Shown here one piece after another: positions 1 to 64,000 of a stretch of DNA of 64,000 bases. Below the pieces are notes generated by a model. It was given only the letters and a program-made list of their open reading frames with translations. It searched no databases and was not told the DNA's origin. The stretch comes from Escherichia phage JK1. The position numbers were made by a program, and so were the translations under genes. Numbering within the stretch: the first letter of the stretch is position 1; every line of letters begins with the position of its first letter. The stretch is taken from sequence record MZ436830.1; one strand, 5' to 3'.

Positions 1-11
1 AATTTTCCTTA

Positions 12-2189
12 TTAGGCCGCAAGGGCCTTCATAGTTTTAGCGATTTGGGAAACTTCATCATCACTTAAAGAGTTGCGATATCCGATGAAGTCGGAAACAA
101 TACGGAATTTCTTGGTAAACTCATCAACCATTTTATCACTGTTTTTTGAAGCATTATTTGATAATACATCAAAAAGATTAGTTACTGTCCAGATGTCATG
201 ACCGATGGTATCTTTTCCACCATTGAAATATACGCCCCGTAATGAACTAACTATATTAGCGAGTCGTGTATATTCTTCAGAAACTTCATCTGTACTGAAG
301 TACTTCATCATAAAATCTAGTTCAGGATACTTGATAATTTTATCAATATATCGTTGAGCTGAACTTGAATAACCTACATACTTATCATAATCTACATCAT
401 CAAAAGCATCTACATATAAATCACGCAAAGCTTCAAAAATACATTGGCACTGACCGAGCTCTTTTACCTTTTTCTGTAAAAGCGGACGAATAACATAAAA
501 TTCATTAATGCCAATAAGATTAGCCATACGAATCAAAATATTCATAGATGGATGACAAAGAGATGTAGTACCATCCATAGAGAAAATATCAGAACGATGC
601 ATATACGCTACATAACCAGTAATTTCATCTGCTTCTGATGTGAGCGTAAATAATTCCTCTTTTTCCCAACGCCCATCTTTAATTTCAAACTTAAACGCTG
701 TAGCAGCTTTAGGACGAGGAGCTTTACTTTTAACTACCTTTGGAATATAACTTTTTACTAAAGCTTCAATTTCTGACAAATAATGAATGTTAACTTCATC
801 ACTTTCAAACATCGCCATAATATCAGGAAGCAAATCAATCTGCGATTCTACTTCTGGATTAATAAACAGAAGACGCTCATTGTGATGAATATTCAAAGTG
901 TTATTAAATTCACTATCATCTAACGCATGTGCTAATCCACGGACAATATTAACACGATTTTTAATATTATCAATAACGATATTAATTTTTGTTGTATTAA
1001 TACCAAACAGACGATAACTTGATGCAACGGCTGAAGTTTCATGACTTTGCTTAATACGTTTCAGTCGAGGGTCAAGATTTACTTCATACACAACTCCTGC
1101 ATTGCATAACTTACTGTCAGGTTCAAACATGCTCTGCATCTTTTTATATGACAGATTTTTAGTCGTGAATTTGACTGAATTACTAATCATATAATCTCGA
1201 GCAGAATACCCCATCTTCATCAATTCACGATATGTGTGACGAGGAGATGTAGATTCTTTAAATCGTTTTACATCTTCATTAAATGCTTTCTCACTGAGTT
1301 CTTTAACTCGTTCAATGATATTTTTACGAGTGCGATCATCCAGTGAAAGAGCCTCGCGAGATGGAGCAATATCAAGTGAACCCATTGGAAACTTAATGTA
1401 ATTCACTTCATTGCGAATGCTTAGCCAGTTACGGTCTCTAATAACACCATCGATAGGATAAACAATACCGCCGTAGATAGCATATAATCCACCACGATCT
1501 GGCCAGTATCTTTCTGGATTTACACCGTAATAATCATCAAAATCCGGAAAATAATCAATTTCGCGGTCAAGACCATTAATGATAGCCAAATCTTTGAATG
1601 GTCGCATGATATAAGAAACTTCATAAGCAAAGTTTCTAAAGTCTTTTTCTTCAACTGGAACTACGATTTCAATACCAGTTTTATCATCTGGACCCATTTC
1701 TTTTACGAATGTAGGTTTAATCTGTGGACCATCACCATCCATATAAGCTACATAACCACGAATTTCACCTTTATGATACGAAGTAATACTAAACGTATCA
1801 GTATAACTAAATGGAGATTTAGAACCTAAACCAAATCCGCCAATAAAGTCATTAGATTCAGCTTTAGATGAACTGAAGTATGAATTATACAACCCAGGAG
1901 AATTATCATCACCTTGAATATCAAAATCACTCATACCCGGACCAAAATCTCGACAAACAAATCGTGGGTCTAAACGTCCAGGAACTTGTATGATAAATTT
2001 TTCAGGATTTCCATTAAGTGCATGAGCATCAATCATGTTAGTAATCAATTCACGGACTACTGCGCGAATCTTGTTTGTATACAAATCAGATGACAGAATT
2101 TTAAATACTTTAGGATTTGCTGCGATGCTAAATGCTTTTGATTTAGAACCATTACCAAGAATTGTTTCTTTTTCAGTGGTGATAATCAT
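12..2189 (-). CDS. rIIA: rIIA protein (725 aa)
   Basis: 725-aa ORF whose sequence and length I recognise as T-even rIIA. Confidence 0.9.
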
Positions 2190-2199
2190 AATTTCCTCA

Positions 2200-2403
2200 T
2201 TAATTCATATTACGCTTAATAACTTCAGCAACTTCTAGTAGTTCATCTTTAGTTGCAGTGTCGGATTGAATTTTATCTCTAATATCTTTAAAGCGGTTTT
2301 TAAATTCTTCGGCTTCTCCCATATCGAAAAAGCGTTGAATGATTCTATATTCTCGATGAACTGCTTTATCAAAAAGTTCTAAATTTACTTTATATGATTT
2401 CAT
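2200..2403 (-). CDS. small hypothetical protein (rIIA.1 position)
   Basis: 67-aa ORF directly upstream of rIIA, preceded by an early promoter. Confidence 0.55.
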
Positions 2404-2428
2404 TTCAATATCCTCATTTGCCCAATTA

Positions 2429-2458
2429 ATTATACCACATCCTTGTGGTAAAGTAAAC
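2429..2458 (-). promoter_or_regulatory. early promoter (GTTTAC-N18-TGGTATAAT)
   Basis: -35 at 2458..2453, extended -10 at 2434..2429. Confidence 0.6.
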
Positions 2459-4278
2459 TACTGGCTCATCCATTCTTTACGAAGGTCAGCGTTATCTCCC
2501 ATGAGCATTTCAAAAAGCTCTTTCCAGTTCTCAGGAAGTTTAACAACATCATATACTGGGTTTTGAATCATCTCACGATATTCAGATTTTTCCAAAGAGC
2601 CAAGTCCCTTAATATAACGGATGCTATGTTTAGGTAGAGCATCTTTGGCACTCTCATATTCAGCGACTGTATAAAACCATTCTTGTTTTTTACCGACCTG
2701 AGCGATGATTACAGGAGTTTTGACGAAGCGAATTCGTCCTTGCTCAAACAATTCTGGCCAATTACTAAAAAACCCGAGCAGAGAAGGATAAATGCTTCCT
2801 AGACCATCATGGTCAGCATCGGTCATAATAGCAATATTATGATAATTCAAGTTTTCAGCTTTTTCACCAAGAACTAATCCAGTGATTGCGCAAATATCAA
2901 ACAGTTCTTTGTTTTTAAGCATATCAGCATATGACATACCCCAACTGTTGAGAACTTTACCACGCAATGGATAACCACCATGAAGTTCTTTATCACGAAC
3001 ATCAATAAGATATCCGATAGCAGAATCACCCTCAGTCAAGAAAAGAGTAGTATCAGCATCTTTACCACAAAGATTCGCTTTGATATGTTTATGAACCTTA
3101 GCTTTAGAAGCCTTTTTAGCTGCTTTAGTTTCTGCTGCTTTTTCTGCTGCCAATTTACGGGCCAAGGCAGCTTCAATAATCGGCATTAAAATTGCTTCAT
3201 TATTTAGAATAGCGCGTGAAATCTTTTTAGCATCAAGTTGAATATGACTACGAATTTCACCAAAAGGAGAAGTAAGTCGTTCTTTAGTTTGAGAATCAAA
3301 TCGCATGTTTTTCATATCACGGACAAACATAACGATAGTCAAACATTCTTTAACGCGTGCTTTAGTTACATCAATTTTGAACTTACGTTTGATTTGTGGA
3401 ATAAGGTCTTCACAAATATCATCCATAACACAGTCAATGTGATGGCCACCATTCTTAGTGTGAATGTTATTCACATAAGTTAATTGGCGAAATCCATCCG
3501 GTGAACGACCAACCGCAATAGAACAATTTTCTTGTTCTTGAACAATAGCATGTTCATCATACTGTCGTGCATATTTCTTAAAATTGCCCTGAACCTTTTT
3601 ACCATTAAAGGTAAATTGAATATCAGGATAAACAACAGCAAGTGTCTGGAGACGATCTAGTGTAATGTCAAGATAAACTTGGGACAGCTCATTAGTTTCA
3701 AATGACATAAAATCAGGAATGAAAGTAACACGGGTTCCTTTCCATTTTCCTGGAATAGTTTCCCATGATTTATTTTCCATGCCATTTGAACAACGAACTA
3801 CAATATTATTTTGACCATCGCCAGTTTCACCGACAAACATCACAGAAAAAATGTTAGTTAAACTAGAACCAACACCATTCATACCACCGGTGACACGTTC
3901 TTTATCATCACCGAAGTTACCACCCGCTTTTGGAATAGTCCAAGCAGCAACTGGACCAGGAATTTCTTCACCGGTAGGTGTTTTAACCATCGCTTGTGGA
4001 ATACCGCGACCGTTATCTTCAACTGTTACCTGATTATTTTTAATGGTAACATTAATTTTATTCGCGAATTTAAACTTAGTACGAATACCTTCATCGACTG
4101 AGTTATCGATAATTTCATCAATAAGCTTAACAAGACCAGGTACATACTGAACACTTTCCCATTTACCAAACAGAAAGCGCTCATGCATTTCATTAGCAGA
4201 AGAGCCAATATACATGCCGCTACGCTTTTTGATATGTTCAATATCGCTCAGAATTTTAATTTCATTCTTAATCATCAC
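2458..4278 (-). CDS. 39: DNA topoisomerase II large (GyrB-like ATPase) subunit, uninterrupted 606-aa form
   Basis: N-terminal GHKL ATPase motifs (VEDNGRGIP) and TOPRIM-like C-terminal part in one ORF. Confidence 0.9.
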   Translation of the reverse strand: MMIKNEIKILSDIEHIKKRSGMYIGSSANEMHERFLFGKWESVQYVPGLVKLIDEIIDNSVDEGIRTKFKFANKINVTIKNNQVTVEDNGRGIPQAMVKTPTGEEIPGPVAAWTIPKAGGNFGDDKERVTGGMNGVGSSLTNIFSVMFVGETGDGQNNIVVRCSNGMENKSWETIPGKWKGTRVTFIPDFMSFETNELSQVYLDITLDRLQTLAVVYPDIQFTFNGKKVQGNFKKYARQYDEHAIVQEQENCSIAVGRSPDGFRQLTYVNNIHTKNGGHHIDCVMDDICEDLIPQIKRKFKIDVTKARVKECLTIVMFVRDMKNMRFDSQTKERLTSPFGEIRSHIQLDAKKISRAILNNEAILMPIIEAALARKLAAEKAAETKAAKKASKAKVHKHIKANLCGKDADTTLFLTEGDSAIGYLIDVRDKELHGGYPLRGKVLNSWGMSYADMLKNKELFDICAITGLVLGEKAENLNYHNIAIMTDADHDGLGSIYPSLLGFFSNWPELFEQGRIRFVKTPVIIAQVGKKQEWFYTVAEYESAKDALPKHSIRYIKGLGSLEKSEYREMIQNPVYDVVKLPENWKELFEMLMGDNADLRKEWMSQ

Positions 4279-4302
4279 TTATCCTCGTTTGGTTTCGGGA
4301 AT

Positions 4303-4330
4303 ATTATACTCCAGTAATCATAAAGCTAAA
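4303..4330 (-). promoter_or_regulatory. putative middle promoter for gene 39 (MotA-box-like AGCTTTA + TATAAT)
   Basis: box about 12 nt upstream of TATAAT. Confidence 0.35.
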
Positions 4331-4345
4331 GGCCCGAAGGCCTTT
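4328..4345 (-). terminator. GC hairpin with UUCG loop between lipoprotein gene and gene 39
   Basis: GGCC-UUCG-GGCC. Confidence 0.35.
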
Positions 4346-4615
4346 TTATTTAAAACGAATAGTTGAATCCTTAAAGAACAGCCCAGAACATACTGTTCCT
4401 TCTACTTTCTGCCCGGTAGGTCCAACAGCACGAAATCCAGTATGTTGGAAATCATTTTCAGAGCAACCGAACCAGTTATATCCAGTGATTTCAATATTCG
4501 TAAAACCACTTGATGATAAAATTTTAGTTGCATTATCAGCATCAGTACATCCTACTAAAGATACTGCTAATACTAATGCTGCGATAGAACGATTAATATA
4601 TTTCATAATTTTCAC
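4346..4615 (-). CDS. predicted lipoprotein
   Basis: signal peptide followed by lipobox LVGC. Confidence 0.55.
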   Translation of the reverse strand: MKIMKYINRSIAALVLAVSLVGCTDADNATKILSSSGFTNIEITGYNWFGCSENDFQHTGFRAVGPTGQKVEGTVCSGLFFKDSTIRFK

Positions 4616-4989
4616 TTAAATTTAATAGCTTGAAGAAGACTAATAATTCTCAAGCGACTTCTTTCATCTTTAACTGTAAAGGAAAGAGAGTCGCCAGATT
4701 TCATGGTAATAGTGCATTCAAAATCAAAATCTTCTGTGACTTCTTCGAAGAAGTCAAATTCTTCAGCATAAATTAGAACATTACTCTGCATACTGTGAAG
4801 AATTTTTCCGTTATTTCCAGACGCTGTACTAATCATCGTAACATTATGACCTTTCATATCTTCAACGATAAATTCGCTTGTAGATATTACAGCATTAATA
4901 GAACCATTCCTATAAATAGCAGACATTAGATATTTCTTTTCTTCGCCTTCGCGAATACGATATTTCTTACCGATTTTAAACATAATCAC
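4612..4989 (-). CDS. hypothetical protein
   Basis: 125-aa ORF, start overlaps stop of upstream gene. Confidence 0.5.
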   Translation of the reverse strand: MIMFKIGKKYRIREGEEKKYLMSAIYRNGSINAVISTSEFIVEDMKGHNVTMISTASGNNGKILHSMQSNVLIYAEEFDFFEEVTEDFDFECTITMKSGDSLSFTVKDERSRLRIISLLQAIKFK

Positions 4990-5015
4990 CCTTTAAGTAA
5001 ATCGTAAAAACCACC

Positions 5016-5162
5016 ATTCACATGCTTAGGAGCAGAAGGCCGACGAGTAGACAAACGATGACATTTAGGGCAAACATCATTTTCTCGTTCAGAAATCTTT
5101 TTAATTTTTTCATATTCATGCCCGCAATCTTCGGATTGGCATTTATAATCATACATTGGCAT
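5016..5162 (-). CDS. small zinc-ribbon protein (FmdB-like, MPxYxYxCxxCGH...CPxC)
   Basis: 48-codon ORF below the track cutoff; AAGGA SD 5 nt upstream of ATG; two CxxC pairs. Confidence 0.5.
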
Positions 5163-5164
5163 AA

Positions 5165-5584
5165 TTATTCCTTAAAGTGAGCTTTCAACATCTGATACAA
5201 GGACCATGCCTGTTCATTATTTTCAATAGTAACTTTCATGACTGGGAATTCTGTGAAATCTTCTATTTGTTCTTGCTCTTCCTGCTCTTGTTCTTCAGCT
5301 GCTTGGTATGGATTTTCCACTTCATCAAAGAATTCAGCTTCGCTAGTAGAAAGCCAAATAAAATCTTCATCCAAAATATCTTTACCGGAGGATAATGCCA
5401 ATCTTCCAGTAGATGTCACAATTTTAGTAGGACGACCAAGATAGTCAATATCTATAACTTTAAAAGGTTCCATACCTAAACGTCGTGCATAAATTCCGTT
5501 TTCAGTATGGTCTTTAATAAAAGCTTCTTGAGCTTGTTTATTTTTAAATTGATACCATTTATTGACTTCAAATCTAATAGCCAT
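5165..5584 (-). CDS. hypothetical protein with acidic [10 protein letters not shown] tract
   Basis: 139-aa ORF. Confidence 0.5.
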
Positions 5585-5799
5585 TAATAAATTTCCTTCC
5601 AGTAAGTTGTACCGTCTTCAGTGATTTCACGGAATACACCATAAATCGGTTGTTTATCACCAACCTTTTCATACACATAAACCGAAGTCAAGTGAGTAAA
5701 CTTGATGGTGTGTTCCTTTTGAACTACTACCAAATCTGGATCGAATAATACATCTTCAAATTCGTCATTAGTGCAGTTCTGAACAATTTTACGTTTCAT
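5584..5799 (-). CDS. hypothetical protein
   Basis: 71-aa ORF; stop/start overlap with neighbour. Confidence 0.45.
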
Positions 5800-5812
5800 T
5801 ACAATTTCCTCA

Positions 5813-6082
5813 TTAATTGAACAGTGGAGCGATGCGTTTCAGAAGAGTAGCAGCACCTTTGGCAAATTTTACATCATGAAAAACAGTTTCTTCTTCTGTA
5901 ACAACTCGAACTTTAATATTTTCACAATCCCAATTTTTACGAACAATCTTCAAAAGCTGCAGTAAATCTTTACATTCAGCAATATCGATAACACATCCAC
6001 GAGAATCTTCCATTATCGCACGATAACCGTAAGCCATACCATAATCGTTAAAAGATTGCTCGATGATAATTAAGTTTTCCAT
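5813..6082 (-). CDS. hypothetical protein
   Basis: ATG preceded by GGAG; track start is an upstream TTG extension. Confidence 0.5.
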   Translation of the reverse strand: MENLIIIEQSFNDYGMAYGYRAIMEDSRGCVIDIAECKDLLQLLKIVRKNWDCENIKVRVVTEEETVFHDVKFAKGAATLLKRIAPLFN

Positions 6083-6160
6083 TTTATTCTCCAAGTTGTT
6101 TTCTGTATCAGTAGTTGATATTGATATAGTACCATAATCAACTACTGATGTATATAGTTT
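6083..6160 (-). repeat. promoter/5'-UTR cassette, copy A (contains 13-bp perfect inverted repeat)
   Basis: shares ttttattctccaa...gtatcagtagttgata..tatagtacca with 25292-25380 and 51712-51790. Confidence 0.6.
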
Positions 6161-6181
6161 TATGAAAAAAAAATTTAAACT

Positions 6182-6673
6182 TTATGCATAGCGAGCTTTG
6201 CTGTAGTGTTTAATCCAACTTTCAGGAATGACTTTGTATGTTCCTAAAAATACCGTGTTGTACAGCTTAACACCGTCTTCTACCCACTGATCGGTAATGT
6301 ATGCGCACATAGCACGAGTACGGTTAACAACCCCTTCCTCACCTTCAGTAAATTCAAACTCATAAGGAGCAACGAACTTGATAGCTTGACCGAGTTTCCA
6401 CTTAAAATCTACACCTACATGCGAAGTATCAATCGTTTCAATTCCTTTAGCGGGAACAGCTTTCAAAAACGCAGGCTCAAGAAATTTCCATCGAACATAA
6501 CCAAACTGAGGTTTAGACATTCCATCTTTAGGAATGATACGCACTTTTACTTCAGAATCTTCATCTTTAACACCATGTTTAAGCTGAATGCTTACAACTT
6601 CAACCAATTTTCCTGCTGCCTTAGAACGGGATTTATCAGATACACGAGCAATTTCACCGATATTAATATTCAT
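6182..6673 (-). CDS. hypothetical protein (motB region), paralogue of 6747-7250
   Basis: 163-aa ORF; C-terminal ITDQWVEDGV segment shared with next ORF. Confidence 0.5.
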   Translation of the reverse strand: MNINIGEIARVSDKSRSKAAGKLVEVVSIQLKHGVKDEDSEVKVRIIPKDGMSKPQFGYVRWKFLEPAFLKAVPAKGIETIDTSHVGVDFKWKLGQAIKFVAPYEFEFTEGEEGVVNRTRAMCAYITDQWVEDGVKLYNTVFLGTYKVIPESWIKHYSKARYA

Positions 6674-6717
6674 AATTATCTCTCACTTGTTAAAAAGATT
6701 TTATACTCCGCAGGACC

Positions 6718-6747
6718 ATTATACTCTGGTCCCAAGAGTTTGTAAAC
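6718..6747 (-). promoter_or_regulatory. early promoter
   Basis: GTTTAC-N18-TATAAT. Confidence 0.5.
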
Positions 6748-7250
6748 TAGCTTACACGAACATTAATCACTGCGCTACGAGGAACTACGGAGTACTCTCC
6801 AGCATGAACTACATTAAGAAGTTCAACGCCATCTTCAATCCACTGGTCAGTTACCCAACCGCCGACCGGATTCGCGAATGGACGACGAATGTAAACTGCC
6901 TTACACAACAAATCAGTCGGGTCTTCAATTTTTTCAACTGGTGCCACATACATAGAAACTAAATCCATATCAATATGGGATTTTTCCTCTTCTTCTTTTT
7001 CAATTTCTGTCAATAGACTAAAATCTTTTTCATAAATAATAAGCGATGACACCATTCCATAATAGTTTCTAATTTCAATATACATCATGCCGATAAGAAT
7101 TCCGCTATTAACACTAATAACAGTAAAAGGATATCCGCCAGTTAAAGCAAGAAGTTCACAAAACTTATTATGAGATGTATTAGACAGTACCGGAAAATTC
7201 TTAATTTCATCAAATTTTTTCAATTGATAAACAGCATTATTTTTAATCAT
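6747..7250 (-). CDS. hypothetical protein, paralogue of 6182-6673
   Basis: 167-aa ORF; C-terminal VTDQWIEDGV segment. Confidence 0.5.
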   Translation of the reverse strand: MIKNNAVYQLKKFDEIKNFPVLSNTSHNKFCELLALTGGYPFTVISVNSGILIGMMYIEIRNYYGMVSSLIIYEKDFSLLTEIEKEEEEKSHIDMDLVSMYVAPVEKIEDPTDLLCKAVYIRRPFANPVGGWVTDQWIEDGVELLNVVHAGEYSVVPRSAVINVRVS

Positions 7251-7260
7251 AATTTTCTCT

Positions 7261-7812
7261 TTAATCTAAGGTAATAAAGCCTTTTAATTCGGCATGCGAT
7301 TTGCGGAACATTACTTGATGTCCGCCAATGATAACTTGGTCATCTGGCACTTCATAAATCGCAATGTACATTCCACGTTCTTTTAAGTCTTCACGCTCTT
7401 CTCGAGTGAACCATCTCATCATATCATATTCGCTAGCGAAAGCAAAATGATATAATGCAATAAACCACAATGGAATATAATTTTCAATTCGTGAATAATC
7501 TTTATTCCATTTAGTTTTAATAACATCATTAGCATTTTCAACTAATAACTTATCATCGTGTGGAATAGGAATACTTTCATGGCTTTCATAATTATCGCTA
7601 TGATGATGAAATGACGATGAATTAATACCGCAAAATTTTAGCCAAGTTCGAGTTTTCATAGAATCAAATCCACGATAAGGAGTTGATTGAACGCATAACT
7701 CTTGCCTAATTTTGACTATACCACTATCATCATTTAATGCGCTAAACGATGATTCAACACGATAAATTTTCATTTTATTATCCTCAGTAGCTATGGTGTT
7801 ATAATACCACAA
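7261..7812 (-). CDS. hypothetical protein
   Basis: 183-aa ORF downstream of an early promoter. Confidence 0.5.
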   Translation of the reverse strand: MWYYNTIATEDNKMKIYRVESSFSALNDDSGIVKIRQELCVQSTPYRGFDSMKTRTWLKFCGINSSSFHHHSDNYESHESIPIPHDDKLLVENANDVIKTKWNKDYSRIENYIPLWFIALYHFAFASEYDMMRWFTREEREDLKERGMYIAIYEVPDDQVIIGGHQVMFRKSHAELKGFITLD

Positions 7813-7830
7813 CTAACCGAGGAAGTAAAC
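7801..7830 (-). promoter_or_regulatory. early promoter
   Basis: GTTTAC-N18-TATTAT with upstream TGG. Confidence 0.45.
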
Positions 7831-7836
7831 AACTTT

Positions 7837-8520
7837 TTATCGTTTTGTTGGAAGAGACAGAGGATCGCAATCTTCCTCTGACGGAGCATCTTCAAGACCC
7901 ATAGCGTATCGCAAAGCATACTTCATCATCAGGATGTCTTTCGCACAGTCATGAATAGAATCATGTGCAACGAATCCATCTAAAGTTCCCTTTGGAAGAG
8001 GACACGTGGTCATATCACGAACAAGCAGAAGTGCTTCAATTCTGGTACGAATATCACGCTGATTCCAGAATTTACATGGTTCTAACTTAAATGTATCAAG
8101 CTCATTCTCGGAAACGCCATTAAGACGTTGAATATCGCGAATGAGATCGACTAAAATTGGAAAATCAAACGACATTCCACGGCACCAGCCTTGAGATTTC
8201 CAAGGATCGATATTATGTGCATTGATGTAATCGTTGAATTTTGCAATACCATCAATGGTGCTTACATCTTCATCGGATGGTGCAATATTTTTTCGAGCTT
8301 CAGGAGACTGATTTTTCCACCATTCGATAGTGCTTTTAGTAAAAAGACGATGTCCTTTTTGGCTTTTTAAATCAAATTTGATTTTAATGCCACGTGAAAC
8401 TAGTTCATCGAATGATTCAACTACTTCTGGGTTAGGGTCAAAAGCAATTACAGCCAAATCAATAACAGCTGCTTTTTCACCGCTTCCCATTGTTTCAAAA
8501 TCTATAATAAAATCAAACAT
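7837..8520 (-). CDS. dexA: exonuclease A (DnaQ-like 3'-5' exonuclease)
   Basis: 227 aa; N-terminal FDFETMG exonuclease motif. Confidence 0.8.
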   Translation of the reverse strand: MFDFIIDFETMGSGEKAAVIDLAVIAFDPNPEVVESFDELVSRGIKIKFDLKSQKGHRLFTKSTIEWWKNQSPEARKNIAPSDEDVSTIDGIAKFNDYINAHNIDPWKSQGWCRGMSFDFPILVDLIRDIQRLNGVSENELDTFKLEPCKFWNQRDIRTRIEALLLVRDMTTCPLPKGTLDGFVAHDSIHDCAKDILMMKYALRYAMGLEDAPSEEDCDPLSLPTKR

Positions 8521-8777
8521 TAAATTTTCCTCGCTAAATCACGAATTTGGCCTACAGTATAGTCTTGAATATAAACTTTATTAATAGGCTCATCAATAAA
8601 TTTTGCCATAGATTCAATATCTTTTTGTATCTCTTCAAGACTGTATACTATCTTTAAAGCTTTTTCGCGAATAGTAACATTATCAGGTCCTGAATTTTCT
8701 TGAATGACAGCTTTAACATTTGCCATAAGAGATTTAAACTGGTACCAACTTAATTCAATCATTAATAATCGCCTCAT
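8520..8777 (-). CDS. small hypothetical protein (tandem paralogue family)
   Basis: 85 aa; LEEIQKDI / DYTVGQI motifs shared with next ORF. Confidence 0.5.
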   Translation of the reverse strand: MRRLLMIELSWYQFKSLMANVKAVIQENSGPDNVTIREKALKIVYSLEEIQKDIESMAKFIDEPINKVYIQDYTVGQIRDLARKI

Positions 8778-9015
8778 AAAGATAGCTAATTTCGCCTAAA
8801 ACGTAATCATTGATTGTAACAGTTTTCACTTCACCACAAAAGAATTCTAACGCAATTAAATCTCGTTCAATTTCTTCTAATTGAAGCATCAACTTACTAG
8901 ATTCAATTTTTACAGTTTCACGATTTTTACCATGAGCAATTTCATAAATTTCGCTAACTTTATCCTGAAGAAGATAAAACTGATCTTTAGTTATTTCCAC
9001 GAATAGCTTCCTCAA
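8755..9015 (-). CDS. small hypothetical protein (tandem paralogue family)
   Basis: 86 aa; LEEIERDL / DYVLGEI motifs. Confidence 0.5.
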   Translation of the reverse strand: MRKLFVEITKDQFYLLQDKVSEIYEIAHGKNRETVKIESSKLMLQLEEIERDLIALEFFCGEVKTVTINDYVLGEISYLYEAIIND

Positions 9016-9247
9016 ATTTAATTAGTAATTTACAGACACTTTCATCTAGTGTAATTACCGTATCTGTATTACTGTGATATGATTGTTTTTCAATTCGTTT
9101 AATTGCTAATATAGTATCACTTATAAGATAAAGCTTATGAAGGAGCTCAGCTCCTGTTACCATAACATTAAGATTATCTTGCTTATTAGTATGCTTCCTT
9201 ATACCATCTATTAGACGATTTAAATATTTTGAATTGATGTTAATCAT
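8987..9247 (-). CDS. small hypothetical protein
   Basis: 86-aa ORF. Confidence 0.45.
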   Translation of the reverse strand: MININSKYLNRLIDGIRKHTNKQDNLNVMVTGAELLHKLYLISDTILAIKRIEKQSYHSNTDTVITLDESVCKLLIKFEEAIRGNN

Positions 9248-9253
9248 ATAACC

Positions 9254-10573
9254 TCACACATAAAACACATCATAACGACCACGGGTAACACCAACATAAA
9301 GAAGTTGTTGGGCCAATTCAGCATCTGCATAATGAATACAAGGCGTATAAATGAAAGCACGGTCTACAGACATACCCTGAGCTTTATGGAATGTTGATGC
9401 AGGAAGTGCTTTCACTTTACTAAACTGTGATTTAGCATCCCAAAAATCACTCCACGGAGCTTTTCCGCCTTTGTTCCAATTTTTATAAGTTTCTGCAGTT
9501 TTACCTAAAAATAGGTTAAACTTATATAGCTCTTCATCAGATGAAATTATTTTAATCTTTTCACGATAATATTCATCATCGCCGTAAGTTTCTACTGTTA
9601 AATCCCAATGACGAATTAAGTATTCTCCAGGAACACCACGGGCTTTAACAAACGTTGATGTATACTCTGCTTCTATAATACGAACTAATTGTCCGTTATT
9701 AAAAATAATTTCTGACACAGGCTTTCCATCAATTTTATATGTTTTAATTAATGGTTCCTGCATTACAATAATTTCACCTACAATAAAATCTTTATCAGTT
9801 TCAAAAATCTTTTTACGAATAATGCTATTTAACTTGTCAACAGATTTATTCGTAAATGCCATTACGCGATTTTCAAACAAATCATCTAGAGATTTGACGA
9901 TTGAAAAATAATTTACCATAAAATCGCGTAAAGCGGTATCACCTGTAAATCCACGTACTCCATGCCCGTCAACAACTTTATCATAAATCCACTTACCGTT
10001 GCGAACATCAGTAGCTACATCAATAATAGGAGCATTACTGCGTTTAACTTCAGTAAGTTCACACTGATAAAAATCTTTGTGTATAAAGAATGGACTGATA
10101 TAAGCAGTATTTTCTCCTGGATCAACAGGTCTAATTTGCTTATTATCCCCTATTCCAATTATGGTACACCATGGCGGGATAGTTGAAAGCAGAATTTTAA
10201 ATAGCTTTCTATCATACATTGACACTTCGTCGCAGATTAATACCCTGCATTTAGCTAAATCTGGTACTTCTTTTTGTTCAAAAAGAACGTTTTCTTCATA
10301 TGTTACTGGGTTAATTTTAAGAATACTATGAATAGTACTCGCTTCTTTCCCTGATAGTTTTGAAAGAATCTTTTTAGCCGCATGCGTAGGAGCTGCTAAA
10401 ATAATACCAGTTTCACCCGTAGATATTAAAGCTTCAATGATGAATTTAGTAAGAGTAGTCTTACCGGTACCAGCAGGTCCATTAATAGTTACATGATGTT
10501 TCTTTTCTTTAATAGCCTTCATAACAATGTTAAAGGCATTTTTCTGGCCTTCGGTCAAATCATCAAATGTCAT
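9254..10573 (-). CDS. dda: Dda DNA helicase (SF1B)
   Basis: 439 aa; Walker A GPAGTGKT. Confidence 0.9.
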   Translation of the reverse strand: MTFDDLTEGQKNAFNIVMKAIKEKKHHVTINGPAGTGKTTLTKFIIEALISTGETGIILAAPTHAAKKILSKLSGKEASTIHSILKINPVTYEENVLFEQKEVPDLAKCRVLICDEVSMYDRKLFKILLSTIPPWCTIIGIGDNKQIRPVDPGENTAYISPFFIHKDFYQCELTEVKRSNAPIIDVATDVRNGKWIYDKVVDGHGVRGFTGDTALRDFMVNYFSIVKSLDDLFENRVMAFTNKSVDKLNSIIRKKIFETDKDFIVGEIIVMQEPLIKTYKIDGKPVSEIIFNNGQLVRIIEAEYTSTFVKARGVPGEYLIRHWDLTVETYGDDEYYREKIKIISSDEELYKFNLFLGKTAETYKNWNKGGKAPWSDFWDAKSQFSKVKALPASTFHKAQGMSVDRAFIYTPCIHYADAELAQQLLYVGVTRGRYDVFYV

Positions 10574-10881
10574 CGGAAAGTCCCTGCAATTGGAATACTA
10601 ACAATACGCCCAGTATCTAAAATTCGCTGATATAATCTTTGTGTATCTACATCAGGCTTAACATGTTTAACTTCTATTTTATTAAACCAAAACTTGCGTG
10701 GAGTCTCAACTAATCTTGGAATTCCCTTACCTAAAGCTAATCGATACTGCTCTTTAAGAGTAGTAAATACTTTATCAGCAATATTCCATTCAAAAAATAC
10801 AGCAGGACGATGTTCATCAAGTGGAACTGGCGCTGTAAATCCGTCTTTGTCTCGGTAAACTATCGCATATACATAAACCAT
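10570..10881 (-). CDS. hypothetical protein
   Basis: 103-aa ORF; ATGA overlap with dda. Confidence 0.5.
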   Translation of the reverse strand: MVYVYAIVYRDKDGFTAPVPLDEHRPAVFFEWNIADKVFTTLKEQYRLALGKGIPRLVETPRKFWFNKIEVKHVKPDVDTQRLYQRILDTGRIVSIPIAGTFR

Positions 10882-10882
10882 A

Positions 10883-11629
10883 TTATCCTCGGATAAGTTT
10901 AAAAATTGAACAATTTAGCGGGTATCCTCTTTTCAGTTTAAGTTTATCAATAAAAGACAAGTTTTGATACCGCTCTACACCTTGAATAATTTTATCACAC
11001 ATATCATATTGCATTTCTGCTTCTGACAACTTTTTCACAATTTTCCAATCCGAGCCTTTAAGAAGAACGTTCAGTTTAACAACTTCAGCGCCTTCTGCTA
11101 TGCGAGAACCATCAATACGAGCTTTAAGTGCTATAATTCTTAGCTTAATGTCAGAGGTCTGTTTTGATTTAGAAAGCTGAGAAATGTGTTCAATTCGGTT
11201 TTCACGTTTTTTCTGTATAGCTTTAATTTGATTATAAGTCTTTTTGATTTTAGCCCATTTCTTTTCATCTAAATTTAGTTTATGAACTTTTTTCGCAGAT
11301 GAACGACCAATTCGCAAAGCAAATAAATCACGCTTTTCAATTAACTCTTCTAAAGTATAATCAGAACGAAATGTATTATACTTTTTCTTTACTGCAATAA
11401 CATTTCCTTTAATGTATCCAACGTTATTATCAAAACGTTCTAATGATAATTTCTCTCCTTCAATACGATTATCAAAAGGTTCTCCCGAGTAAGCACAAAC
11501 TTTTTGATCTAAAATGTTCTTAATGTAATTGAAGTCTAAGTTAAAATCTTTAGAACGTCTTTTTGCAGATGCCTGAGTATGCTCTAAACGACGTTTAATT
11601 TTACGAATTTGGTTATTAGACAGCTTCAT
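10883..11629 (-). CDS. lysine-rich basic protein (srd position, possibly Srd-like)
   Basis: 248-aa ORF between dda and modA; identity by position only. Confidence 0.4.
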   Translation of the reverse strand: MKLSNNQIRKIKRRLEHTQASAKRRSKDFNLDFNYIKNILDQKVCAYSGEPFDNRIEGEKLSLERFDNNVGYIKGNVIAVKKKYNTFRSDYTLEELIEKRDLFALRIGRSSAKKVHKLNLDEKKWAKIKKTYNQIKAIQKKRENRIEHISQLSKSKQTSDIKLRIIALKARIDGSRIAEGAEVVKLNVLLKGSDWKIVKKLSEAEMQYDMCDKIIQGVERYQNLSFIDKLKLKRGYPLNCSIFKLIRG

Positions 11630-11750
11630 ATTTTTCTCACATCTTACGGACGGTTAACTACTTATACTATAACATTTTTACTTCAGCTTGTAAACAACTT
11701 TATGAAAATGCTTTAAAACTTTCATGGTATAATGAATCTAAGTCCTTCCA

Positions 11751-12353
11751 TTATAGATTAAATCCTTCAAAGTCAAGAGTATAGATAGTGTATGTTGAAT
11801 ACTTTTTATACTCGTATCTATCCGCAATTCTAAATACACTTCCAGCTGGTATCATTACTTCTTGTTCATCTGAAACTAATTCCATATTACGATAGCGATG
11901 GCTATCTGGAAACTTAAAACTTGGGCTATATTCTTTACAACGTAAAGCTTTTATAGCATACTCCTGGAAATTAAACACCATAGGAGCTTTGAATTCAAAA
12001 ATAACTTGTGTGTTGTATTCTAATCCAGAAGCAAAATGTAGAGCTATATTTTTATCATATGAAGCTGATACTACTTTATCAAATGTAATAATATCAATTC
12101 CTTGATTTAACACCTGTTTAGTCTCAACTGGAACACCTCTCCAAAGAGGTTTATCGTTTGGAACCAAACGAGATTTGATTATTTCATTTAACCAAGAATG
12201 ATCGTCTGGCTTATTAGTAATACAATGAATTAAAAGTTCAATTTCGGATAAATTAAATCCTTCAGAAAGTAATTCTTCACGAATAGAAGCACGCACCGAT
12301 GCATCCATTGATTTTATTTTAAAATCTTTTAGTTGCATTACTGAGTATTTCAT
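11751..12353 (-). CDS. modA: ADP-ribosyltransferase ModA
   Basis: 200 aa; R (LWRG), S-x-S (VVSASY) and E-x-E (EQEVMIP) ART motifs. Confidence 0.8.
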   Translation of the reverse strand: MKYSVMQLKDFKIKSMDASVRASIREELLSEGFNLSEIELLIHCITNKPDDHSWLNEIIKSRLVPNDKPLWRGVPVETKQVLNQGIDIITFDKVVSASYDKNIALHFASGLEYNTQVIFEFKAPMVFNFQEYAIKALRCKEYSPSFKFPDSHRYRNMELVSDEQEVMIPAGSVFRIADRYEYKKYSTYTIYTLDFEGFNL

Positions 12354-12985
12354 TCAACTACCTCAATATCATACACTTTAAATGTTCCAAACGAATCGTG
12401 TAATTTTTCTTTTGAAATAGAAGTTATTTTATACTTTCCAATTGGAATCATCCATTCTTGTTCACGTACAATCATCATTAAGTTATCAGTACGTTCTGAA
12501 TCTAATCCATCAGTATCTTCATATGTATACTTAAACTCAGTATTAGGAGAAGAAAGTATAATATCGCTGATATGGTCAGAATAATTAAAAGCTTTATCAG
12601 TTTTTAAGCGAAGTATTGTGTCAGTGAAATATTCGGCATAAGAAAAAGAACATGCTGTATGCAAACTAGTAGTAAATGAATCTACTCTGTTCGTTGAAAA
12701 CACTTCTCCGACTTGTAAATCTTTAATGAGTTCTTTTGTCGATTTTGATATACCACGATATAGCTGATAAGGCGATTTAGTTAAATGCTTTTTAACGATT
12801 TTATTCAACTGCTGATGAAGAGCTTCATTCTTTTTGGCTTCCATACATTGCCAAAGAATTGATTGTTCAAAGTCAGTAAATTTTTCACAGACCTTTTTAT
12901 ACATATCATATTGAAAATCGACACTTTCAGCTTTTATAGATAACTGTTCAACATCTGCAAGATTAATAATCATGATAGCCTCCAT
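12350..12985 (-). CDS. modB: ADP-ribosyltransferase ModB
   Basis: 211 aa; YRG, STN and EQEWMIP ART motifs. Confidence 0.8.
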   Translation of the reverse strand: MEAIMIINLADVEQLSIKAESVDFQYDMYKKVCEKFTDFEQSILWQCMEAKKNEALHQQLNKIVKKHLTKSPYQLYRGISKSTKELIKDLQVGEVFSTNRVDSFTTSLHTACSFSYAEYFTDTILRLKTDKAFNYSDHISDIILSSPNTEFKYTYEDTDGLDSERTDNLMMIVREQEWMIPIGKYKITSISKEKLHDSFGTFKVYDIEVVE

Positions 12986-13040
12986 ATACTTCAGAAGCTA
13001 TCATATCATTGTTAGGAAGGAAAGTAAACAACTTTTTGAA

Positions 13041-13223
13041 TTATTTTGCCCAGGGAGCCCAGGGCGGAGGGTCAAGATAGTATGAAGCTAGTTCTTCTAG
13101 AAGAGCATCTGGGGCTTCAATTCCATAATTCTGTAATACTATACGGTACTCTTTCTTATAATCACTAGAATCATTCTGGATATTCGTAGAATGATTATCT
13201 TCTAACATCTCAAATAAATCCAT
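13041..13223 (-). CDS. small hypothetical protein
   Basis: 60-aa ORF. Confidence 0.4.
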   Translation of the reverse strand: MDLFEMLEDNHSTNIQNDSSDYKKEYRIVLQNYGIEAPDALLEELASYYLDPPPWAPWAK

Positions 13224-13231
13224 ATTAATTC

Positions 13232-13702
13232 CTAGCGATAAAAACCAAATTGACGATTAGCTTCAATAATCTTTCTTTCTTCTTCGGACATTCTCCAGCG
13301 TAGTCCAACATCAAAATGAGCCCAGACCATCTTAACAAATGCATTTATATCTTTAATATCTTCAATAATGAATGTTTTACTTTTAGAAGGTTGACTAGCT
13401 AATTTAACTTTATCGTCTTCAAACAGGTCAAAAAGACCATATTCATGAGCTCTTTTATAGCCTTTAATAGTTAAAGCTTCAGAAGAAGAAAACGGTGAAT
13501 CAGTATTCTGTAAAATATCTTCAGTATGCTTTATAATTAGAATAACATTTTCTGGATATTTTCTTTCTTTTATATCTTTAATTAAAATATCCGGATTTTC
13601 TGCTAAAGGAATAATTAATGAACAATTTTTATCAAGCGTATTTACTGATTTACCTTCTTTAGACATAAATTCTATTGAATAATGTTTTGCTACTTCAATC
13701 AT
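13232..13702 (-). CDS. hypothetical protein
   Basis: 156-aa ORF. Confidence 0.5.
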
Positions 13703-13855
13703 GTGATTTCCTTTTGCCTACTAATGGACCGTCAGGAATTTTGTTTTCCTGAATGTATTTCTCATTTTCTTCCATCATTTTACTGCCAATTTTAAGAAGC
13801 AAATCCATTGCTTCATTTGCTTTAGCTTTAGCCTCTTCTAACGCCATATTCTTGT

Positions 13856-14059
13856 TCATGATTTATCCCCATAGATGTCTCTCATTAATTTAAGCGCTGA
13901 GCGTTCTAATTTCTTTTCTTTCTCAGCACTAATCATTGATTTCATCCATTCTTCTGATTCGTTCTGCATTTCTTTATTTGCTTGTTCAACCCAACCATCG
14001 TCAATATACATTGAGTTTGGTCTACTGAACCATTCAAGCATTTTCTTCAGAACTTTCAT
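13856..14059 (-). CDS. small hypothetical protein
   Basis: 67-aa ORF. Confidence 0.45.
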
Positions 14060-14519
14060 CTGTTTTACCTAAAACAACAGTAGGAGCATCATCAAATTCA
14101 TGAATTTTTAGCAAATTTGGATGTAAACTATTCCATACAGAAGAAATAAAGTATGATAAAGCATCTTCGTCCACAATTATAAATTTATTTCCTTTATCTA
14201 TTTTCCAACTATATACTGAATCGTACGAATAAAAAGATAAAGGTTCATCATTATATTTTTCTGTGTTAACATTAATGTATTCTGATTTAGTAAATGCTTC
14301 AATTGCTCTAAATGGAATATTTGGCACAGTTTCAATAATACCAATCTTTTTAAGTTTTATTTCAGCATCTTCTGGAACTGGCATTGAAACGAAATTTTCT
14401 ACGAGATACATTGGGTCACAATAACCCTTATCAATCATTACCGCTACGGTAATTGGAACATCTTTAGCAAACGACAAACTATTACTGCTAATATACATTT
14501 CAAACAAAATCGCTTCCAT
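14034..14519 (-). CDS. hypothetical protein
   Basis: start trimmed to ATG with GAGGA SD. Confidence 0.5.
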
Positions 14520-14527
14520 AATTTTCC

Positions 14528-14866
14528 TCAATCACAAGATGTAGATGAACAACTAGAATCACAAGAACTTCCGCATGAATCGCCCGTCCATACATGAACA
14601 GGAACATTAGTATCATATGAATCAGAACTAGACTGTGTATTCTGCGTATTAGATGATGTAGGTGTTGACCAACGCCAAGGATTTTTATAATATTCCTGGG
14701 CTTCTTCATAAGTCATAGTAACTGCTTCTACTGTTCCATCTCCCATATAAACATATTCAACTACAGTTAAAGGAAGGTAGTCATTTGAAATAGGAACTAC
14801 ACCTTCTCCGGGAGTTGTAGAGAAAAAATCCGTAAAGAAACTTTTAAACCAATTAAAGATAAACAT
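14528..14866 (-). CDS. hypothetical protein with Cys/Ser-rich C-terminal tail
   Basis: 112 aa; tail [18 protein letters not shown]. Confidence 0.5.
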
Positions 14867-15072
14867 TACAAAAAGCCTCTTTTGAATTCGACTTGCTTTT
14901 CGCCATAATCATATCGAATCTCTGCATTAAATTCGACAGAACCATCTGCGTACATCATAAATGAATGCACAACAACTTCTGTAGACCATGGCTGTAGTTC
15001 ATATTTCTTCATTACATGCCGTGAAATGATAATATCTAAATCTTCATTTGGTTTAATCCAGCGATTTAACAT
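14866..15072 (-). CDS. small hypothetical protein
   Basis: 68-aa ORF downstream of early promoter. Confidence 0.45.
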   Translation of the reverse strand: MLNRWIKPNEDLDIIISRHVMKKYELQPWSTEVVVHSFMMYADGSVEFNAEIRYDYGEKQVEFKRGFL

Positions 15073-15098
15073 AGTGCTCTCCTCTATAAGATAATTCT

Positions 15099-15128
15099 AT
15101 TATACCATACTCATTTTGGAAAGTAAAC
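15099..15128 (-). promoter_or_regulatory. early promoter
   Basis: GTTTAC-N18-TGGTATAAT. Confidence 0.55.
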
Positions 15129-15138
15129 CATTTAAATG

Positions 15139-15161
15139 AAAAAGGACTCCCGAAGGAGTCC
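15139..15161 (-). terminator. rho-independent terminator after soc
   Basis: GGACUCC-UUCG-GGAGUCC followed by UUUUU. Confidence 0.6.
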
Positions 15162-15169
15162 TTGAATTA

Positions 15170-15406
15170 TTAACCACCTATTTCTGTAGGTGTAAACATT
15201 GCAGCATTCTTAGTTTTCCAAGTTGCTGCATCGGAAACTACATCAGAATAAGCTGCTTTTTCTGACGGAAAGATTTGATAATGAGAATCTGCAATACGGT
15301 GTTCATTTGAATATACATCAAATGCTACAGAAACTTCCATACCTTTAACTTCTTTGCCTTCACCTGCTGGATGAGTAAAGGTCTTGATGTTAACGAAACC
15401 ACCCAT
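15170..15406 (-). CDS. soc: small outer capsid protein Soc
   Basis: 78 aa; VNIKTF...HYQxFPSEKAAYS matches Soc; late promoter upstream, terminator downstream. Confidence 0.85.
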   Translation of the reverse strand: MGGFVNIKTFTHPAGEGKEVKGMEVSVAFDVYSNEHRIADSHYQIFPSEKAAYSDVVSDAATWKTKNAAMFTPTEIGG

Positions 15407-15437
15407 AATAAACTCCTTTATTGTTTAATTACAGGTG

Positions 15438-15445
15438 TATTTATA
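15438..15445 (-). promoter_or_regulatory. late promoter TATAAATA upstream of soc
   Basis: exact TATAAATA about 30 nt before soc ATG, AGGAG SD between. Confidence 0.6.
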
Positions 15446-15590
15446 TCAGTCTTCAATGAAAACTTGTGCCAGGAATTCGTGTTCATCTTGAATTTGTTTA
15501 TATAAAGCCATTACAGCATTTATATTAGAGCTATCTACTTTAAGTTGATAGGCATACCACTCGTGTAAATTAATTAAAGCTTTTTGTCGT

Positions 15591-15815
15591 CTAATAAATT
15601 CTTCTTTGGATATTTTCATTTGAATGCTCTATAATTAATTTTAAGGCTTCTTTACTGACAAAAATTTCATCAAGACCTTCTTCTACACCCCAATCAACTG
15701 CACGAAGCTGATTAGATAAGAGCTCGTATGTGAGCTCTTTGTCATAATTTTTAAATAGCTGGTCAATACGTTTCTTGTGGGCTTTCTTAAGCTGGCGTTT
15801 ATTTAAACGAGCCAT
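15591..15815 (-). CDS. small hypothetical protein
   Basis: 74 aa; TAATG overlap with gene 56. Confidence 0.45.
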   Translation of the reverse strand: MARLNKRQLKKAHKKRIDQLFKNYDKELTYELLSNQLRAVDWGVEEGLDEIFVSKEALKLIIEHSNENIQRRIY

Positions 15816-16333
15816 TAATAACCTCGGTCTTGACGAGCGAAGTTTTCAGCATTTTTCAAATAATAAAGTTTAAAGATTTCTTCAGCCGTAAGACCGAGAC
15901 CTTGGAACATGTTCAGAACGAAATGAAGAATATCAATCATTTCGAATTTAATTTCCAACTGGTCTTGTGGAGACAAATCAGTAATCAGAGTTTCACGTCG
16001 TTCACCATGTTGAGCTTTCCAAGGCTTCCATACAGCAGATGCATCTTTTTCACCATTGCTCATACCACCAAGAGAAGTCAATAGTTCGCGGAATTCATCA
16101 TCAATATAATCTTTCTGATTACGCAACCAATCAACAACTTCGCCTGCGGTAGCCAAATCATCAGGATGACGGTTATATTCAGGTTTATCTTTAGCTAAAC
16201 GAACCTGAAGAGATTTCTGCATATCAAGCATAACTTGCAGCGGGTCTTTTTCATCACCGAGAATATCCCAGTATTCATTTTGAGCTTTATCAGCGCCTTC
16301 AATCAGTTGTGAACATTCATTAAAGTATGCCAT
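15815..16333 (-). CDS. 56: dCTPase/dCDPase (dCTP pyrophosphatase)
   Basis: MAYFNECSQLIEG...; start trimmed to internal ATG to match the ~171-aa protein. Confidence 0.85.
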   Translation of the reverse strand: MAYFNECSQLIEGADKAQNEYWDILGDEKDPLQVMLDMQKSLQVRLAKDKPEYNRHPDDLATAGEVVDWLRNQKDYIDDEFRELLTSLGGMSNGEKDASAVWKPWKAQHGERRETLITDLSPQDQLEIKFEMIDILHFVLNMFQGLGLTAEEIFKLYYLKNAENFARQDRGY

Positions 16334-16367
16334 TATTTTTCCTTTCAATTCATGGGTTAGTAGATTA

Positions 16368-16392
16368 ATTATACAATAAATATATAAAGCAA
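16368..16392 (-). promoter_or_regulatory. middle promoter for gene 56 (MotA box TGCTTTA + TATAAT)
   Basis: TGCTTTA, 11-nt spacer, TATAAT. Confidence 0.5.
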
Positions 16393-16404
16393 TAAGGAGG
16401 ACAT

Positions 16405-16605
16405 ATGGTACAAAAATTAATGGCACTTGTTAATGCCATAAAAGGTAATAAAAAACGTATAGCTTTTACTATTTCTGCTACGGTAGGAATTTTACTCTGG
16501 AATTTTGTTTTATCACCAATTGCTATTGCTCATGGTGTTAATATTCCAGTAATTACTCTTGATACATTCGTAGATTTATCATTTGCTTTGGTTGGGTTAA
16601 TTTAA
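16405..16605 (+). CDS. small hydrophobic membrane protein (plus strand)
   Basis: 66 aa; perfect SD AAGGAGG 6 nt before ATG; convergent with gene 61. Confidence 0.45.
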   Translation: MVQKLMALVNAIKGNKKRIAFTISATVGILLWNFVLSPIAIAHGVNIPVITLDTFVDLSFALVGLI

Positions 16606-17630
16606 ATCTTAGCATATTTAGATAGCCGCATTTTAGCCATCAACCCTTGGGCAATATTATTTTTCATATATTCCATAATTTGTTCAGGGGTTGCACCTTC
16701 CTTTCTAATCATATCATTAACATCTTTTGATTTCCAGGGAGATTTATCCCAAAACATAACCCTTTCTCCTGCATCAACTAATTTAGTCATTCGCTTAATA
16801 GTGTCAGGATGACGAGGTTCATTATCTAAAACCCACACTCGTCTATCTTTAAATGGAACAACTTCTAGGTCTAATTGACCACCCGTAATAGCTATACCAT
16901 TTTCAATAAAAAGTGAATCTATAGGTCCTTCTAGAACATATACATCACCATCTTTAACTCGTTCGACTCCATAGATTTTTGTTGCTTCAGGATAAGCTTT
17001 GATGGTGATATATTTTTGAGGAGCATCTTTCTTTAATGCACGTCCTTGAAAAGACTCAGCTTTTCCATTAGCATTATAAATTGGAATAACAAGACGAGGC
17101 TCAGGTATTTCCTTTTTATATGTTCCCGGTGCTATGCTATTAACTAATTTAGGCCATTCGGTTGTAAACCAAAGATATTTCCATTTATCCTTTGGAATAC
17201 AACGAGCTTTTACATATTTTATAATTGGATGGTCTTCCGCCAATTTATCTAATCTAACACATGACGGAAGAGATTTAATTATTTTCTTTTCAGGTTGTTT
17301 AGGAAGTTCTTTAGGTTTTTCTACTGGACGACTTTTACCTTTTTCTTTTCTTATTTCAAAGATATACTCACGATATAAATCAGGTTCAAACTCCTTTAAA
17401 TATATTCCTATCGGTGCATGATAGTTACAGTTATAACAATGAATATTTCCTTCATTATTATCACCATAATACCATCCACGGGCTTTATTCTGGTCGGTTT
17501 TTGAATCTCCGCAAACAGGGCATCTAAACCGCAATTTAAAAGTTGAACTATTATTTACTTGTGTGAATTTAGGTAAATGAGCTAATGCACGGTATGCAAA
17601 CTCATTATCAATCCAAGGTATTGATGACAT
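16602..17630 (-). CDS. 61: DNA primase
   Basis: 342 aa; N-terminal zinc ribbon CPVCGD...CYNC and TOPRIM-type core. Confidence 0.9.
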   Translation of the reverse strand: MSSIPWIDNEFAYRALAHLPKFTQVNNSSTFKLRFRCPVCGDSKTDQNKARGWYYGDNNEGNIHCYNCNYHAPIGIYLKEFEPDLYREYIFEIRKEKGKSRPVEKPKELPKQPEKKIIKSLPSCVRLDKLAEDHPIIKYVKARCIPKDKWKYLWFTTEWPKLVNSIAPGTYKKEIPEPRLVIPIYNANGKAESFQGRALKKDAPQKYITIKAYPEATKIYGVERVKDGDVYVLEGPIDSLFIENGIAITGGQLDLEVVPFKDRRVWVLDNEPRHPDTIKRMTKLVDAGERVMFWDKSPWKSKDVNDMIRKEGATPEQIMEYMKNNIAQGLMAKMRLSKYAKI

Positions 17631-17632
17631 TT

Positions 17633-17797
17633 TTACTCTTCTTTTTCTTTAGATTCCTCTTTTTTCTTTTTAGGAATCTGTTCAGGACCTTTATTTACTA
17701 CAGCACCTGACGTTGTTCCAGTAGAGATATTTTCAGGATTACCACCTGAATCTCCAGCGACCATATCTTCTTTAATAAATTCTTTATATGTTTTCAT
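17633..17797 (-). CDS. small protein with CTS-like N-terminus MKTYKEFI
   Basis: 54-codon ORF below track cutoff; TAAtATG coupling with upstream gene. Confidence 0.35.
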   Translation of the reverse strand: MKTYKEFIKEDMVAGDSGGNPENISTGTTSGAVVNKGPEQIPKKKKEESKEKEE

Positions 17798-17842
17798 ATT
17801 AACCTCTATTCATAAAAGCATTAAAAATTTGGTCATCAATAG
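17795..17842 (-). repeat. 48-bp direct repeat spanning a gene junction (copy 1)
   Basis: 45/48 identical to 18153-18200. Confidence 0.6.
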
Positions 17843-18155
17843 ATGGCGCAGTAATATTTTCTGCATCATTTAGCAAATCATTAATTTCATCAGATAGCAT
17901 AACACATGTACCTTTATTTCCTGTAATTGTTACTGCACAATTACGAACGTTTTCTTTATCAAATTTTAGGTTAATATTTTCGTAGTGAAAATCCTTTAAT
18001 GCCGAATATATCTTTAAAATGAAATTGTCTTTTACTACAATAAACCCAACCTCACTATTAAAACGCGGTTCATGGAAACTGTAATAAACCTTTTCATCTA
18101 TAAAATCGTATGAAATTTTTTCCATTTTTAAATATGAAAATTCAGAACTATACAT
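17799..18155 (-). CDS. hypothetical protein (C-terminal IDDQIFNAFMNRG tail)
   Basis: 118-aa ORF. Confidence 0.5.
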   Translation of the reverse strand: MYSSEFSYLKMEKISYDFIDEKVYYSFHEPRFNSEVGFIVVKDNFILKIYSALKDFHYENINLKFDKENVRNCAVTITGNKGTCVMLSDEINDLLNDAENITAPSIDDQIFNAFMNRG

Positions 18156-18200
18156 ATTAACCTTTATTCATAAAAGCATTAAAAATTTGATCGTCAATAG
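18153..18200 (-). repeat. 48-bp direct repeat spanning a gene junction (copy 2)
   Basis: 45/48 identical to 17795-17842. Confidence 0.6.
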
Positions 18201-18789
18201 AAACTTTTACTTTAGGCTGTTCTTCAAACGGTAATTCATATCCACATATTACAATTTTGTGATCGATACCAAAATACACAGAAGCAATATTATTAATATT
18301 ATTTTCAGTGAAATCTAAATCAACATCAATATCTTTTTGACTAACGCTCAAAGGATAATTAATACGAATAATTCGATTATCTTTAACAAAGATTCCACCG
18401 ACATACTCTGTGCTGCGTTTAAAGTTTACACGTTTCCTAAATGAAAAATATTCAGGTTCTTTATGGGCTCGACTCATAGGGCTTAAAGTGTATTCCGAAT
18501 ATGAAATATCAAATCCTACACCTTCAATATGAGCCAAAGTATCATGATTAAACCAATTATAATCGTATGCCAAATCCATTAAATTGTAATATGTGAAAGG
18601 CACCGGATTAACATCATATGTTGTACCTTTAAAATCTGCCCAGGCAACGATTTCGTTATCTTTAACAATTACAAAAATTGTGCCAATAAGATATCCACGG
18701 TTATTTTCATCAGGTGTTATATTATAACATTGTGCATCAGGAAATTTACCGTATTTAAACGGTGGATTTTTGTGCATATAATAAATCAT
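18157..18789 (-). CDS. hypothetical protein (C-terminal IDDQIFNAFMNKG tail)
   Basis: 210-aa ORF. Confidence 0.5.
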   Translation of the reverse strand: MIYYMHKNPPFKYGKFPDAQCYNITPDENNRGYLIGTIFVIVKDNEIVAWADFKGTTYDVNPVPFTYYNLMDLAYDYNWFNHDTLAHIEGVGFDISYSEYTLSPMSRAHKEPEYFSFRKRVNFKRSTEYVGGIFVKDNRIIRINYPLSVSQKDIDVDLDFTENNINNIASVYFGIDHKIVICGYELPFEEQPKVKVSIDDQIFNAFMNKG

Positions 18790-18790
18790 A

Positions 18791-19084
18791 TTATTCGCCT
18801 GTGATTTCGGTTACGATATTTTTGTTATTAAAGTTTTTATCGCAATACAGAACATAATTATACTGCATTACACCACCAGACTTAAGCTGTTTTTGCACTT
18901 CAGCTTTCATTTCAGGACGATCGCGCTCAACGATATTCATAATATCTGCTTCAATTTGAGTTTCAACTTCAGTCTGATCCGCAGTCATAGACCATTCACA
19001 CAAATCTTTATCATAACCTGCCATAGCAGGCTGAGCAGCACAAGAAGCTAAAGCAAAAATTGTAGCAAAGATAAATTTTTTCAT
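18791..19084 (-). CDS. secreted 97-aa protein (spackle/Sp-like by size, signal peptide and position)
   Basis: cleavable signal peptide ...AQPAMA; 97 aa. Confidence 0.5.
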   Translation of the reverse strand: MKKFIFATIFALASCAAQPAMAGYDKDLCEWSMTADQTEVETQIEADIMNIVERDRPEMKAEVQKQLKSGGVMQYNYVLYCDKNFNNKNIVTEITGE

Positions 19085-19144
19085 GATAATCTCCTCAGTA
19101 GTTTATGTTTATATAGTATCTCAATTTCCAACAAAAGTAAACAG

Positions 19145-19402
19145 TTATTTTAAAACTTCTGCGTAATCACATGTTACAAACTGTTTCTCTAGCTTAACGA
19201 TCTTACGAAAATACCTTTTACACTGACGAATCTGTCGCTTCGTAGGACGTACAGCAAACTTAATAAATTCCACTCGACCAAATGGAGGACTTTCTTCTGC
19301 TGGAATATCTAACACCAATTCCCATGTATCTGCAATAAGTGCTTTGAATTGCGTATTTTTCCTGACGTTATACGGAGTAGGTTTAAATAAAACAATATGC
19401 AT
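19145..19402 (-). CDS. hypothetical protein
   Basis: start trimmed to ATG with GAGGA SD. Confidence 0.45.
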   Translation of the reverse strand: MHIVLFKPTPYNVRKNTQFKALIADTWELVLDIPAEESPPFGRVEFIKFAVRPTKRQIRQCKRYFRKIVKLEKQFVTCDYAEVLK

Positions 19403-19403
19403 A

Positions 19404-19586
19404 TTATCCTCGGCAATCCACTTCACATACTTTCTTGTCATCAATGAAAGCTTTAACTAATGCTTTATTAACTTCAGCATACTGAGTAGTAGCCCATTGA
19501 ACGTCATCTTTCATCATTGTGGTTTCTTTAGTAAACATGCTTTCATTCTTAAACCACCCCATAAAAACTACCTTTACCAATTCCAT
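19404..19586 (-). CDS. dmd: Dmd-like antitoxin (discriminator of mRNA degradation)
   Basis: 60-aa ORF immediately downstream of gene 41 with its own early promoter; sequence matches my recollection of Dmd. Confidence 0.6.
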   Translation of the reverse strand: MELVKVVFMGWFKNESMFTKETTMMKDDVQWATTQYAEVNKALVKAFIDDKKVCEVDCRG

Positions 19587-19615
19587 AACAATCTCCTCAT
19601 TTAACCAACAAGACT

Positions 19616-19645
19616 ACTATACCATAGTCTCGTCAGCTTGTAAAC
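19616..19645 (-). promoter_or_regulatory. early promoter upstream of dmd
   Basis: GTTTAC-N18-TGGTATAGT. Confidence 0.55.
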
Positions 19646-21072
19646 TAAAATTTTAATTCATTCGCCAAAGCATCTAACTGAGCTCGAGTGGATTCATTTC
19701 TTTGATAGCGATTCTGCTCAGCCTGAATCTGTTGTGAACCTGCTACTTCACTCACTTCAGTTGGAGTAGAATCTTGTTCGATTTCTACCCATTTCTGATT
19801 TCCCTTTTGAACACCCATCAAAAACTTATTCCATTTATTTTTATCACCATATCGTGATTTGATTTGCTTAATGAGTTGTTGTTCAGCAGCTGCTAACTCC
19901 TCGGTTTCAATGACCGCAAGCATAAAATCGGCTGTTGCTGGAAGACCGGCAGATTCTGCAATATCGCTCATGTTAACATCGGAAGAGTCCCAAGCTTGTT
20001 TACCAACCTGTGCTGCAGTCCAAAGAACAGTTTCGGTTTCAACAGCAAGAGCACGCAATTCCTCTGCAATAGCTTTAACAGTTGTGTAACTATTTTCTGA
20101 ATAAACTCTAATGCGGCAAGATTTACAAATACCCAGATAGTCGACAATAATGATTGTTGGAACAAAATTCTTCTTAAGCTTCAATTCGTTTAAAAGTGAT
20201 CGAAATGTATTAGCATCTGCTCCACCAGTAGGATACTGTTTAACGATTAAACGACCGAGAGTAGATTTCTCGCGCCATTTTTCCATTTTTCCTTTATACT
20301 CAGCGTAAGAAATATGCCCATCATCAATGTCATCAAGAGAAACATCAAGCATATTAGCATCAATACGTTTAGCACAGACTTCTTCTGCCATTTCCATGGA
20401 AATGTAAAGAACATTATGTCCGAGCTGTAAATAATCTGCTGCTAATGAACACAATCCTAATGACTTACCAACGTTAACGCCAGCCATTAAAACGTTCAGT
20501 GTTCCAGTCTCAGCTCCGCCTTTAGTAATTTTATTTAGAATTCTGAGTTTAAATGGAACTTTACGAGCTTTATTCATATAAGATAGCCAGCGTGCTTCGT
20601 AGTCATCCATCCAATCATGACCAACGTAGCTATCAAATGAAATTGATAATGCTTGGCGCATGATGTCAGGAATAGCACCAACATCCGGCATTTTCTTATT
20701 TCGTTTTTCCGGAGGAAGCTCAGCATTAGTTTGAATTTCGATTATTTTAGACGTAGCATTAAACATCGCCCTTTGCTGAACATATTTTTCTGTTTCTTTT
20801 ACTAACCAGCTGTGGTCTTCTGGAGAATCAGCCAGTTTTGAAATAAGTGTTTTTACACCAGAATATTCTGTTTCAGTAAATGAACTATTTTCTAATGCAA
20901 CATTTAACGCATTAATAGATGGAACGCTATGGTACTCATTAACATGAGATTTAATTAATTTGAATGTATTTTTAGCTGGACCACTTTCAAAATATTCTGA
21001 ATCCATATATGGCCAAACTTTTGAAAAATAAGCTTGATCAAATATAAGATGAGAAAGAATAATTTCTACCAC
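19645..21072 (-). CDS. 41: replicative DNA helicase (DnaB-like)
   Basis: 475 aa; Walker A GVNVGKS. Confidence 0.9.
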   Translation of the reverse strand: MVEIILSHLIFDQAYFSKVWPYMDSEYFESGPAKNTFKLIKSHVNEYHSVPSINALNVALENSSFTETEYSGVKTLISKLADSPEDHSWLVKETEKYVQQRAMFNATSKIIEIQTNAELPPEKRNKKMPDVGAIPDIMRQALSISFDSYVGHDWMDDYEARWLSYMNKARKVPFKLRILNKITKGGAETGTLNVLMAGVNVGKSLGLCSLAADYLQLGHNVLYISMEMAEEVCAKRIDANMLDVSLDDIDDGHISYAEYKGKMEKWREKSTLGRLIVKQYPTGGADANTFRSLLNELKLKKNFVPTIIIVDYLGICKSCRIRVYSENSYTTVKAIAEELRALAVETETVLWTAAQVGKQAWDSSDVNMSDIAESAGLPATADFMLAVIETEELAAAEQQLIKQIKSRYGDKNKWNKFLMGVQKGNQKWVEIEQDSTPTEVSEVAGSQQIQAEQNRYQRNESTRAQLDALANELKF

Positions 21073-21081
21073 ACTTACTCC

Positions 21082-21438
21082 TTAAAAGAATTTAAATTTT
21101 TTCTTTGACCTTTTATTAAATGCATCTTGCAGTTGCATTGTAATACATTTTTCTACATGAGGAGCTAACTCAGCTTTTCTTTCTTGGTCAAGAACAGCAA
21201 AGTCCATTACGACTTTTCCATCAACCCAATCTAATTTTGTCACATACACAATGTGTGTAGAACCATCTTCTAGTTTAATGACAATCTCCTGGATAACATT
21301 TTCCATGGCAGATTTAATTATCTTAAGAGATTCATTAAAAAGACGTTCTTTTCTTTCTTCTTCCCCCTCCGAAGAGGGGGATTCATCGATAATTTCTAGA
21401 TCTAAATCATCTTTATTCATTAAATTCTTCCATATCAC
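21082..21438 (-). CDS. 40: gp40-like protein (head vertex assembly chaperone position)
   Basis: 118 aa between uvsX and 41. Confidence 0.55.
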   Translation of the reverse strand: MIWKNLMNKDDLDLEIIDESPSSEGEEERKERLFNESLKIIKSAMENVIQEIVIKLEDGSTHIVYVTKLDWVDGKVVMDFAVLDQERKAELAPHVEKCITMQLQDAFNKRSKKKFKFF

Positions 21439-22594
21439 TTAACTGTTCGAGGTCAGTTTCTAAATCAGCAGCTGATTTACTTTTACTTTCTGGAGATTTA
21501 AATTTTTCAACCTTTGAGTTAATCAATTCATCAACTTCAGCTTCAACAATTTCATTACTATCAATAGCACCTAACTGATAAGCACGTTTAATAGCATCTC
21601 GGAATGGTTGATGCTTAAATAAAGGACCCCAGAATGTAGTGCAGTTGGTATCTTTTGCACGCCAAGATTTTTCTTCGCGAATCATCTCGCCGGTTTCTTC
21701 GTCAAGAAATTCACGAGCATACCAACCATTCTTAGGTTTTACTACAAATCCTAATTCTAGAGCCATATCTAACAATCCAGAATAAGGATCGATACCACCG
21801 TCAAATTTAACATCAATAAAGAATTTACTTTTTTCTTTAACGGTACGAGATTTTTCTACATTTAGAACAAATTGATACCCTTGAAGATCAGAACCATCTT
21901 TAATCTGACGCTTACCGATAATGAATACGGTATCAGCCGAATACATTACGCCTGTACCACCTGTCATCACGGTTTTACTAAACATTTCAATTGTTTCAAT
22001 TGTATGGTTAACCGCAACACATGGAATATTTTTAATGCTAAAGTAAGGAGTAACAATACGGAATAATGACTTCAGTGATTTAGCACGAGTCATATCTGCC
22101 ACAGATTTTTCATTCAAGGCATCTTCCGTTTCTTTCTTAGAAGCCATATTACCAATTGAGTCGATGAATACTATAACCTTTTCACCACGCTCAATAGCTT
22201 CAAGCTGATTCACCATATCAATTTTCAGCTGTTCAACTGATTGAATTGGCGTATGAATTACACGTTCCGGGTCAACTCCCATGGATCGCAAATAAGCTGG
22301 AGTAATACCAAATTCGCTATCATAGAATAGACAAACTGCGTCAGGATATTTGTTCAAATATGCCGCAACCATAGTCAAAGACATATTTGATTTAAAGTGT
22401 TTAGAAGGCCCTGCGAAAATAGTTAAACCAGACTGCATACCGCCATCAATCGCACCAGAAATAGCAATATTAAGCATTGGGATTTTTGTACGGATTACAT
22501 CCTTTTCATTAAAGAATTTAGATGTAGTCAGTTCAGCAGTCATTTTAGAAGTGGAAGCTTTAATCAAACGGGATTTTAAATCTGCAATAGACAT
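21413..22594 (-). CDS. uvsX: UvsX recombinase (RecA-like)
   Basis: 393 aa; Walker A GPSKHFKS; strong match to T4 UvsX. Confidence 0.9.
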   Translation of the reverse strand: MSIADLKSRLIKASTSKMTAELTTSKFFNEKDVIRTKIPMLNIAISGAIDGGMQSGLTIFAGPSKHFKSNMSLTMVAAYLNKYPDAVCLFYDSEFGITPAYLRSMGVDPERVIHTPIQSVEQLKIDMVNQLEAIERGEKVIVFIDSIGNMASKKETEDALNEKSVADMTRAKSLKSLFRIVTPYFSIKNIPCVAVNHTIETIEMFSKTVMTGGTGVMYSADTVFIIGKRQIKDGSDLQGYQFVLNVEKSRTVKEKSKFFIDVKFDGGIDPYSGLLDMALELGFVVKPKNGWYAREFLDEETGEMIREEKSWRAKDTNCTTFWGPLFKHQPFRDAIKRAYQLGAIDSNEIVEAEVDELINSKVEKFKSPESKSKSAADLETDLEQLSDMEEFNE

Positions 22595-22671
22595 TCATTT
22601 TTTCCATAGGCATCATTATATTTTCCTCACTGGTTAAAGATAGAGTAATTATAACACAATAAATTTAGGCA

Positions 22672-23520
22672 TTAATCAACTGCTATTGGATGAATAGCAT
22701 TAAACTTATGAAATGCTTCTGATTTTTCTTTACGAGAAACACACATGCGAAGAACCTTTAATGGCTCGTCTTCTTCACCCAACGATTTTCGTTTTTCAAT
22801 ATTAGAAGTTTTCCAACGAGCTTGCTCTGGAAACTCTCTATTGATTTGCTCAAGCGCTCTATTATGTTTAGAATTACTACGAATTGAACTGCACCCGCCA
22901 GGAGCTTGTGCTTTTCCAGATACAACCAGATATTTGAACAAGGCCAAATGCGGATAACCTTGATTAATTAAATTGAGAAATGCATACATATCTTCGCACA
23001 AATCAATTTTTCCATACCCAATTTGTTCTGTCGTAAGTTTTCCGAGGTCATACCATGTATTCGTGAATCCATATGAATTTTCACGATAATTACCCCAAGA
23101 TGAAGTAATTTTAAAAATAGGTAGACGAGCATGACCGTGATAATACCCGCAATCCATGGCATCTTCAACGTATTGAATCAATTCATAGAACTGTTCACGG
23201 GTTAATTGATTGACTTTATCTACACAACGACGGTCATCTCTTTTTCGCATTGAACTCATACGAATAGTAGTATCATCGTCAATCATCCAGATTCGTTGAC
23301 CTGCATACATATCAGTAATTGCTTTACGAGTACCGGCAATTCCGTTTACATCATCAGGAATAGTTATAATTTTAGCTCTAGACCCATAGGCATCATAATA
23401 AGCTTTTTCTTCATGTTCACGCACTACAATATGGGGTTCATAATCAGTCGGAAACATATCAAGGGCAGAAACTGCCCCGACACGCTGATAACTTGGAATT
23501 ACGAATTGAATCATTTCCAC
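22672..23520 (-). CDS. GT-A fold glycosyltransferase (DxD), probable HMC-DNA glucosyltransferase at the beta-gt locus
   Basis: 282 aa; IWMIDDDTTI DxD motif; between uvsX and 42. Confidence 0.55.
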   Translation of the reverse strand: MEMIQFVIPSYQRVGAVSALDMFPTDYEPHIVVREHEEKAYYDAYGSRAKIITIPDDVNGIAGTRKAITDMYAGQRIWMIDDDTTIRMSSMRKRDDRRCVDKVNQLTREQFYELIQYVEDAMDCGYYHGHARLPIFKITSSWGNYRENSYGFTNTWYDLGKLTTEQIGYGKIDLCEDMYAFLNLINQGYPHLALFKYLVVSGKAQAPGGCSSIRSNSKHNRALEQINREFPEQARWKTSNIEKRKSLGEEDEPLKVLRMCVSRKEKSEAFHKFNAIHPIAVD

Positions 23521-24251
23521 TCACCTTTATAGTCTTTTTTCACAATATGAGTTTCGCCAGTATTCCACCAATGATCAACCAAGTAAAAATGACGAGAATA
23601 TACATGAAGACTTCCGACATTCCATATAATAGAACCTGCTTTATACTGACGAGTTAAATCGCCGGCATTCAAATCAGATACTAATTTATCTAATACGTAT
23701 TTTTGCCATGCATAATCATTACGGAATCCGAAGACCACGTCATTTGAGCGCATGCTTACTACTGCATTGACTTTCTTATCACGAATCAGGTACTGTACTG
23801 TATTAGTACACATGAAATCTGACATACCATCTTTATTGTAGTCAAATTGCATGGATGGACGAGTATAAATCATGATACCACGTCGAGAATCAGGATTTTG
23901 ACCAAGTTCAGCTAAACACATATCATACTGGGCATAGTTATCTTCTGACCAAATAGCCCAACCATAATTCGAGTTAATTTCGCCTTTAGAAGATGCTACC
24001 TGCTGCCAAATCTTTGGTGTTTCACCTGGAATATCTTTAACAAACAAGCTCTTAGATTTATACCATTCAAGTTCACGCTGAATGTATTCATCATTAAGAG
24101 CGCCAAAAATAAACGGTTCATCTGCTACAAATGATGCGCCAATAATTTCAATAGTTTTAACACCGGTTTTATCAACTACGAAATCTTTTTCTTTTAATGC
24201 AAGCCCCAAATGAAGACGGATTTCTTCAACTGTCATAGAGTCACTAATCAT
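23511..24251 (-). CDS. 42: dCMP hydroxymethylase
   Basis: 246 aa; thymidylate-synthase-like fold, recognised sequence. Confidence 0.9.
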   Translation of the reverse strand: MISDSMTVEEIRLHLGLALKEKDFVVDKTGVKTIEIIGASFVADEPFIFGALNDEYIQRELEWYKSKSLFVKDIPGETPKIWQQVASSKGEINSNYGWAIWSEDNYAQYDMCLAELGQNPDSRRGIMIYTRPSMQFDYNKDGMSDFMCTNTVQYLIRDKKVNAVVSMRSNDVVFGFRNDYAWQKYVLDKLVSDLNAGDLTRQYKAGSIIWNVGSLHVYSRHFYLVDHWWNTGETHIVKKDYKGEWK

Positions 24252-24258
24252 TTAAACC

Positions 24259-24408
24259 TCAATTGATACATTCATATTTAACTTGTAACAGTAATAAACC
24301 CCAACCTAAAATAATAGTTGGAATCATAAGAGGAACCGTTACACTATAGTATATACTTATTATAATCATCAAGATTAAAAGCAACACTGCTATAATTTTG
24401 CTTTTCAT
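24259..24408 (-). CDS. small membrane protein
   Basis: 49-codon hydrophobic ORF; ATGA overlap with imm stop. Confidence 0.35.
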   Translation of the reverse strand: MKSKIIAVLLLILMIIISIYYSVTVPLMIPTIILGWGLLLLQVKYECIN

Positions 24409-24656
24409 TCCTTCTCTCTGATGATAATTACCTGATTTGGTTGTGCAGACTTTTTAGTTTCACCCGCAATTGACCAAATAAATGTAATAAACCAACCAAT
24501 AATTGACCAGTTAAACAGTAAAGATGTGAAAAAGATTCCTACTGTCGATTTTGACCCACGCATCAAGGCGATAAACCATGGAAGCATGTATATAATAATA
24601 GCCAACACACCTGAAACTAAAACCATAAAAATTGAACCTGCTACTAAAGTTTCCAT
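24405..24656 (-). CDS. imm: immunity (superinfection exclusion) membrane protein
   Basis: 83 aa, two TM segments, directly upstream of 42. Confidence 0.75.
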   Translation of the reverse strand: METLVAGSIFMVLVSGVLAIIIYMLPWFIALMRGSKSTVGIFFTSLLFNWSIIGWFITFIWSIAGETKKSAQPNQVIIIREKE

Positions 24657-24663
24657 GTTTTCC

Positions 24664-25044
24664 TCACTTAGTCAAATTTTTTACACATGAATTATAAGAA
24701 TTCACTACATACTCCATCGGAGCATTTTTACCAGTACGCCATTGGTAATTATTAGCCCAATTAGCCCAAAGCTCGGCGCAGTAGTTTTCAATTTTTTCTT
24801 CGCGTGTAATTACATCCGAATTACGATATGCTTGAGCAGATTCATCTGGACGAATAGCTTCGTCAAAATTCGCCTGCATTTGTTCTACTGTTTGCTTTGG
24901 AGCTTCTTTATAACACTTGACATTAGGATTATAAAATTTGCTTGAACAGTTTACAATTTTTCCTACATCAGACTGATTTACTACCGGTCCTTGAGCTACA
25001 CAACCAGTAAGACCTAATGCAATAACCAAAATAGCGATTTTCAT
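24664..25044 (-). CDS. predicted lipoprotein
   Basis: signal peptide with lipobox LTGC. Confidence 0.55.
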   Translation of the reverse strand: MKIAILVIALGLTGCVAQGPVVNQSDVGKIVNCSSKFYNPNVKCYKEAPKQTVEQMQANFDEAIRPDESAQAYRNSDVITREEKIENYCAELWANWANNYQWRTGKNAPMEYVVNSYNSCVKNLTK

Positions 25045-25054
25045 AATAATTTCC

Positions 25055-25291
25055 TCAAATGCAAGTAGTAATTACTCCAGTAGTGCTTATGCAGGTATTA
25101 CCCATTTGCACACCTAAAGATCCATTTGTATTCACATGAAGATTATCATCAATTTTAACTGATATTTTACCATTAGTGTGAATAACGGTGCTAGATTCAA
25201 TCACAGGTTGAGTATCATTTTCAACACTAACAAATGGAACTGCTGCTAATGCAACTAAACAAACTGCTAAGCATCCCATAACAATTTTCAT
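25055..25291 (-). CDS. small secreted protein
   Basis: signal peptide; ATG with GGAG SD (track start is TTG extension). Confidence 0.5.
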   Translation of the reverse strand: MKIVMGCLAVCLVALAAVPFVSVENDTQPVIESSTVIHTNGKISVKIDDNLHVNTNGSLGVQMGNTCISTTGVITTCI

Positions 25292-25380
25292 TTTATTCTC
25301 CAAATCTGTATCAGTAGTTGATAGTTGTATAGTACCATGGAAGAACAGTCTTGTAAACAGTTTTGTGAAAATTTTTTAGG
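25292..25380 (-). repeat. promoter/5'-UTR cassette, copy B
   Basis: near-identical to copy C apart from a 14-bp variable core; includes GTTTAC and TACTAT. Confidence 0.6.
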
Positions 25381-25440
25381 GAATTCTAAAGGTCCAGAAT
25401 CATCTGTTTTTCATAAGTATAGATTTATATTACTTGTATG

Positions 25441-25461
25441 AAAAAGGGACCCGGAGGTCCC
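25441..25461 (-). terminator. rho-independent terminator after gene 43
   Basis: GGGACC-UCCG-GGUCCC followed by UUUUU. Confidence 0.55.
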
Positions 25462-25474
25462 TAGATTTATTCTA

Positions 25475-28171
25475 TCAGCCAAACAGGAAGTCTAACGAAG
25501 CTTTTTCTTCATAGTCCATACCAGCCGATTCACACATGCCTGCAAGCGGTTTAACAAACGATTTTTGGAACAAAGTTGAGTAGTCAATCCAAGACAGTAC
25601 GTCAGAACGAATTTCTTTTGGAAGTTCTGTACCCGACGGCCAAGCAATGCATTTGTCACCAAATGGATTTCCTTCACGCAATGGAAGAACCATTACTTTA
25701 TTTCCATCCAAAATTGGAGCTACACCTAAACCGCTAACAGCTCGACGATAAGTTAGCACACCACGAATATGGAACGGACATTTAAATCCTGGCCAACCTT
25801 TATCATCATATTTCGCTATATCGTTCGCAGTTTTTACTTCAGCAATAACTTTATAGTCAAGTTGACGATATTCTTTCTCGAAGTTCTTGTAATATTCTTG
25901 GACAGACTCTTCACCTTCCTGAAGAATACGACGAATACTTTCTTCGAGAGCTTCTTGGACCGCTTTAGGCGTTGAACTCTGCTGAGTTTCCATACCCATG
26001 ATTTTTAGATGCGGTTCAGCAAATCGCTTATCTTCCATATCATAAACGTTCAGAGCATAACGCTTTTTCGCTTTCCAAAATCCACCAACGCCCTTTGAAC
26101 CAAGTGGAGGGCAAGAAATAGCTTCACGGTCCATATGCATCAGATGCTCGCGGTTATTCATATAATCACATAACTCACGATATGCAACATCAATCATAGG
26201 TTCCATCTTTTTCTTACCGAACTGATTCATGAATTCAACTAAATCGTTCTGCTCTTTGAATCGGTCAAGACCAACTTTTTCAATAACTTTATCTACACAA
26301 ACATATACCGAATCAGTATCACCTGCTGCGATGAAATCTTCGCCATTAGTTCCGCATACTTTATTCAGATATTCATTAATTTTACGAGCAATCCACTGAA
26401 TACCAACTTGGCCGAAAATTGTGATAGCAGTAGCATTTCGCAAATCATAGTAACGGAAATGAATATTACCAAGAGCACCGTAAAGGCTGTTAATAAGAAT
26501 TTTACGGTTCAGCTGATTTGTATTAGCAAGTGTAGCCGCTTTTTCACATTCTTCAATCAAACTATTGAGAACAGATTCAGTATAATTCGATAGTTCATTT
26601 AAGAAATCATCACTGAACTTAACATATCGTTCAACTTCAGGTTTAGTTGAACAAGACCCTGCGCCTTTCATAATAATCTTTTTAATAGCTTCGGCATTCA
26701 TTTCTTCAGCGAACATTTTCTTTTTCCAATCTTTACGCTGGAAAAATACTTTAGCGATTTCCTTTGGAATGATACCTTCTTGATGCTTATCATACATCCA
26801 TCCATTCGGAGAACAAGAATATTCATCACTCGGTTTAGGAGCTGTTCCTGCGATATATTCATGAATTGGATGAACTTTAAACTGACCACGAATAGTCTCA
26901 GGACTAATGTTAACCTGACGAATAATGCTCGGATACAGAGACGTCAAGTCAAAACTCATAATATATCGACGAGCAATTGGTTTAGGTTCAAATACGAATG
27001 CACCCGGAAAACTCTGTTTAACGTGCGAACCTTGTTGAGGAATAACCTTATGTTCACCTTTCAATGAGTTAAAAATAATGGCATCCCAGGTTTTAATAGG
27101 ACTCATTACACCAGAAAAAGGCATTTTAGCGTAATAAGACATACTTAAAACTAGATCGATAAACCCGCGAATTTTATCAATTGCTTGAACTGATTCTACG
27201 TCAATGATGTTATAACTAATGTATCGTTGATGATTAGTCTCACGAAGTTTATTAATAGGACCGTCGTATGGTAATTTACCTTTTTTGGTTTCATGTTGAG
27301 CAACTGATTCCAAAGAGAATGACGGCAAATTAGTAAAAGCGAATTTCTTGTACAAATCTAAATAATCAAGAATAGATACGCCATCAATAGAATAAATTTC
27401 TTTGCTGCCGTACATATTTTGAATTAGTTTGGATTTTACCCGACCGATTGGAGAGAAACGTTTCATACTGCGTTCACCTAGAATCATTTTAACACGATTC
27501 ATGATATATGGAACGTCAAACCCCTCAATATTCCAACCAGTAAAAATAGCAGGTCGTTTCTGTTCCCAGAGATTGATATATTCCATGAGCATATCACGCT
27601 CATTATCGAATGGCATATAAATTACTCGGTCAAGAATTTCTTGAGGAACTTCATCACCACCTTCACAGTCAAGCTTAGCAGCTAACTTTGCATCCCATTT
27701 TGATACTGAACCATACATTGAATTCAAAAGGTCGAAAACATAAAAACGATCATCAATTGAATCGTAATGAGTGATAGCATCAATTTCATATTCAGCTTTC
27801 ATTGGGTCAGGAAATTTATCACCAGTAACCTCAATGTCACAGTTAGCTACACGAACAAATTTTCGGTCATAAACAATTTCTGAACCGTATGTATCACTGA
27901 TATAAGCGAGTTTAAAATCGTTCATACCGAGAGCTTCGAGACCGATGTCTTCCATTCGTTTCATCCAATCTCGAGCATCTTTCATTGATGGAAATTTTTG
28001 AGGAGCACAATTTTTACCATAGATGTCTTTGTACTTTGACTCTTCCTTACAATGCCTAAACATAGTTGGAAGATATTCTACTTCACGAGTACGTTCCTTT
28101 CCATTTTCATCAATATAACGTTCAACAATATTATTTCCGACTGTTTCAATAGAGATATAAAATTCTTTCAT
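25475..28171 (-). CDS. 43: DNA polymerase (family B)
   Basis: 898 aa; exonuclease and polymerase motifs incl. YGDTDS. Confidence 0.95.
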   Translation of the reverse strand: MKEFYISIETVGNNIVERYIDENGKERTREVEYLPTMFRHCKEESKYKDIYGKNCAPQKFPSMKDARDWMKRMEDIGLEALGMNDFKLAYISDTYGSEIVYDRKFVRVANCDIEVTGDKFPDPMKAEYEIDAITHYDSIDDRFYVFDLLNSMYGSVSKWDAKLAAKLDCEGGDEVPQEILDRVIYMPFDNERDMLMEYINLWEQKRPAIFTGWNIEGFDVPYIMNRVKMILGERSMKRFSPIGRVKSKLIQNMYGSKEIYSIDGVSILDYLDLYKKFAFTNLPSFSLESVAQHETKKGKLPYDGPINKLRETNHQRYISYNIIDVESVQAIDKIRGFIDLVLSMSYYAKMPFSGVMSPIKTWDAIIFNSLKGEHKVIPQQGSHVKQSFPGAFVFEPKPIARRYIMSFDLTSLYPSIIRQVNISPETIRGQFKVHPIHEYIAGTAPKPSDEYSCSPNGWMYDKHQEGIIPKEIAKVFFQRKDWKKKMFAEEMNAEAIKKIIMKGAGSCSTKPEVERYVKFSDDFLNELSNYTESVLNSLIEECEKAATLANTNQLNRKILINSLYGALGNIHFRYYDLRNATAITIFGQVGIQWIARKINEYLNKVCGTNGEDFIAAGDTDSVYVCVDKVIEKVGLDRFKEQNDLVEFMNQFGKKKMEPMIDVAYRELCDYMNNREHLMHMDREAISCPPLGSKGVGGFWKAKKRYALNVYDMEDKRFAEPHLKIMGMETQQSSTPKAVQEALEESIRRILQEGEESVQEYYKNFEKEYRQLDYKVIAEVKTANDIAKYDDKGWPGFKCPFHIRGVLTYRRAVSGLGVAPILDGNKVMVLPLREGNPFGDKCIAWPSGTELPKEIRSDVLSWIDYSTLFQKSFVKPLAGMCESAGMDYEEKASLDFLFG

Positions 28172-28229
28172 AGATATTCCTTAGTTTATAGCCCGAGTTA
28201 TTAGGCTCTTGATATATTATACTCCAAAT

Positions 28230-28247
28230 AAGGGGCCGAAGCCCCTT
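28230..28247 (-). promoter_or_regulatory. C(UUCG)G RNA hairpin in gene 43 leader (candidate translational operator)
   Basis: GGGGC-UUCG-GCCCC on transcript, about 60 nt upstream of gene 43 ATG. Confidence 0.4.
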
Positions 28248-28251
28248 TGCT

Positions 28252-28488
28252 TTAAATTTCTATTGTACGACGCGATATAACGGACTTGCCATCTGTATTT
28301 GTGGTTTTGATAATCGCATGAAATGCGCGTTGGCGTGGGTAAACTAATCGTTGGAATTCTTTTTGGAATTCTATTTGTTTATCTTCCGGGAGGTCAAAAA
28401 CCAGTTGGGTAGAAGACAGACCATATGTTTGTTTTAGATTTTCGAATATTAGAAAAGCTTCGGTAAACTGAATTTCTGATTGTGTCAT
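28252..28488 (-). CDS. small hypothetical protein
   Basis: start trimmed to MTQSEIQF. Confidence 0.4.
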   Translation of the reverse strand: MTQSEIQFTEAFLIFENLKQTYGLSSTQLVFDLPEDKQIEFQKEFQRLVYPRQRAFHAIIKTTNTDGKSVISRRTIEI

Positions 28489-28498
28489 ATAATTTACC

Positions 28499-28867
28499 TT
28501 AATTACCAATCGTATATTTAGGAACGAGTTTCCATTCATGTTTTTGTTTAAAAGAAATAACTCGGAAGTTATTAGTTAAATCTTTCATAAAAGTTCTTTG
28601 ACCAGGAACGATTTCAATCAGTCCCCAATCTTCTAACAACCATGCTATTGAATCACGACGAACTTCATCTTCTTCTGTCATTTCAACTTGGCGACCATCC
28701 ATACGAAGCATTTCTTTAAAATGAACGATATAGTATAGTCCTTTTTTCTGAAGAATATGACAGGACTGATACAGAACTTTATCTTTATTATTAGCAATTC
28801 CCATACGAGTCAAAGTTTCTTTTACTTTCAGAAAATCTTCAGGTTTTTTAAGAGTAATTTCAATCAT
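28499..28867 (-). CDS. regA: RegA translational repressor
   Basis: 122 aa between 62 and 43. Confidence 0.8.
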   Translation of the reverse strand: MIEITLKKPEDFLKVKETLTRMGIANNKDKVLYQSCHILQKKGLYYIVHFKEMLRMDGRQVEMTEEDEVRRDSIAWLLEDWGLIEIVPGQRTFMKDLTNNFRVISFKQKHEWKLVPKYTIGN

Positions 28868-28868
28868 T

Positions 28869-29432
28869 TTACCATTCCAATGCTAGTTTTTTGAGTTGTT
28901 TCTGTTCTTTTACGTTCTTAGTCACTTCTTTCAAAAAATCATCCGTGACTAATCCTTTAAGTTCTTTTAATACTAAAGGTAGTTTTCCATTTTTAGTAAG
29001 AATTGATTTATAGTTAATTGCATCATTTGTATTAACTTGATACCGCTTAGCAAGTAACTTAATAATCAATACTTCGGTGGAATCTTCAACCAGTTTTGCC
29101 CATTTACCATATCTTTTACCACGAGGAACTGCAGCCATTAGATAATTAAAATGAGCTTCATCACTTAAGCCTGATCCAATTAAATTCATAGCATATACAG
29201 CTGGCATGCACTCTGGAAATTGTGACAATGCATTTTCAACCATGAATTTTGAATAATCTTTTTGAACAATAGAGCATTTAGTTTTATTATTAATAGCTCC
29301 AATTATTTCAAAAAATTCATTTTCAGCTTTTTCTTTAAAAGAATCAGCAGCGGATTGGACAGCTGTCCAATCTTTTGAATACCAAGCAACTTGATGCTCG
29401 TTTAATTGAATATCATCTTCAAATAAGCTCAT
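28869..29432 (-). CDS. 62: clamp loader small subunit
   Basis: 187 aa, adjacent to gene 44. Confidence 0.85.
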
Positions 29433-29433
29433 A

Positions 29434-30408
29434 TCACTTCCACTGCATTTCGCATGCTAATTGAATGAAAAGATAAGCTAAATGCAATTCAGTATTAGCT
29501 GCAATACCATGATACTGATTATTTTCGCCGACAATTTCGTACATACGAATAATACTCTGTGGAGTTACACGTGAATAGATTTCTTCGGCAAGTTTACCTA
29601 CGAACCACGAATAATCAGCTGCATATTTTGGTGCTAAAGCTCTGAGTTGTTTAACATCTTTATTTTTGAGAGACTCAAGAACATCATCAATAGCACCACG
29701 ATCGTTAGTAACCAGTGATAAAATACCAGCATCCAAAACACCTTTAGATGAATAACTATCGAGCTCGCCAATAGTTTTACGAAAATCAGGAAAATTCTTT
29801 TTAACCAAAGCTGCTACAACTTTCATATCAGCTATAGCAATTCCTTCATGCTTACAGATTTCGGTCAACCGACGAATCATCTGCTTCATCATTTCAATTT
29901 TATCTTCATCGGTCGGTTGACCGAATGTGATAACTCGACAGCGTGACTGAAGCGGTTTAATAATACCATCAATATTGTTAGCAGTAATAATAATACTGCA
30001 GTTTGAACTATAAGCTTCCATAAAGGAACGAAGATGTCGCTGAGATTCTGCTAAACCTGAACGGTCAAATTCATCAATAACAATTACCTTTTGACGACCA
30101 TCAAATGAAGCTGCACTCGCAAAATTAGTTAAAGGACCACGAACGAAATCAATTTTACAGTCTGATCCATTTACAAACATCATATCAGCATTTACATCAT
30201 GACACAATGCTTTTGCTACAGTTGTTTTACCTGTTCCTGGAGAAGGAGAATGAAGAATAATATGTGGAATCTTACCTTTACTTGTAATAGATTTAAAGGT
30301 TTCTTTATCAAAGGCGGGAAGAATACATTCATCGATAGTAGATGGACGATATTTCTGTTCAAGAATGTGTTCTTTTTCATTTACGGTAATCATAATTTCC
30401 TCATTCAA
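29434..30408 (-). CDS. 44: clamp loader large subunit (AAA+)
   Basis: Walker A SPGTGKTT, Walker B VIVIDEFD. Confidence 0.9.
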
Positions 30409-30427
30409 GTTTTAGTGTAAATTATAA

Positions 30428-30441
30428 AGGGCCGAAGCCCT
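30428..30441 (-). terminator. C(UUCG)G hairpin between genes 45 and 44
   Basis: AGGGC-UUCG-GCCCU. Confidence 0.35.
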
Positions 30442-30444
30442 CTA

Positions 30445-31131
30445 TTAAAAATCATGGGTAGAATCAGCTTCAAGAGCTACTACATAATTCGCGTGTTCAC
30501 CTTCAAATTTAGCAGCACCTTGTTTACCTTTTGCCCAGAGCAGAAGTTTATAATTTCCTGGTTGCATTTTCATATTTGCCATATTGATAATGAAATTAAA
30601 TGTATTTTCACCATCATAATCACCAAGAGTCAAAGAATATTTAACACGGGTCAGAGCAGAATCTTCTACTTTATTAAAACCGTTAATTACGATTTTACCT
30701 TCTTTTACCGTGATAGCAATTGTATCAATTTGCAGACCACGAGATACACGCAACAATTGTTGAAGGTCTTCAGCTTTAATTTCAGTAACAACAGATGCTA
30801 CCGGGAATGGAATTGGTTTATTAGGAGCAACTACTGTACTCGGATCGGCTGCTGGCCAAAAAATTGTTGAACGGGCATCAGCAATTTTAATATTTCCATC
30901 TTCTGACTGGGAAATTTCTGCATCATCATTAACTAGAGACAGAATACCGAGAAAACCGTTCAAATCGTAAATTGCTACATCAAAATCAATAACGTCAGAA
31001 ATATTTGCTTCAGCATAAGTTGTACCATTAACTGCACGAGTCATAATAAATTGACCAGATTTAAGCATAATGCCAGAGTTAATAGTAGCGAAATTTTTAA
31101 GCAGAGCAGTAGTATCTTTAGACAGTTTCAT
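30445..31131 (-). CDS. 45: sliding clamp
   Basis: 228 aa, recognised sequence. Confidence 0.9.
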   Translation of the reverse strand: MKLSKDTTALLKNFATINSGIMLKSGQFIMTRAVNGTTYAEANISDVIDFDVAIYDLNGFLGILSLVNDDAEISQSEDGNIKIADARSTIFWPAADPSTVVAPNKPIPFPVASVVTEIKAEDLQQLLRVSRGLQIDTIAITVKEGKIVINGFNKVEDSALTRVKYSLTLGDYDGENTFNFIINMANMKMQPGNYKLLLWAKGKQGAAKFEGEHANYVVALEADSTHDF

Positions 31132-31186
31132 GTAATTTCCTTCAATTCAAATGAGATTTAATTTTATAACTAATTTAATAAAGCAA

Positions 31187-31576
31187 TTAACGATTAAAAT
31201 CAGCCGCAATTGTTTCCGCAACAATTTGAGCAGCAACAATTAGACGTTCATCTGCATTACCGCAATAATCATCTTCAAGACGTTCACCACATGAAGTCAT
31301 AATAAATTTAGCACCGGCGTTTAGGGATTCTGTAGTATGTTTGCGCATTAGTTCAATCCATTTATTACTTACTTCACGATCGATAGCTTCATAATACGCA
31401 TGACGAGCAGGTGCAGATTTAATTTTGTTCTGAATAACTTCCATTGCGTTATCAGAAAGAGACAAAACCCATGCTCGACGAATTTTATTTTGGTTTTGTG
31501 GATTTGATTCAGAACGCACGTGTTTTGGCTGAATATCTTTTACATCAACAGTATAATTCACAGTAATTTTAGTCAT
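31187..31576 (-). CDS. rpbA: RNA polymerase-binding protein RpbA
   Basis: 129 aa between 46 and 45. Confidence 0.6.
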
Positions 31577-31585
31577 AATACACCT

Positions 31586-31774
31586 TTAGTCATAATAATC
31601 AGTAACAGTCCAAGCTTCATTTCTATTGGACATTATTTTTGTATATTCTGCTTTAAATGCATTCCTAAGCATAGATTCAGTAACTATATGCTCTTCATTA
31701 GAAAAATTATTTCTCAGAATATATCGTTTTATTTCAGGAATAGTTAATAGATGCTGTCCAGTTGAATATTCCAT
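31586..31774 (-). CDS. small hypothetical protein
   Basis: 62-aa ORF after middle promoter. Confidence 0.45.
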   Translation of the reverse strand: MEYSTGQHLLTIPEIKRYILRNNFSNEEHIVTESMLRNAFKAEYTKIMSNRNEAWTVTDYYD

Positions 31775-31791
31775 GTTTTTCCTCCATAGAG

Positions 31792-31815
31792 ATTATACTC
31801 TAATAAATTAAAGCA
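31792..31815 (-). promoter_or_regulatory. middle promoter (MotA box TGCTTTA + TATAAT)
   Basis: box then 11 nt then TATAAT. Confidence 0.5.
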
Positions 31816-31829
31816 TAATCTCTTATAAA

Positions 31830-33512
31830 TTAAACCATTACAGTAAATCGACCAACTTTCTTCATTTGAAGATGCTGACCATATGCTTGTGGGTCATGGT
31901 CTCTATGCGAAATAACAAAAACATTAGTATTTTTTAAACTATCTAAAATAGTTGAAATAGCTTTTACACCTTCAACGTCGGTCGCTGAATCAAAAACTTC
32001 ATCAAGAATTAGTGTGTTTATTTTAACACCTGAAACTTTTTCAGCAATATCACGCCAAGTAAATAAAAGAGCAATATCAATTCGTGCTTTTTCACCTTGA
32101 CTGAATGAAGCATAACTAAAATCTTCACGACCACGGGATTTAATTGTCTCATTAAATTCTTCATCTAATGTAAACACATAATCCGCTTCCATTATTTTAA
32201 GATAATGGTTAATCTGCTTATTAAATAATGGAATGTACTTTTTAATAATAGCACCTTTAATACCAGAATCTTTGAGCATATCAGTCAAAATTCCTCGGTG
32301 GTATTTTTCCATTACTAAATTAGTTTTTGTCTTAACAATTTTATCAAGTTCTTCTTGAAGCAGTGCTATTTCATCAGCATGGTCAATAAACTCAGAAGAT
32401 GCTTTTTCTATAGCTGCTTTAACTTTTTTAGCTTTATCTACTGTCGTGATTAGAGATTGCTTTTTATTGCGAATATCATTTGCCAACGACTGTTGGGTTT
32501 TAATATTATCTCGGTATTCATCAACAAGAACTTTTAAATTATCACGGTGTGTTGAAAGCTGTTCAAACGAATGCGTACATTCAGAAACTTTATCTTTAAT
32601 TTTAGAAACAACTTTATCACCGGAACTCAATTGTGACAAACAGGTTGGACATAATCCACCTTCGTGATACATATTAATGACTTTATTATACGAGTCAATT
32701 TTTGATTTAATTAAAACTGCTTCTTGACCGATTTTATTAAATGCATCAGTCGGGTCTTCGTCTAAAACAATATTAACTAATCTTTCATTAGCTTCTTCTA
32801 TTTCCGATTTTAGCGTTCTAGCTTCTTTTGCCAAATCATCATACATATTTTGCAGACGAGTAAGATTGTCACCCGTTAATTTTTTCTGGCGTTCAACGTT
32901 ATCATTATATATTTTAATTTGTTGGATAATACTATCTTTTTTAACATCAAGCACTTGGTTTTGTGAATTTAATTCACGTATTAGTGCTTTATTAAGCTTA
33001 TCCATTTCAGCTAATGTTCCTACCTCGAGCAGGTCTTCCACAAGCTTTCTTCGCGCAGGGGTCGACAAACCCATGAAAGGGGTATACCCTGCTGTACCAA
33101 GGACAACAATCTGCTTGAAACTGGCATATGACATTCCGATAAGCTGTTCAAATTCTGCTTGGAAATCTTTACTGCTGGCAGATTCATTAAGACGTGTACC
33201 GTTAACGGTGATTTCGAAAACGTTTGGTTTTTGTCCTCTTTTGATATAGTACTTTTTCTCATCATATTCCATCCACAGTTCAACTAAAAGTTCTTTCTTA
33301 TTTGTGCTGTTTATTAATTGACCTTTCTTTACATCACGAAATGGTTTGCCAAAAAGCCCAAATGTGATGGCTTCTAACATAGTAGACTTACCACCGCCAT
33401 TTCGGCCAGTAATAAGAGTTTTTTGAACCTTATCTAGTTGAATGTCAATAGGATTTCCACCTACTGACATTATATTTTGATACCTAACTCGGTTTAGTTT
33501 AAAATTCTTCAC
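31830..33512 (-). CDS. 46: recombination nuclease subunit (Rad50/SbcC-like ATPase)
   Basis: 560 aa; Walker A GRNGGGKST, zinc hook CPTC, coiled coil. Confidence 0.9.
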   Translation of the reverse strand: MKNFKLNRVRYQNIMSVGGNPIDIQLDKVQKTLITGRNGGGKSTMLEAITFGLFGKPFRDVKKGQLINSTNKKELLVELWMEYDEKKYYIKRGQKPNVFEITVNGTRLNESASSKDFQAEFEQLIGMSYASFKQIVVLGTAGYTPFMGLSTPARRKLVEDLLEVGTLAEMDKLNKALIRELNSQNQVLDVKKDSIIQQIKIYNDNVERQKKLTGDNLTRLQNMYDDLAKEARTLKSEIEEANERLVNIVLDEDPTDAFNKIGQEAVLIKSKIDSYNKVINMYHEGGLCPTCLSQLSSGDKVVSKIKDKVSECTHSFEQLSTHRDNLKVLVDEYRDNIKTQQSLANDIRNKKQSLITTVDKAKKVKAAIEKASSEFIDHADEIALLQEELDKIVKTKTNLVMEKYHRGILTDMLKDSGIKGAIIKKYIPLFNKQINHYLKIMEADYVFTLDEEFNETIKSRGREDFSYASFSQGEKARIDIALLFTWRDIAEKVSGVKINTLILDEVFDSATDVEGVKAISTILDSLKNTNVFVISHRDHDPQAYGQHLQMKKVGRFTVMV

Positions 33513-33772
33513 AAAAGATTCCTTTTAATGTATCTTTTAGACCATTCTATCATATCATCATAATCTAAAAAGTATTCATCAAATTCAGCCATGCAAACAA
33601 CACCTTGTGCTGCTTTTGATGTGATATAAATTATTCCAACATATCTAGAATCTTCTTCGGTATAATCAATATTTGCTATGAATTCATCATTAATGTCAAA
33701 TGTCGAAAACTTCACAGTATGCATCCTTAATACAAGATACAGCCATATCTTGTAATGATTTAGGTGTGTCAT
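33509..33772 (-). CDS. small hypothetical protein
   Basis: 87-aa ORF; start uncertain. Confidence 0.4.
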   Translation of the reverse strand: MTHLNHYKIWLYLVLRMHTVKFSTFDINDEFIANIDYTEEDSRYVGIIYITSKAAQGVVCMAEFDEYFLDYDDMIEWSKRYIKRNLL

Positions 33773-33959
33773 TATCTAAAATGTTGAAGTTAAAAGATAC
33801 AGCCCAGTCAGTGCAGACTGTAACCTTTTTAATACAATTATCTTCAACCTCTAACGGTTCAAACCAATATTCAATAATTTCTTTATGCCCAATATCATCT
33901 TTTACTTCGCATTCAAAATGCTGACTCATCATAACATTTTTAAATTCATCAAAAGTCAT
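33696..33959 (-). CDS. small hypothetical protein
   Basis: 87-aa ORF. Confidence 0.4.
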   Translation of the reverse strand: MTFDEFKNVMMSQHFECEVKDDIGHKEIIEYWFEPLEVEDNCIKKVTVCTDWAVSFNFNILDNDTPKSLQDMAVSCIKDAYCEVFDI

Positions 33960-34975
33960 TGTGTTGCCTCTACATATAGCTGATTCGCATATTGAATAAG
34001 TGCTTCACGGTCAGAATCAGTGATGTCTGGAATTGCATTAATGTATTCTTCCATCAACGTCTGAAGAGATTGAACTTCAACTTCTTCACTTTCATCTGAC
34101 TCGACAGAGTTATCAATTTTTGACACAACTCGTAATGAATGCACAACTTTTTCTAGTTCAGATTCGAACTTCGTTAGATTTTTGTCTACTTCAGTTACTA
34201 TAACACGTACTGATAGATTTGTAAAATCTTTATAGTCAATTTTTCCTTTAAATGGATAATGAATTCTACGATGCCAGGTAGTATTGTTTGGAATAAATTC
34301 CATTCGTTCTGTTTCTGTATCAAACATCCAGAACCCACGAGGGTCATTCTCGTCACCTGCAGTTAGTGTCCATGGTGTCCCAATATATCTGACGTTAGCA
34401 GCCTCAGAGATAGTATGGAAGTGACCAGACCACACTTCCTTATAAGTCTTAAGGAAATCAGGTTCAAGACCGTGAGATTTCATTCCTTTATAAAAATAAA
34501 ATCCGTTCAGTTCCCAGTGACCAACGCAAAAAGAAGCAGATGAAGTTTTGATGTGTTCAAGAATTTCACCAGTATTTTCTTCACACATCCAAGGAATTAA
34601 ATCAATTAAACATCCGTCAAAATCTACTGTAGTAGGCTTATCATATACTTTAACATTAGGATATTTAGCCAAAAGCTCAGTAGAGGCATTTGGAGTTAAA
34701 GTATTTTTAAAGTGCATATCATGGTTTCCTACAACAGTATGTAGGGTAATACCAGCATCATCAAGCATTTGAACTATTTCACGAGCAAACTCCATAGTTT
34801 TATGCGTGATTGCTTTTCGCACATCAAAAATATCGCCGTATTGAATCCATGTAGTAATTCCATTTTTCTTAGAATATTCTATTGCTTGTTTAATTCCATC
34901 CAACTGAATGGATTGAACCCACTCATCATCGGCTTTAACGCCTAAATGCCAATCACCTAAATTTAAAATTTTCAT
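33956..34975 (-). CDS. 47: recombination nuclease subunit (Mre11/SbcD-like phosphoesterase)
   Basis: 339 aa; metallophosphatase motifs DWHLG, GDIFD, GNHD. Confidence 0.9.
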   Translation of the reverse strand: MKILNLGDWHLGVKADDEWVQSIQLDGIKQAIEYSKKNGITTWIQYGDIFDVRKAITHKTMEFAREIVQMLDDAGITLHTVVGNHDMHFKNTLTPNASTELLAKYPNVKVYDKPTTVDFDGCLIDLIPWMCEENTGEILEHIKTSSASFCVGHWELNGFYFYKGMKSHGLEPDFLKTYKEVWSGHFHTISEAANVRYIGTPWTLTAGDENDPRGFWMFDTETERMEFIPNNTTWHRRIHYPFKGKIDYKDFTNLSVRVIVTEVDKNLTKFESELEKVVHSLRVVSKIDNSVESDESEEVEVQSLQTLMEEYINAIPDITDSDREALIQYANQLYVEATQ

Positions 34976-35135
34976 ATATCAAGAACCGTCATTGAAATGC
35001 AAAATAAAATTATTGAAATAAACCCATCTGGTGTGCTAAAGAACCCAATCCAACATGCTTTAGTGAATAGATAAAATGCAAGAAAAAGTATCACATATTC
35101 AAGAAATATCATTATATCAAACTCCGTATAAAGCT

Positions 35136-35153
35136 AAAGGGCCGAAGCCCTTT
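35136..35153 (-). terminator. C(UUCG)G hairpin at 3' end of alpha-gt
   Basis: AAAGGGC-UUCG-GCCCUUU. Confidence 0.4.
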
Positions 35154-36354
35154 ATTTTGTAATAATGTCAAACTGTTCTTTAAAGCAGAAGCTTGAATCT
35201 TGATGCTGATACAAAAATTCATAAGCTTTTTCGCGTTCGCGGTCATAAAGAGTTCGGTCAGATGACAGTTCTTTAATACGTTCAAATGTTGATTCCATGT
35301 CATTTTCATCAAACCAAATGATACCGCTATCATGCGAGGTCAAAGGAGTATTATCAACACGGAATTTTAAATTTTCGCCAGTAGATTTCCAAAATACCGG
35401 AATTGTTCCACATGCACCAAGCTCGAGATGAGTATATTCTAAAGAACGTTGTAGATATTTTTTATCCAACTTACTCAACTGATAACCAAAACCGGATTTA
35501 CTCATACGTTCAAGCATTTCGCTATTTACATAACGGTCAAGAATTTGCGTTGGCAAATTAGGAGCAATTTTAATTTGGTCTACTTGATGAAGACGATAAT
35601 ACTCGTATGGAATTCCTTTTTCTTTAATAGGAATGAACGCTGGAGAACGTTCCAGACCTTCCATAATAGTACTTAGTCCTGCAGGTTTAAGATGTTTTTC
35701 ATGAAAATCAAACATCTGATAAAAACCTTTCCATGTAGTCGTACGACCAATCCAACGGTTGATATTCATGTTAATTTCAGAAACATCTTTCCAGTAGGTT
35801 GACCGAACCTTCGCAATATCCATAGGAGGCTGAAAGTTATATACTGTCGGTGCTTCTTCAATATCATCAAACAGAGAAACTGTTTCAGGATACCATTCTT
35901 TCATCAGAACTTTATTAAAATCACCATTATCAGAATGGCTAAAAATAACATCAGCTCGACGAACAGTTTCTTCTAATCCCAAATTTCGGCGCAAAGAAAG
36001 AGAAGAATGGTCATGTTGATAAACTACAACACGAACAGAAGGTTTAATGTTATCAATAATTTTTTTATAGTTATTAATAGTGTCTTCTTCAACCGAAGTA
36101 GCAGGAACTGAATTGATAATTAGAATATCACAATCATTTACCAGCTTAAGTGTTTTATCATATTCTTTTGCCAATAAAACCGGAATTGAAAATGATTTAT
36201 AATCATGCGCGCAATTACGAGTAAATGATTTATCTTTAGCATAAACCAAAGTTACTTCATGACCATTCTTAATAAACCAATCACGTTGCTCAAGAGAAAA
36301 TTTAGTTACACCACAACCTTCAAGACCTCGAGCCATAAAAATACATACTTTCAT
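35152..36354 (-). CDS. agt: DNA alpha-glucosyltransferase
   Basis: 400 aa, recognised sequence. Confidence 0.9.
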   Translation of the reverse strand: MKVCIFMARGLEGCGVTKFSLEQRDWFIKNGHEVTLVYAKDKSFTRNCAHDYKSFSIPVLLAKEYDKTLKLVNDCDILIINSVPATSVEEDTINNYKKIIDNIKPSVRVVVYQHDHSSLSLRRNLGLEETVRRADVIFSHSDNGDFNKVLMKEWYPETVSLFDDIEEAPTVYNFQPPMDIAKVRSTYWKDVSEINMNINRWIGRTTTWKGFYQMFDFHEKHLKPAGLSTIMEGLERSPAFIPIKEKGIPYEYYRLHQVDQIKIAPNLPTQILDRYVNSEMLERMSKSGFGYQLSKLDKKYLQRSLEYTHLELGACGTIPVFWKSTGENLKFRVDNTPLTSHDSGIIWFDENDMESTFERIKELSSDRTLYDREREKAYEFLYQHQDSSFCFKEQFDIITK

Positions 36355-36403
36355 TTAATATCCTCTTTGTTTTGGTTTATTTTACCAAAAATTTATAAAG
36401 CAA

Positions 36404-36423
36404 TATAGGAGCCGAAGCTCCTA
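36404..36423 (-). terminator. C(UUCG)G hairpin upstream of alpha-gt
   Basis: AUAGGAGC-UUCG-GCUCCUAU. Confidence 0.35.
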
Positions 36424-36594
36424 TCTACATAATACGCCATACAGAGGCTCGTTAGAACTTTTAAATTTTATGCGCTTATATTTTATAGTTCCTTCTGCTT
36501 TAGCTTTATCATGAGACGCTTTAAAGAGTCTCATCATTTCCTCTTTAGAGGAACGAATTTTATTATAATCTATTTCAGAAGTCTGGGTGTTCAT
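36421..36594 (-). CDS. small hypothetical protein
   Basis: 57-codon ORF below cutoff; coupled to upstream stop. Confidence 0.35.
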   Translation of the reverse strand: MNTQTSEIDYNKIRSSKEEMMRLFKASHDKAKAEGTIKYKRIKFKSSNEPLYGVLCR

Positions 36595-36597
36595 CTT

Positions 36598-36804
36598 TCA
36601 TAACTGCCACCATTTTTTGACTTGATAAGAATCAACCCACACTTTCATATTAGGGTCTGCTCTTACAATAGGAGGATTAACTTCTTTAATTGAACTATCA
36701 TGGTATTCTTTTTCAGAAATTTTCACACAAAGATGACCATTCAAAGATTCAGTAAATCCTGCATTAATTTTAAGACGCTTGAATTTTACGTGTGTAAGCA
36801 TCAA
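36598..36804 (-). CDS. small hypothetical protein
   Basis: 68-aa ORF. Confidence 0.4.
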   Translation of the reverse strand: MMLTHVKFKRLKINAGFTESLNGHLCVKISEKEYHDSSIKEVNPPIVRADPNMKVWVDSYQVKKWWQL

Positions 36805-37087
36805 TCATATCCTCAATCTGCGATCTAGTAGTCTTCCAAAGAATACTAATGAGTTCATCGTTATATGGCTGTTTTAGAATATCCCGACTTTTCTTGATAG
36901 CATATTCGTATTGAGCAAAATTATTGTTTTCAGCTGCAATCTGAGCGTGCTTATAAAGACGATTCAGTTCGCGTTTGTTTTTAGACAATAACTTATTTGC
37001 TTTTCTTTCTGCTTCAAGACGGTTCTTTTCTTCAATAGAAGAAATAAGCTTTTCCACTTCATCATTAATTTCGGGTTTATCAGTCAT
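36770..37087 (-). CDS. hypothetical protein
   Basis: 105-aa ORF. Confidence 0.45.
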   Translation of the reverse strand: MTDKPEINDEVEKLISSIEEKNRLEAERKANKLLSKNKRELNRLYKHAQIAAENNNFAQYEYAIKKSRDILKQPYNDELISILWKTTRSQIEDMIDAYTRKIQAS

Positions 37088-37088
37088 A

Positions 37089-37307
37089 TTATTTCTCTAA
37101 TATAAAATAAAAATCATCATCTGTCAAATGATACCTGTAATTTAATTCTACACCATTAGATTTAAAAGCGGTATCATACGGATTTTCTGGATCAATATCA
37201 ATGTCAAGAGCTAAAACTTCCCTGAGATACATTTTAAGTAAATAGGGAATAGCTTCAACTTCAGGTATTTCTTCCAAGAATCCGGAGAGGTTAATCGTTA
37301 GCCTCAT
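37089..37307 (-). CDS. small hypothetical protein
   Basis: 72-aa ORF. Confidence 0.45.
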
Positions 37308-37854
37308 ATAAAAAATCCAAACTAGGAGAATCGTCTACAACACTTTTCTTTTCAGCCCCCGGTGTTCTATAGGTTGATTCTTCGTAATGCGTCATTTTAT
37401 CGTAGATGTCTTGAATAAAAGTTTCATCTACTAACGCAACCATATCGTCGTCACGACTGTCATAGACATTGTGAACGAAGTAACTATATTTCTTTGCAAC
37501 TTCCTTACGTTCTTTTTTAATACGCTGGACGAATGCATTAAAACAAGCTTGAGTTATATACGCATGTGGGTTTTTATATTTCGTTTCATCAAAATTATGA
37601 AGCCCCTTAATAGAAGCTTCTATACCATCTGCAATCATTTCTTGTTTCCAAGACTGGGTGTATCCTGAAAAGTTGAAACGTTTAGATAAGCCTTCTGCAA
37701 TAAGCATAATGGCTAATCCGATAGTATCATTTTGACGAACTACTTTATTTGGGTCTTTATTATTTGCTAATTCTGTTTTCCAATCAATAATAGCTTGTAA
37801 AAGCTCTTTATTGTTTACGTAATTATATTTAGGCTTAGTTTCTGACATTTTCAC
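37291..37854 (-). CDS. 55: late-transcription sigma factor
   Basis: 187 aa, recognised sequence. Confidence 0.85.
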
Positions 37855-37926
37855 CTCTTAGCTCAATTCATAGATCTATTATATCATAATATTTGAAGAT
37901 CTATCTTAAAGCATAGAGAATATCAG

Positions 37927-38196
37927 TTATCTAAGTAAACAGTATGCTTGGAATACTTTCTCCATCATCTTTTTAAATTCATGAATATCTATATAATGAC
38001 TAGTTAGATCAGCATGATATAAAAAGTCTAAAAACTTTTCATGTGTACTAACATATTCACTTTCATTTAATTCAGAAACATGGCTTTCCCAATATCCAAC
38101 ACCAGTCTTATTTGGGAAAAATGAAATTTTCATGTATTGGTCAACATAGAAAATGCCATAATTTTCAATAGTAATAGAAATATTAATAAATTTCAT
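37927..38196 (-). CDS. hypothetical protein
   Basis: 89-aa ORF. Confidence 0.45.
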   Translation of the reverse strand: MKFINISITIENYGIFYVDQYMKISFFPNKTGVGYWESHVSELNESEYVSTHEKFLDFLYHADLTSHYIDIHEFKKMMEKVFQAYCLLR

Positions 38197-38408
38197 ACAT
38201 TCATCAACTTAGCCGCTTCAAGAGCTGCATCTAGTGAATCAAATTGGTCAACGTATTCAATCAATTCGCCATAATTGGCATATAACCACCATTGGCTAAA
38301 TTCATACTCAAGGATGAATCCGTTTCCTTCAATTTGAGTTAAACCAATGCCATTTGTATTTACTTCATATCCAGCAAGACGCAAATCGTTAATAAGAGCT
38401 TCGTTCAT
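38193..38408 (-). CDS. small hypothetical protein
   Basis: 71-aa ORF. Confidence 0.45.
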   Translation of the reverse strand: MNEALINDLRLAGYEVNTNGIGLTQIEGNGFILEYEFSQWWLYANYGELIEYVDQFDSLDAALEAAKLMNV

Positions 38409-38410
38409 AA

Positions 38411-38737
38411 TTATACCTTAGTAATTTTCAGGTCTGCAAATTTTTTCTTGCGTTGATTTTTCATGCGACGAATAGTTTTATCGGAAATTTCATGCTTTTG
38501 ATAAGCTTTAGATTCTACACCAAAAGCTTTAACATCAAATTCTGACAAGATATATTGAACCAACAATTCACGGACAGTATTGCGTCCAATCTTCTGATCA
38601 TTCTGTTTCATCGTTTGATGAAGCTCTTTTTCCCATTTATCCAAACTTTGAGGAGTTACAATATCGCCTTTTTCTAGCAAAGAAACTACTTTATCATATG
38701 CGTAAGAATTGATGGCGTTTTTAATTTGAATAGTCAT
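38411..38737 (-). CDS. hypothetical protein
   Basis: 108-aa ORF. Confidence 0.45.
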   Translation of the reverse strand: MTIQIKNAINSYAYDKVVSLLEKGDIVTPQSLDKWEKELHQTMKQNDQKIGRNTVRELLVQYILSEFDVKAFGVESKAYQKHEISDKTIRRMKNQRKKKFADLKITKV

Positions 38738-38774
38738 ACATTATCCTCAATTGCGTTAAAATTTTATTATCCAA

Positions 38775-38790
38775 AAAGGGCCGAAGCCCT
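38775..38790 (-). terminator. C(UUCG)G hairpin
   Basis: AAGGGC-UUCG-GCCCUU. Confidence 0.35.
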
Positions 38791-38990
38791 TAGCTAAACT
38801 TTTTGGCACCCTTCCAGCCTTCATACATCATTGCGGCTGATATTAATATTGCTCCTGAGCAACTTGAATATTTGTGATTCCAAAACCAGTTTAGAAAAAC
38901 TTCGTCATCAATACCTTGTGCTATCATATTTTCAAAGAACTGACGACGAGCTTCGGCAATTCGCTGCGATAATTTAGATTCAGGATTCAT
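38790..38990 (-). CDS. small hypothetical protein
   Basis: 66-aa ORF. Confidence 0.4.
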   Translation of the reverse strand: MNPESKLSQRIAEARRQFFENMIAQGIDDEVFLNWFWNHKYSSCSGAILISAAMMYEGWKGAKKFS

Positions 38991-39129
38991 TTAAATTTTC
39001 CAATTACCGTTTTCATCAATGAATTTAATCCAGTCATTTACTGACCACTTAGTTGTATCGCCTTTTGGAGTAACATTTAAAGTATATAGCCCTTGCTTAA
39101 AAAGCATTCGTTTGATATTCATAATTTCC

Positions 39130-39423
39130 TCAGCTGTAACGATAGCACTCGTTTGATTTACGTTTAGCAACTCGTTGAGAAGTATTATAATCAAAATCAT
39201 CGTCAATGTAAACTGATTTTTTCAACTTTCTTACTTCACCACGTAATTGGCGATTTAGCTCATCTTTAACTTCTGAATCAATACCTTTCATTCTACGCCA
39301 TTTATCTGAGCGAAAAATGTTTTCAACCATATCTTTATGACTTACACCATCAGGAGCTTTACGCTTTCCGAAATAGTCATAATCACGTACTTTTAAATCT
39401 TTACGACGATACGTTTTACCCAT
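39130..39423 (-). CDS. highly basic hypothetical protein
   Basis: start trimmed to ATG with AAGGAA SD. Confidence 0.45.
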   Translation of the reverse strand: MGKTYRRKDLKVRDYDYFGKRKAPDGVSHKDMVENIFRSDKWRRMKGIDSEVKDELNRQLRGEVRKLKKSVYIDDDFDYNTSQRVAKRKSNECYRYS

Positions 39424-39629
39424 GGAGTTTAATTTCCTTAGCAACTGAACTAAATGCAGCACGATCGCAAATCATGCGTTTATGTAACTTGAGTATAATA
39501 TAGCAAACTTCAAAACTATTTACATGAGTAACGCGAACAGCATTACCATTAATAAGATAATACTGTCCCTTTTTAATTTCTTTATCAATCATAACCATAT
39601 CAATTCCTCAAAGGCAATTCATATGTTAA

Positions 39630-39658
39630 TAATACCACGGTTTGAACTTGTTGTAAAC
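39630..39658 (-). promoter_or_regulatory. early promoter
   Basis: GTTTAC-N17-TGGTATTAT. Confidence 0.45.
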
Positions 39659-39738
39659 AACTTTGTGAAAAATATTTTAGGGAATGATAAGAAAGGAACG
39701 ATAGCTTAGAATGGTAATATACAGAATGTGAGAAAGAA

Positions 39739-39751
39739 AGGCCCAGAGGGC
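39739..39751 (-). terminator. GC-rich hairpin after nrdH
   Basis: 5-bp GC stem with 3-nt loop followed by U-rich tract. Confidence 0.35.
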
Positions 39752-39756
39752 CCGTC

Positions 39757-40065
39757 TTAATCTTCTATGATATCTCTATCATATCCAAGTGAAATGAGAG
39801 TTTCTTTGAAGTGTTTAATGTTCTTTTGTCTAGAATCATTAATGAAAATGACTGGATAACGAATGTTAAGAGATGTGAATCCAGCGCGTTTAGCAAGAGA
39901 TACAATCAGTGGACGATCATACTCAATCTTACCATTATTTGTAAGAACTTTATAGAAAGTAAAAGGAGCATTGAGCTCCTTTAGAAGTTTTGTAACTGAT
40001 TGACATCCAGGACAACGACCTACTTCATCTGGAATTCCATAGACTTCAATCTTATTTTGTTTCAC
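39757..40065 (-). CDS. nrdH: glutaredoxin-like protein NrdH
   Basis: 102 aa; CPGC redox motif. Confidence 0.7.
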   Translation of the reverse strand: MKQNKIEVYGIPDEVGRCPGCQSVTKLLKELNAPFTFYKVLTNNGKIEYDRPLIVSLAKRAGFTSLNIRYPVIFINDSRQKNIKHFKETLISLGYDRDIIED

Positions 40066-40067
40066 AA

Positions 40068-40280
40068 CTATTCCTTACTAAGAGCAGCATTCAGCTTGTT
40101 AGTAATTTTATCCAGACGCTCATTGAACTCACTAGAAGATAAGCCCTTTTCTGGAGAAATTAAACTAATCACGAAAAATACAACAATAAAAGGAATAAGA
40201 AAAATAGCTCCAACTGCCATAAACAGAAAGAACGTTACAGTTGTAAGAAAATCAGCTAAACCTTTACGAAATTTATACAT
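40068..40280 (-). CDS. small membrane protein
   Basis: 70 aa, one long TM segment. Confidence 0.45.
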   Translation of the reverse strand: MYKFRKGLADFLTTVTFFLFMAVGAIFLIPFIVVFFVISLISPEKGLSSSEFNERLDKITNKLNAALSKE

Positions 40281-40395
40281 ATTTTACCCTTAATTGATTA
40301 ACCAAGCATTGATAAGCACTAAACTATATTGCGAATAAAATTCTGGACCAAAATGAAAAATCATATCATTTATAGTGTCCATAATATAATTCAAT

Positions 40396-40866
40396 TTAAT
40401 CATGTTTCCACACCCCATCGGTATTTGACCAAAGTCGCTGATTATCTGATCCTCGCCACAGCTTTTTAGTCGGAAGATTTTTCTCATACTTCCCATCAAT
40501 AATAACATCAACATATTTAAGCATTTCTAGTTGTTTAATATCTTCAAACTTATATCCTGTCCACAACCAAATGCTTTTATTGGGATAAAGATTTTTTACT
40601 GTTTGAACCACAGAGTGAATCACGTCTCTGTTATCAGGATAAAGAGGGTCACCTCCGGTTATAGTTAATCCTTCTATATAATCATTATTCAAACATTCAA
40701 TCAATTGTTCTAGTGTTTCACCAGTAAATGGAATACCATTTCTAGCATTCCATGTTGATTTATTATAACACCCTTCGCATTTATGCAAACAACCTGTAAC
40801 GAAAAGAACGACCCTGCAACCAGGGCCATTAACAAAATCGCAAGGATAAAATCTATCATAATTCAT
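40396..40866 (-). CDS. nrdG: anaerobic ribonucleotide reductase activating protein (radical SAM)
   Basis: 156 aa; CLHKCEGCYN cluster motif. Confidence 0.85.
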   Translation of the reverse strand: MNYDRFYPCDFVNGPGCRVVLFVTGCLHKCEGCYNKSTWNARNGIPFTGETLEQLIECLNNDYIEGLTITGGDPLYPDNRDVIHSVVQTVKNLYPNKSIWLWTGYKFEDIKQLEMLKYVDVIIDGKYEKNLPTKKLWRGSDNQRLWSNTDGVWKHD

Positions 40867-42680
40867 TGGTGTTTAACCCTATGCATGATTTCTTTATTTT
40901 TACCGAGATTAAATCCGCGTTCGTTTGGATTTCCCAAATAACCACATGTTCTTCTTATGGTGTTCATCTTTTTAGGATCAGTTTCTCCACAAATAGAACA
41001 AACAAATCCGTTTTCAGTAGGAGTCATTTCATGGGTACTTCCACATGTAAAACATTTATCTACTGGCATATTAACACCAAAATAATCTAAATGTTGTGCA
41101 GCATAATCCCATACGGCCTCAAGACCTTTCAAGTTATTTTTCATATCAGGAAGTTCAACATAAGAAATGTGACCACCTGTCGCAATGAAATGATATGGCG
41201 CTTCACGAGAAATCTTTTCAAACGGAGTAATATTTTCTTCTACTGAAACGTGGAAACTGTTAGTGTACCAGCCTTTATCGGTAACATCTTTTACACTTCC
41301 ATATTTTTCTGTATCAAGTTTACAGAAGCGATAACAAAGGTTTTCAGCAGGAGTCGAATATAAACTAAAAGCAAATCCAGTTCTTTCAGTCCACTGTTTA
41401 AGATGAGCATTCATTTTAGTTAAAATTTCTTGTCCAATATCACGACCGACAAGAATATTCAATTCGTGAATACCAATGTATCCTAGGGACACTGAACTTC
41501 TACCGTTTTTAAATAACTCAATTATGTCGTCATCAGGTTTAAGACGAACCCCGAATGCACCTTCTTGGTAAAGAATAGGAGCAACAGTAGCTTTAACTCC
41601 TTTTAAGGAACTAATTCTACACATCAATGCTTCAAAACACAGATCCATTCGTTCATTGAACAATTCAACAAATTTCTGTTCATTGAATTGTGTTCCAATA
41701 TAAGAATCTAACGCGATGCGAGGAAGATTCAATGTTACAACACCAAGATTATTACGTCCATCAAGAATTTCATTACCGGTCGAATCTTTCCATACGCTCA
41801 AGAAACTACGGCATCCCATCGGAGAAACAGGAACAGATGAACCAGTGATAGCTTTATTGTTCTTAGCCGAAATGATGTCAGGATACATTCTTTTGCTTGC
41901 GCACTCTAAAGCAAGCTGCTTAATATCATAGTTCGGGTCGTCTTTATAAAGATTAACACCTTCTTCAACGAACATAACAAGCTTAGGGAAAATAGGAGTT
42001 ATCCCATCACGACCAAGACCTTTAATACGATTTTTCAGAATTGCTTTCTGAATCATTCGTTCAGTCCAGTCAGTTCCCGTACCAAATGTAATTGTTACAA
42101 AAGGCGTTTGTCCGTTTGAACTAAAGAGAGTATTTACTTCATATTCATAAGCTTGGAATGCATCGTATACGTCTTTTTCTGTTTTAGATTGAGCATAATT
42201 CAATGCATCAGCGATTTGCCATTTTTCTGCATCCTCAATATGTTTTGCATAGGTGCGTTTAACATAAGGAGAAAGTACTTTATCTACATTAGCAAAAGTC
42301 GTTCCGCCGTATTGGTGAGAAGCAACCTGTGCAGTAATTTGTGCCATAATTGCAGTAGCAACACCGATTGATTTAGGAGTTTCAATCTGTGCATTACCAA
42401 GCTTAAATCCGTTCTCAAGCATTCCTTTTAAATCTACTAAACAGCAATTAGTAAATGGAAGAGCAGGGGAATAATCAATATCATGGAAATGGATAATTCC
42501 GCTTTCATGAGCTTTCATAATAAAAGACGGGACCATATTTTTGGCAATGTGTTTAGACACAATACCAGCCATAAGGTCCCGTTGAGTTGGAAAAACACGA
42601 GAATCTTTATTAGCATTCTCGTTTAAAAGGTCTTTATTAGTTTTATGAATCAATCCTTCAATTTCTTTTTCAATTGTCAT
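40863..42680 (-). CDS. nrdD: anaerobic ribonucleotide reductase, uninterrupted
   Basis: 605 aa; C-terminal Zn ribbon CFTCG...CSICG and glycyl radical region. Confidence 0.9.
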   Translation of the reverse strand: MTIEKEIEGLIHKTNKDLLNENANKDSRVFPTQRDLMAGIVSKHIAKNMVPSFIMKAHESGIIHFHDIDYSPALPFTNCCLVDLKGMLENGFKLGNAQIETPKSIGVATAIMAQITAQVASHQYGGTTFANVDKVLSPYVKRTYAKHIEDAEKWQIADALNYAQSKTEKDVYDAFQAYEYEVNTLFSSNGQTPFVTITFGTGTDWTERMIQKAILKNRIKGLGRDGITPIFPKLVMFVEEGVNLYKDDPNYDIKQLALECASKRMYPDIISAKNNKAITGSSVPVSPMGCRSFLSVWKDSTGNEILDGRNNLGVVTLNLPRIALDSYIGTQFNEQKFVELFNERMDLCFEALMCRISSLKGVKATVAPILYQEGAFGVRLKPDDDIIELFKNGRSSVSLGYIGIHELNILVGRDIGQEILTKMNAHLKQWTERTGFAFSLYSTPAENLCYRFCKLDTEKYGSVKDVTDKGWYTNSFHVSVEENITPFEKISREAPYHFIATGGHISYVELPDMKNNLKGLEAVWDYAAQHLDYFGVNMPVDKCFTCGSTHEMTPTENGFVCSICGETDPKKMNTIRRTCGYLGNPNERGFNLGKNKEIMHRVKHQ

Positions 42681-43150
42681 TTTAAACTCTTTCTAAGCTG
42701 CTTCTTAAATGAAGCTATTAACTGTGTTTTGGTGTCAGATTCATTATATTCAAATCCTCTTTGAAGCATCTCGGCCATCATTTCCTCTTTTCCTAAACGA
42801 GAAAATTCCTTTGATTTATCTCCAACAAAGTTAGGGTGAATATTATTTTGGGTGTAATCGGATTTTAAGTAAGTAAGTAAATTTTCTAACCATTCAAGAT
42901 AATCAACACCTTGTCCCTTTAAGCCAGAACGATTAAATTTATGCTTCATTTGACCTTCTGCGGCATTACAGAGATTACAAAGCAATCCACGTACCTTTCC
43001 TGCTTTTGGTCCATTTAATTCATGGTCATGGTCGAGGTGATTAGCTTGAACATCAGGATTTAGTTCTCGTTGGCAAATTAAGCATTTACCGTTTTGTGCA
43101 TCATAAAATTTCTGTTTTTCTTCTTTATATAATTTGCCAGTCAATAACAT
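42677..43150 (-). CDS. 49: endonuclease VII (Holliday junction resolvase)
   Basis: 157 aa; CLICQ...HLDHDH...CNLCN. Confidence 0.85.
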   Translation of the reverse strand: MLLTGKLYKEEKQKFYDAQNGKCLICQRELNPDVQANHLDHDHELNGPKAGKVRGLLCNLCNAAEGQMKHKFNRSGLKGQGVDYLEWLENLLTYLKSDYTQNNIHPNFVGDKSKEFSRLGKEEMMAEMLQRGFEYNESDTKTQLIASFKKQLRKSLK

Positions 43151-43192
43151 AATAAAACCCTTACCTTAAATAGATAAGGGTATTTATTATTT

Positions 43193-43696
43193 TCAAGTAT
43201 TGTAAAACATTTGATTCAATCGCTTATATTGCCGAATCTTTTGGTCAGAAAAAGAAATTTGGGTTTCAAGCCATTCAATATATTCTGCCGCAGCTTGCAT
43301 CAAATTTCCTTCATAGCCATCGTTATTTTCTTGTGCAGCTAATTTAGCTAATGCATATGAAATACGTTCACCTTGAAAATCGGCTTTAGGCTTCTGAACA
43401 ACTTGATTAGTTCGCTCTACAACTTCTTCAATTTCGCCATTTTCGACTGATTCAGTATTCCACAAGCACCAATACGTAATTGGCTTATCGTAGATGTTAA
43501 TAATCTTTCCATCAGAAAGTTCAATTTCAATAATTCCAGTGTCAGGCTCTATATCATCTTCACATTCTTTTGCAAGTTCACGAACTTTAAAGACAGTACC
43601 TGCACTAAGTTCCGGCCAGTAATTACACAGCCCTGTATCAGCACGATTAATTCTAAACCACTTATCTACTGTAATCATGTCCCATCTCCATATCAA
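43193..43696 (-). CDS. hypothetical protein (pin position)
   Basis: 167-aa ORF; identity by position only. Confidence 0.4.
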   Translation of the reverse strand: MIWRWDMITVDKWFRINRADTGLCNYWPELSAGTVFKVRELAKECEDDIEPDTGIIEIELSDGKIINIYDKPITYWCLWNTESVENGEIEEVVERTNQVVQKPKADFQGERISYALAKLAAQENNDGYEGNLMQAAAEYIEWLETQISFSDQKIRQYKRLNQMFYNT

Positions 43697-43801
43697 TTAA
43701 GTCATTTATCGTTGGTTCATTATATACTGTTTCTTCATCAGTGTAAACCGGTTCTTCCAGCTCTGGCTCTACAGTTTCCCATCTAGCCGCCCACCAAGGT
43801 T

Positions 43802-44122
43802 TTATAGCGTAATCCATTCTCGTACTGTCTGAGTTACTACACGTTCATGGGGCTCGACTAGTTCAACAGTCGGAACTGCATAATACCAGTCAGAATGATA
43901 AGAACCTGACCGAGATTCATTTACAGCCACATGTACATTATGTTTTGGACTAAAGTAAACACACTGACGATATTGACATTTACCATCTTGCACCCAGTCT
44001 TCTATTTCGACAGGTTTAAGATAATCGGAAAAATCGAAATCATAGTTTTCCGAAAATGCATCATGGTCTTCAATGATTTCGCTCAGAACTGCATCAACAT
44101 CTAATTTATTTTCAATAGTCAT
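43802..44122 (-). CDS. hypothetical protein
   Basis: 106-aa ORF. Confidence 0.45.
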   Translation of the reverse strand: MTIENKLDVDAVLSEIIEDHDAFSENYDFDFSDYLKPVEIEDWVQDGKCQYRQCVYFSPKHNVHVAVNESRSGSYHSDWYYAVPTVELVEPHERVVTQTVREWITL

Positions 44123-44305
44123 TTTTCACCAATTAATTTCGCAATTTATTAAGTTCTTCATCATCAATCCAGGATTCTAGTCCTGATGGCAGGTCACATT
44201 CAATTTCCCAAAGAAGTTCTTCAATTTTCTGAAGACGATCTAGTTCTTCAGCTGGAATAGTAACCATTGACGGAGCTCGTGATACATTAATATCGTAAAT
44301 CATAT

Positions 44306-44521
44306 TTACCCCAATTTAACCATACAATCGCCGTATTTCCACTTAGAAATAGACTTTTCACCGTTAGAATAATAAACTTCGAGTTTAGCACGATTATTTT
44401 TAATTTGAATAACCTTGGCTGTCATCAAAGTTCCATACCCATAGTAAACTGCAACTTCATCACCTACATATACCGCGCTTCCGCGGTAATCATGGATATA
44501 ATCAGTTCCTTCGAGAATCAT
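44306..44521 (-). CDS. small hypothetical protein
   Basis: 71-aa ORF. Confidence 0.45.
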   Translation of the reverse strand: MILEGTDYIHDYRGSAVYVGDEVAVYYGYGTLMTAKVIQIKNNRAKLEVYYSNGEKSISKWKYGDCMVKLG

Positions 44522-44781
44522 TTAAAGTATTCTCGCAATTGGTCAAATCCACCAATATGACTTCCATCAGGAGCAAATACCTGAGGCATTGTTAAGCCGA
44601 TTTGAGTATCACGACCTAGTTTAGTCAGAAGCTCAGCAATTTTCTCATCATCAAAAACACCTTTTTCCGGCATAATGTTGATAAATTCAAACGGCTGTTT
44701 CTTCACGGTCAAAAGACGTTTTGCATTATCACAATACACGCATTTATGAATGCTGCTATCATAACCATATACTTTAAACAT
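44518..44781 (-). CDS. nrdC: thioredoxin/glutaredoxin NrdC
   Basis: 87 aa; CVYC active site. Confidence 0.8.
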   Translation of the reverse strand: MFKVYGYDSSIHKCVYCDNAKRLLTVKKQPFEFINIMPEKGVFDDEKIAELLTKLGRDTQIGLTMPQVFAPDGSHIGGFDQLREYFK

Positions 44782-44782
44782 A

Positions 44783-45025
44783 TTATTCCTTAATTCCTAG
44801 TACTTGTTTAAAAGTCTCGTCGTAATCAAGACTTTGGCCCGTTTGTTCTTTATGTTTGTATATAATATCACTTACTTCTGATAGCATATTTTTATATGAA
44901 CGAGTTAAAGCAGATTTAAGCACGCTGTATCTATCAGGAAATTTACCATGTTCATTATAATACGCTATTGCTAATTCACGGACTGCCTTTTCAGCAGTCT
45001 CCATATATTCTTTACGCTTTGTCAT
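44783..45025 (-). CDS. hypothetical protein
   Basis: start trimmed to MTKRKEY. Confidence 0.4.
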
Positions 45026-45326
45026 TTTCTTCTCGGTCAAATCGGTGTTTACAATGGCGGCATTTATAACGAAGATTACTAGTCTGCCAATGAACCAATT
45101 GCACCTGTTCAGTTCCGCATTCAGGGCAATTAGGAACGTTTTTAGAAGCACGTTCGCGGCGTTCAACCATGACCATTACAGAATCCCAATTAATAGGGCT
45201 GCTATAATCATCACAACCATGAATCTTTCCACGCATTTCCAAATCGTCTTCTTCACCAGCCATAATAATTTTAATTAGACTGGAATTACTAGAAGCTGCA
45301 ATATCTTCTAATAGACGCTTTTTCAT
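45012..45326 (-). CDS. zinc-finger protein
   Basis: 104 aa; CPECG...CRHC. Confidence 0.45.
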
Positions 45327-46249
45327 TTCAATACCTCAATAGCATTACGTAAACCATTTGCTTTTGCATTAAGAGCTTTTAACAATTTGGTGTGTTCTGC
45401 AATTTGGGCTTCAACTTCAATCAAACGAGTATTGAGATATTCGCGTTCTTCTTTCATAGTATCATTCCCATGATTGGGTTTTGACGTAGGTTTAAATTCA
45501 CTAGGGTCCTTTAACTTAATAACAACTTTAGTTTCAAACAACGAAAGACCATAATTTGTATTATCATCAAAGGATTCAACTACATCCATTTTAGATAATA
45601 ACATACGCAAATTATAAGTCAAAGAACGAATTGTTTCATTGTGTTTATTAGCTTCACGCGGTTTCATATACGGAAGATTTTTATATATCTCGTGCGGAGC
45701 ACAGATAATAACTGATAATTCAGATGATTTATTCTGGGATGATGGAATGAATTTAGCCGTAACCCAGTCTTTTACATTCACATTAATAGTACGATCATCG
45801 CCATGACAAAACAGTCTACGAGAATGCTTAAAAAGCATATTCACGTTATTATTGAATTCGTGTGAAAACTCACTAGTAAATTTTTCTTTACTATTTTTAG
45901 AAAACCATTCTTCTAAATAAGTTCTTTTCACGTCGTTAATAATATTAAATGTAACAACACTAGCATTTGATACATTAGTCTCAATGTAGCTTGGATACAT
46001 AAATTTTTTAATGTTCTCACGAGCTACAGTAGAAGATAACACACGAGAACGCTTGAACCACTCAAGTAAAGAACCAAGAGATTGTGAATACGCATTCTGA
46101 GTATCCTTACAGATATGATTTTCCTGTCCAGTATAATCTAAAAAATCACGAAGAATATTATTGATTACTGCTCTGTGTCCGATTTGATAATTACGGTGTT
46201 TAGTAATAAGACTGTCAAAATAATCAATATAATGTTTACGAGTTTTCAT
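45323..46249 (-). CDS. hypothetical protein with C-terminal coiled coil (tandem family member 1)
   Basis: 308-aa ORF. Confidence 0.5.
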   Translation of the reverse strand: MKTRKHYIDYFDSLITKHRNYQIGHRAVINNILRDFLDYTGQENHICKDTQNAYSQSLGSLLEWFKRSRVLSSTVARENIKKFMYPSYIETNVSNASVVTFNIINDVKRTYLEEWFSKNSKEKFTSEFSHEFNNNVNMLFKHSRRLFCHGDDRTINVNVKDWVTAKFIPSSQNKSSELSVIICAPHEIYKNLPYMKPREANKHNETIRSLTYNLRMLLSKMDVVESFDDNTNYGLSLFETKVVIKLKDPSEFKPTSKPNHGNDTMKEEREYLNTRLIEVEAQIAEHTKLLKALNAKANGLRNAIEVLK

Positions 46250-46301
46250 GTTCTTCTCACTTGGTTAATGATTTATACTCCGAGCCATCCTTGGCTTTAA
46301 A

Positions 46302-47303
46302 TTACTTAATTAACTGTAAAGCTTGTTCCAGACGATCAAGACGATTAACGGATTCTTCCCAAATCTTTTTAGCCTGCTCATATTCTTTGTGCGCTTTATT
46401 AGAAATTTCTAGAACTTCTTTATAAGCTTTTTCTAGTGCAATAACTTCTGGACGAATTTCTATCGGTTCAGGTGAATCGTCAAGACATTCCATTAGTTCC
46501 TCAAGGGTAGTTTCTTCTTTAGGAGTATTCACAATTTCATCACATTTTTGTTGGTAAATTTCTTTATCAGTCGGTGAGTACGCACACTTTACTTCACGAA
46601 GACTAATTACAATTTTATATCCTTCCCATCCGCATATATTCTTAAAAGGATATGTATGAATACTTTTTACAGTTTCCATACAGCCCAAAGCCATCTCTAA
46701 TTGATGAGTTATAGTGCTAGCAATTGAGAAAAATTTATTAATGTTCTTTTGATTAGCTGCTGGTGTAAAAAATCCATAATTCACAAAAATAGCTACTTTA
46801 TTTTTATCAAGCTCATATTCTTTTACGATAATCATATCAGAAGCCAAAGGATGAATTTGACGATAATCGCCATAACATAATTTAGAAGCTGATTTTAGAA
46901 TTTGTCCTTTGAAAAGTCTGAAATTACTAATCCAACGACGAGTAAAAATATTCTCAGGGTCTTCTTTGATATTAAGATGATAAGAATTAACATCACCGAA
47001 CCAATTATATCCTACTACATCTTTAGTTCGTTTAATTTCTTTCCCAAAATTACCAAGAATATCCCTATTAACCAAATATGAAAGAAGACGAGACCCTTTA
47101 AAGGTTTTCTTAATGGCATCTTTATCTGTACGACTAGAAATTTCACGAACTTCATGAATAAATTTGCCGGAAGAAACAATACTTGCATCAGTATTATTGA
47201 GCCATTGATTGATAATAGAAAGAACACTATTTTGGCCAAACAGCGGTATAACTTTATCATCAATAACGCTATTGAATGATTTGATATATTCGTTACGAGT
47301 CAT
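46302..47303 (-). CDS. hypothetical protein with C-terminal coiled coil (family member 2)
   Basis: start trimmed to ATG with GAGGAG SD. Confidence 0.5.
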   Translation of the reverse strand: MTRNEYIKSFNSVIDDKVIPLFGQNSVLSIINQWLNNTDASIVSSGKFIHEVREISSRTDKDAIKKTFKGSRLLSYLVNRDILGNFGKEIKRTKDVVGYNWFGDVNSYHLNIKEDPENIFTRRWISNFRLFKGQILKSASKLCYGDYRQIHPLASDMIIVKEYELDKNKVAIFVNYGFFTPAANQKNINKFFSIASTITHQLEMALGCMETVKSIHTYPFKNICGWEGYKIVISLREVKCAYSPTDKEIYQQKCDEIVNTPKEETTLEELMECLDDSPEPIEIRPEVIALEKAYKEVLEISNKAHKEYEQAKKIWEESVNRLDRLEQALQLIK

Positions 47304-47331
47304 AATAATCTCCTCAGTAGAAAGTAAGAAC

Positions 47332-47361
47332 ATTATACCACATCCTTGTGGCAAAGTAAAC
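47332..47361 (-). promoter_or_regulatory. early promoter, near-identical copy of the 2429-2458 promoter
   Basis: GTTTAC-N18-TGGTATAAT. Confidence 0.55.
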
Positions 47362-48383
47362 TAGTTCAGTGCATTTAGTGCATTGTTCAGTTTAGAACGT
47401 TGCTTCGTGAGATTTTTGACTTTTTCTTGAGCTTTTTCTAGCATCTTTTCAGCTTCTAACACTTCATTAGTTGCTTTAACGAGTTCATCATCTACTGCCT
47501 TGATAGACTTCTCAATCGCATGTGCATGCCATTTTTCAACAGGTTTAAGACTCGGATTTTCAATAGGAAGAAAATTCACTTTATTGAATTTCCATGCATC
47601 CTTATTACCTGAACTATACATCCAAAATTTAGGATCGTTTGATAAGTAATTAGATAAATTTAAGTTATCTTGCACTTCTTGCTTTTTCTCTTGCGTAACT
47701 TCGTCCTTTCTCAAAAAATCGTATTTAAATGAAACGATCATATCAAGTTCATATGTTGTTGTGTCTAATTTAAATCGTTCGAAATGCTGTGAAATCTTAG
47801 ACTGAACTGCAGCAACAACATCCATATACTTAAATGCTTCTGTCAACTGCGATTTAAGGCATTCGCAAATTGAAAGAGAATTTTTTGTATTAGGTTTAAA
47901 GCTAATTCGTGCAGTTCTATTATTTTCTTTTAATGGTCTTACTTCCATCTGAAGAGTATAACCATCAAATTTCAGGTTCTTTAAGTTAATGTCAGAACCT
48001 TTTAATCGACTAGCCGTCGACAAAATTTGCTTTAATTGTTTACGGAATAGAGCAATAAATCTCCATTCAATACGATAATGATTTGGATTGAAAAATCCAG
48101 ATGATAAATCAACCTTACTCTGACCAACACCTTGAACAAATAGAGGATTTTTATAATCAATAGTTTTACAGAAATCGGTGAGCTGCTCACGAGCAGTCAT
48201 TTGTGTAATATACCCCGCTTTACTAAAATGACGTAACCATTCACTGCTATTCAGATGTTTAAAGGCGTGAATGGAACAATTAACTTTACCAAGGTCTAAA
48301 TTATTTTCGCACAAAAATGTCATAGCATCACGAGTATAGCTGGCATTACGAACCATATCTTCAATTTGAGAACGAGTTTTCAT
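47361..48383 (-). CDS. hypothetical protein with C-terminal coiled coil (family member 3)
   Basis: 340-aa ORF. Confidence 0.5.
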   Translation of the reverse strand: MKTRSQIEDMVRNASYTRDAMTFLCENNLDLGKVNCSIHAFKHLNSSEWLRHFSKAGYITQMTAREQLTDFCKTIDYKNPLFVQGVGQSKVDLSSGFFNPNHYRIEWRFIALFRKQLKQILSTASRLKGSDINLKNLKFDGYTLQMEVRPLKENNRTARISFKPNTKNSLSICECLKSQLTEAFKYMDVVAAVQSKISQHFERFKLDTTTYELDMIVSFKYDFLRKDEVTQEKKQEVQDNLNLSNYLSNDPKFWMYSSGNKDAWKFNKVNFLPIENPSLKPVEKWHAHAIEKSIKAVDDELVKATNEVLEAEKMLEKAQEKVKNLTKQRSKLNNALNALN

Positions 48384-48391
48384 GGTGTTCC

Positions 48392-49294
48392 TTAAGATTT
48401 AAGTAAATCAACAATTTTAATTAATTTTTCACGCTCAGATTTAGCTTTACTACTCAATCCAGATAGTCTGAAAATTTCATCGTCATATTGTTGAATAGAA
48501 ATATTCAGCTCTTCAATCTGTTTATTAAAATAATCAATTTGTTCAGAATGTTTTTCGTTACTACGAACTGGTACAGGTTTTGTAGGCAATTTAGTTAAAC
48601 TGGATTCATCCGGGCGATAAATTAAAATACAATTTGAACCAATCGGGCATTTAGCACCAGACACATATTCTAATGTTCCAGCTTCTTTTAAAACTTCAAA
48701 AGCTAAACAGAGATGATGCCCCATATTGACATAATCTGTAGAGTGAGCTCTGACGTAATAATCATCTCCACGAGTGCTAAATTTAAAGCATTTAAGGTCT
48801 TCTGTATTATTAGTTTTAAAAATCATTTGTTTATCTAGACCTTTAGCCAATCGAGCACCTAATGCTAATAATCGTCGTTGATTTTCCCACAAATCCTCAA
48901 TCATTTGATCAAATGATAATTTCGGCATTAGTCGACCATAAAGGTCATATCCTTTATTATAATTACGAAGGATTTCACTCGCATTAATACGAGACAACGC
49001 TCCAATTTTATTAAGGGCTTTCATGATGCGATTAGATAAACTCATTCCAGACCCGTTTGTTCGCTGTAAATGTTTTTCTAATCCAAATCCAATATCAACT
49101 TTAAACTTATCTAAAATTTCTGCATGAACATCTCTGTCAATAACATTCAAATCCAAAGTTGGGTTAAATCTATGAAAAAATTTATCTGGCTCTCCACGAC
49201 GAAGTACAGTCCATTCATTCAATTTTTTATTAACTAAAGATTTAATTACTGCATTGACATTATTAATTACTACTGACATATTTTTCTCACTCAA
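48392..49294 (-). CDS. hypothetical protein with C-terminal coiled coil (family member 4)
   Basis: 300-aa ORF. Confidence 0.5.
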   Translation of the reverse strand: MSEKNMSVVINNVNAVIKSLVNKKLNEWTVLRRGEPDKFFHRFNPTLDLNVIDRDVHAEILDKFKVDIGFGLEKHLQRTNGSGMSLSNRIMKALNKIGALSRINASEILRNYNKGYDLYGRLMPKLSFDQMIEDLWENQRRLLALGARLAKGLDKQMIFKTNNTEDLKCFKFSTRGDDYYVRAHSTDYVNMGHHLCLAFEVLKEAGTLEYVSGAKCPIGSNCILIYRPDESSLTKLPTKPVPVRSNEKHSEQIDYFNKQIEELNISIQQYDDEIFRLSGLSSKAKSEREKLIKIVDLLKS

Positions 49295-49695
49295 TTTTCA
49301 ATTTTACTAAATACACAGAATATGATGGAAAAGACTATATAAGCACCACACACAGATTGAACTAATACCATTCCAAAGAACCAAACAATATTATCAAACA
49401 ATGTCTGTTTTACGTCGAAAGGACGTAAACTTACAGTAATATTATCGCCTTTTTCTATTGATGAATACATCTCTGGAGAAATATATTCACTAAATCTATA
49501 ACCGTCTTTGAGTTCATATACAGCAATAAACGATAAACTAGACCCCTTTCCTTGAGTTCCTGTAAGGGTATTAACTACAGTAACATCATAATCTTTATAA
49601 TGCATATAATCATTAATTGCGTAATAACCATATGCAACTACTACACATAAACAACATATCAATAAATTCAATCTTTTAATTATCAACTGTTTCAT
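49291..49695 (-). CDS. membrane protein (2 TM)
   Basis: 134 aa, N- and C-terminal hydrophobic segments. Confidence 0.5.
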   Translation of the reverse strand: MKQLIIKRLNLLICCLCVVVAYGYYAINDYMHYKDYDVTVVNTLTGTQGKGSSLSFIAVYELKDGYRFSEYISPEMYSSIEKGDNITVSLRPFDVKQTLFDNIVWFFGMVLVQSVCGAYIVFSIIFCVFSKIEN

Positions 49696-49750
49696 AATAA
49701 TCTCAGTTAAAAGGGCTTAGAACCATTATACCATCCTTGGTATAAAGCGG

Positions 49751-50278
49751 TTATGCGAGTACCGTCTTTAACCGTTCTTCAAACTTCCGAAGAGTATTTT
49801 GGCGTTCAGCTCTTTGCTTTTTGTAAGTTTCAATACGCTCTGAAATGAGAGTGTATCGTTCATTTACTGATTCTTTCATAAAATCAGGAATTTCACGAGA
49901 AGCTTTAATCTCGTCAAATTTATCAATAACAGCTTGCTCTTCAGCAATTAAGTTATCATACATCAAAATATCTTTCTTGATGAACTCAATATCTTCTTGA
50001 GTTACGCGAGATAATTTAGATGCTTTATCCTTTTTGTACTGTTCGTTAGTATCACGAGACCAGTGTAATGTACGATTTTTATTCGTATTCTTATAAATTT
50101 CTACAATACCAATCTCATCAATAATAACGATCCAATTCCAACGGGATTTGTAAATTTGTCCTCCATCAACTGTGATTTCACCTCCGATTGAGATGTCATT
50201 AAAGAACTTGCTTTGTGCTTCAGATTTAAATTTACCATCGTTGTAATTTACCAAGTTGAAAATATCTTTAGCGTTCAT
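49751..50278 (-). CDS. hypothetical protein
   Basis: 175-aa ORF. Confidence 0.5.
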   Translation of the reverse strand: MNAKDIFNLVNYNDGKFKSEAQSKFFNDISIGGEITVDGGQIYKSRWNWIVIIDEIGIVEIYKNTNKNRTLHWSRDTNEQYKKDKASKLSRVTQEDIEFIKKDILMYDNLIAEEQAVIDKFDEIKASREIPDFMKESVNERYTLISERIETYKKQRAERQNTLRKFEERLKTVLA

Positions 50279-50338
50279 TTTCTGTTCCTCCGTAGTTGAT
50301 AGTTGTATAATACCACAGAGGAACAGTCTTGTAAACCA

Positions 50339-50641
50339 CTAAAAGAAACTTCTTTCACAATTTTTTCCACTGAACCAAGCGCTCACTGCTTTCTTAGTCT
50401 CAGGAGCAGTGTTATCCATAAACCATTCAAAGGCAGCCTTTTTATGATTCTGGAGGGCTTCTCGGGCTTTAATCTGTTCACGGTCTATTAACACTAACAT
50501 ATGAGCCTTTCTTGTCACCAAGGGCTTCTTATGATTTTTTGAATACTCCCAATCATTTGTCCATCGCATCGTTGTTGCGAACTGAAATACTGCTTCTTTA
50601 ATTTTAGTTTCGTAAATTTCACGAGCCTTTGAGTATAACAT
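50339..50641 (-). CDS. hypothetical protein
   Basis: start trimmed to ATG with GGAGG SD. Confidence 0.45.
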   Translation of the reverse strand: MLYSKAREIYETKIKEAVFQFATTMRWTNDWEYSKNHKKPLVTRKAHMLVLIDREQIKAREALQNHKKAAFEWFMDNTAPETKKAVSAWFSGKNCERSFF

Positions 50642-50742
50642 CACTACCTCCATTTACCAGTTTAATTCTAATCATCTTTTTGATGGCAGTCCATATAATC
50701 TATTTCTGAACTGCCTTTTTATCTTAGAAGGCCTCTTATGAA

Positions 50743-51711
50743 TTATTTCAGAAGAGTAACCTCAGCGATTTCTTCCCAACCGTTTTTGTCGGTCATAATA
50801 AAGTCAGCAAGATAAAGAGCAGTACGCAGTGAAACATTACGTAAACGATTAACATTGACTTTCATCCATGATAATGCTTTATAAGTTTCTTCATCAGAAA
50901 GACCGCGCTTTTGCATCATGTCAGTTGAAAGAATAACATCTTCAACCCTGACCATAATTTCTTCATTAGTGTGAACACCCAAATCCAAATAAACTGAGCG
51001 GGACACTAATGCTTGTAAATGTGGAGCAAGTTTAGTACCACGGTCTAATTCGCGGTCAATGTCAACGTTTGTGATAAAAACAATCGTTCCTTTAAATTCA
51101 AACTCACGCTCAATGCCTTTTTCTTCTAAGTAAGAAGATGCAGTGCTCCAGCAGACTTTACGGGTCTCTCCAGTGTCCAGAGCAGCTTTTAGAAGATTAA
51201 GAATGTCCATATCAGAGAAAACATCCACATCATCAATCAAAAGGACAGAATTCTCTTCACGATTATTCCAAAGCTGTTCATAAAGACCGATACCGGAGAT
51301 TTTACCGTTAATGCTTTTATATTCAATGTATCCAATATCATTTGCTTTATTTAAAGCTTTATCTAAAGAATACGTTTTACCAATACCTGCCGCACCAGAG
51401 ATAATTAATGAACGAATGTTTCCGTTAATAATACCATTCGTCATCATTCCCATAACATTAAATCTTTTATTAATGCGGGTTTTCATATCTTCATACGATT
51501 CTTTAACTTCTTCAACTTTTACACCATCATATGAAATGTCTGATTTGTAAACCCAAACACCGCGACGTTTACCGTCAATTTCAACAAAAACTTTACCATC
51601 TCCTTGTGCATCTACCGGAGCATTATCTGGGAACCATTCGCCTAAGAGCTCAAAAGTTCCAGAGATTTCTTTACCGAAGTAGATACCCTTATTGATAGTT
51701 ACAGTTTTCAT
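50743..51711 (-). CDS. AAA+/P-loop ATPase
   Basis: Walker A GAAGIGKTYS, Walker B VLLIDDVD. Confidence 0.6.
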   Translation of the reverse strand: MKTVTINKGIYFGKEISGTFELLGEWFPDNAPVDAQGDGKVFVEIDGKRRGVWVYKSDISYDGVKVEEVKESYEDMKTRINKRFNVMGMMTNGIINGNIRSLIISGAAGIGKTYSLDKALNKANDIGYIEYKSINGKISGIGLYEQLWNNREENSVLLIDDVDVFSDMDILNLLKAALDTGETRKVCWSTASSYLEEKGIEREFEFKGTIVFITNVDIDRELDRGTKLAPHLQALVSRSVYLDLGVHTNEEIMVRVEDVILSTDMMQKRGLSDEETYKALSWMKVNVNRLRNVSLRTALYLADFIMTDKNGWEEIAEVTLLK

Positions 51712-51790
51712 TTTATTCTCCAAATCCGTATCAGTTGATAGTTGTATAGTACCATAAAGCTTTATGCTTGTAAACAGTTTTGTGAAAAAT
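51712..51790 (-). repeat. promoter/5'-UTR cassette, copy C
   Basis: near-identical to copy B. Confidence 0.6.
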
Positions 51791-51799
51791 TTTTGAAAT

Positions 51800-51823
51800 A
51801 AAAAAGGGAGCCCGAAGGCTCCC
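51800..51823 (-). terminator. rho-independent terminator between NTase-like gene and ATPase gene
   Basis: GGGAGCC-UUCG-GGCUCCC followed by UUUUUU. Confidence 0.55.
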
Positions 51824-51825
51824 TA

Positions 51826-52839
51826 TCATTTATAATAACTTTGGTGGTTTTCAAGATAGACCTTCTCAAGGAAGTCATCCCAGAAACTCATGTCTACTGT
51901 TTTAGGCATACCATTCTTAGAAGCTTCAGTAGATGCTGCTTCTACTTGATCGACCACATCTTCCAAAAACTCTTGAACTGTTTTAAATGGATGTTTACCC
52001 AACTTCACGTCGAGAATAAATGGAGCATCTTGGAGTGGATAAATCAAGTCGCCAGTTTTGTAAATTTCCAATAGTTGAAGTCCACCACGACAAGCATGAC
52101 TTAGTGCTTTCCAATCAATACCTTCATTAGCTTCGGCTTTACGAGCACGTTCACCATATTCAGCATCTAATTTGTTCAGTGACTGCTTAAGCTCAATAAG
52201 AGAAAGCGTTGTCTGATATTTACGACCCAGCACTGTATAGAACGTTTGTGGACCTGTTTTCTCATGATTATGGAACACCCATTCACAGAATTCGTTTTCT
52301 GGAAGACGATGCTTAATATCTTCAACTTTAGTACGACGCTGCTTAATGGAACCGTCTTCTTGGTAATCAACCCATTGCTCAGGGATTTGATTAACTACTT
52401 TCAATACATCGCGTAATGCAGCCAAACGAGAACCCTTGACACCGTATTTAGAAGCTTGCTTGCGGACATATCCTAAATAGGATTTCATGTTAGTCGTATA
52501 AAAACGAGAACGGTTGTCTTGAATAAACTTCCACACATCAGGCAAATCAGATTTAACCACTAGTTTAGGTGGAGTATGAAGCATATCCAATGCTACAGTT
52601 TCACCATCTGCTGCTAATTTAAAGAAATATTTAAGACTGTATAGTTCATGGTCAATATCATCTTTAGTGTTTTTAGATGATGTATTGTTAGTATTTTTAC
52701 TCATATGCTCTTTAACATTTCCGACAAGAATATCGCGAGCAGGAGGAACAAAGATTTCTTTAAAATCTACATCAGATTCTGGGGTAGAAGTTCCATAAAG
52801 ATGACTACCAAAATAGCTTTTCATTACTGTTTTCATCAT
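51826..52839 (-). CDS. nucleotidyltransferase-fold protein (Pol-beta-like minimal NTase motif)
   Basis: 337 aa; N-terminal FGSHLYGTSTPESDVDF = hG[GS]x10DhD. Confidence 0.5.
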   Translation of the reverse strand: MMKTVMKSYFGSHLYGTSTPESDVDFKEIFVPPARDILVGNVKEHMSKNTNNTSSKNTKDDIDHELYSLKYFFKLAADGETVALDMLHTPPKLVVKSDLPDVWKFIQDNRSRFYTTNMKSYLGYVRKQASKYGVKGSRLAALRDVLKVVNQIPEQWVDYQEDGSIKQRRTKVEDIKHRLPENEFCEWVFHNHEKTGPQTFYTVLGRKYQTTLSLIELKQSLNKLDAEYGERARKAEANEGIDWKALSHACRGGLQLLEIYKTGDLIYPLQDAPFILDVKLGKHPFKTVQEFLEDVVDQVEAASTEASKNGMPKTVDMSFWDDFLEKVYLENHQSYYK

Positions 52840-53297
52840 TCAGCCTTATATTCAATAACAGGACATACTTTAGCTTTACGAGCTTTTAAAAATTCAACGA
52901 TAATCGATTTCTTGGGTTGAATAGGAGGTAAACCTTTATACGCCCTATCAATATTTTCTACGTGTAAAGCATAATCCTTTTTCCATTTATAATCTTTATA
53001 TTTTTCACGCAAATGTGCAGGAATAACAAATGAACCGATAATAAGTAAAACAACCAAAAGCGCAAGTATAAATGCCGATGGAAGAAGAGTCCATAAACTA
53101 CCGAAAATAAGCCAACGTTGTAGGCTTTCTGCACAAATAATTGTTAGCCCTACGAGTATAGCACACCCAAAAATAGAAACGAAAAATGTAGGAATGGCAA
53201 TAGACCAAAAATATGCGCATAGTGTCTTAGGTCGTTGCCATTCATCGTTAAACAATTTGAATAATTTATAGTGCCAAGAGTTTTCATTAATAATCAT
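52836..53297 (-). CDS. membrane protein (3 TM)
   Basis: 153-aa hydrophobic ORF. Confidence 0.5.
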   Translation of the reverse strand: MIINENSWHYKLFKLFNDEWQRPKTLCAYFWSIAIPTFFVSIFGCAILVGLTIICAESLQRWLIFGSLWTLLPSAFILALLVVLLIIGSFVIPAHLREKYKDYKWKKDYALHVENIDRAYKGLPPIQPKKSIIVEFLKARKAKVCPVIEYKAE

Positions 53298-53299
53298 AA

Positions 53300-53821
53300 T
53301 TATCCTTTCATTGAAGGCGTAACGGTTGTTAAATACTTAATCATAGCTTCAGCTTCTGATTTTGATAATGAAATTTCTCCATTGTTTTGACGAATAGAAA
53401 TAAAATCCGGATGACGGTCACCACCAGCTTTTAAAACACACATATAAGTATCAGTTTCACCTTCAATATTTGAAATGATTGAAGCAGTTCCACATGAATG
53501 TGGTTTTTGATAAATCAATGCAGCTTTTCTTCCGCCATTTGACTGCTCATAGGCTTTTAATACATCAAGCAAATCAGTTCTTTTATCAATAGCTAAAATG
53601 TTATTTTCATCTTCAATGTTAAATCCTTCGGATACTTCATAAAGCGTTACCCATAAATCACCAATGTCAATAACAGCATTTACTTTTCCACGGCTTTCAA
53701 GAGTATGACAAATTTTCTTGATTTCGTCATAACTCATTTTAATAATATCATCTCCTTGAATAAGGAAGATGTCATTTTTAAATTCAACACGAATTAAACC
53801 ACTTTCACTTGAAATAAACAT
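53300..53821 (-). CDS. hypothetical protein (paralogue of 53828-54382)
   Basis: C-terminal SKSEAEAMIKYLTTVTP. Confidence 0.5.
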   Translation of the reverse strand: MFISSESGLIRVEFKNDIFLIQGDDIIKMSYDEIKKICHTLESRGKVNAVIDIGDLWVTLYEVSEGFNIEDENNILAIDKRTDLLDVLKAYEQSNGGRKAALIYQKPHSCGTASIISNIEGETDTYMCVLKAGGDRHPDFISIRQNNGEISLSKSEAEAMIKYLTTVTPSMKG

Positions 53822-53827
53822 ATTTCC

Positions 53828-54382
53828 TCACTTTGAAATCATAGTTGGAATAACAGAATCAAGATAAGTCTTTAGTGCAATAGCTTCGTCTTTGGTAAAT
53901 GTGACAATATGTGCTCGAGAATCATCAATTTGGCGAACAAGTACGACATCGCCATCTTCATAAGAAGTCTTGACATCCAAAGTCGTAGTATAATTTGCAG
54001 CTACTGGATTAATAATGCTAGCACCACGATCTTTAGCCCATTGAAGTTTAGCCTTTTCGGGTGTTTCGACTGTTTCAGATTCCAAGAATTCTTTCACCTT
54101 GGCAACGAATGTTGCCCAATTGTTGATAGAAAGACACATAAATTCAGTTTCAATATTACCGCCGTAAAGGCCACGATAAAAACGAACTTGGAGGTCGCCT
54201 GTAATATTAGTTACACCGGTAACTCCTGAGGGAGCATAAGATAAAATCGCAGCCAGTTCCATAGGAAGAATAGTAATACTATCGTCTTCCTGCGTCAGAA
54301 CGTATACATTATCACGTTTTTCGATAACCAGGTCACCGAACAAATCAGTTGTTTCAATTACAGCTTTCATATTATTTACCAA
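53828..54382 (-). CDS. hypothetical protein (paralogue of 53300-53821)
   Basis: C-terminal TKDEAIALKTYLDSVIP. Confidence 0.5.
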   Translation of the reverse strand: MVNNMKAVIETTDLFGDLVIEKRDNVYVLTQEDDSITILPMELAAILSYAPSGVTGVTNITGDLQVRFYRGLYGGNIETEFMCLSINNWATFVAKVKEFLESETVETPEKAKLQWAKDRGASIINPVAANYTTTLDVKTSYEDGDVVLVRQIDDSRAHIVTFTKDEAIALKTYLDSVIPTMISK

Positions 54383-54557
54383 TTAAAGTTTCAATATAAG
54401 AATCAAGATTTACTTTAGCTTCTTCCATAAGAGTTTTGTATTTAATCTTGTTAGCATGTCCGGAGAAAGCTGATTCATCAATAATTGTTGATGTATGAAC
54501 AGCTTTACTATACGTCTCAATTAATTCTCTTAATTTAAAAGCCTGCTCACTTGTCAT
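54372..54557 (-). CDS. small hypothetical protein
   Basis: 61-aa ORF. Confidence 0.4.
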   Translation of the reverse strand: MTSEQAFKLRELIETYSKAVHTSTIIDESAFSGHANKIKYKTLMEEAKVNLDSYIETLIGK

Positions 54558-54689
54558 TACATACTCCTTTGAATCATATCAATAATATTGTTCACCAGAT
54601 TATAGGTAAACAAAGGATAATTATATTGAATCATCACATACACAACAAACAAAACTTTCATTCTCTTCTCCTTGGCAGTTGACAAGATT

Positions 54690-54719
54690 ACTATACCATA
54701 ACCTTGCCAACTTGTAAAC
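54690..54719 (-). promoter_or_regulatory. early promoter
   Basis: GTTTAC-N18-TGGTATAGT. Confidence 0.5.
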
Positions 54720-54884
54720 CATTAAATGACGTTTTCGATAAAATTCTGAAGCTTTGTATGAGCATCAACCATGATTTTCATTTCTTCCTTTGCGAAAGCT
54801 GTACCTCTTTCACGAGAAGAACATTCATAGTCAGAAACTGCATTAGCATATTCTTCAATTAGCTTCATTAAAAACATCTGCTTT

Positions 54885-55079
54885 TCAGTTTTCATTATTC
54901 CACCTAATCATTTCAAGATATTGAACTAACTTAGCTTTGGATTTATCCAAATCCTTTTTAGCTGCTTCTATACCGTCGTATGAATATCCTTCACAATGCT
55001 CAACTGCCAATTGATATGAATCTATTTCAATATCACGTGCTAATTTAATGATTTTTTCAAACTGTTCGCGTGTTAGCAT
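54885..55079 (-). CDS. small hypothetical protein
   Basis: 64-aa ORF. Confidence 0.4.
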   Translation of the reverse strand: MLTREQFEKIIKLARDIEIDSYQLAVEHCEGYSYDGIEAAKKDLDKSKAKLVQYLEMIRWNNEN

Positions 55080-55081
55080 AA

Positions 55082-55285
55082 TTAAACTCTCGTATTATGA
55101 TCGATAATTTCATCAAGAAACATATCTAACGCTTCTAAAGCATTATCAACTTTAGTTTCAAAGTCTTTAATGCCTTTATTCGAAATACCCGATGAATACC
55201 AAGCAAAGTCAATCAGCTCTTCATCTGCTTTACGAATTGAAGCCACTAATTCCTTGATTTTATCTGCTTGCTCTATACTAATCAT
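55082..55285 (-). CDS. small hypothetical protein
   Basis: start trimmed to MISIEQ. Confidence 0.4.
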   Translation of the reverse strand: MISIEQADKIKELVASIRKADEELIDFAWYSSGISNKGIKDFETKVDNALEALDMFLDEIIDHNTRV

Positions 55286-55518
55286 TATTCCACCACATAT
55301 GACAGAGAGAATATTGCACACGCCATGTGAGTTGCAACTTCATCACACATATTATAACGTTTCTTAAGAAATTCTACAAGTTCTTCACTAGTAACTTCAT
55401 CCATGTCGACGAAAAAATCACCATTAATGATGACGTAGATATTTCCTTCTTGATTGAGTGCTTCAATTTTCATGATGTTCTCCTCTTTATCCGATAGTTG
55501 TATAGTATCACAGCTCAA
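55285..55518 (-). CDS. small hypothetical protein
   Basis: 77-aa ORF. Confidence 0.4.
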
Positions 55519-55541
55519 ACGGAAAGTAAACCGGTAAAATG

Positions 55542-55563
55542 AAAAAAGTCTCCCGAAGGAGAC
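55542..55563 (-). terminator. rho-independent terminator after rI.-1
   Basis: GUCUCC-UUCG-GGAGAC followed by UUUUUU. Confidence 0.55.
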
Positions 55564-55568
55564 TAATG

Positions 55569-55955
55569 TTATTCGAGGGAAAGAAGATACTTACTCTGGT
55601 AAAACATCCCAGTAATATCATCTATCGTGCTTTGGATGGCTGGAGGCATTTCTTTATAAATGCTGTTAGATTGGTCTAGTATGCGATCAATCATTTTAAT
55701 TGTGTCGGTAGGAAGTTTACTGGCATCTGGAATTGAAGGTGTGTATTTTCTACCAGAATACCCCAAATATTGCTCACCAAATTTATCAATCAAATCTGGC
55801 AACTCGGAGAAAATAAAATCGTATGCTTTGTGTCTAGCATAACTTTTAGTTTCAAAATGTGCAGAATGAAAATAAGCTTGTGCAGCCATTAATAAACCTA
55901 AGTATTCATCTGCCTTTGAAGGTTTTCCACTTTGTGAAAAGTCGCTGAATTTCAT
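55569..55955 (-). CDS. hypothetical protein (rI.-1 position)
   Basis: 128 aa directly downstream of rI. Confidence 0.5.
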
Positions 55956-56245
55956 TCAGTCTCCAATTTAATGTTCATAATTCTAGCGTATGATTGTGCC
56001 ATCTCCGCGCCTCGTTCTATACATTCAAAATCAGAAGAGCACGGGTCATTTTTATAGGTCGTTCTCATAAAACTATAGAATTGTTCAGACGATTCTACGC
56101 TTTTATTTTCAAAAAGTGTATAAACGTGCCTAATACCAGATTCCATAAATTTATCAAAATGAGGATCGACATTCGCTTCAATCGATGGAGATAAAACAAA
56201 TGACAATCCTAGCATGGCAAATAGTGCCGTTGCTTTTAAGGCCAT
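55952..56245 (-). CDS. rI: lysis inhibition regulator RI
   Basis: 97 aa; MALKATALFAMLGLSFVLSPSIEA signal-anchor, recognised sequence. Confidence 0.85.
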   Translation of the reverse strand: MALKATALFAMLGLSFVLSPSIEANVDPHFDKFMESGIRHVYTLFENKSVESSEQFYSFMRTTYKNDPCSSDFECIERGAEMAQSYARIMNIKLETE

Positions 56246-56257
56246 AAAGGCCTCCTA

Positions 56258-56470
56258 TCATTTTTGTCCTGTATTTACTTTATGCCGATGCACGGCCTTA
56301 ACTTTATCAAGGTATTTTTCAAAATTTCGCAATCTAGTATAGTCTGCCGGAGATTGGTTGAGTGATACTTCTCGACGCAAAGCTGAAATAACATTTCCAA
56401 CTTCCCTACGAATTTCATCTAATTGAAGCACAGTAAGATTGCGAAGTTGCTTTTCAGTTAATTGTAGCAT
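56258..56470 (-). CDS. small hypothetical protein (rI.1 position)
   Basis: 70-aa ORF. Confidence 0.45.
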
Positions 56471-56512
56471 ATATACCCCTTTAGTTAGATAAACCTATTT
56501 ATAACTTTTGCA

Positions 56513-57094
56513 CTAACCGAGCTTTTTAGTTAATTCATTCCAATGTTTTCTACACAAAGAAACATAAATTTCATCACCAATACAGATTTGATTACCTTCT
56601 TTAACTGGTGTTCCATCTTCCATTAATCGAGCTGTCATAATCGCTTTTTTACCACAATGACAAACTGCTTTTAGTTCAATAAGTTTATCTGCAATCGCTA
56701 AAAGTTCTTTAGAACCTTCAAACAATTTTCCAGCGAAATCAGTCCTTAATCCATAAGCCATAACAGGAACATTATATGTATCAACAATTCGGCTCAATTG
56801 ATGCACTTGTTCAGTTTTTAAAAACTGAGCTTCATCTACAAATACGCAATGAATATCTTTTTGTGCTTCAGCCCATTTATAGAACTCGAAAATATCCATA
56901 TCATCTGTAATAATATTCGCTTCCTGTTTAATTCCAATGCGAGAAACAACTTCACAGACAGAATCGCGAGTATCAATAGCAGGCTTAAGAACTAATACAC
57001 TCATTCCACGTTCTTTATAATTATGTGCAGCAGTCAAAAGAGAAGCAGATTTTCCAGCATTCATTGCTGCATAAGTAAAAATTAAACTCGCCAT
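56513..57094 (-). CDS. tk: thymidine kinase
   Basis: 193 aa; Walker A AMNAGKS, C-terminal zinc cluster CHCG...C. Confidence 0.85.
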   Translation of the reverse strand: MASLIFTYAAMNAGKSASLLTAAHNYKERGMSVLVLKPAIDTRDSVCEVVSRIGIKQEANIITDDMDIFEFYKWAEAQKDIHCVFVDEAQFLKTEQVHQLSRIVDTYNVPVMAYGLRTDFAGKLFEGSKELLAIADKLIELKAVCHCGKKAIMTARLMEDGTPVKEGNQICIGDEIYVSLCRKHWNELTKKLG

Positions 57095-57103
57095 ATCACC
57101 TTC

Positions 57104-57289
57104 TTAAAGCGTATTCACATAAGCTATTAATTCATTTTCTTTCTTATCAAACAGATCAGCAAATTCTTCCTGCTGTTCAGGAGATAGCGGGCCGTATTCA
57201 TCATAAAAGGTGTTTGCTTCTGTATGCTCATCTAGAAGTTCATGGATAAGCTCAAACAATTTATCTTTTTGTTCTTTACTCAGACTCAT
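57104..57289 (-). CDS. small acidic hypothetical protein
   Basis: 61-aa ORF. Confidence 0.4.
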   Translation of the reverse strand: MSLSKEQKDKLFELIHELLDEHTEANTFYDEYGPLSPEQQEEFADLFDKKENELIAYVNTL

Positions 57290-57455
57290 ATATTAATTTC
57301 CAGGAGTTTTAAGATAATTCGCTTTTGCTTAAATATTTCCATCGTTAAATGATCAATATCTTTTTGACCAATTCCAATAGCAAAACCCTTATTTACGGCA
57401 AGTTCAATTAAATTATCAATATTGCGTAAAACTTCATAACGTAACTCAAAATTAT

Positions 57456-57683
57456 TCATTTTGGTTCACCTTCTTTAACGAAATCAGGATAAGGATAAAA
57501 TCCTGAATAAAATCCTTCACCTTTATGATTGATGCATCCTTTATTAGAACAATAGCACCAATAATCGAAATCACAAGCCATTTCATCGTTGCATAAAGCA
57601 AAAACAACCGGCCACTTACACTTTTCACAGTGGGCATTTTTAAGAATACTAGTTTGGCTCATAACCATGTAACCTTTAAGCAA
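57456..57683 (-). CDS. Cys-rich small protein (putative zinc-binding)
   Basis: 75 aa with about 10 Cys. Confidence 0.45.
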   Translation of the reverse strand: MLKGYMVMSQTSILKNAHCEKCKWPVVFALCNDEMACDFDYWCYCSNKGCINHKGEGFYSGFYPYPDFVKEGEPK

Positions 57684-57871
57684 TATTCTTCTACATGTTG
57701 TTTACGACCTTTCTTATCAATAAAGGTATATTCAACGAATGTTCCAATGTAGTCTTTATCTACATCATGTGGACTATTAATTGGACATTTAGTACGGCAA
57801 ATGCGTTCCCATTGACGAATAATTACTGCTTTGTTTTTAGGATCAAACGGATGTGGGTAATGCACTTTCAT
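57659..57871 (-). CDS. small hypothetical protein
   Basis: 70-aa ORF. Confidence 0.45.
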   Translation of the reverse strand: MKVHYPHPFDPKNKAVIIRQWERICRTKCPINSPHDVDKDYIGTFVEYTFIDKKGRKQHVEEYCLKVTWL

Positions 57872-58322
57872 AATCCACCACTATTAAATCAATATCAGGA
57901 GTAAACATGTCGATTAATTTAGAAACCTTATCCCAATCGCCGCCAGCAATACCACAACCTATGCGTGGAATGTAAATTACCGGTTTAAACAAAAGGGTTT
58001 CTGCCTGTAGATTTAATTCTATCATGCAGTTTACTAAAGCACCATAATCAAGATTAGGACCTGGTTCGTATTGCGTATACAGGTTATAGCATATACCAAA
58101 TCCCGTAGGACTATGTTTAAAAACAATAGACATATCGCCTAATTTATCACGAGAACCGTACTCAGTAGTGGTTTTATCTATTTCTAAAATTTTGGGATAG
58201 GCTCTGGCTAATTGACCCGCTACACCTGAACCCATAGTATGAAAACAATTGCACCCGTGCGCAATAATATTACCTTGAAGAAATAGGGCGACAATATCGC
58301 CCTTGATATATTTTACAATCAT
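57843..58322 (-). CDS. macro-domain protein (ADP-ribose binding/processing fold)
   Basis: 159 aa; GDIV...IIAHGCNCFHTMGSGVAGQ and IPRIGCGIAGG resemble macro-domain signatures. Confidence 0.5.
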   Translation of the reverse strand: MIVKYIKGDIVALFLQGNIIAHGCNCFHTMGSGVAGQLARAYPKILEIDKTTTEYGSRDKLGDMSIVFKHSPTGFGICYNLYTQYEPGPNLDYGALVNCMIELNLQAETLLFKPVIYIPRIGCGIAGGDWDKVSKLIDMFTPDIDLIVVDYESALPTSV

Positions 58323-58660
58323 CTAGTACTCAATCCTCGATTATAAGAATCTACCAAACGGTCAACCATTGAATGACAAGCGGCTTTATCTTTCTCCTCC
58401 GCAACTGAACATTCTAAGGTATTCCACTTTTTAGCATATCGTTTTAACAATGTATCATTTTTGTATCTGCTTGATTTATCTCTTTCTCCGTCTTTATATG
58501 CATATATTAATTTCTGCGCAAATTCAGCTTGGCATGCTTTATTTTTCCCGCAATAATCCGCTGCAGTACGGTTTACATACTCTCTAATTTCAGTATATGA
58601 TGTATCTGCTAACGCAGAAAATGAAATTAATCCTATACATAAAACCAAAATTTTAGTCAT
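58319..58660 (-). CDS. secreted protein
   Basis: 113 aa with signal peptide ...SALA. Confidence 0.5.
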   Translation of the reverse strand: MTKILVLCIGLISFSALADTSYTEIREYVNRTAADYCGKNKACQAEFAQKLIYAYKDGERDKSSRYKNDTLLKRYAKKWNTLECSVAEEKDKAACHSMVDRLVDSYNRGLSTR

Positions 58661-59198
58661 TTACTATTTCCAAAAGTTTATTATTTTTAAGGTAATTAGC
58701 CTTTTCTAGGACTTCAGAAGCATATTTAGAACCTGCTTTAACATTCCATCCCGAATTATAAGAGGATATTGCTTTTCTTATATCGCCCTTATGTATATTT
58801 AACCAATAAGAAAGTTCAATGTACGCCCAGGAAGCTGAATTGGACCGTTTATTCAACATTCTTTTTATTTCAGCATCGGTCATATTATAACCAAGTTCCT
58901 TAACTCTTGCTCGCATAGTAGGCAAATAATTTTGGAACATTCCATAAGCGTGATGCTTTGGTTTAGATTTTAAATTAACTCCGCCAGAGCTTTCTTGCCA
59001 TAAAATAGCAGCCATTATATGACCTAATCCGCTCTTGTGGATATTTTTGTGTGTTTTATATTTTCCATCCTTAGAAAATTGTTCCCCGAATTGATACGCG
59101 TAACGCATGTTATCGAGTTGGACATTACTGAAAGTATGCTCGGAGCTATGTGCCATCATTGAAATGGCCAATAGACCAGCGAGTAGTGCTTTTCTCAT
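58653..59198 (-). CDS. secreted lytic-transglycosylase-like protein (vs.1 position)
   Basis: signal peptide; AILWQESSGG catalytic-Glu-type motif. Confidence 0.5.
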   Translation of the reverse strand: MRKALLAGLLAISMMAHSSEHTFSNVQLDNMRYAYQFGEQFSKDGKYKTHKNIHKSGLGHIMAAILWQESSGGVNLKSKPKHHAYGMFQNYLPTMRARVKELGYNMTDAEIKRMLNKRSNSASWAYIELSYWLNIHKGDIRKAISSYNSGWNVKAGSKYASEVLEKANYLKNNKLLEIVND

Positions 59199-59205
59199 GC
59201 TTACC

Positions 59206-59667
59206 TCATTGAGTTTTAATTACTGCTTTAGAAGCCTTTCCTGGTAAACGACGACTGTTGATAATTGCCATCCTGCATTGAAGTGACGGGTTTTTGAACT
59301 TCTCATTAGGCTTACAAACCGTAAATCCAAGCCAAAGATTTCCATCTGTGATTTCTAAACGTCCAGGACGATATTCAACCCCATCAATAAAATCCTCGTC
59401 AATGTCAGGACGCGGAGGCATACTCAGGAATTCATTAACTTCTAAAACATGGTCTTTTATTTTATGGAATAATTCAAAAACATATGTCTCATCAATCTCC
59501 CGTTGAATTGCACGATCAAGAAGATGTTGAGAATATTTTAGATGAAACGATGAGACTCCTGCTGCTTTTGATGCCTCACGAATCTCATTGTTAATTTGAC
59601 GAAACTCCGACTCAAAGTGACGACGAAGCTTATTTCGACGGATAAAAACTTCTGTATTGATAGTCAT
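59206..59667 (-). CDS. regB: RegB site-specific endoribonuclease
   Basis: 153 aa, early promoter upstream. Confidence 0.8.
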   Translation of the reverse strand: MTINTEVFIRRNKLRRHFESEFRQINNEIREASKAAGVSSFHLKYSQHLLDRAIQREIDETYVFELFHKIKDHVLEVNEFLSMPPRPDIDEDFIDGVEYRPGRLEITDGNLWLGFTVCKPNEKFKNPSLQCRMAIINSRRLPGKASKAVIKTQ

Positions 59668-59694
59668 GTTATTCTCCTCTTAACTGATAGAAAA

Positions 59695-59724
59695 ATTATA
59701 CCACAGTCAAGAGGAAAAGTAAAC
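59695..59724 (-). promoter_or_regulatory. early promoter upstream of regB
   Basis: GTTTAC-N18-TGGTATAAT. Confidence 0.55.
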
Positions 59725-59726
59725 AG

Positions 59727-60047
59727 TTATTCTTTAAATCTAATCAATTTATTCATAGACTTTGAAACTTCTGCACGAACCTCATGTAAGTTTTTAAGCT
59801 GTTCAAGACGCTGCTCATAGTAAGCAATTTCATCTTCTTCGAGACAGTCCTGTGAATCTTCTTTAAGATAACGTGCATAGTCCTGGAAAGCTTTACGGAC
59901 TACTTCCTGGAAGTCATCAAGACTTTGAATTTTCTTAGGAGCGACAGATACACGACGAGGTGCAGTATAATACTCATAACCAAACCCTGCACTTAATTGA
60001 GCCATTAGTATTTTTCCTCTGGTTGGAACACTGCACGACAAGCCCAC
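59727..60047 (-). CDS. hypothetical protein
   Basis: 106-aa ORF. Confidence 0.45.
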
Positions 60048-60307
60048 ATACTGGCTTCTTTGAGTTTCGTTTTAGCAATAGTTAACTGATCGAGGCTTTC
60101 GGCGTAATTCTTCGCGAGTTCATCATCTTCACAGCTATCAAATGCTTCCCAAAATTCATCGTATAAAGCATCAAAGATAAGTCCTAAACGAACTTCAGCG
60201 TCTTTAATAGCATTTACTTTACCGATTTTTTCGTCGGTATGTGGCTTATAACCTTTAATATCTTCAATCATATTTGACTTCCTCACCAGTACATAAATCG
60301 TATTCAA
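60005..60307 (-). CDS. hypothetical protein
   Basis: 100-aa ORF. Confidence 0.45.
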
Positions 60308-60485
60308 CTAAACGAATAGGTTCATGAATGCCATATCCCTGAACAGAAATTTCTGTAGTAGGATAAATTCCATCAATATCACCCATATTCCACGCTTCGT
60401 TAAATTGCTGTTCGCCTGAATTACTAAACCACTCGGCGAAAGCATTTAGCACATCTTTAGAACCTTCAATAATTATCTTTGCCAT
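60264..60485 (-). CDS. small hypothetical protein
   Basis: 73-aa ORF. Confidence 0.45.
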   Translation of the reverse strand: MAKIIIEGSKDVLNAFAEWFSNSGEQQFNEAWNMGDIDGIYPTTEISVQGYGIHEPIRLVEYDLCTGEEVKYD

Positions 60486-60847
60486 TACAAACTCTCGGTG
60501 AAGGTACGAGCGATAACGTCGCGCTGCTGTTCCGGAGTCAGAGAGTTAAAGCGAACTGCATAACCGGATACACGGATGGTCAGCTGCGGATATTTTTCCG
60601 GATGCTTAACTGCATCTTCCAGAGTTTCACGACGCAGAACGTTAACGTTCAGGTGTTGACCACCTTCAATTTTAACTGTAGGCTGTGGCTCAATTTCAAT
60701 TTCACGGGCATGCAAACCGTAGAAAATTTCTGGGTCTACAAAAGAGTCCTCTTTAAAGGTTTTAGAGACAATAATTCGTGCTTGAATACCATCTTCAAAA
60801 TAAATAGTGCCTTTATGTGTGCCTTCAAGAATTTGATATGCTTTCAT
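60485..60847 (-). CDS. autonomous glycyl radical cofactor (GrcA/YfiD-like)
   Basis: C-terminal ...[27 protein letters not shown] glycyl-radical motif; 3' half GC-rich. Confidence 0.8.
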
Positions 60848-60854
60848 ATAAACC

Positions 60855-61235
60855 TCAATTAGAAAATAAATTTATCCAAGATTGTTCTTTAATTAAAAAT
60901 GGCTCAGAATCATATGCCATTAAACTTTGGGTAATTAATCCTTTAAAAGGTCCATCAATAAATTCCATGGTAAAATATGGAATTTTATTCATTAGCCGTG
61001 CATTAGGAGCAGTGCACAAAACTCTGCATCCTTTGAATATACCTTTTTGTAATTTGTATTGCTTGGGATAAAATTCGCTCAAAGTGTTATTATTTGCCAA
61101 AATTTCAAAATGATTCACCAATTTATTTTTAATAGTTTTTGGCGAAAAATAAAGATATTCGAAAAGCTGAGTGTCTGTCATCATTGCATTCCAATCACAA
61201 AAAATTGAGGACGAGTAATACCACCAATGCAACAT
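60855..61235 (-). CDS. hypothetical protein
   Basis: 126-aa ORF, start uncertain. Confidence 0.4.
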
Positions 61236-61723
61236 TTACTATTACAGCAGTAGTGTACAGTGTCAATATGGACGCTATAAATCTTATCCATATCAGGAGA
61301 TTTGACAGGCTCATCAATTATATACAAAATTCGCGAAAGCGATAAACCTCTGAACTTACTTCCTTTATTACCAATAAAACTGCGCACAGAATCAGTAAAT
61401 AAACGAAAACGTATATCATCATTAGAATAACGCGAAAATTCCTTTTTAATGTTATTTGCAGAAATTTTAGCGTAAGCTGAAGTATTAGAAAGAACAATAA
61501 CTGTTCCGCCATCATACAGCCAATTAGCAGCAAAGTTAGTCACAGCAATTGATTTACCAGATTGACGTCCACCATCTAGTCGAAGTGTACAATATTCTTT
61601 AAATAAATGCGACGAATCAGGTACATAAAATCCACTATTACAAATTTCTTCTACTCTAGCATCAGAATGGTGTGTAAAAGCATTCATCAGGGATAGATAA
61701 GGACCAGTTAAAAATGTTCTCAT
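61181..61723 (-). CDS. small P-loop NTPase
   Basis: Walker A GGRQSGKS, Walker B ILYIIDEP; start trimmed to MRTFL. Confidence 0.5.
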   Translation of the reverse strand: MRTFLTGPYLSLMNAFTHHSDARVEEICNSGFYVPDSSHLFKEYCTLRLDGGRQSGKSIAVTNFAANWLYDGGTVIVLSNTSAYAKISANNIKKEFSRYSNDDIRFRLFTDSVRSFIGNKGSKFRGLSLSRILYIIDEPVKSPDMDKIYSVHIDTVHYCCNSKCCIGGITRPQFFVIGMQ

Positions 61724-61864
61724 TTTATTCTCTCTAAATTTGGGCCATTCCGTGGCGCATGAATTGTCCATTTCTGTATTTACCCATTACCGCACTCAGG
61801 CTCGACCTTATCACAGGTTGGCGGGAATCCCTCACAGAATCATGAGGTCCAGCTTGTTCCCATA

Positions 61865-62338
61865 TTATTTGAACGATTTAACGTACTGAATAGAACCTTT
61901 ACTATTCACAAAGGCAATTTTACCATTTTTATTATACATGGTAGCAGTACGTTGATAACCATAAGTTTGTTTACCAGATTGATAACCAACTAATGCGAAA
62001 TTATCTTCGCCCATTTTATTCTGTTTAGCGCGAATGCGTTCATGACCATGTGCCATAAGAACCTTAGCATCACCGGTTGCAATGGATCGACGAGTTTTTT
62101 CATCTTCAACTGTATTAACAAAGTCGTCAAATGAATCAAATTTAGCATGAGATTTATTATACAGTTTTCCATCTACTGCATAATTATATCCCTGTACATC
62201 CATCTCAACTTCTGTACCATCATCCAATACAGCAGTGATTTTTTGACCTTTTTTAAATTTCAAAAGATCAGTAAAAGATTCAGCAATAATTTGAGAATTA
62301 ATAGCTGCTTCAGTGATAAATTCTTGATATGTTTTCAT
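61865..62338 (-). CDS. internal protein with capsid-targeting sequence
   Basis: N-terminus MKTYQEFITEA typical of T-even internal protein CTS. Confidence 0.6.
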   Translation of the reverse strand: MKTYQEFITEAAINSQIIAESFTDLLKFKKGQKITAVLDDGTEVEMDVQGYNYAVDGKLYNKSHAKFDSFDDFVNTVEDEKTRRSIATGDAKVLMAHGHERIRAKQNKMGEDNFALVGYQSGKQTYGYQRTATMYNKNGKIAFVNSKGSIQYVKSFK

Positions 62339-62347
62339 ATGTTTCCT

Positions 62348-62764
62348 TTAAATGTAAATATTTTTACCGTAATACTTATACCAATGTGGTTTCATTAAAA
62401 TTTTTTCATCAAGTCGTTGTTGACTCAATTTAATAGCTGATTTGCATGGATTATAATCATTTTTCCATTCTATTGGAATATCGCTGATGTCAGGAACTTC
62501 AGTATCTTTTATACTGAACCCGCGTTTTAAGCATTCCGTTATAATGTCTAATTGACGCTTTCGCAAAAATTCTAACTTATCGTAAAAGAACGTAACATGA
62601 CCAGAACCTAAAATAAACTCGGAAGATATTTTAAAATCTTTAACGCGCTTACCGTTTGCCACATGCTTACGAACTATACCAAAAACACGTGGCAATTCAC
62701 GATATTCTGCAATTAAATGCTGATCAGTAAGTTCAGATACTAAAGTCAAATTAATACGAGTCAT
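62348..62764 (-). CDS. denV: endonuclease V (pyrimidine dimer DNA glycosylase)
   Basis: 138 aa; [12 protein letters not shown]...WYKYYGK. Confidence 0.9.
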
Positions 62765-62789
62765 TTTATCCCTCCAAGTAACTGTGAAT

Positions 62790-62819
62790 ATACTATCACA
62801 ATTCTAGGAGAAAGTAAAC
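62790..62819 (-). promoter_or_regulatory. early promoter upstream of denV
   Basis: GTTTAC-N18-TAGTAT. Confidence 0.4.
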
Positions 62820-62823
62820 AACT

Positions 62824-63794
<971 letters not shown>

Positions 63795-63811
<17 letters not shown>

Positions 63812-64000
63812 TCAGTGATAAAGCTATTTAAATTTTGGGTATATTTCTTTTCATCAAAAATCTTTTGTTGTCTGCGTAAACGCCATGGCATTTCAATGAA
63901 CGTGTACCATATCCCAGATAATATTGCTGCTGTAAAAATATTAACAAGTATGGTTAAAATAATCCAATCTCCCGTTCTGTCTACTGGACTTTCTCCAAAG
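63795..64000 (-). CDS. C-terminal fragment of a membrane protein (5' end beyond window)
   Basis: open frame to window edge; stop overlaps nudE ATG (ATGA). Confidence 0.4.

Follow-up and report, generated by a model that had tools for sequence, protein, structure and literature searches.

The stretch of DNA that we analysed (64,000 nucleotides, hereafter the window) contains a single direct repeat of 49 nt, detected by a repeat search, whose two copies are identical at 46 of 49 positions, lie 358 bp apart and form the 3' ends of two adjacent genes, adfA (gene 61.2) and an open reading frame here called X. As an explanation of the whole feature, we consider it probable that these 49 nt are a multi-purpose, promoter-bearing 3' module, and that X is a cassette exchanged by recombination through it. 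What is already known at this locus, namely AdfA and the middle promoter P61, explains most of the feature; the lead that it offers is a modest one and consists of X, a paralogue within the AdfA family.

The 3-kb region around the repeat shares 98.8% nucleotide identity with Escherichia phage vB_EcoM_Lutter, and it has matches in 665 phage records, nearly all of them from Tequatrovirus or enterobacterial T4-like phages. The source of the window can be assigned to Tequatrovirus, i.e. it is a T4-like phage. The order of the genes on the minus strand is 41 (helicase), dmd, 61.4, sp, adfA (61.2), X, 61.1 and 61 (primase). T4 has the same order without X, and in T2-like phages X comes directly after sp. 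Gene 61 is the downstream gene served by the promoter P61. The positions of all the features are collected in Table 1. The open reading frames on which the earlier note was built, of 118 aa, of 210 aa and of 54 aa (the last at 17633-17797 and starting MKTYKEFIKE), were recovered as it had described them.

Table 1. Features of the adfA-X-61.1 locus, in coordinates of the window.
Feature	Position	Strand	Content or basis of assignment
gene 61, DNA primase, 342 aa	16602..17630	minus	ORF; primase label in the Lutter and T4 records
gene 61.1, 54 aa, starts MKTYKEFIKEDMVAGD	17633..17797	minus	phrog_1823, E=7e-34; T4 gp61.1 in the same place
repeat copy 1	17795..17843	minus	X tail SIDDQIFNAFMNRG (14 codons), TAA, T, ATG of 61.1
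P61 orthologue	17796..17823	minus	MotA box TAATGCTTTT 17823-17814; 12-nt spacer; -10 TAATAT 17801-17796
ORF X, 118 aa, phrog_4122	17799..18155	minus	paralogue of the AdfA C-terminal half, single domain
repeat copy 2	18153..18201	minus	adfA tail SIDDQIFNAFMNKG (14 codons), TAA, T, ATG of X
predicted second P61-like middle promoter	18154..18181	minus	MotA box TAATGCTTTT 18181-18172; -10 TAATAT 18159-18154
adfA (gene 61.2), 210 aa	18157..18789	minus	Pfam PF23813 over the full length, E=3e-139
sp (spackle)	18791..19084	minus	Pfam T4_Spackle, E=3.5e-45; upstream neighbour

Read on the minus strand, the repeat is TCT ATT GAY GAY CAA ATT TTT AAT GCT TTT ATG AAT A(G/A)A GGT TAA T ATG. Each copy therefore encodes the 14 codons of SIDDQIFNAFMN(R/K)G, followed by the stop codon, a T and the ATG of the next gene. 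The earlier note had reported a 48-bp repeat with 45 of 48 positions identical, in which each copy spans the last 14 codons of a gene, its stop and the next start; this is the same repeat less one base, and the sequence of both copies agrees with that description. When adfA and X were aligned gene to gene, the nucleotide identity was about 25-55% upstream and then 93-97%, starting exactly at the Ser codon. Only nine families of direct repeats of at least 30 nt occur in the 64-kb window, four of which (D1-D4) look like T4 early promoters when judged by their sequence, and the repeat under study is the most similar two-copy family among them. Considering that such repeats are few in the window, that both copies occupy the ends of genes in an identical register and that the structure recurs in hundreds of public phage genomes, the repeat is not due to chance. 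A duplication or artefact of assembly was also considered, and is ruled out by the presence of the structure in hundreds of independent genomes.

The 210-aa protein can be identified as full-length AdfA, anti-DarT factor A, the same protein as gp61.2 of T4 and RB69, which binds and neutralises the DarT1 toxin (PMC11257639). Alleles that neutralise DarT1 carry His at RB69 position 164, where wild-type RB69 has Arg (PMC11257639). The adfA allele of the window is of the RB69 type in its N-terminal half and has Asn at the residue equivalent to R164/H164 (in the context NINNIAS). X also has Asn, and not His, at the equivalent residue (VRNCA aligned to NINNIA).

The homology between X and AdfA does not stop at the shared tail. 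X matches the Pfam family AdfA (PF23813) with 31.9 bits (E=1.1e-7; X 22-118 to profile positions 113-211), the curated gathering cut-off of the family being 27 bits, and a match to PF23813 is also precomputed for every close relative of X. The cross-matches between X and AdfA in PHROG are reciprocal, and BLASTP aligned the two proteins over 106 aa with 37% identity (E=6e-11). When the 14-residue tails were removed from both, BLASTP gave 32% identity over 79 aa (E=1e-4), and hhalign placed X 3-91 on AdfA 97-186 in a collinear alignment of 85 columns (E=0.002, with a probability of 14% from shallow alignments). The homology signal outside the tail is modest. X does not show the two-half architecture of AdfA (118 as compared to about 210 aa), since it covers profile positions 113-211 only and the N-terminal half is absent; on these comparisons, it is an old paralogue that has a single domain and corresponds to the C-terminal half of AdfA. 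A second, weaker profile match of the tail-trimmed X falls on the N-terminal half of AdfA (E=0.009), and for this reason AdfA itself may derive from an internal duplication. The earlier note had described the two proteins as otherwise unrelated, and this does not hold, considering that Pfam, BLASTP with and without the tails, and the profile comparison all point to paralogy. It had also set its own reading against one in which the tails belong to a longer homologous domain, and a homology extending past the 14-residue tail is what we found. Neither AdfA nor the promoter P61 had been recognised in it.

The X family is tiny. Word-indexed protein searches retrieved close relatives only, 5 for X and 16 for AdfA, and an exhaustive search of representative sequences with X gave 4 clusters in 1.84 billion, one of which is a probably spurious protein of 1267 aa; the family therefore counts three clusters among 1.84 billion representatives. 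With so few relatives of X and AdfA, no deep alignment was possible. The AlphaFold models are of low confidence (pLDDT of 58 for X and 67 for AdfA) and, when compared with viral structures by Foldseek, gave only weak reciprocal matches within the family, with poor TM-scores; they contribute hardly more than the helical prediction for the tail. X is missing from T4 but occurs in T2, RB32 and some 300 public records, and none of the papers searched discusses this gene. T2 has been described as a phage without adfA (PMC11257639), and it carries X. Thus T2-type phages, reported to be devoid of adfA, have a half-size paralogue of the AdfA family at the same position, which some records label 'gp61.2'. 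By analogy with AdfA, X may be an anti-defence protein, and it is a candidate for further anti-DarT or other counter-defence specificities.

The tail itself was searched for with a degenerate coding pattern across related phage loci. The peptide, S[IV]DDQIFNAFM[NK][RK][GD], is nearly invariant and terminates the AdfA, X and Y open reading frames in the 25 gene copies examined. It occurs in at least three lineages of Tevenvirinae (Tequatrovirus, Mosigvirus-like phages and Gaprivervirus). Three families share it: AdfA (208-216 aa; Tequatrovirus and RB69-like phages), X (117-119 aa; Tequatrovirus and Gaprivervirus) and Y (about 145 aa, phrog_8539; Gaprivervirus and relatives). In all cases the tail is followed immediately by the stop codon, a T or an A, and the ATG of whichever gene comes next. 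Outside Tequatrovirus, the codons of the tail vary synonymously between lineages (GCT/GCC/GCA, CAA/CAG, TTT/TTC, AGA/CGA). Since the peptide is kept while synonymous positions vary, it is under selection of its own. Both AlphaFold models predict, with low confidence, that it is helical. A homology of Y outside the tail was also considered and the claim was dropped, because the profile comparisons of tail-trimmed Y with the N-terminal half of AdfA (E=0.067) and of tail-trimmed X with Y (E=0.17) are too weak.

The conservation of the peptide allows a more far-reaching reading, in which the tail helix would be a portable docking or effector peptide, AdfA, X and Y would share one partner, and the anti-defence specificities of X and Y would be swapped as cassettes because the DNA that encodes the peptide is a recombination site and a promoter as well. 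We regard this combination as speculative and rather unlikely. The partner could be a DarT-type toxin or a component of the replication fork such as the gp45 clamp, whose known ligands include gp43 and gp55. As a separate observation, gp43 ends with SLDFLFG in the window; the likeness of the tail to these two clamp ligands is loose.

The repeat also contains a promoter. The MotA-dependent middle promoter P61 of T4 has its start at T4 position 19122, as listed in the first table of PMC2988021 (citing Marshall, Sharma and Hinton 1999). In T4, gene 61.1 occupies positions 18966-19130 of the minus strand, and position 19122 is the A of its codon 3, 8 nt inside the gene. The T4 sequence from -12 to -7 is TAATAT, in which the stop codon of 61.2 (TAA) is followed by a T and by the first two bases of the 61.1 start codon; TAATGCTTTT lies 12 nt upstream of this -10 element, where it is encoded by the N-A-F codons, and both elements fall inside the repeat. 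Because the adfA/61.1 junction of T4 is identical to copy 1 of the window at 49 of 49 positions, base for base around the start at 19122 and including box, 12-bp spacer and -10, copy 1 can be taken as the orthologue of P61. The ATG of 61.1 is thus a part both of copy 1 and of the -10 element, and transcription would be expected to start at A17789, in codon 3 of 61.1. P61 was mapped in T4, and its activity in the source phage of the window is deduced from sequence identity.

The consensus of the MotA box is (a/t)(a/t)(a/t)TGCTT(t/c)A, centred near -30 (PMC2988021). In both copies TAATGCTTTT agrees with it at 9 of 10 positions, and TAATAT follows after a 12-nt spacer, in agreement with a -10 element of the form TAnnnT at 12 ± 1 bp from the box. 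Copy 2 is identical to copy 1 in the MotA box and in the -10, and has one change in the spacer (AGAGG to AAAGG). It is predicted to start at about 18147-18149, in codon 3 of X, and may be an active promoter; in the record of Lutter, the closest relative, 'promoter' features are annotated at both copies. The pattern TGCTTYW-N11-13-TANNNT, which both copies match, occurs 24 times in the window as compared to 5.3 ± 2.6 times by chance in shuffled sequences. The window therefore differs from T4, which has one copy of P61, in having two, the second of which would start inside X, and the P61 sequence of the window lies wholly within coding sequence and the stop/start junction. The same DNA also provides for translation. 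In fact, the last sense codons, AGA GGT, supply the Shine-Dalgarno sequence GAGG for the next gene, inside the 12-nt spacer of the promoter.

These overlapping signals raise the question of whether the promoter could account for the repeat on its own. The copies would then be kept alike as MotA promoter and ribosome-binding site, and the shared peptide would be a by-product. P61 does map within the repeat, and from the MotA box to the ATG all the Tequatrovirus copies examined are invariant except for two sites of the spacer (A/G in the K/R codon and G/A in the Gly/Asp codon), the only other variation being at the wobble positions of the Asp codons upstream. However, Gaprivervirus and RB69-like phages conserve the peptide to the same degree, and there the MotA box is disrupted (TGCCTT, TGCATT) and the -10 in some cases defective (TGATAT, TAGTAT). 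Since the MotA box is not conserved outside Tequatrovirus (TGCC/TGCA), the promoter cannot explain the conservation of the tail in general. Moreover, the 5' third of the repeat, which encodes S-I-D-D-Q-I, lies upstream of the MotA box, and to our knowledge T4 middle promoters have no element in that place. Finally, the cassette-shaped indels described below are left unexplained, and promoter constraint alone is an improbable explanation.

The cassette part of the module reading is based on the comparison of related genomes. Aligned to the window, T4 shows one gap of exactly one repeat unit, 358 bp, which corresponds to X plus one tail. The earlier note had proposed recombination between the gene junctions and had suggested a search for single-copy ancestors in other T-even genomes; T4 turns out to be single-copy, and equals the window minus exactly one unit. 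A second relative (L004) is 97-100% identical to the window in adfA and copy 2, 70-90% identical in the body of X only, and again 95-100% identical from copy 1 on, so that a diverged allele of X lies exactly between the repeats. In Gaprivervirus, one genome (L031) equals another (L005) minus one unit of 361 nt, located between gene Y and an ORF of 73 aa, and the same cassette indel thus recurs in a different genus and in a different gene context. Taken together, the T4 gap, the X body of the second relative and the Gaprivervirus indel bear out the proposed recombination between junctions.

Three types of locus are common, namely adfA only (as in T4), adfA with X (as in the window) and X only (as in T2). 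Contiguous adfA-to-X junctions were found in 157 records and contiguous sp-to-X junctions, of the T2-like type with no adfA, in 141; subtracting both leaves roughly 120 records with adfA only. The T2-type junction keeps an 11-nt remnant of the tail, TAGAGGTTAGT, ahead of X. Both T4-type and RB69-type alleles of adfA occur alongside X, which indicates that the modules reassort. All the adfA-only and X-only genomes examined have the X-type tail (GAT GAC ... AGA GGT), and the adfA tails of genomes with both genes usually have AAA. For the adfA-only genomes, the X-type tail fits a deletion from an ancestor with both genes, with the crossover in the 5' part of the repeat. RB69-type AdfA also has GAT GAC ... 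Arg, and because these are the same Asp codons and the same Arg, the T4 tail could be ancestral rather than the product of a deletion.

How far the two copies are actively kept alike is a related point. In 4 of 5 types of genome with both genes, each paralogue keeps its own codon at the K/R position, AAA in adfA and AGA in X, and the copies are therefore not fully homogenised. We infer that recombination, and not constraint alone, keeps the two copies alike, even if the statistics on the identity of the copies are weak, with only about 13 synonymous sites; the protein, the ribosome-binding site and the promoter together could also constrain the copies enough to keep them nearly identical, with no gene conversion going on.

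According to the module reading, the 49 nt would be the shared 3' end of a gene family and would have several roles. They encode the conserved C-terminal peptide, predicted to be helical, that ends AdfA, X and Y; the segment AGA GGT TAA T ATG provides Shine-Dalgarno sequence, stop and start for the next gene; and in Tequatrovirus they contain the MotA/AsiA-dependent P61, which would fire just inside 61.1 and drive the primase gene. The module is the sole stretch of near-identical DNA between otherwise diverged paralogues, so that homologous recombination, which is very active in this phage, could use its copies as crossover sites. Unequal exchange would then lead to the loss or gain of exactly one unit, i.e. 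X with one tail, double exchange would swap alleles of X, and such exchanges would generate the three types of locus, with adfA only, with adfA and X, and with X only.

A simpler explanation would be ordinary paralogy, in which adfA and X are old tandem duplicates whose tails are kept similar by strong purifying selection on the peptide and by AT-biased codons, with no recombination at the tail. In its favour, the peptide is conserved throughout three families in three lineages while its codons differ synonymously from lineage to lineage. The same can be said of the persistence in several genomes of the K/R difference between adfA and X tails. However, the Tequatrovirus copies share nearly all synonymous sites, whereas the adjoining codons are only 25-55% identical and the edge between the two is sharp. 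In the relative with the diverged X allele, the body of X has diverged by 10-30%, and yet the tail and the sequence beyond it are 95-100% identical to the window. Indels of one unit are found in two genera, and the T4 junction is identical at 49 of 49 positions to the X-type copy. Considering all this, we judge it unlikely that paralogy is the only explanation, and we retain the module reading, which includes paralogy of X and AdfA.

The module resembles in some respects the PeSLs (promoter-early stem-loops), known as mobile regulatory cassettes in T4-type phages (Arbiol et al. 2010, PMC2839356; Comeau et al. 2014, PMC4122927), which are also short promoter-bearing repeats at gene borders that serve as sites of homologous recombination for indels and replacements of small accessory genes. 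As with PeSLs, the repeats coincide with the borders of indels and replacements between related genomes. Unlike a PeSL, the repeat of the window is not intergenic; it is the tail of a coding sequence, and a MotA-dependent middle promoter overlaps it. A consensus scan gave no match to a sigma-70 -35/-10 early promoter inside either copy, and no terminator-like site was found in the region 16500-19800 (folding z-scores of -1.67 and +1.13). For lack of such an early promoter and of a terminator stem-loop, the assignment of the repeat to the PeSLs was rejected. The shuffling of capsid-targeting sequences (CTS) among T-even internal proteins (PMC3012670) is a second parallel, in that a short conserved terminal coding segment is found on diverse small proteins, and gp61.1 bears a look-alike of the N-terminus seen at those loci. 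It differs in that the segment of the window is C-terminal, is not known to be cleaved, and is carried by proteins that are paralogous and not unrelated. All in all, the locus is a fairly ordinary case of phage modular evolution. It does not overturn the current understanding of how T4-like genomes evolve, and it shows that a middle promoter hidden in the tail of a coding sequence can follow the principle of the 'regulatory cassette as recombination handle', which was described for early-promoter stem-loops between genes.

The N-terminus of gp61.1 allows one more reading. The capsid-targeting decapeptide has a consensus that resembles MKTYQEFIAE and ends in (L/I)-x-E, which is the specificity of the gp21 prohead protease. 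gp61.1 begins with a decapeptide of this kind, and it would be, on this reading, a capsid-targeted internal protein, with MKTYKEFIKE cleaved after I-K-E and the remaining 44-residue peptide packaged and injected. The earlier note had pointed out that MKTYKEFI resembles the capsid-targeting sequence of T-even phages, and the likeness is real: 8 of 10 residues match MKTYQEFITE of a DUF7412 internal-protein-like gene in the same window (61865-62338), and 29 of 33 nt are identical between the two genes. Furthermore, these two genes are the only matches of a degenerate pattern in the window, whereas shuffled sequence gave no match; I-K-E agrees with the (L/I)-x-E motif of the protease, and the junction [LIM]-x-E-[DN]-MVAGD is conserved in homologues. 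Against this reading, the mapped start of P61 lies downstream of the 61.1 ATG, so that middle transcripts cannot encode the N-terminus of gp61.1, and its position also argues against a late supply of the full-length protein. Homologues start with MKTFKDFINE or MKSFKEVMNE, and the RB69-like counterpart is a 155-aa protein that is homologous in its C-terminus and lacks such an N-terminus. None of the papers searched contained gp61.1. In addition, 61.1 is a conserved ORF beside the primase gene across diverse T4-like genomes (PMC1524935), whereas internal proteins are highly diverse (PMC3012670). A CTS-like function of gp61.1 is therefore doubtful, and its cleavage, packaging and injection as an internal protein appear very improbable.

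The overlap of functions in the 49 nt has a practical consequence for genetic work on this locus. Any deletion or recoding at the 3' end of adfA or of X would also affect P61, together with the ribosome-binding site and the start of the gene that follows. In T4, the published deletion of adfA (61.2 delta 65-196) retains precisely the last 12 codons.

The AdfA coding sequence of the JK1 window (18157-18789) was compared with the T4 locus (L002) and with an RB69-like one (L013), and by this comparison adfA itself is a mosaic gene. Window AdfA has an RB69-type N-terminal half (MIYYMHKNPPFKYGKFPDAQCYNIT...), and in T4, CrRp10 and "Some" a different N-terminal half (MLYQMHKCKDTYKYKGAQCYIIN...) is fused to a similar C-terminal half. 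RB69 AdfA with His at position 164 neutralises DarT1, and with Arg there it fails to do so (PMC11257639). The alignment places an Asn (NINNIAS) at the corresponding residue of window AdfA, and the aligned position of X, the 118-aa ORF next to adfA, is Asn too.

X is a half-size paralogue of the AdfA family. In the T2 record (L039, MH751506), X is named "gp61.2" (811-1167), and T2 is described as naturally lacking an adfA homologue (PMC11257639); since X is such a paralogue, the label and the statement are each partly right. In Escherichia phage Elenatom (L036, 268-890) a frameshift breaks adfA into two annotated ORFs, making it an apparent pseudogene, and the downstream X and both tails, the C-terminal codons common to adfA and X, are intact. 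AdfA of phage HMD-9 (L038, 215-826) has 203 aa, the codons immediately upstream of the tail having been lost in-frame; its record label, "putative major capsid protein", is evidently a mis-annotation. In the record of phage EAWsc9 (L040, 762-1569), the protein of the Y family, the third with this tail, is labelled "serine/threonine protein kinase" and that of the X family "DUF2528 domain-containing protein"; neither label is backed by any result of the present analysis, and both are probably over-annotations.

The T4 adfA deletion described in the literature is 61.2 delta 65-196. Exactly the tail codons DDQIFNAFMNRG survive in it, so the middle promoter P61 survives too. The mapped P61 start lies between Met1 and Met12 of gp61.1, and middle transcripts could therefore encode only the Met12 form. 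The conserved core of gp61.1 (MVAGDSGGNP...GPEQIPKKK) begins at Met12, and a 155-aa protein of RB69-like phages (phrog_2086) has this core as its C-terminus.

Features considered in the window and in related loci
Feature	Coordinates	Strand	Remark
adfA codon 167	18289-18291	minus	equivalent to RB69 AdfA position 164
T4 61.2 codons 197-208	L002, about 2633-2668		remain in 61.2 delta 65-196
gp61.1	17633-17797		compared with RB69-like L013 3079-3546
DUF7412 protein, 157 aa	61865-62338	minus	N-terminus MKTYQEFITE
gp43 polymerase	25475-28171	minus	
gp55	37291-37848	minus	
D1-D4 repeats, examples	6108-6174, 25311-25377, 50289-50355, 51728-51794, 2429-2460, 47332-47363		

The DUF7412 gene adjoins denV-like and lysozyme genes. 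Over its first 33 nt it matches the beginning of 61.1 with 88% identity (repeat family D7), and the N-terminus encoded there is a leader of the capsid-targeting type. The C-termini of the gp43 polymerase (SLDFLFG) and of gp55 (a stretch of 10 residues), which are clamp-binding tails, loosely resemble the SIDDQIF... of the AdfA/X tail. Nearly all other window repeats of at least 30 nt (families D1-D4) look like T4 early promoters of the GTTTAC ... TATAAT type on the opposite strand, which would make the repeated DNA of the JK1 genome mostly regulatory.

Follow-up and report, generated by a model that had tools for sequence, protein, structure and literature searches.

The open reading frame at positions 19404-19586 of the window, the 64,000-nucleotide stretch of Escherichia phage JK1 DNA (sequence record MZ436830.1) analyzed here, is almost certainly the T4-type dmd gene (gene 61.5) of a Tequatrovirus, forming together with tifA (gene 61.4) a short early transcription unit. 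The gene lies on the minus strand, as do all the features described below, and runs from an ATG at 19586 to a TAA stop at 19406-19404, encoding a protein of 60 residues with the sequence MELVKVVFMGWFKNESMFTKETTMMKDDVQWATTQYAEVNKALVKAFIDDKKVCEVDCRG. Those attributes of the Dmd family that are open to sequence testing are all present, namely a full-length profile match, identity to the T4 protein, the invariant residues and the genomic position.

Identity of the Dmd protein and its natural variation

The initial annotation took this frame for a Dmd-like antitoxin and named low identity to T4 Dmd as the outcome that would speak against it. The alignment, now performed, gave 59 identical residues out of 60 with T4 Dmd (PDB 5HY3 chain B, 'Antitoxin Dmd'; E 9.6e-37 by phmmer against PDB sequences), the sole difference being I22T, and the same search retrieved the second Dmd structure, 5I8J, at 2.9e-17. 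The Pfam Dmd profile (PF17587) was matched at 153.5 bits against a cut-off of 27 bits, with residues 1-60 falling on profile positions 1-60 of 60, and PHROG 2102 matched with an E value of 5e-39. Using tblastn we found Dmd homologues in 800 phage records, with identities down to 45%; 99 of these records are at least 99% identical to the window protein (RB33, for instance, at 100%) and a further 378 lie between 95 and 99%. Hundreds of Tequatrovirus records label the same gene dmd, and the proposed identity is supported.

With only 60 residues, and given that short open frames are common in A/T-rich phage DNA, the frame could conceivably be a chance one or the unexpressed remnant of a decayed gene. 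The start and stop codons are intact, however, and are preceded by a strong ribosome-binding site, while the full-length PF17587 match, the near-identity to a crystallized protein and the matches in 800 phage records reaching down to 45% identity make the probability of such an origin negligible. The profile, 5HY3 and tblastn matches effectively refute it.

To place the single substitution we considered an alignment of eight Dmd sequences, including those of T4, RB6 and Dhakavirus, Mosigvirus and Krischvirus phages, which are 45-98% identical to the window protein. The window Dmd retains every one of the 19 invariant columns, W31, Q35 and AEVN37-40 among them, whereas column 22 varies (I/T/R) and carries threonine also in Dhakavirus LHE83. 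The T22 allele is likewise present in RB33 and in other records at 99% identity or above. Since column 22 is variable and the 19 invariant columns are preserved, T22 is, judging from the alignment, a common natural variant and no lesion.

A functional effect of I22T was nevertheless weighed, in the form of either a weakened activity or an altered specificity within the RnlA/LsoA family, tuned to other toxins. T4 Dmd differs from the window protein at position 22 alone, the family alignment is variable around that position, and neighboring anti-TA proteins such as TifA have been reported to be 'tuned' between phages (PMC9391042). The change is, however, a single one in a non-conserved column, matches at or above 99% identity occur in 99 records, classical E. 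coli phages such as RB33 included, and nothing in the data indicates a change of specificity. We therefore consider a functional difference from T4 Dmd very unlikely, and there is just a slim chance that threonine at position 22, as compared with isoleucine, alters the range of RnlA/LsoA-family HEPN toxins that are inhibited. Should that be so, the locus, with its diverged adfA and an additional adfA-like half-gene (described below), would represent the T4 anti-TA island with a different tuning.

An early promoter in the spacer between gene 41 and dmd

As the initial annotation had it, dmd directly follows gene 41: the gene starts 58 nt past a 475-residue open reading frame at 19645-21072 (TAG stop at 19647-19645), which T4 annotation and synteny identify as the replicative helicase gene 41. 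The gap has the same length in T4, and the 3' end of gene 41 is near-identical to its T4 counterpart.

Within this spacer lies a T4-type early (sigma-70) promoter at 19645-19616, an assignment that the sequence supports on several counts. Its 30 nucleotides, GTTTACAAGCTGACGAGACTATGGTATAGT, comprise a -35 element GTTTACA (19645-19639, GTTTAC occupying 19645-19640), an extended -10 element TGG (19624-19622) and a -10 hexamer TATAGT (19621-19616); the initial G of GTTTAC doubles as the final base of the TAG that ends gene 41. In the sigma-70 register, the consensus scan reads the site as TTTACA-17-TATAGT with an extended -10 TG and 10 matches out of 12, and inspection reveals an A/T-rich, UP-like stretch, AATTAAAATTTTA, immediately 5' of GTTTAC. 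These elements reproduce the UP/-35/TGn/-10 architecture of T4 early promoters (Hinton, PMC2988021). From the promoter geometry we infer that transcription would start at about 19609, leaving dmd with a leader of roughly 23 nt.

The 64-kb window contains 15 copies of the motif GTTTAC-N14-16-TGNTANNNT, every one on the minus strand, where the early genes lie, as compared with an expectation of 0.14 copies and a maximum of 2 in 100 dinucleotide shuffles. Several copies resemble each other beyond the hexamers: GTTTACAAGCTGA is found at both 11695 and 19645, and GTTTACTTTNCCACAAGGATGTGGTATAAT at both 2458 and 47361.

The same 30-nt motif stands at an equal distance from dmd in T4 and RB6, with identical hexamers, TGn and spacing. 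Conservation of the gene 41-dmd spacer across the window, T4 and RB6 reaches about 97%, although the RB6 Dmd protein is just 68% identical to that of the window; promoter function is supported because, in the comparison with RB6, the non-coding signal is better conserved than the adjacent coding sequence.

The T4 records NC_000866 and AF158101 contain CDS features only, and no annotated promoter was found in them, but the literature on T4 describes one. With reference to Liebig and Ruger (1989) and to Miller et al. (2003), Srikant, Guegler and Laub (2022, PMC9391042) place dmd (61.5) and 61.4 in a two-gene operon under an early T4 promoter; according to PMC3014915, Dmd is made early and binds RnlA, and proteomics lists it among the early proteins (PMC9697503). 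By analogy with this T4 counterpart, the JK1 promoter would be active right after infection, without phage protein synthesis.

The initial annotation had thus rightly seen an early promoter just 5' of dmd, a reading borne out by the T4 early architecture, the excess of motif copies, the hexamers shared with T4 and RB6 and the published operon, and the coordinates it gave, 19616-19645 (30 nt), are exact. Its formula GTTTAC-N18-TGGTATAGT needs amending: 18 nt do separate GTTTAC from TATAGT, but the distance from GTTTAC to TGGTATAGT, that is, to the TGn plus -10 segment at 19624-19616, is 15 nt.

Ribosome-binding site and leader of dmd

A Shine-Dalgarno sequence, GAGGAG, is located at 19598-19593, 6 nt 5' of the dmd ATG, and is identical in T4. 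Folding of the dmd leader gave no stable structure that would sequester this site, the result being no better than that of shuffled sequences (z = 0.02). A structured RNA around dmd was also considered and rejected, as a scan of 18700-19900 with Rfam at E<=1 returned just two sub-threshold matches, both to eukaryotic lncRNA models and attributable to chance.

GGAG in early mRNAs is the motif cut by the T4 endoribonuclease RegB, and the leader sequence suggests that RegB could shut down dmd translation once the early period ends. GGAG is present in the Shine-Dalgarno sequences of dmd (GAGGAG, at 19593-19596) and of the downstream gene sp (TGAGGAG, at about 19092-19095), while that of tifA, GAGGAT, is without it.

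The dmd-tifA transcription unit and its genomic context

Immediately downstream of dmd is gene 61.4, or tifA (19145-19402), encoding a protein of 85 residues that is identical to T4 gp61.4 at 84 of them and matches Pfam DUF7279 at 72.7 bits; the function of TifA as an inhibitor of ToxN was described by Srikant et al. (2022, PMC9391042). The tifA ATG (19402) lies 1 nt past the dmd stop codon, and its Shine-Dalgarno sequence, GAGGA, is contained within the 3' end of dmd. A mechanical list of open reading frames starts tifA at a TTG at 19444 (99 aa), but the T4 start corresponds to the ATG at 19402 and the TTG is probably not the real start. Because the tifA ATG follows the dmd stop after a single nucleotide, the promoter serves the two-gene unit dmd-tifA. 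Hence the early promoter that had been described as dmd's own is indeed present, but it is not dedicated to dmd alone.

The minus-strand gene order uvsX-40-41-dmd-61.4(tifA)-sp is that of T4, as seen by comparing the map of open reading frames with the annotations of T4, PhiZZ30 and RB6, and the window represents a typical Tequatrovirus genome. Many T4-like coliphages are 95-97% identical to it over 18 kb around dmd, and PhiZZ30 and the slur phages reach 99.5-99.7% identity over the 601 nt surrounding the gene. Against T4, 5 of 341 aligned nucleotide positions differ in a segment that runs from the 3' end of gene 41 through the intergenic region and dmd into the start of 61.4.

A terminator scan found no terminator-like site on the minus strand between gene 41 and dmd, nor any terminator or attenuator between tifA and sp, where folding of the spacer was also no better than that of shuffles. 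A discrete terminator closing the dmd-tifA unit was accordingly rejected, there being no minus-strand site and no fold better than shuffles. Given that no terminator-like element was found at either junction, read-through into dmd, and from tifA into sp, is plausible as an addition to promoter-driven expression.

The lack of such a site between gene 41 and dmd is also compatible with a stronger proposal, in which dmd mRNA would come chiefly from uvsX-40-41 read-through and the GTTTAC/TATAGT site would contribute little, and extension of upstream transcripts is common in T4 middle-mode expression (PMC2988021). We regard this as highly improbable. The site possesses every element of a T4 early promoter and is one of the strand-specific copies whose number so far exceeds expectation, RB6 has the same bases there despite a diverged coding sequence, and the literature puts dmd-61.4 under an early promoter (PMC9391042) and the Dmd protein among the early products (PMC3014915, PMC9697503). 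Read-through may therefore supplement expression from the promoter at 19645-19616, but is unlikely to replace it.

The gene sp (spackle; 18791-19084) is located downstream of tifA, and the 60-nt spacer between the two contains a second GTTTAC-type promoter-like site, GTTTAC-N18-TACTAT, at 19142-19113, without a TGn in register. The consensus scan missed this site, each of whose hexamers scores 4/6. A 'promoter downstream of tifA' is mentioned in PMC9391042, to which the site at 19142-19113 probably corresponds.

Variable loci in the neighborhood

Further downstream, the window carries two adfA-like genes in tandem. The first (18157-18789) encodes a 210-residue homologue of T4 gp61.2/AdfA (PHROG 3781) that is 73% identical to the T4 protein, whereas the genes flanking it are 98-99% identical to T4. 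The second (17799-18155) encodes a half-length paralogue of 118 residues (PHROG 4122), which shows 37% identity over about 100 residues to the C-terminal half of the 210-residue protein; the C-termini of both share the tail SIDDQIFNAFMN(K/R)G. Among the genomes compared, T4 has the long form only, PhiZZ30 the short form only and the window both. Judging from these sequences, the adfA pair looks like a variable slot of the published anti-TA island, more variable than dmd-tifA.

Another difference from T4 is found upstream, after uvsX. In T4, uvsX is followed by the homing endonuclease gene segA; the window has no segA at 22595-23520, and the next open reading frame after uvsX (22672-23520) encodes a 282-residue beta-glucosyl-HMC-alpha-glucosyltransferase of the T2/T6 type (PHROG 842), standing where T4 has segA and beta-gt.

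Proposed mechanism and significance

The functional assignment of the JK1 protein, that is, toxin binding, plating phenotype and early timing, follows from its 59/60 identity to the T4 protein that has been characterized for these properties. Binding and inhibition of RnlA and LsoA, and the need for the gene for growth on rnlAB+ or lsoAB+ hosts, are accordingly transferred from the T4 literature, and the timing, toxin binding and phenotype are to be understood for JK1 as expected by this analogy.

On the T4 model, unmodified host sigma-70 RNA polymerase would fire at the 19645-19616 promoter immediately after infection and transcribe dmd-tifA, and the strong GAGGAG site in the leader would allow Dmd to be made within the first minutes. 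Shut-off of host expression by the phage would meanwhile lead to the loss of the labile antitoxins RnlB and LsoB and so set free the HEPN endoribonucleases RnlA and LsoA, a sequence of events from shut-off through antitoxin decay to toxin release that is described in PMC5308261. Dmd would then bind RnlA or LsoA directly, in the groove between the N-repeated/TBP2 and HEPN domains and beside the catalytic Arg/Glu, and this binding would spare the phage middle and late mRNAs from cleavage. PMC8266594 documents that Dmd occupies this groove, with NRD/TBP2 on one side and HEPN on the other. In the same work, Garcia-Rodriguez et al. (2021) raise the question of whether RnlA truly has its active site in the groove bound by Dmd, and the mode of inhibition is debated there between a block of the active site and interference with the active, canonical HEPN dimer.

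The dmd gene, its mechanism, structure and early promoter have already been described for T4, and the locus adds no new biology in this respect. The value of the result lies in the correct annotation, according to which the phage carries the standard counter-defense against the RnlAB and LsoAB toxin-antitoxin systems. The combination of dmd, tifA and an adfA homologue is the known 'anti-TA island' of T4, and its recognition is useful for host-range prediction, for example of phage-therapy candidates.

Comparison with known systems

The closest relative of the system is that of T4 itself, whose Dmd (gene 61.5; 5HY3 chain B; PF17587) is likewise a 60-residue protein encoded between genes 41 and 61.4, and differs from the JK1 protein in having I22 in place of T22 at a family-variable position. 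The upstream spacers are similarly close, both being 58 nt long and differing at 2 positions, with identical promoter hexamers and Shine-Dalgarno sequence. At the level of the island, the window shares with the T4 dmd-tifA operon (PMC9391042) both genes, the 1-nt gap between them, the upstream early promoter, a TifA identical at 84 of 85 residues and a nearby 61.2/adfA homologue; it departs from T4 in that this homologue is 73% identical and in that it holds the extra 118-residue, half-size paralogue, which T4 is without.

More distant members of the family comprise the 64-residue Dmd of PDB 5I8J and the Dmd proteins of Mosigvirus, Dhakavirus and Krischvirus phages. These have in common with the JK1 protein the invariant residues K5, F8, G10, F18, W31, Q35 and AEVN37-40 and a C-terminal D-x-R, but are 45-68% identical to it, carry 1-3 inserted residues after position 25 and are extended at the N- or C-terminus. 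The dmd gene of the Mosigvirus and Dhakavirus records, unlike that of the window, is abutted on its upstream side by another open reading frame, and no early-promoter motif was found immediately 5' of it within the flanks retrieved.

By homology to T4 Dmd, the JK1 protein would finally resemble the host antitoxins RnlB and LsoB of the type II toxin-antitoxin systems in being a direct protein inhibitor of RnlA and LsoA. Dmd differs from these antitoxins in showing no sequence similarity to RnlB or LsoB (PMC7180214), in being encoded by a phage with no toxin gene linked to it, and in that one protein inhibits both toxins.

Follow-up and report, generated by a model that had tools for sequence, protein, structure and literature searches.

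Which enzyme does Escherichia phage JK1 (MZ436830.1) encode at the position at which phage T4 carries its beta-glucosyltransferase gene (b-gt), and what kind of DNA modification does it imply? In the 64,000-nucleotide stretch of JK1 DNA that we analyzed (the window), an open reading frame is located between the gene for the 393-aa UvsX recombinase, its downstream neighbor (21413..22594, minus strand; recognized from the ORF list and from synteny with annotated records), and gene 42, which lies directly upstream in the same orientation (23511..24251, minus strand). The 246-aa dCMP hydroxymethylase encoded by gene 42 is 96.7% identical to T4 gp42; its matches fall into the thymidylate-synthase superfamily, and none of them reaches equivalog cutoffs. 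An earlier note on this DNA had placed an ORF encoding the sequence IWMIDDDTTI between uvsX and gene 42, and the ORF list, the neighboring genes and the gene order of relatives all bear this out: the order gene 42 - glucosyltransferase - uvsX is the one annotated in wV7, T2, T6, RB33, QOTSP, and Geo. The same note had proposed that the ORF encodes a glucosyltransferase of the T2/T6 type, by which a second, beta-1,6-linked glucose is attached to DNA. We are highly confident that this reading is correct, i.e., that the JK1 gene is the Tequatrovirus beta-glucosyl-HMC-alpha-glucosyltransferase (ba-gt, also designated g-gt or TAGT), acting as the second-glucose enzyme on the phage DNA. Glucosyl-DNA beta-glucosyltransferase is another name for it.

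The mechanical ORF (22672..23520, minus strand), within which IWMIDDDTTI is encoded, comprises 282 codons from a GTG. While the 282-aa reading frame that had been described is real, the probable product is a protein of 280 aa, since translation likely starts at the ATG at 23514, two codons (six bases) downstream of the GTG at 23520. The latter is disfavored because it is positioned too near the purine-rich sequence GGTGAG, found 5-10 nt upstream of the ATG. From this ATG, the coding sequence of the glucosyltransferase extends over 22672..23514 (minus strand), and an ATG start with a product of 280 aa is also annotated in the relatives examined (wV7, T2, T6 AP018814, RB33, QOTSP, and Geo); the exception is the T6 record MH550421, in which the coding sequence is annotated from M20 owing to an early amber codon. 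At the 5' end of the gene (...AAAGGTGAGTGGAAATGATTCAA...), the TGA stop codon of gene 42 (23513-23511) and the in-frame ATG of the glucosyltransferase (23514-23512) overlap in an ATGA sequence (23511..23514, minus strand; ...GGTGAGTGGAAATGATTCAA...), a junction that is likewise annotated in wV7, T2, T6, RB33, QOTSP, and Geo. This overlap suggests that the two genes are co-transcribed and that their translation may be coupled. Around the glucosyltransferase gene, scans for sigma-70 promoters (12 promoter-like sites vs. 9.7 expected) and for terminators (one terminator-like site vs. 1.1 expected) remained at chance level, and the lone hairpin lies within the coding region.

The ORF is a conserved gene and no chance reading frame, since it is present over its full length and with at least 90% nucleotide identity in at least 474 phage records. 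This number stems from a megablast search in which the gene was compared with 50,697 phage records and full-length matches at or above this identity were counted; 418 of the 474 records reach at least 95%. Almost all carriers belong to the genus Tequatrovirus, and they comprise phages of Escherichia, Shigella, Yersinia, Salmonella, and Citrobacter. The gene is therefore no newcomer: many of these GenBank/RefSeq records already name it beta-glucosyl-HMC-alpha-glucosyltransferase, and it is discussed in the recent literature (PMC13216743; PMC13390438; PMC11078745), which already covers its knockout in T6, its assignment to the GT-A fold and its synteny with the T4 b-gt gene.

For a direct comparison, we fetched the corresponding loci of T2 (AP018813), T6 (AP018814), and T4 (NC_000866). 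The alignment with the T2 and T6 glucosyltransferases, which had been suggested as a check, revealed two substitutions over 280 aa relative to T2 (R11 and P251 in JK1, H11 and S251 in T2), and three substitutions (at Y40, D55, and R106 of JK1) together with the loss of one residue from the DDD stretch (DD in T6) relative to T6 AP018814. Fewer differences separate the JK1 protein from those of wV7 (one substitution) and QOTSP (one substitution, D24N), while that of Geo differs by seven substitutions. The T2 and T6 genes resemble the JK1 gene not only in this identity of ~99% but also in length, in their slot flanked by gene 42 and uvsX, in the ATGA junction and in their partner genes, gene 42 and the alpha-glucosyltransferase gene (a-gt); the remaining differences are trivial, and this is the same gene. 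The original sequencing of the T2 and T6 genes is said to be the work of Winkler and Rueger in 1993. Family profiles agree with this identification. The JK1 protein matches PHROG 842 ('beta-glucosyl-HMC-alpha-glucosyltransferase'; E = 2.2e-89) and the Pfam family PF20691 (TET-associated glycosyltransferase, TAGT), the latter with 38.9 bits, above the gathering threshold of 27.5, and with residues 5-209 aligned to positions 2-205 of the 205 profile positions. NCBIfam offers a model neither for this protein nor for the a-gt product. Together with the T2/T6 identity, the PHROG 842 and PF20691 matches support the second-glucose assignment that had been made from the sequence.

A homologue search in two rounds retrieved 51 relatives, nearly all of them with PF20691 and reaching down to ~15% identity. 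In an alignment of 48 sequences, five positions only are invariant, R11, R63, D79, D80, and D81, while I6, P7, R32, Y39, T62, and R212 are nearly so. The three aspartates (codons GAC GAT GAT; 23272..23280, minus strand) follow the strand formed by residues 74-78 and constitute the GT-A 'DxD' motif; R11 (codon CGT; 23482..23484, minus strand) is part of an N-terminal IPSYxR motif that probably binds the nucleotide, and is Arg in 48/48 homologues but His in T2. D175, an Asp in 42 of the 48 homologues, is a candidate for the catalytic base. As there is no solved structure for any family member, these residues should be read as having putative catalytic roles.

An AlphaFold2 model computed on the homologue alignment (mean pLDDT 93, pTM 0.91) consists of a single Rossmann-like alpha/beta/alpha domain that matches solved GT-A enzymes, with DDD79-81 directly following the predicted strand 74-78; D79-D81 represent the acidic, DxD-type motif that comes after beta-strand 4. 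When this model was compared with the PDB by Foldseek, mostly GT-A glycosyltransferases of largely GT2 type were recovered at a probability of 1.0, among them TarP, TarS, the K4 chondroitin polymerase K4CP, SpsA, WrtF, AvpGT, POMGnT1, and LARGE1, along with some nucleotidyltransferases of related fold. Sequence searches of the PDB, both with the protein and with the 48-sequence profile, yielded nothing significant. The one PDB match of the profile, the GT2 enzyme 9jma/9jn3, is not significant alone (E = 0.1), but pairs IPSYkR with IPTYNR and MiDDD with FLDDD, and 9jn3 is match number 5 in the fold comparison. The model hence supports a GT2-like enzyme of the GT-A fold, and the GT-A type of DxD motif that had been read from the sequence is borne out by these fold matches and by the invariance of DDD in the 48 homologues. 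A published study has likewise placed the T2/T6 TAGT in PF20691 and, beside GT2, among the enzymes of GT-A fold (PMC13216743). Inverting GT2-type enzymes with a GT-A fold, such as TarP and TarS of S. aureus, SpsA of B. subtilis, K4CP of E. coli, and AvpGT, share with the JK1 enzyme the predicted fold (TM about 0.43-0.53, at a sequence identity of 11-15%), an IPxY-x-R-like nucleotide-binding motif at the N-terminus and the acidic DDD after the fourth beta-strand, but use teichoic acid or a polysaccharide as the acceptor, whereas that of the JK1 enzyme, by analogy with its orthologues, would be a sugar on DNA. An inverting mechanism is expected for the JK1 enzyme as well, since the formation of a beta product from UDP-alpha-glucose entails inversion according to established glycosyltransferase mechanism, and this would fit its GT2-like neighbors.

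The enzyme is of a different kind from the one that occupies this slot in T4. As had been noted from the sequence, the JK1 protein is unlike T4 b-gt: the best local BLASTP match has E = 2.2, i.e., there is no similarity, and its predicted GT-A fold differs from the GT-B fold of T4 b-gt (PMC13216743), so that it does not belong to the family of the latter. Both genes are positioned beside gene 42, and both enzymes, as judged for JK1 from its orthologues, would use UDP-glucose as donor, form a beta linkage and act on phage DNA; the acceptor of T4 b-gt is bare hydroxymethylcytosine (hmC), however, while that of the JK1 enzyme would be the glucose of alpha-glucosyl-hmC. The T4 interval between gene 42 and uvsX holds b-gt plus segA, whereas the JK1 interval contains the glucosyltransferase gene alone. 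A tblastn search with T4 b-gt detected no homologue within the 64-kb window (best E = 1.5). T4 segA, which encodes a GIY-YIG homing endonuclease, separates uvsX from the glucosyltransferase slot (positions 5571-6236 of the fetched T4 locus); in JK1, the spacer between uvsX and the glucosyltransferase gene measures 77 nt (22595-22671), and no segA homologue was found by tblastn anywhere in the window (best E = 1.4).

The gene for the alpha-glucosyltransferase, the source of the alpha-glucosyl-hmC acceptor, is present in the window and was located by tblastn (35152..36354, minus strand; 400 aa). Its product differs at a single residue each from those of T2 (E327D) and QOTSP (T368A), and is 92% identical to the T6 and 91% identical to the T4 protein; it is therefore of the T2/QOTSP allele type, about 33 residues away from T6, whereas Geo has an a-gt of the T6/T4 type. 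Within the 64-kb window searched, JK1 thus possesses the acceptor pathway (gene 42 plus a-gt) and lacks b-gt.

A pathway can be proposed from these components. gp42 would make hm-dCMP, which the phage polymerase then builds into DNA, and the JK1 a-gt would attach an alpha-linked glucose to hmC in the DNA. The JK1 enzyme, by the inverting GT-A chemistry outlined above, would subsequently add a second glucose from UDP-alpha-glucose in a beta-1,6 linkage to yield gentiobiosyl-hmC, with UDP-glucose bound via D79-D81, probably in a metal-dependent manner. Its gene would be read together with gene 42 by way of the ATGA overlap, and fills the slot that is occupied in T4 by the unrelated GT-B enzyme b-gt. 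For the catalytic activity and the product of the JK1 enzyme, we rely on the literature on its orthologues. Deletion of ba-gt in T6 leads to DNA containing alpha-glucosyl-hmC only (PMC11078745, Nature 2024), and the same outcome was obtained when the deletion was repeated under the gene name g-gt (bioRxiv 10.64898/2026.02.25.707755). The pairing of a-gt with TAGT is common in Tequatrovirus, while the a-gt/b-gt pair of T4 is rare (PMC13216743). Tequatrovirus phages from Durham carry a-gt plus a TAGT gene syntenic with T4 b-gt, and HPLC/MS of their DNA detected alpha-gentiobiosyl-hmC and no beta-glucosyl-hmC (PMC13390438, AEM 2026).

How much of the JK1 DNA would be modified in this way is less easily read from the gene, as its presence does not fix the level: the classical values for gentiobiosyl-hmC are 72% in T6 and 5% in T2 (PMC6024577), and among carriers of the gene the range extends from the 5% of T2 over ~40% in the Geo group to ~70% in T6/QOTSP (PMC13390438 for QOTSP and the Geo group). 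The quantitative prediction for JK1 consequently rests on its near-identity to one measured phage, QOTSP (OY720014.1), which is also one of the megablast matches of the gene. QOTSP DNA contains ~1/3 hmC, ~2/3 alpha-gentiobiosyl-hmC and, at a low background level, alpha-glucosyl-hmC (PMC13390438). The gene order of JK1 and QOTSP is alike and each of the two transferases differs by one residue between them (D24N in TAGT, T368A in a-gt); the DNA composition of QOTSP has been measured, that of JK1 is a prediction. Since R11, R63, and DDD79-81 are intact, and since a single residue separates each transferase from its QOTSP counterpart, JK1 virion DNA is predicted to contain roughly 2/3 gentiobiosyl-hmC and 1/3 bare hmC, with little alpha-monoglucosyl-hmC and no beta-glucosyl-hmC. 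The gentiobiosyl rather than beta-glucosyl modification that the earlier note had deduced is accordingly the one favored by analogy, given a-gt and gene 42 without b-gt and the composition of QOTSP DNA.

For JK1 itself, this result matters only as a correct annotation, one which implies gentiobiosyl-hmC in its DNA and not the T4-style beta-glucosyl-hmC. What gentiobiosyl-hmC means for host defenses and DNA handling is indicated by work on T6: in vitro, such DNA withstands the Brig1 glycosylase; the BapA glucosidase is unable to trim it, while it is still a target of GmrSD-type enzymes (PMC11078745; PMC13216743; bioRxiv 10.64898/2026.02.25.707755).

The range of levels among carriers leaves some room for the view that JK1 possesses a genuine ba-gt orthologue but behaves like T2, with a few percent of its hmC gentiobiosylated and DNA that is essentially alpha-monoglucosylated. 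The JK1 a-gt is indeed a T2-type allele, differing from that of T2 by one residue and from that of T6 by ~33, and the T2 example demonstrates that an intact ba-gt ORF can go along with a gentiobiosyl-hmC content of only ~5%. Nevertheless, we consider a T2-like JK1 rather improbable, as QOTSP reaches ~2/3 gentiobiosyl-hmC with an a-gt of this same type (two residues from T2), and as the JK1 enzyme carries neither of the T2-private changes R11H and P251S and is just one residue away from the QOTSP enzyme.

Far smaller still is the chance that this GT-A transferase serves another purpose, using another sugar or acceptor or decorating a surface component of host or phage, and is found at this locus by coincidence. 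Its structural neighbors include the cell-envelope GT2 enzymes TarP, TarS, and K4CP, and many distant TAGT homologues reside in phages without a-gt or b-gt, where their substrates are unknown (PMC13216743). However, the JK1 protein is ~99% identical to the T6 enzyme, without which T6 DNA lacks the second glucose; at such near-identity, an altered specificity is hardly to be expected. Hundreds of hmC phages, moreover, keep the gene beside gene 42. An equally slim chance attaches to the idea that the ORF is a mere remnant, silent or in decay, and unexpressed or inactive. Inactivated alleles do occur in laboratory stocks, as exemplified by the amber codon at position 10 in T6 MH550421, but the JK1 ORF is of full length, encodes Q10 by CAG and retains every residue that is invariant in the family; its start codon overlaps the end of gene 42, to which it is probably coupled, and it differs from functional orthologues by no more than 1-2 substitutions. 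A functional second-glucose enzyme that acts on phage DNA remains by far the best explanation for the JK1 gene.

The comparison of alleles also bears on a 60-year-old puzzle, the difference in gentiobiosylation between T2 and T6. One of the T2-private changes in TAGT is R11H, a change of the codon from CGT to CAT (positions 5093-5095 of the fetched T2 AP018813 locus, corresponding to 23482-23484 in JK1); JK1, QOTSP, and T6 keep Arg11. Exact matches to the 60-mer covering codons 1-20 of the T2 gene are confined to seven T2 records and SV76; the haplotype that comes closest, found in RB33 and others, differs by a single nucleotide (CGT vs. CAT). Since this residue is Arg in 48/48 homologues, and since QOTSP, with a T2-type a-gt and Arg11, is ~2/3 gentiobiosylated compared with 5% in T2, R11H is a possible candidate for the cause of the low gentiobiosylation of T2; P251S is a less likely one. 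The T2-type a-gt allele is ruled out as the cause, as QOTSP has that type. We advance the idea tentatively, as something less than an even bet, that the single T2-private substitution R11H may account for 5% gentiobiosyl-hmC in T2 as against 72% in T6. If this holds, the JK1 allele with Arg11 would be the fully active form, and the residue at position 11 (R/H) would predict the DNA modification phenotype from sequence and also the sensitivity to defenses specific for alpha-glucosyl-hmC (Brig1, BapA/Brig3). No paper proposing R11H as the basis of the T2/T6 difference was found in the literature within reach of our search, which does not extend to the oldest publications.

Two further variants were noticed in T6 records. 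In T6 MH550421, codon 10 of the ba-gt/ggt gene is changed from CAG to the amber codon TAG (positions 729-731 of the fetched locus), with M20 as the annotated start of the coding sequence; the stock used for sequencing may be defective in the second glucosylation, or may depend on a suppressor host or on re-initiation of translation. T6 AP018814/NC_054907 and HP3.2 have a 3-nt deletion in GAC GAT GAT that converts DDD into DD (near position 4740 of the fetched T6 locus), which looks like repeat slippage within the catalytic motif; T6 MH550421, unlike T6 AP018814, has DDD. This change is ruled out as the cause of the high activity of T6, as DDD is found both in T6 MH550421 and in QOTSP, which is T6-like.

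The a-gt alleles themselves display a block-wise pattern. The ~33 differences between the T2/QOTSP type and the T4/T6/Geo type occur in blocks (residues 47-52, 89-118, and 221-276), a mosaic arrangement which suggests recombination between two a-gt lineages. Between gene 42 and gene 43 of JK1, two ORFs for small hydrophobic, membrane-like products flank imm/imm.1, one of 82 aa (25055-25303, minus strand) and one of 49 aa (24259-24408, minus strand). The 82-aa ORF is without a counterpart in the T4 annotation of the gene 42-gene 43 interval; in relatives, both are listed as hypothetical proteins, the 49-aa one under the name '42.1' in RB33.

Follow-up and report, generated by a model that had tools for sequence, protein, structure and literature searches.

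It was through hairpins of bacteriophage T4 that the UUCG tetraloop became known as exceptionally stable. The CUUCGG hairpins of bacteriophage T4 mRNA are reportedly the subject of a 1988 paper by Tuerk et al. (PNAS 85:1364). UUCG was encountered in T4 mRNA, where it forms an extraordinarily stable hairpin (PMC4371310), and a passage in PMC8948821 that cites Tuerk 1988 describes CUUCGG hairpins as abundant in T4 intergenic regions and as stopping reverse transcriptase. Intergenic stem-loops of T4, for example terminators, often carry a UUCG tetraloop (Durand et al., PMC1702504), and T4 terminators consist of a GC stem, a 4-nt loop and poly(U) (PMC2988022). Terminators also lie within the 5′ parts of the mobE and segF coding sequences, and a weak terminator in mobE, which stops ~30% of transcripts, is followed by a middle promoter (PMC2988022).

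Composite elements in which an attenuating stem-loop is fused to or overlaps the next promoter, with indels at the edge, have been described as PeSLs and PmSLs (Arbiol 2010, Comeau 2014); the PeSLs of T4 and PST are AGNA-loop-TCNT stem-loops around an early promoter, and the PmSLs were named in vibriophage nt-1. The gp43 translational operator is described in a review as an 18-base hairpin with a UAAC-containing loop together with the ribosome-binding site, and RegA sites are described, likewise in a review, as unstructured and as overlapping or directly preceding the AUG. The experimentally identified starts of T4 middle promoters, including P39, P43, P47 and PmobB/Pa-gt.1, are compiled in the Hinton review.

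Here, we analysed a stretch of 64,000 nucleotides from Escherichia phage JK1 (MZ436830.1), hereafter the window, with emphasis on a hairpin upstream of gene 43. Judged by its sequence, the window is part of the genome of a Tequatrovirus, a T4-type phage: several hundred Tequatrovirus genomes match positions 27000–30000 and 1–25000 at 95–99% identity (BLAST), and T4 proteins placed on the window keep the T4 order and lie all on the minus strand. It corresponds to about the first 67 kb of the T4 map, the prereplicative region of early and middle genes, and the T4 homing-endonuclease genes are absent from it. The large subunit of topoisomerase II is encoded by one unsplit ORF of 606 codons (2458–4278, minus strand), and the T4 gene 39/60 split, the 50-nt translational bypass, 60.1 and mobA are absent. 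A scan of the whole window with Rfam gave no family at its gathering score.

Both strands were scanned for C(UUCG)G hairpins with uninterrupted stems of 6–9 bp. Ten were found, all on the minus strand, which is the sense strand; the plus strand had none. An eleventh site, cgga on the plus strand, has UCCG in its loop and is still a UNCG tetraloop. The sites are the following:

4328–4345, minus strand: C(UUCG)G hairpin directly past the stop codon of 39.1
15142–15163, minus strand: C(UUCG)G hairpin with a U-run, past a soc-like ORF
21362–21381, minus strand: C(UUCG)G hairpin inside gene 40, codons 14–20 (SPSSEGE), no U-run, −16.7 kcal/mol
25445–25462, minus strand: C(UCCG)G hairpin with a U-run, 15 nt past gene 43, −13.9 kcal/mol
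28230–28247, minus strand: C(UUCG)G hairpin upstream of gene 43, the feature under study
30424–30445, minus strand: C(UUCG)G hairpin between genes 45 and 44, overlapping the last base of the gene 45 stop codon, −13.2 kcal/mol
35135–35154, minus strand: C(UUCG)G hairpin with the a-gt stop codon in its 5′ arm
36405–36424, minus strand: C(UUCG)G hairpin directly past the stop codon of a-gt.2
38776–38791, minus strand: C(UUCG)G hairpin overlapping the stop codon of a 55.3-like ORF, with UUUU next to it
51805–51824, minus strand: C(UUCG)G hairpin with a U-run, past nrdC.11; orthologues found
55547–55564, minus strand: C(UUCG)G hairpin with a U-run, past rI.-1

Such hairpins have already been described (Tuerk et al. 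1988). Motif, organism group and intergenic location are those of the T4 CUUCGG hairpins, and T4 carries all ten at the same junctions. The differences from T4 touch nothing essential: the C(UUCG)G hairpin of the T4 gene 60 bypass region (T4 2834–2857) is missing in the window, where gene 39/60 is unsplit, and there is an extra ORF between regA and the hairpin under study. An initial annotation, made from the letters of the window, had announced at least ten intergenic hairpins with UUCG on the transcribed strand and had placed them correctly to within a few bases. Nine intergenic UUCG hairpins and one intergenic UCCG hairpin come close to that number, and the ten minus-strand UUCG sites bear the annotation out with regard to the strand; the tenth UUCG hairpin, in contrast, lies inside gene 40, and the site given as 25441–25461 has UCCG.

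With 10 hairpins against a mean of 0.065 and a maximum of 2 in 200 dinucleotide-preserving shuffles, a chance origin is ruled out. The bare hexamer CCGAAG is likewise enriched (29 occurrences versus 12.6 expected, a count matched by 0 of 100 shuffles), C(UUCG)G is the commonest loop type among the long-stem tetraloop hairpins of the sense strand, and 10 of the 36 strongest GC-rich hairpins on that strand have it. At every site the minimum free energy structure obtained by RNA folding is the predicted hairpin, at −9.3 to −16.7 kcal/mol. A repeat family or mobile element was also considered as the source and was rejected, as the stems vary between sites and between genera and the loop alone is common to them. 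A complete Tequatrovirus genome contains 22 such hairpins: 18 share the strand of their flanking genes, 2 have the opposite orientation and 2 separate genes of different strands. Since the orientation of the hairpins tracks transcription, a function in RNA rather than in DNA is favoured.

The hairpins are tied to the ends of the preceding genes. At the nine intergenic UUCG sites the hairpin starts 0–7 nt past the stop codon, which at 35135, 30424 and 38776 forms part of the stem, and the next AUG is 22 to 93 nt away; the gene 40 hairpin, 31 nt past the uvsX stop codon, is the exception. Like the intrinsic terminators of E. coli and T4, these elements have a GC-rich stem, a 4-nt loop and a U-rich 3′ flank just past a gene, but on sequence six of the ten UUCG hairpins have an interrupted U-tract and one has none. 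Clean U-runs, with 6–7 U in the 8 nt past the GC core, occur at 15142, 51805, 55547 and 25445, whereas the sites without a clean U-run have 4–5 U in 8 nt past the G-C core and the gene 40 hairpin has 0; for the hairpin under study, the count is 3 in 8 past the full 7-bp stem and 5 in 8 past the GC core. The absence of a U-tract makes a classical intrinsic terminator impossible at the gene 40 site. The initial annotation had recognized terminators at the four U-run sites, and they do have the anatomy of terminators, lying past a stop codon with an early-type promoter next; its separation of these from the remaining sites was too sharp, given the U residues that the latter retain. A simple terminator scan of the sense strand accepted 25445 and 36405, and the hairpin under study failed it on that strand. 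Several hairpins of this region, with or without a U-run, are labelled putative terminators in a near-identical GenBank record, where the labels are predictions only. We found no 3′-end or termination mapping for these hairpins in the searchable literature, and for this reason termination at the sites without a U-run is something that we infer.

Not every unit boundary in the window uses UUCG: past nrdH (39739–39753, minus strand) and past gene 42 (23462–23478, minus strand) there are hairpins that resemble terminators, with loops of 3 nt (UCU, UUU) and U-rich tails. A further hairpin, of 10 bp with an ATTTA loop (43157–43181, minus strand), stands 6 nt before the start of gene 49, is followed by UUUAUUAUG and may mask the gene 49 ribosome-binding site.

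Many of the hairpins have the next promoter right behind them. For the three U-run UUCG hairpins this is an early-type promoter (GTTTAC-N18-TAnnnT) 14–30 nt below; one also lies ~87 nt below the UCCG hairpin, and a MotA box ((A/T)GCTTTA) abuts the hairpins at 4328, 35135 and 36405, with the −10 hexamer 11–12 nt further. The elements concerned are the following:

15128–15123 and 15104–15099, minus strand: −35 and −10 of the early-type promoter past hairpin 15142
51775–51770, minus strand: −35 of the early-type promoter past hairpin 51805
55531–55526, minus strand: −35 of the early-type promoter past hairpin 55547
4327–4321, minus strand: MotA box AGCTTTA following hairpin 4328
4312–4309 and 4308–4303, minus strand: GGAG and −10 TATAAT next to hairpin 4328, corresponding to T4 P39
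35135–35129 and 35116–35111, minus strand: MotA box AGCTTTA and −10 TATAAT at hairpin 35135, corresponding to T4 P47
36402–36396 and 36384–36379, minus strand: MotA box TGCTTTA and −10 TAAAAT at hairpin 36405, the equivalents of T4 PmobB/Pa-gt.1

The coincidence with middle promoters extends to starts mapped in T4, where P39 (5349), P43 (29933), P47 (36576) and PmobB/Pa-gt.1 (38682) begin 32, 19, 31 and 33 nt below the 3′ ends of the respective T4 hairpins; in T4, mobB is inserted past the a-gt.2 hairpin and its promoter. A stem-loop adjacent to or overlapping an intergenic promoter, the arrangement of PeSLs and PmSLs, is thus found at the hairpin under study, which lies over P43, at the three hairpins abutting a MotA box and at the three with an early-type promoter. 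The UUCG hairpins do not fit the AGNA-loop-TCNT form of the PeSLs of T4 and PST. That pattern is fitted by two 15-bp inverted repeats with a GGTATA loop (19603–19638 and 54677–54712, minus strand), which are built around early promoters (GTTTAC-N18-TATAGT) and span the spacer, the −10 and the first transcribed bases; as inverted repeats of early promoters, these palindromes were dropped as further hairpins of interest.

The hairpin under study reads AAGGGGC[UUCG]GCCCCUU on the minus strand, with a 7-bp stem and a minimum free energy of −13.1 kcal/mol, and starts 4 nt past the TAA (28254–28252) of a small ORF downstream of regA. Its T4 orthologue (29952–29969) is identical base for base. Its surroundings are as follows:

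28216–28225, minus strand: GGAG (28225–28222) and the P43 −10 TATAAT (28221–28216), which begins 8 nt past the hairpin and is followed by a second hairpin
28211, minus strand: equivalent of the P43 start (T4 29933, offset 1722)
28190–28207, minus strand: gp43 operator hairpin, AGCCU[AAUAACUC]GGGCU, fold of −6.3 kcal/mol, 4 nt past the P43 start

When the start is mapped over from T4, the DNA of the hairpin spans −19 to −36 of middle promoter P43, and with transcription beginning 19 nt downstream of the hairpin, P43 mRNA is without it. The second hairpin, 22 nt downstream of the first, fits the published description of the operator and sits on P43 mRNA, from which it follows that the operator is this hairpin and not the UUCG one. 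The gp43 operator of T4 and RB69 occupies the same intergenic region as the hairpin under study and differs from it as a separate hairpin with an 8-nt AAUAACUC loop that is present on P43 mRNA; in eight genera the loop is conserved as AAUAACUC or AAUCACUC.

The loop of the UUCG hairpin may double as a MotA box for P43. When promoters are aligned by their mapped starts, GGGGCTTCG of P43, which falls within the hairpin, coincides in register with the PuvsX box TTTGCTTAA. The distance from GCTTC to TATAAT is 15 bp, against a usual spacing of 12 ± 1 between MotA box and −10; with this spacing, a canonical MotA promoter overlapping the hairpin is no more than a possibility suggested by the mapped start. 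The complement of the hairpin (28229–28249, plus strand) passes the terminator scan, with the stem followed by CTTTAAATTT, and could stop antisense transcription; there is no plus-strand gene near it.

In seven close relatives, the sequence that adjoins the exact 5′ edge of the hairpin is of three kinds, namely regA directly, an extra ORF or a third sequence. Together with the overlap of hairpin and P43, this agrees with the published view of promoter-stem-loop cassettes (PeSL/PmSL) as attenuators and possible recombination linkers. The extra small ORF of the window (28252–28539, minus strand), between regA and the hairpin, is absent from T4 and present in KAW1E185 and in other genera; it matches phrog_3826, a family label without a function, and in relatives the breakpoints of indels fall immediately 5′ of the hairpin.

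Conservation, the lack of which the initial annotation had named as refuting its view, extends beyond T4 for several of the hairpins. In eight Tevenvirinae genera a hairpin stands upstream of gene 43, past the last upstream ORF and before GGAGTATAAT, with a UUCG loop in 7 and UACG in 1, and GGAGTATAAT is kept after the hairpin in most Tevenvirinae genera examined. In the alignment of these hairpins, 96.9% of cells are paired, double changes occur at 4 of 8 pairs and the score was reached by 0 of 500 shuffles, with the qualification for this and the following covariation test that the alignments are small and anchored on hairpins found by searching, and are therefore biased towards pairing. The gene 44 region was compared from Mosig-, Gapriver-, Jiaoda-, Karam-, Dhaka-, Kanagawa-, Slopek-, Tulane- and Krischvirus and from one Yersinia phage and one Acinetobacter phage; a search for relatives with gp44 alone gave near-identical phages only. 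A stable hairpin is present at the 45–44 junction in 13 of 13 genomes (loops UUCG in 6, UACG in 1, GAAA in 2 and others in the rest), with double changes at 6 of 8 pairs and an observed covariation score reached by 0 of 500 shuffles. Inside gene 40, Mosigvirus has two synonymous changes that compensate each other (CCC to CCT, GAG to GAA), and the hairpins found at this place in Gaprivervirus and Jiaodavirus have other loops and overlie codons for different amino acids. The orthologues of hairpin 15142 in three other genera have different stems. In phage TH09 (record positions 141672–141693), the soc terminator has the same stem as 15142–15163 and a CGAA loop on the sense strand, which could be a flip of the loop within a perfect palindrome or an assembly artefact of a record marked ‘UNVERIFIED’.

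The stems thus covary across eight Tevenvirinae genera, with loop and closing pair largely fixed. UUCG is preferred and not required, being replaced by GAAA or other loops in some genera. The preference is confined to the T-even lineage (Tevenvirinae): no sense-strand C(UUCG)G hairpin was found in a 41-kb segment of Krischvirus (RB49-like), and as a negative control, 80 distant environmental regA loci from a RegA alignment search (166 kb) yielded only 2 sense-strand UUCG hairpins.

We consider it likely that the hairpins of the window are the T-even CUUCGG mRNA hairpins that mark the 3′ ends of cistrons and transcription units, serving as terminators or attenuators of graded strength, protecting 3′ ends and forming terminator-promoter cassettes. 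Under this reading, the hairpin would fold once RNA polymerase has gone past the stop codon; the sites with a clean U-run would act as canonical intrinsic terminators, and those with an interrupted U-tract would most likely be leaky terminators or attenuators. The 3′ end would be made by termination or by cleavage nearby downstream, after which the stable hairpin would block 3′-to-5′ exonucleases, and the next promoter, directly behind or over the hairpin, would complete a compact terminator-promoter cassette. The hairpin at 28230–28247 would close the unit whose final ORF is the one downstream of regA, the DNA of the hairpin being at the same time the −35/MotA-box region of P43, and the transcripts from P43 would begin below it and bear the separate gp43 operator.

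Three other explanations were weighed against this one. That the hairpins are purely post-transcriptional protectors of 3′ ends, which are made by RegB (GGAG/GGAU) or RNase E cutting downstream and are then shielded from RNase II and PNPase, is unlikely in our view, even though several observations fit it. Past the hairpin at 38776 the sequence is UUUUGGAUAAUAAAA, and 4 nt from the hairpin it contains a candidate site:

38771–38761, minus strand: GGAUAAUAAAA, which matches the RegB consensus GGAGRAYARAA

Among the GGAU sites of T4, RegB reportedly cuts just two, one of them a GGAU ‘of ORF 55.2’ that is presumably the site past hairpin 38776, and it is reported to cut moderately the GGAG of 47.1, which lies 9 nt past hairpin 35135. 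RegB cuts open entry sites for 3′ exonucleases, and GGAG stands between MotA box and −10 in P39, P43 and P47, that is, in 3 of the 4 hairpin-adjacent middle promoters versus 1 of 32 other mapped ones, an association noticed post hoc and in small numbers. The U-run sites, however, resemble ordinary terminators and have no GGAG near them, and protection is compatible with termination, such that both can coexist. An action at the level of DNA, with the hairpins as promoter parts (the loop sequence GCTTC being the core of the P43 MotA box) or as PeSL/PmSL recombination linkers and the RNA structure incidental, seems quite improbable. The register that P43 shares with the PuvsX box, the three upstream contexts meeting at the 5′ edge and the proposal that composite promoter-stem-loop cassettes mediate indels in T4-type genomes speak for it. 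Yet a DNA palindrome is indifferent to the strand, whereas the orientation of UUCG agrees with transcription at 18 of 20 sites in the whole genome and at 10 of 10 in the window; the stems covary for pairing while the loop stays UUCG, the GCTTC-TATAAT distance departs from the usual one, and most hairpins have no promoter overlap.

The initial annotation had assigned the hairpins without a U-run before genes 43, 44 and a-gt to leaders with translational operators, and we regard it as highly improbable that they are operator parts bound by gp43 or RegA. In favour of an operator role, translation of genes 43 and 44 is known to be repressed, and the start codons of genes 44, 43 and a-gt follow these hairpins by 30–58 nt. 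Comparison with the operator descriptions nevertheless went against the assignment for both genes: the leader made from P43 starts below the UUCG hairpin and has its own operator at 28190–28207, and RegA sites are unstructured and at the AUG, while the hairpin before gene 44 begins at the stop codon of gene 45 and is separated from the gene 44 AUG by 30 nt that contain no promoter. The a-gt hairpin abuts the a-gt.2 stop codon upstream of the mapped PmobB/Pa-gt.1 and is therefore outside the leader. The hairpins hug the upstream stop codon and not the downstream ribosome-binding site, their distance to the next AUG is variable, identical hairpins also occur where no repressed gene comes next, and no protein is known to bind the CUUCGG loop (review PMC4371310).

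Termination, attenuation and 3′ protection by T-even mRNA hairpins are therefore the reading that we retain, and within it a subset of sites may be read twice, which we consider rather improbable: as DNA, a MotA middle promoter, with the loop or 3′ flank of the hairpin as MotA box followed by GGAG and TATAAT, and as RNA of early read-through transcripts, a UUCG hairpin with a RegB site past it. The RegB site would be GGAUAAUAAAA (38771–38761) past the hairpin before 55.2 and, before genes 43 and 39, one shared sequence:

28225–28215 and 4312–4302, minus strand: GGAGUAUAAUA, an identical 11-mer past the hairpins before genes 43 and 39 that resembles the RegB consensus GGAGRAYARAA

If the idea were true, a RegB cut would sever the early read-through message from gene 43, 39 or 55.2, the upstream cistron would be left capped by an exonuclease-proof hairpin and the downstream gene would pass to its middle promoter, and the cassettes would be built-in early-to-middle switches and more than terminators.

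For the biology of the T-even phages, the hairpins are a textbook feature found again, with little that is new. The gain is a corrected map, in which the hairpins belong to the 3′ ends of the upstream genes and to terminator-promoter cassettes and the gp43 operator is the neighbouring hairpin, and the association of hairpin, GGAG and middle promoter is the one point that is possibly worth an experiment.

Follow-up and report, generated by a model that had tools for sequence, protein, structure and literature searches.

The nrdC.3-nrdC.6 genes of a T4-like phage: tandem paralogues with C-terminal heptad helices and a proposed role against host immunity

The pin-nrdC-tk accessory region of Escherichia phage JK1 carries four neighbouring genes whose products are of similar size and each end in a heptad-like helix. 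This raises the questions of whether they are copies of one gene and what such an array could do for the phage.

The locus and its four genes

The window, a stretch of 64,000 nucleotides from record MZ436830.1, belongs to a T2/T4-like Tequatrovirus. Its DNA is 94-96% identical to that of T2, T4 and relatives, and the names nrdC.3, nrdC.4, nrdC.5 and nrdC.6 were assigned because of this match. The four consecutive minus-strand ORFs described in the original prediction are present and correspond to these neighbouring genes (Table 1). The products are 89% (NrdC.3), 93% (NrdC.4) and 92.6% (NrdC.5) identical to their T4 counterparts, the last also having the same length of 340 aa and the same position. 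The predicted lengths of 308, 333 and 340 aa hold, but the 300 aa given for nrdC.6 belongs to a TTG-started ORF (48392-49294); the alignment with T4 makes it almost certain that translation begins at the ATG at 49279, which gives 295 aa. The mechanical ORF of nrdC.4 is also longer, with 350 aa from a TTG at 47354. The MKTR start noticed in two proteins is that of nrdC.3 and nrdC.5, and nrdC.4 starts with MTR; the superfamily alignment has M(K)TRxxYI as an N-terminal motif across the whole family.

Early promoters had been proposed in front of two of the genes. The site upstream of nrdC.4 is indeed strong and resembles sigma-70/T4 early promoters, but the one upstream of nrdC.3 is weaker and was not flagged by the promoter scan. 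Promoter-like sites in the region show no excess over shuffled sequences. Judged by the site upstream of nrdC.4, the genes appear to be expressed early.

Table 1. Coordinates of the genes, C-terminal helices and promoter-like site in the window
Feature	Position	Strand	Remarks
nrdC.3	45323..46249	-	308 aa; ORF and T4 annotation; Pfam PF26897 / phrog_1435 type
nrdC.3 heptad helix	45326..45463	-	residues 263-308; a/d occupancy 0.79 vs 0.26 elsewhere
nrdC.4	46302..47303	-	333 aa from ATG (start of the T4 annotation); same Pfam/PHROG family as nrdC.3
nrdC.4 heptad helix	46305..46454	-	residues 284-333; a/d occupancy 0.86
Early-promoter-like site upstream of nrdC.4	47332..47360	-	TTTACT-17-TATAAT, with TG; consensus match only
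nrdC.5	47361..48383	-	340 aa; DUF7235 (PF23882); orthologue of the anti-Dsr1 T4 gene
nrdC.5 heptad helix	47364..47543	-	residues 281-340; a/d occupancy 0.93
nrdC.6	48392..49279	-	295 aa from ATG at 49279; most divergent family member
nrdC.6 C-terminal helices	48395..48556	-	residues 247-300 (TTG-ORF numbering); a/d occupancy 0.86

Relatedness and distribution

Judged from their sequences, nrdC.3-nrdC.6 are true paralogues, that is, diverged copies of one gene. The relationship is most direct for nrdC.3 and nrdC.4 (BLASTP E 6e-7; hhalign 98.2%, E 5e-14), which share one PHROG and one Pfam family. Pairwise BLASTP of nrdC.5 or nrdC.6 against the other members gave nothing significant, and both were also left unlinked by the first hhalign runs, made before orthologues from other genera were added. 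With these divergent orthologues in the profiles, nrdC.5 was connected to nrdC.3/4 at 91-95.5% (E 9e-7 to 1.6e-8, best over 257 columns), and an HMM of the N-terminal part, built by the leave-one-family-out scheme, connected the same proteins with an E of 3.6e-7. Direct hhalign comparisons of nrdC.6 with nrdC.5 and with nrdC.3/4 are weak (1-57%), and nrdC.6 is therefore joined to the family through intermediates only. These are the single-copy orthologues of IME523 and PM2, which it matches at 95.7% (E 1e-8, 239 columns) and whose profile reaches 96.2% with nrdC.3/4 and 97.1% with nrdC.5. Foldseek searches with the nrdC.6 model found a 309-aa protein of PM2 and a 335-aa protein of IME523 (E 7e-7 and 1.7e-6, probability 1.0), which were tied to these orthologues by organism, length and position. 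A Marfa-type protein was retrieved over its full length with an E of 2e-4 among 1.84e9 proteins, and database-wide tblastn gave links of 2e-9, 3e-13 and 1e-8 through syntenic single-copy orthologues. Profile similarity in the globular part is significant across all groups, in the case of nrdC.6 through the intermediates, and the proposed paralogue family is borne out for all four members.

It is very improbable that the common architecture is a coincidence of unrelated early genes of similar size, each with an amphipathic C-terminal helix: this reading would agree with the missing direct BLASTP similarity of nrdC.5 and nrdC.6, with the three separate Pfam families and with an E of 0.04, below significance, for nrdC.6 against the leave-one-out N-domain HMM, but it is largely refuted by profile-profile matches of 95-98% over 160-257 columns, the database-wide links, the Foldseek probability of 1.0 and secondary-structure elements in matching order. 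The nearby nrdC.8 was considered as a fifth member since its product also ends in a helix, and was left out because the family HMMs do not recognise it (E 4.3).

In the databases the proteins are held as three unrelated families of unassigned function, namely nrdC.3 with nrdC.4, nrdC.5, and nrdC.6, and PHROGs 1435, 2351 and 2257 are the families that hold them. Both nrdC.3 (E 7e-101) and nrdC.4 match phrog_1435, and they belong to PF26897 (Phage_T4_Y04OP) by way of the annotated homologues P0057 and P0079, which are 96% and 99% identical. nrdC.6 is placed in PF26899 (Phage_T4_Y05B) because this family is annotated in P0154, a homologue with 98% identity, and in 100 further homologues; the match of nrdC.6 to phrog_2257 has an E of 2e-152. 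The entire PF23882 (DUF7235) model, positions 1-307 of 307, is covered by nrdC.5 at 408.8 bits (gathering threshold 30 bits); nrdC.3, nrdC.4 and nrdC.6 gave no match to it and hence are not members. A report uniting nrdC.3-nrdC.6 as one family was not found in the literature search. In contrast to PF26897, PF26899 and PF23882, the superfamily proposed here is connected by orthologues that occur as single copies in Marfavirus, Kanagawavirus and Mosugukvirus, which suggests that the three database families are a candidate for merger into one clan.

The comparison across T-even genomes that the prediction called for shows that copy number varies by genus from one to four. There is one copy in Marfa, IME523 and PM2, three in VR25 (which lacks the nrdC.3 type) and PhAPEC2 (which lacks the nrdC.4 type), and four in Tequatrovirus. 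In all these phages the family genes lie between nrdC.2 and nrdC.7/8.

Architecture, C-terminal helix and rate of change

In each protein a basic globular part (about 230 aa) is followed by a low-confidence linker and a C-terminal helix of 45-60 aa. The globular part would consist of a helical subdomain and, after it, a unit of beta hairpin, helix and beta hairpin; no matching fold was found for this part in the PDB. AlphaFold2 models were made for nrdC.5 and nrdC.6 only. The nrdC.6 model has a pLDDT of 78; that of nrdC.5 is of low confidence (pLDDT 56) and was derived from a shallow alignment at 79-94% identity. The order of elements is alike in the two models: helices, beta strands, helix, beta hairpin, linker of low confidence and long helix. 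Foldseek matches of the nrdC.5 model are weak, and the best one, to a Serratia phage CBH8 protein with 346 aa (E 1.5e-4), is not considered firm because the model is too poor. Not a single residue of the globular part is conserved throughout the superfamily alignment and therefore there is no catalytic signature. Pfam, PADLOC and NCBIfam searches also returned no meaningful match to an enzyme or defence family. With a pI of 9.1-9.4 and a net charge of +6 to +10 in the globular parts of all four, the proteins are basic, for which reason they are not regarded as DNA mimics.

The C-terminal heptad pattern was analysed over the final 49 residues (7 heptads), with the Fourier power at period 3.5 compared to 1000 shuffles. 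Hydrophobic residues occupy 0.79-0.93 of the a and d positions against 0.17-0.26 of the others, in a heptad register that is unbroken and, counted from the C-terminus, identical in all four proteins. The periodicity is significant in three of the four tails: no shuffle reached the observed power for nrdC.4 and nrdC.5, whereas the fraction that did was 0.015 for nrdC.6 and 0.053 for nrdC.3. In nrdC.4 the tail has the highest period-3.5 power of all windows of the protein. The models place one helix at residues 281-339 of nrdC.5 (pLDDT 70-93) and two in nrdC.6 (247-276 and 282-299) with a kink at SGLSS. Thus, the heptad hydrophobic periodicity in a long predicted helix that is expected of a coiled coil is present, which supports the claim of a heptad-like, probably coiled-coil tail in all four proteins.

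That the tail is also shared in sequence does not follow. Each orthologue group retains its own, paralogue-specific tail. Between nrdC.5-type and single-copy proteins the tails resemble each other (BLASTP 1e-8 to 3e-6), but in a leave-one-out test similarity between groups is indistinguishable from that of generic coiled coils. A common motif L-x-x-A-h-x-x-L-K was considered and is not claimed, because the leave-one-family-out HMMs match ORF 31833-33524 of the window, which we take to be the coiled-coil protein gp46, equally well. Most likely the C-terminal helix makes each protein a homo-oligomer. Ala, Ser and aromatic residues are frequent at the core positions, and an antiparallel arrangement or a helix packed back on the protein would also fit.

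Within orthologue groups the N-terminal part is 21-60% identical and the tail 33-89%. The tail is conserved to 76-89% in nrdC.3 orthologues (rest of the protein 56-60%), to 58-76% in those of nrdC.4 (27-50%) and to 61-70% in those of nrdC.6 (30-52%). Compared to T4, dN is 0.039-0.063 against 0-0.024 in flanking genes, and dN/dS is 0.17-0.23, where the value for nrdC.6 is invalid due to a one-codon indel. These ratios show relaxed or faster evolution and give no support for positive selection. The family can be called diversifying as far as the faster change of the N-terminal part is concerned, but not in the sense of positive selection.

Possible role of the array

No function had been predicted from the sequence, but published work gives nrdC.5 a role against Dsr1: a T4 deletion clone regained plating on dsr1 cells when T4 nrdC.5 was supplied on a plasmid (PMC9391042). 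In that study rescue was by nrdC.5 alone, in a background where the evo 3 deletion may or may not have removed the paralogues as well. Dsr1 is a SIR2 NADase with a TPR sensor that is reportedly triggered by the major capsid protein (PMC12803255). The literature searched holds no report of direct binding or inhibition of Dsr1 by NrdC.5, or of the mechanism of NrdC.5. The anti-Dsr1 role of the JK1 gene would be carried over from T4 by the 92.6% identity of the proteins. The genes nrdC.1-6 are dispensable, and were spontaneously lost by T4 in genome-reduction experiments (PMC9825161).

In view of the above, the reading that we favour, with a probability of roughly 0.55, is that nrdC.3-nrdC.6 are tandem copies of an ancestral gene and encode early, dispensable, non-enzymatic, oligomeric binders of host immune proteins. 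The neighbouring defence inhibitors gp49.2 and NrdC.1 (see below) also speak for it. The fast-changing globular part would bind a host immune protein and hold it inactive, and the conserved paralogue-specific tail would provide oligomerisation and avidity. Early expression could, by analogy with DSAD1, put the inhibitor in place before the late trigger appears. Because their paralogue nrdC.5 overcomes Dsr1, nrdC.3, nrdC.4 and nrdC.6 are anti-immunity candidates that may act likewise on other defence proteins. Duplication and loss, leading to one to four copies per genus, could adjust the set to the immune systems that the hosts possess.

Other readings are less probable. It is unlikely, although more plausible than the alternatives below, that the proteins are nucleic-acid-binding takeover or regulatory factors with a basic domain and a dimerising coiled coil. 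The rescue on dsr1 cells could then be indirect, through expression or timing. The basic globular parts would suit nucleic-acid binding equally well, and nucleic-acid binders commonly combine such a domain with a dimerising helix at the C-terminus. For nrdC.5 a weak similarity to the RNA-binding fold Cas6b_C (E 0.16) points in this direction, as does one between nrdC.3 and the N-terminal domain of tyrosine recombinases (E 0.005, well short of the cut-off), but both are at chance level, and there is no significant match to a DNA- or RNA-binding family. Moreover, plasmid-borne nrdC.5 alone suffices against Dsr1 (PMC9391042), dispensability in laboratory hosts would be unusual for a core regulator, and products of neighbouring genes directly inhibit defence systems, with gp49.2 acting on OLD (PMC13096335) and NrdC.1 on Septu (bioRxiv 10.1101/2025.11.20.689424).

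More speculative is the possibility that the array consists of early oligomeric decoys, each for another branch of the large superfamily of Avs7/Dsr1-type TPR sensors or for other receptors of late structural proteins. If this were true, NrdC.5, acting against the capsid-sensing Dsr1, would be its first known case. T4-like phages would change alleles and copy number in step with the sensors that their hosts carry, and the array would mirror, on the phage side, the way in which bacterial pattern-recognition receptors have diversified.

We consider it yet more doubtful that the paralogues assemble through their tails into one hetero-oligomer with a joint single target or pathway, for example Dsr1 or NAD+ depletion. 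Adjacent genes, a common architecture, the same heptad register from the C-terminus and the similarity between nrdC.5-type and single-copy tails would be consistent with such a complex. However, infection is rescued by nrdC.5 alone, and one, three or four copies occur in differing combinations. Group-specific conserved tails are the pattern expected if paralogues avoid cross-pairing, and tail HMMs match other tails no better than the gp46-like ORF.

As copies of one gene, a member of which has an anti-Dsr1 phenotype, three hypothetical proteins become specific counter-defence candidates in T4, the best-studied phage, where the array accounts for about 4 kb of 'dark matter'. The proteins are predicted to be of separable design, the target-binding body varying and the oligomerising tail staying conserved, and the single-copy orthologues of other genera would be simpler models.

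Comparison to known systems

Like T4 NrdC.5 (Srikant, Guegler and Laub 2022, PMC9391042), the paralogues nrdC.3, nrdC.4 and nrdC.6 have the three-part architecture, but they fall outside the DUF7235 model. The inhibitors gp49.2 and NrdC.1, which have orthologues in the window, are encoded in the same early, dispensable accessory region; however, they are small (106 and 80 aa), unrelated to the family and lack its architecture. DSAD1 of phage SPbeta neutralises the SIR2 NADase DSR2, the sensor of which sees a late structural protein (PMC10973363, PMC11087589, PMC11263360), and serves as the model for the proposed pre-emptive occupation of a sensor. The likeness is one of role only, as DSR2 and Dsr1 differ in sensor and trigger (tail tube versus capsid). 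The T4 internal proteins IPI, IPII and IPIII, a small family, are comparable in that one shared module is combined with a diversified body and members counter different host defences, IPI acting against GmrSD. IPIII is required on ECOR17 (PMC9391042). What the internal proteins have in common is a capsid-targeting sequence at the N-terminus, and they are packaged and injected, whereas the shared module of NrdC.3-6 is the C-terminal heptad helix.

Gene identities and starts

The phage is a T-even phage (Tequatrovirus), and a 4.7-kb stretch of this locus shares 94-96% DNA identity with T2, T4 and relatives; 463 of the 524 matching phage records contain at least 80% of the stretch. Comparison with the T4 annotation identifies the four consecutive ORFs as nrdC.3 to nrdC.6 (Table), flanked by nrdC.2 and nrdC.7 inside the nrdC-mobD accessory region. 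Their products are 89-97% identical to the T4 proteins, compared to 96-100% for the flanking genes, and are annotated as hypothetical proteins. A promoter-like site of the T4-early type lies upstream of nrdC.4.

Mechanical ORF calling gave TTG starts for nrdC.4 (46302-47354, 350 aa) and nrdC.6 (48392-49294, 300 aa). The comparison with T4 and a family-wide N-terminal motif favour internal ATG starts, which would yield proteins of 333 and 295 aa, and for nrdC.6 the start is most likely the ATG at 49279, giving the same length as in T4. The lengths in the original prediction stand for nrdC.3, nrdC.4 and nrdC.5, but the 300 aa proposed for nrdC.6 should most likely be 295. An annotated nrdC.6 homologue of Shigella phage Sf25 (P0153, 378 aa) is 97% identical and about 80 residues longer, due either to a mis-called start or to fusion with an upstream gene.

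Table. Features of the nrdC.3-nrdC.6 locus and its surroundings
Feature	Position	Strand	Description
gp49.2 orthologue	43802-44122	-	96% identical to T4
T4 49.3 slot	44133-44521	-	two short ORFs, 56 and 71 aa
NrdC.1 orthologue	44783-45025	-	100% identical to T4
nrdC.3	45323-46249	-	T4 annotation comparison
nrdC.4	46302-47303	-	T4 annotation comparison
nrdC.5	47361-48383	-	T4 annotation comparison
nrdC.6	48392-49279/49294	-	T4 annotation comparison
nrdC.8	49751-50278	-	175 aa
nrdC.10	50743-51723	-	AAA/STAND-like ATPase; weak Pfam AAA_14 and nSTAND3 matches
nrdC.11	51826-52839	-	RlaP-type nucleotidyltransferase, DNA polymerase beta family, E 2e-11

Kinship and copy number

The relationship between nrdC.3 and nrdC.4 is directly detectable (23.5% identity over 268 aa, E 6e-7); they have phrog_1435 and Pfam PF26897 in common, and alignment of the two family profiles reached 98.2%. 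The other two genes belong to separate database families, DUF7235 (nrdC.5) and PF26899 (nrdC.6), and profiles built from their close homologues alone gave weak matches only. The key step was the addition of orthologues from further T4-like genera. A search of the nrdC.3 plus nrdC.4 profile against 1.84 billion representative proteins returned 11 matches in total, and P0264, a 315-aa protein of Klebsiella Marfavirus phages, matched this profile over its full length (E 2e-4). Single-copy genes adjoin nrdC.2 at the equivalent position in Marfavirus (P0264), Enterobacter phage IME523 (gp085, 335 aa) and Pectobacterium phage PM2 (gp092, 309 aa), and the mutual matches of these three proteins are significant database-wide (tblastn 2e-9, 3e-13 and 1e-8). 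Gaprivervirus VR25 and Mosigvirus PhAPEC2 carry three copies each, in differing combinations.

With the added orthologues nrdC.3/4 aligned to nrdC.5 at 95.5% (E 1.6e-8, 257 columns), compared to 91% without the Marfa link. A profile of the IME523 and PM2 proteins scored 95.8% against nrdC.3/4, to which the Marfa sequence had been added, and 95.7% over 239 columns (E 1e-8) against the nrdC.6 family. A single-copy profile of four sequences reached 95-97% to all three Tequatrovirus groups. Globular-part HMMs built with one family left out recovered nrdC.3 (4e-20), nrdC.4 (2.5e-28) and nrdC.5 (3.6e-7), but not nrdC.6 (0.04), so that membership of nrdC.6 rests on the intermediates and on a structure match. 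In BFVD its AlphaFold2 model (pLDDT 78) found the PM2 309-aa protein (E 7e-7) and the IME523 335-aa protein (E 1.7e-6), as well as proteins of 300-346 aa from T4-like phages of Acinetobacter, Klebsiella, Citrobacter, Yersinia and Serratia. The suspected paralogue family of four is thus borne out by profile-profile links of 95-98%, direct or via orthologues, plus the structure match for nrdC.6. We conclude that nrdC.3, nrdC.4, nrdC.5 and nrdC.6 are copies of one ancestral gene, which went from one to four copies within the Tevenvirinae.

Architecture and sequence change

The low-confidence nrdC.5 model (pLDDT 56) and the nrdC.6 model have the same order of elements: an N-terminal helical region, beta strands (three in nrdC.5, a hairpin in nrdC.6), a helix, a second beta hairpin and a low-confidence linker of 15-55 residues before the long C-terminal helix. 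The latter is a single helix of 59 residues in nrdC.5, and in nrdC.6 a pair of helices kinked at SGLSS. The heptad-like C-terminal tail claimed for all four proteins was confirmed: the pattern runs over seven heptads without breaks, hydrophobic residues fill 0.79-0.93 of the a/d positions and 0.17-0.26 of the others, and counting from the C-terminus gives an identical register. The superfamily alignment further reveals that the proteins begin with a conserved M(K)TRxxYI, that two helices are conserved (F-K-x-S-R-L-L-S...F-G and I-L-K-x-A-x-K-L-x-x-G-D) and that a P-x-x-x-P-V/A-E motif lies where the tail begins. Across the globular part it has no residue conserved throughout, and therefore gives no indication of a catalytic site. 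No matches for NrdC.3-6 were found in searches of folds against the PDB, or in Pfam (beyond the DUF), NCBIfam and PADLOC.

In every orthologue group, conservation of the tail is far above that of the rest of the protein. Identity in the N-terminal part plus linker and in the tail is 29% and 76% for nrdC.4 and its homologue P0152, 30% and 61% for nrdC.6 and PhAPEC2_84, and 60% and 89% for nrdC.3 and its homologue P0105, where the last 30 residues are identical. Between paralogue groups the tails are unlike one another, their similarity being indistinguishable from that of generic coiled coils. The N-terminal parts are divergent, as originally proposed, and each group has a tail sequence of its own. 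Relative to T4, nrdC.3, nrdC.4 and nrdC.5 show dN of 0.039-0.063 and dN/dS of 0.17-0.23, whereas neighbour genes have lower values (0-0.024 and 0-0.13); the three genes are still under purifying selection. The dS from T4 (record T4T; window 45323-48383) is uneven, at 0.24-0.34 for nrdC.5 and nrdC.3 and 0.07-0.18 for most neighbours, which suggests recombinational exchange of these two genes with more distant alleles.

Metagenomic contigs of two independent samples (L007:3570-4900, in a 167-kb T4-like contig, and L008) carry a naturally occurring variant of this array. Here nrdC.4 is deleted and nrdC.5 has a frameshift near codon 83; a 299-aa protein (P0056) continues nrdC.5 residues 146-270 in frame with residues 134-308 from a divergent allele of nrdC.3. 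The two parts meet (KFNKVN|MLFKH) at positions that are not homologous, the pattern expected under microhomology-mediated deletion.

Neighbourhood and possible function

Neither ECOR17 nor MG1655 with the dsr1 gene of ECOR17 supported plating of a T4 clone with compensatory gene deletions, and expression of T4 nrdC.5 alone restored plating (PMC9391042). Dsr1 belongs to the SIR2 NADases, and its Avs7-homologous TPR sensor is reported to be triggered by the phage major capsid protein (2026 preprint, PMC12803255). Published inhibitors of OLD (gp49.2; PMC13096335) and Septu (NrdC.1; bioRxiv 10.1101/2025.11.20.689424) have orthologues nearby, and nrdC.3-6 therefore lie within an anti-defence gene cluster. 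Under laboratory conditions the genes nrdC.1-6 are easily lost from T4 (PMC9825161).

Other neighbours were also inspected. The product of nrdC.8 likewise has a long charged helix at its C-terminus (…ERIETYKKQRAERQNTLRKFEERLKTVLA), but was rejected as a fifth member because it matches neither the tail nor the body HMMs of the family (E 4.3). Between 49.2 and nrdC, T4 carries the single gene 49.3 (102 aa). This slot holds two short ORFs in the window and, as 71 aa (DUF7205) and 69 aa, in L007 and L008; it appears to be a site of local gene replacement. In IME523 and PhAPEC2 the conserved nrdC.10-nrdC.11 pair is kept beside the family locus; within the stretches examined, Marfa and VR25 have the nrdC.11-type nucleotidyltransferase alone annotated, and PM2 has nrdC.10 alone.

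In view of the above, the best-supported reading is that NrdC.3-6 are early proteins which bind host immune proteins as oligomers and without enzymatic activity. The variable body would recognize the target, the conserved tail would keep the oligomer together, and an immune sensor would be blocked pre-emptively, presumably by direct binding; nrdC.3, nrdC.4 and nrdC.6 may have such a role as well. With a pI of 9.1-9.4 the globular parts are basic, which is consistent with the proteins being nucleic-acid binders, and they may act as such. Assembly of the paralogues into a single hetero-oligomeric complex is unlikely, because nrdC.5 rescues alone, gene combinations vary among genera and the tails are specific to each paralogue. 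The profile and structure links among the groups all but exclude a coincidental architecture in four unrelated genes.

The anti-Dsr1 phenotype of nrdC.5 is already published, by others and for T4. In a literature collection of 8 million papers we found no account of nrdC.3, nrdC.4 or nrdC.6 beyond passing mention and no report joining the four genes, which Pfam and PHROGs keep as three separate families. Uniting them is a modest yet useful advance on candidate phage counter-defence genes.
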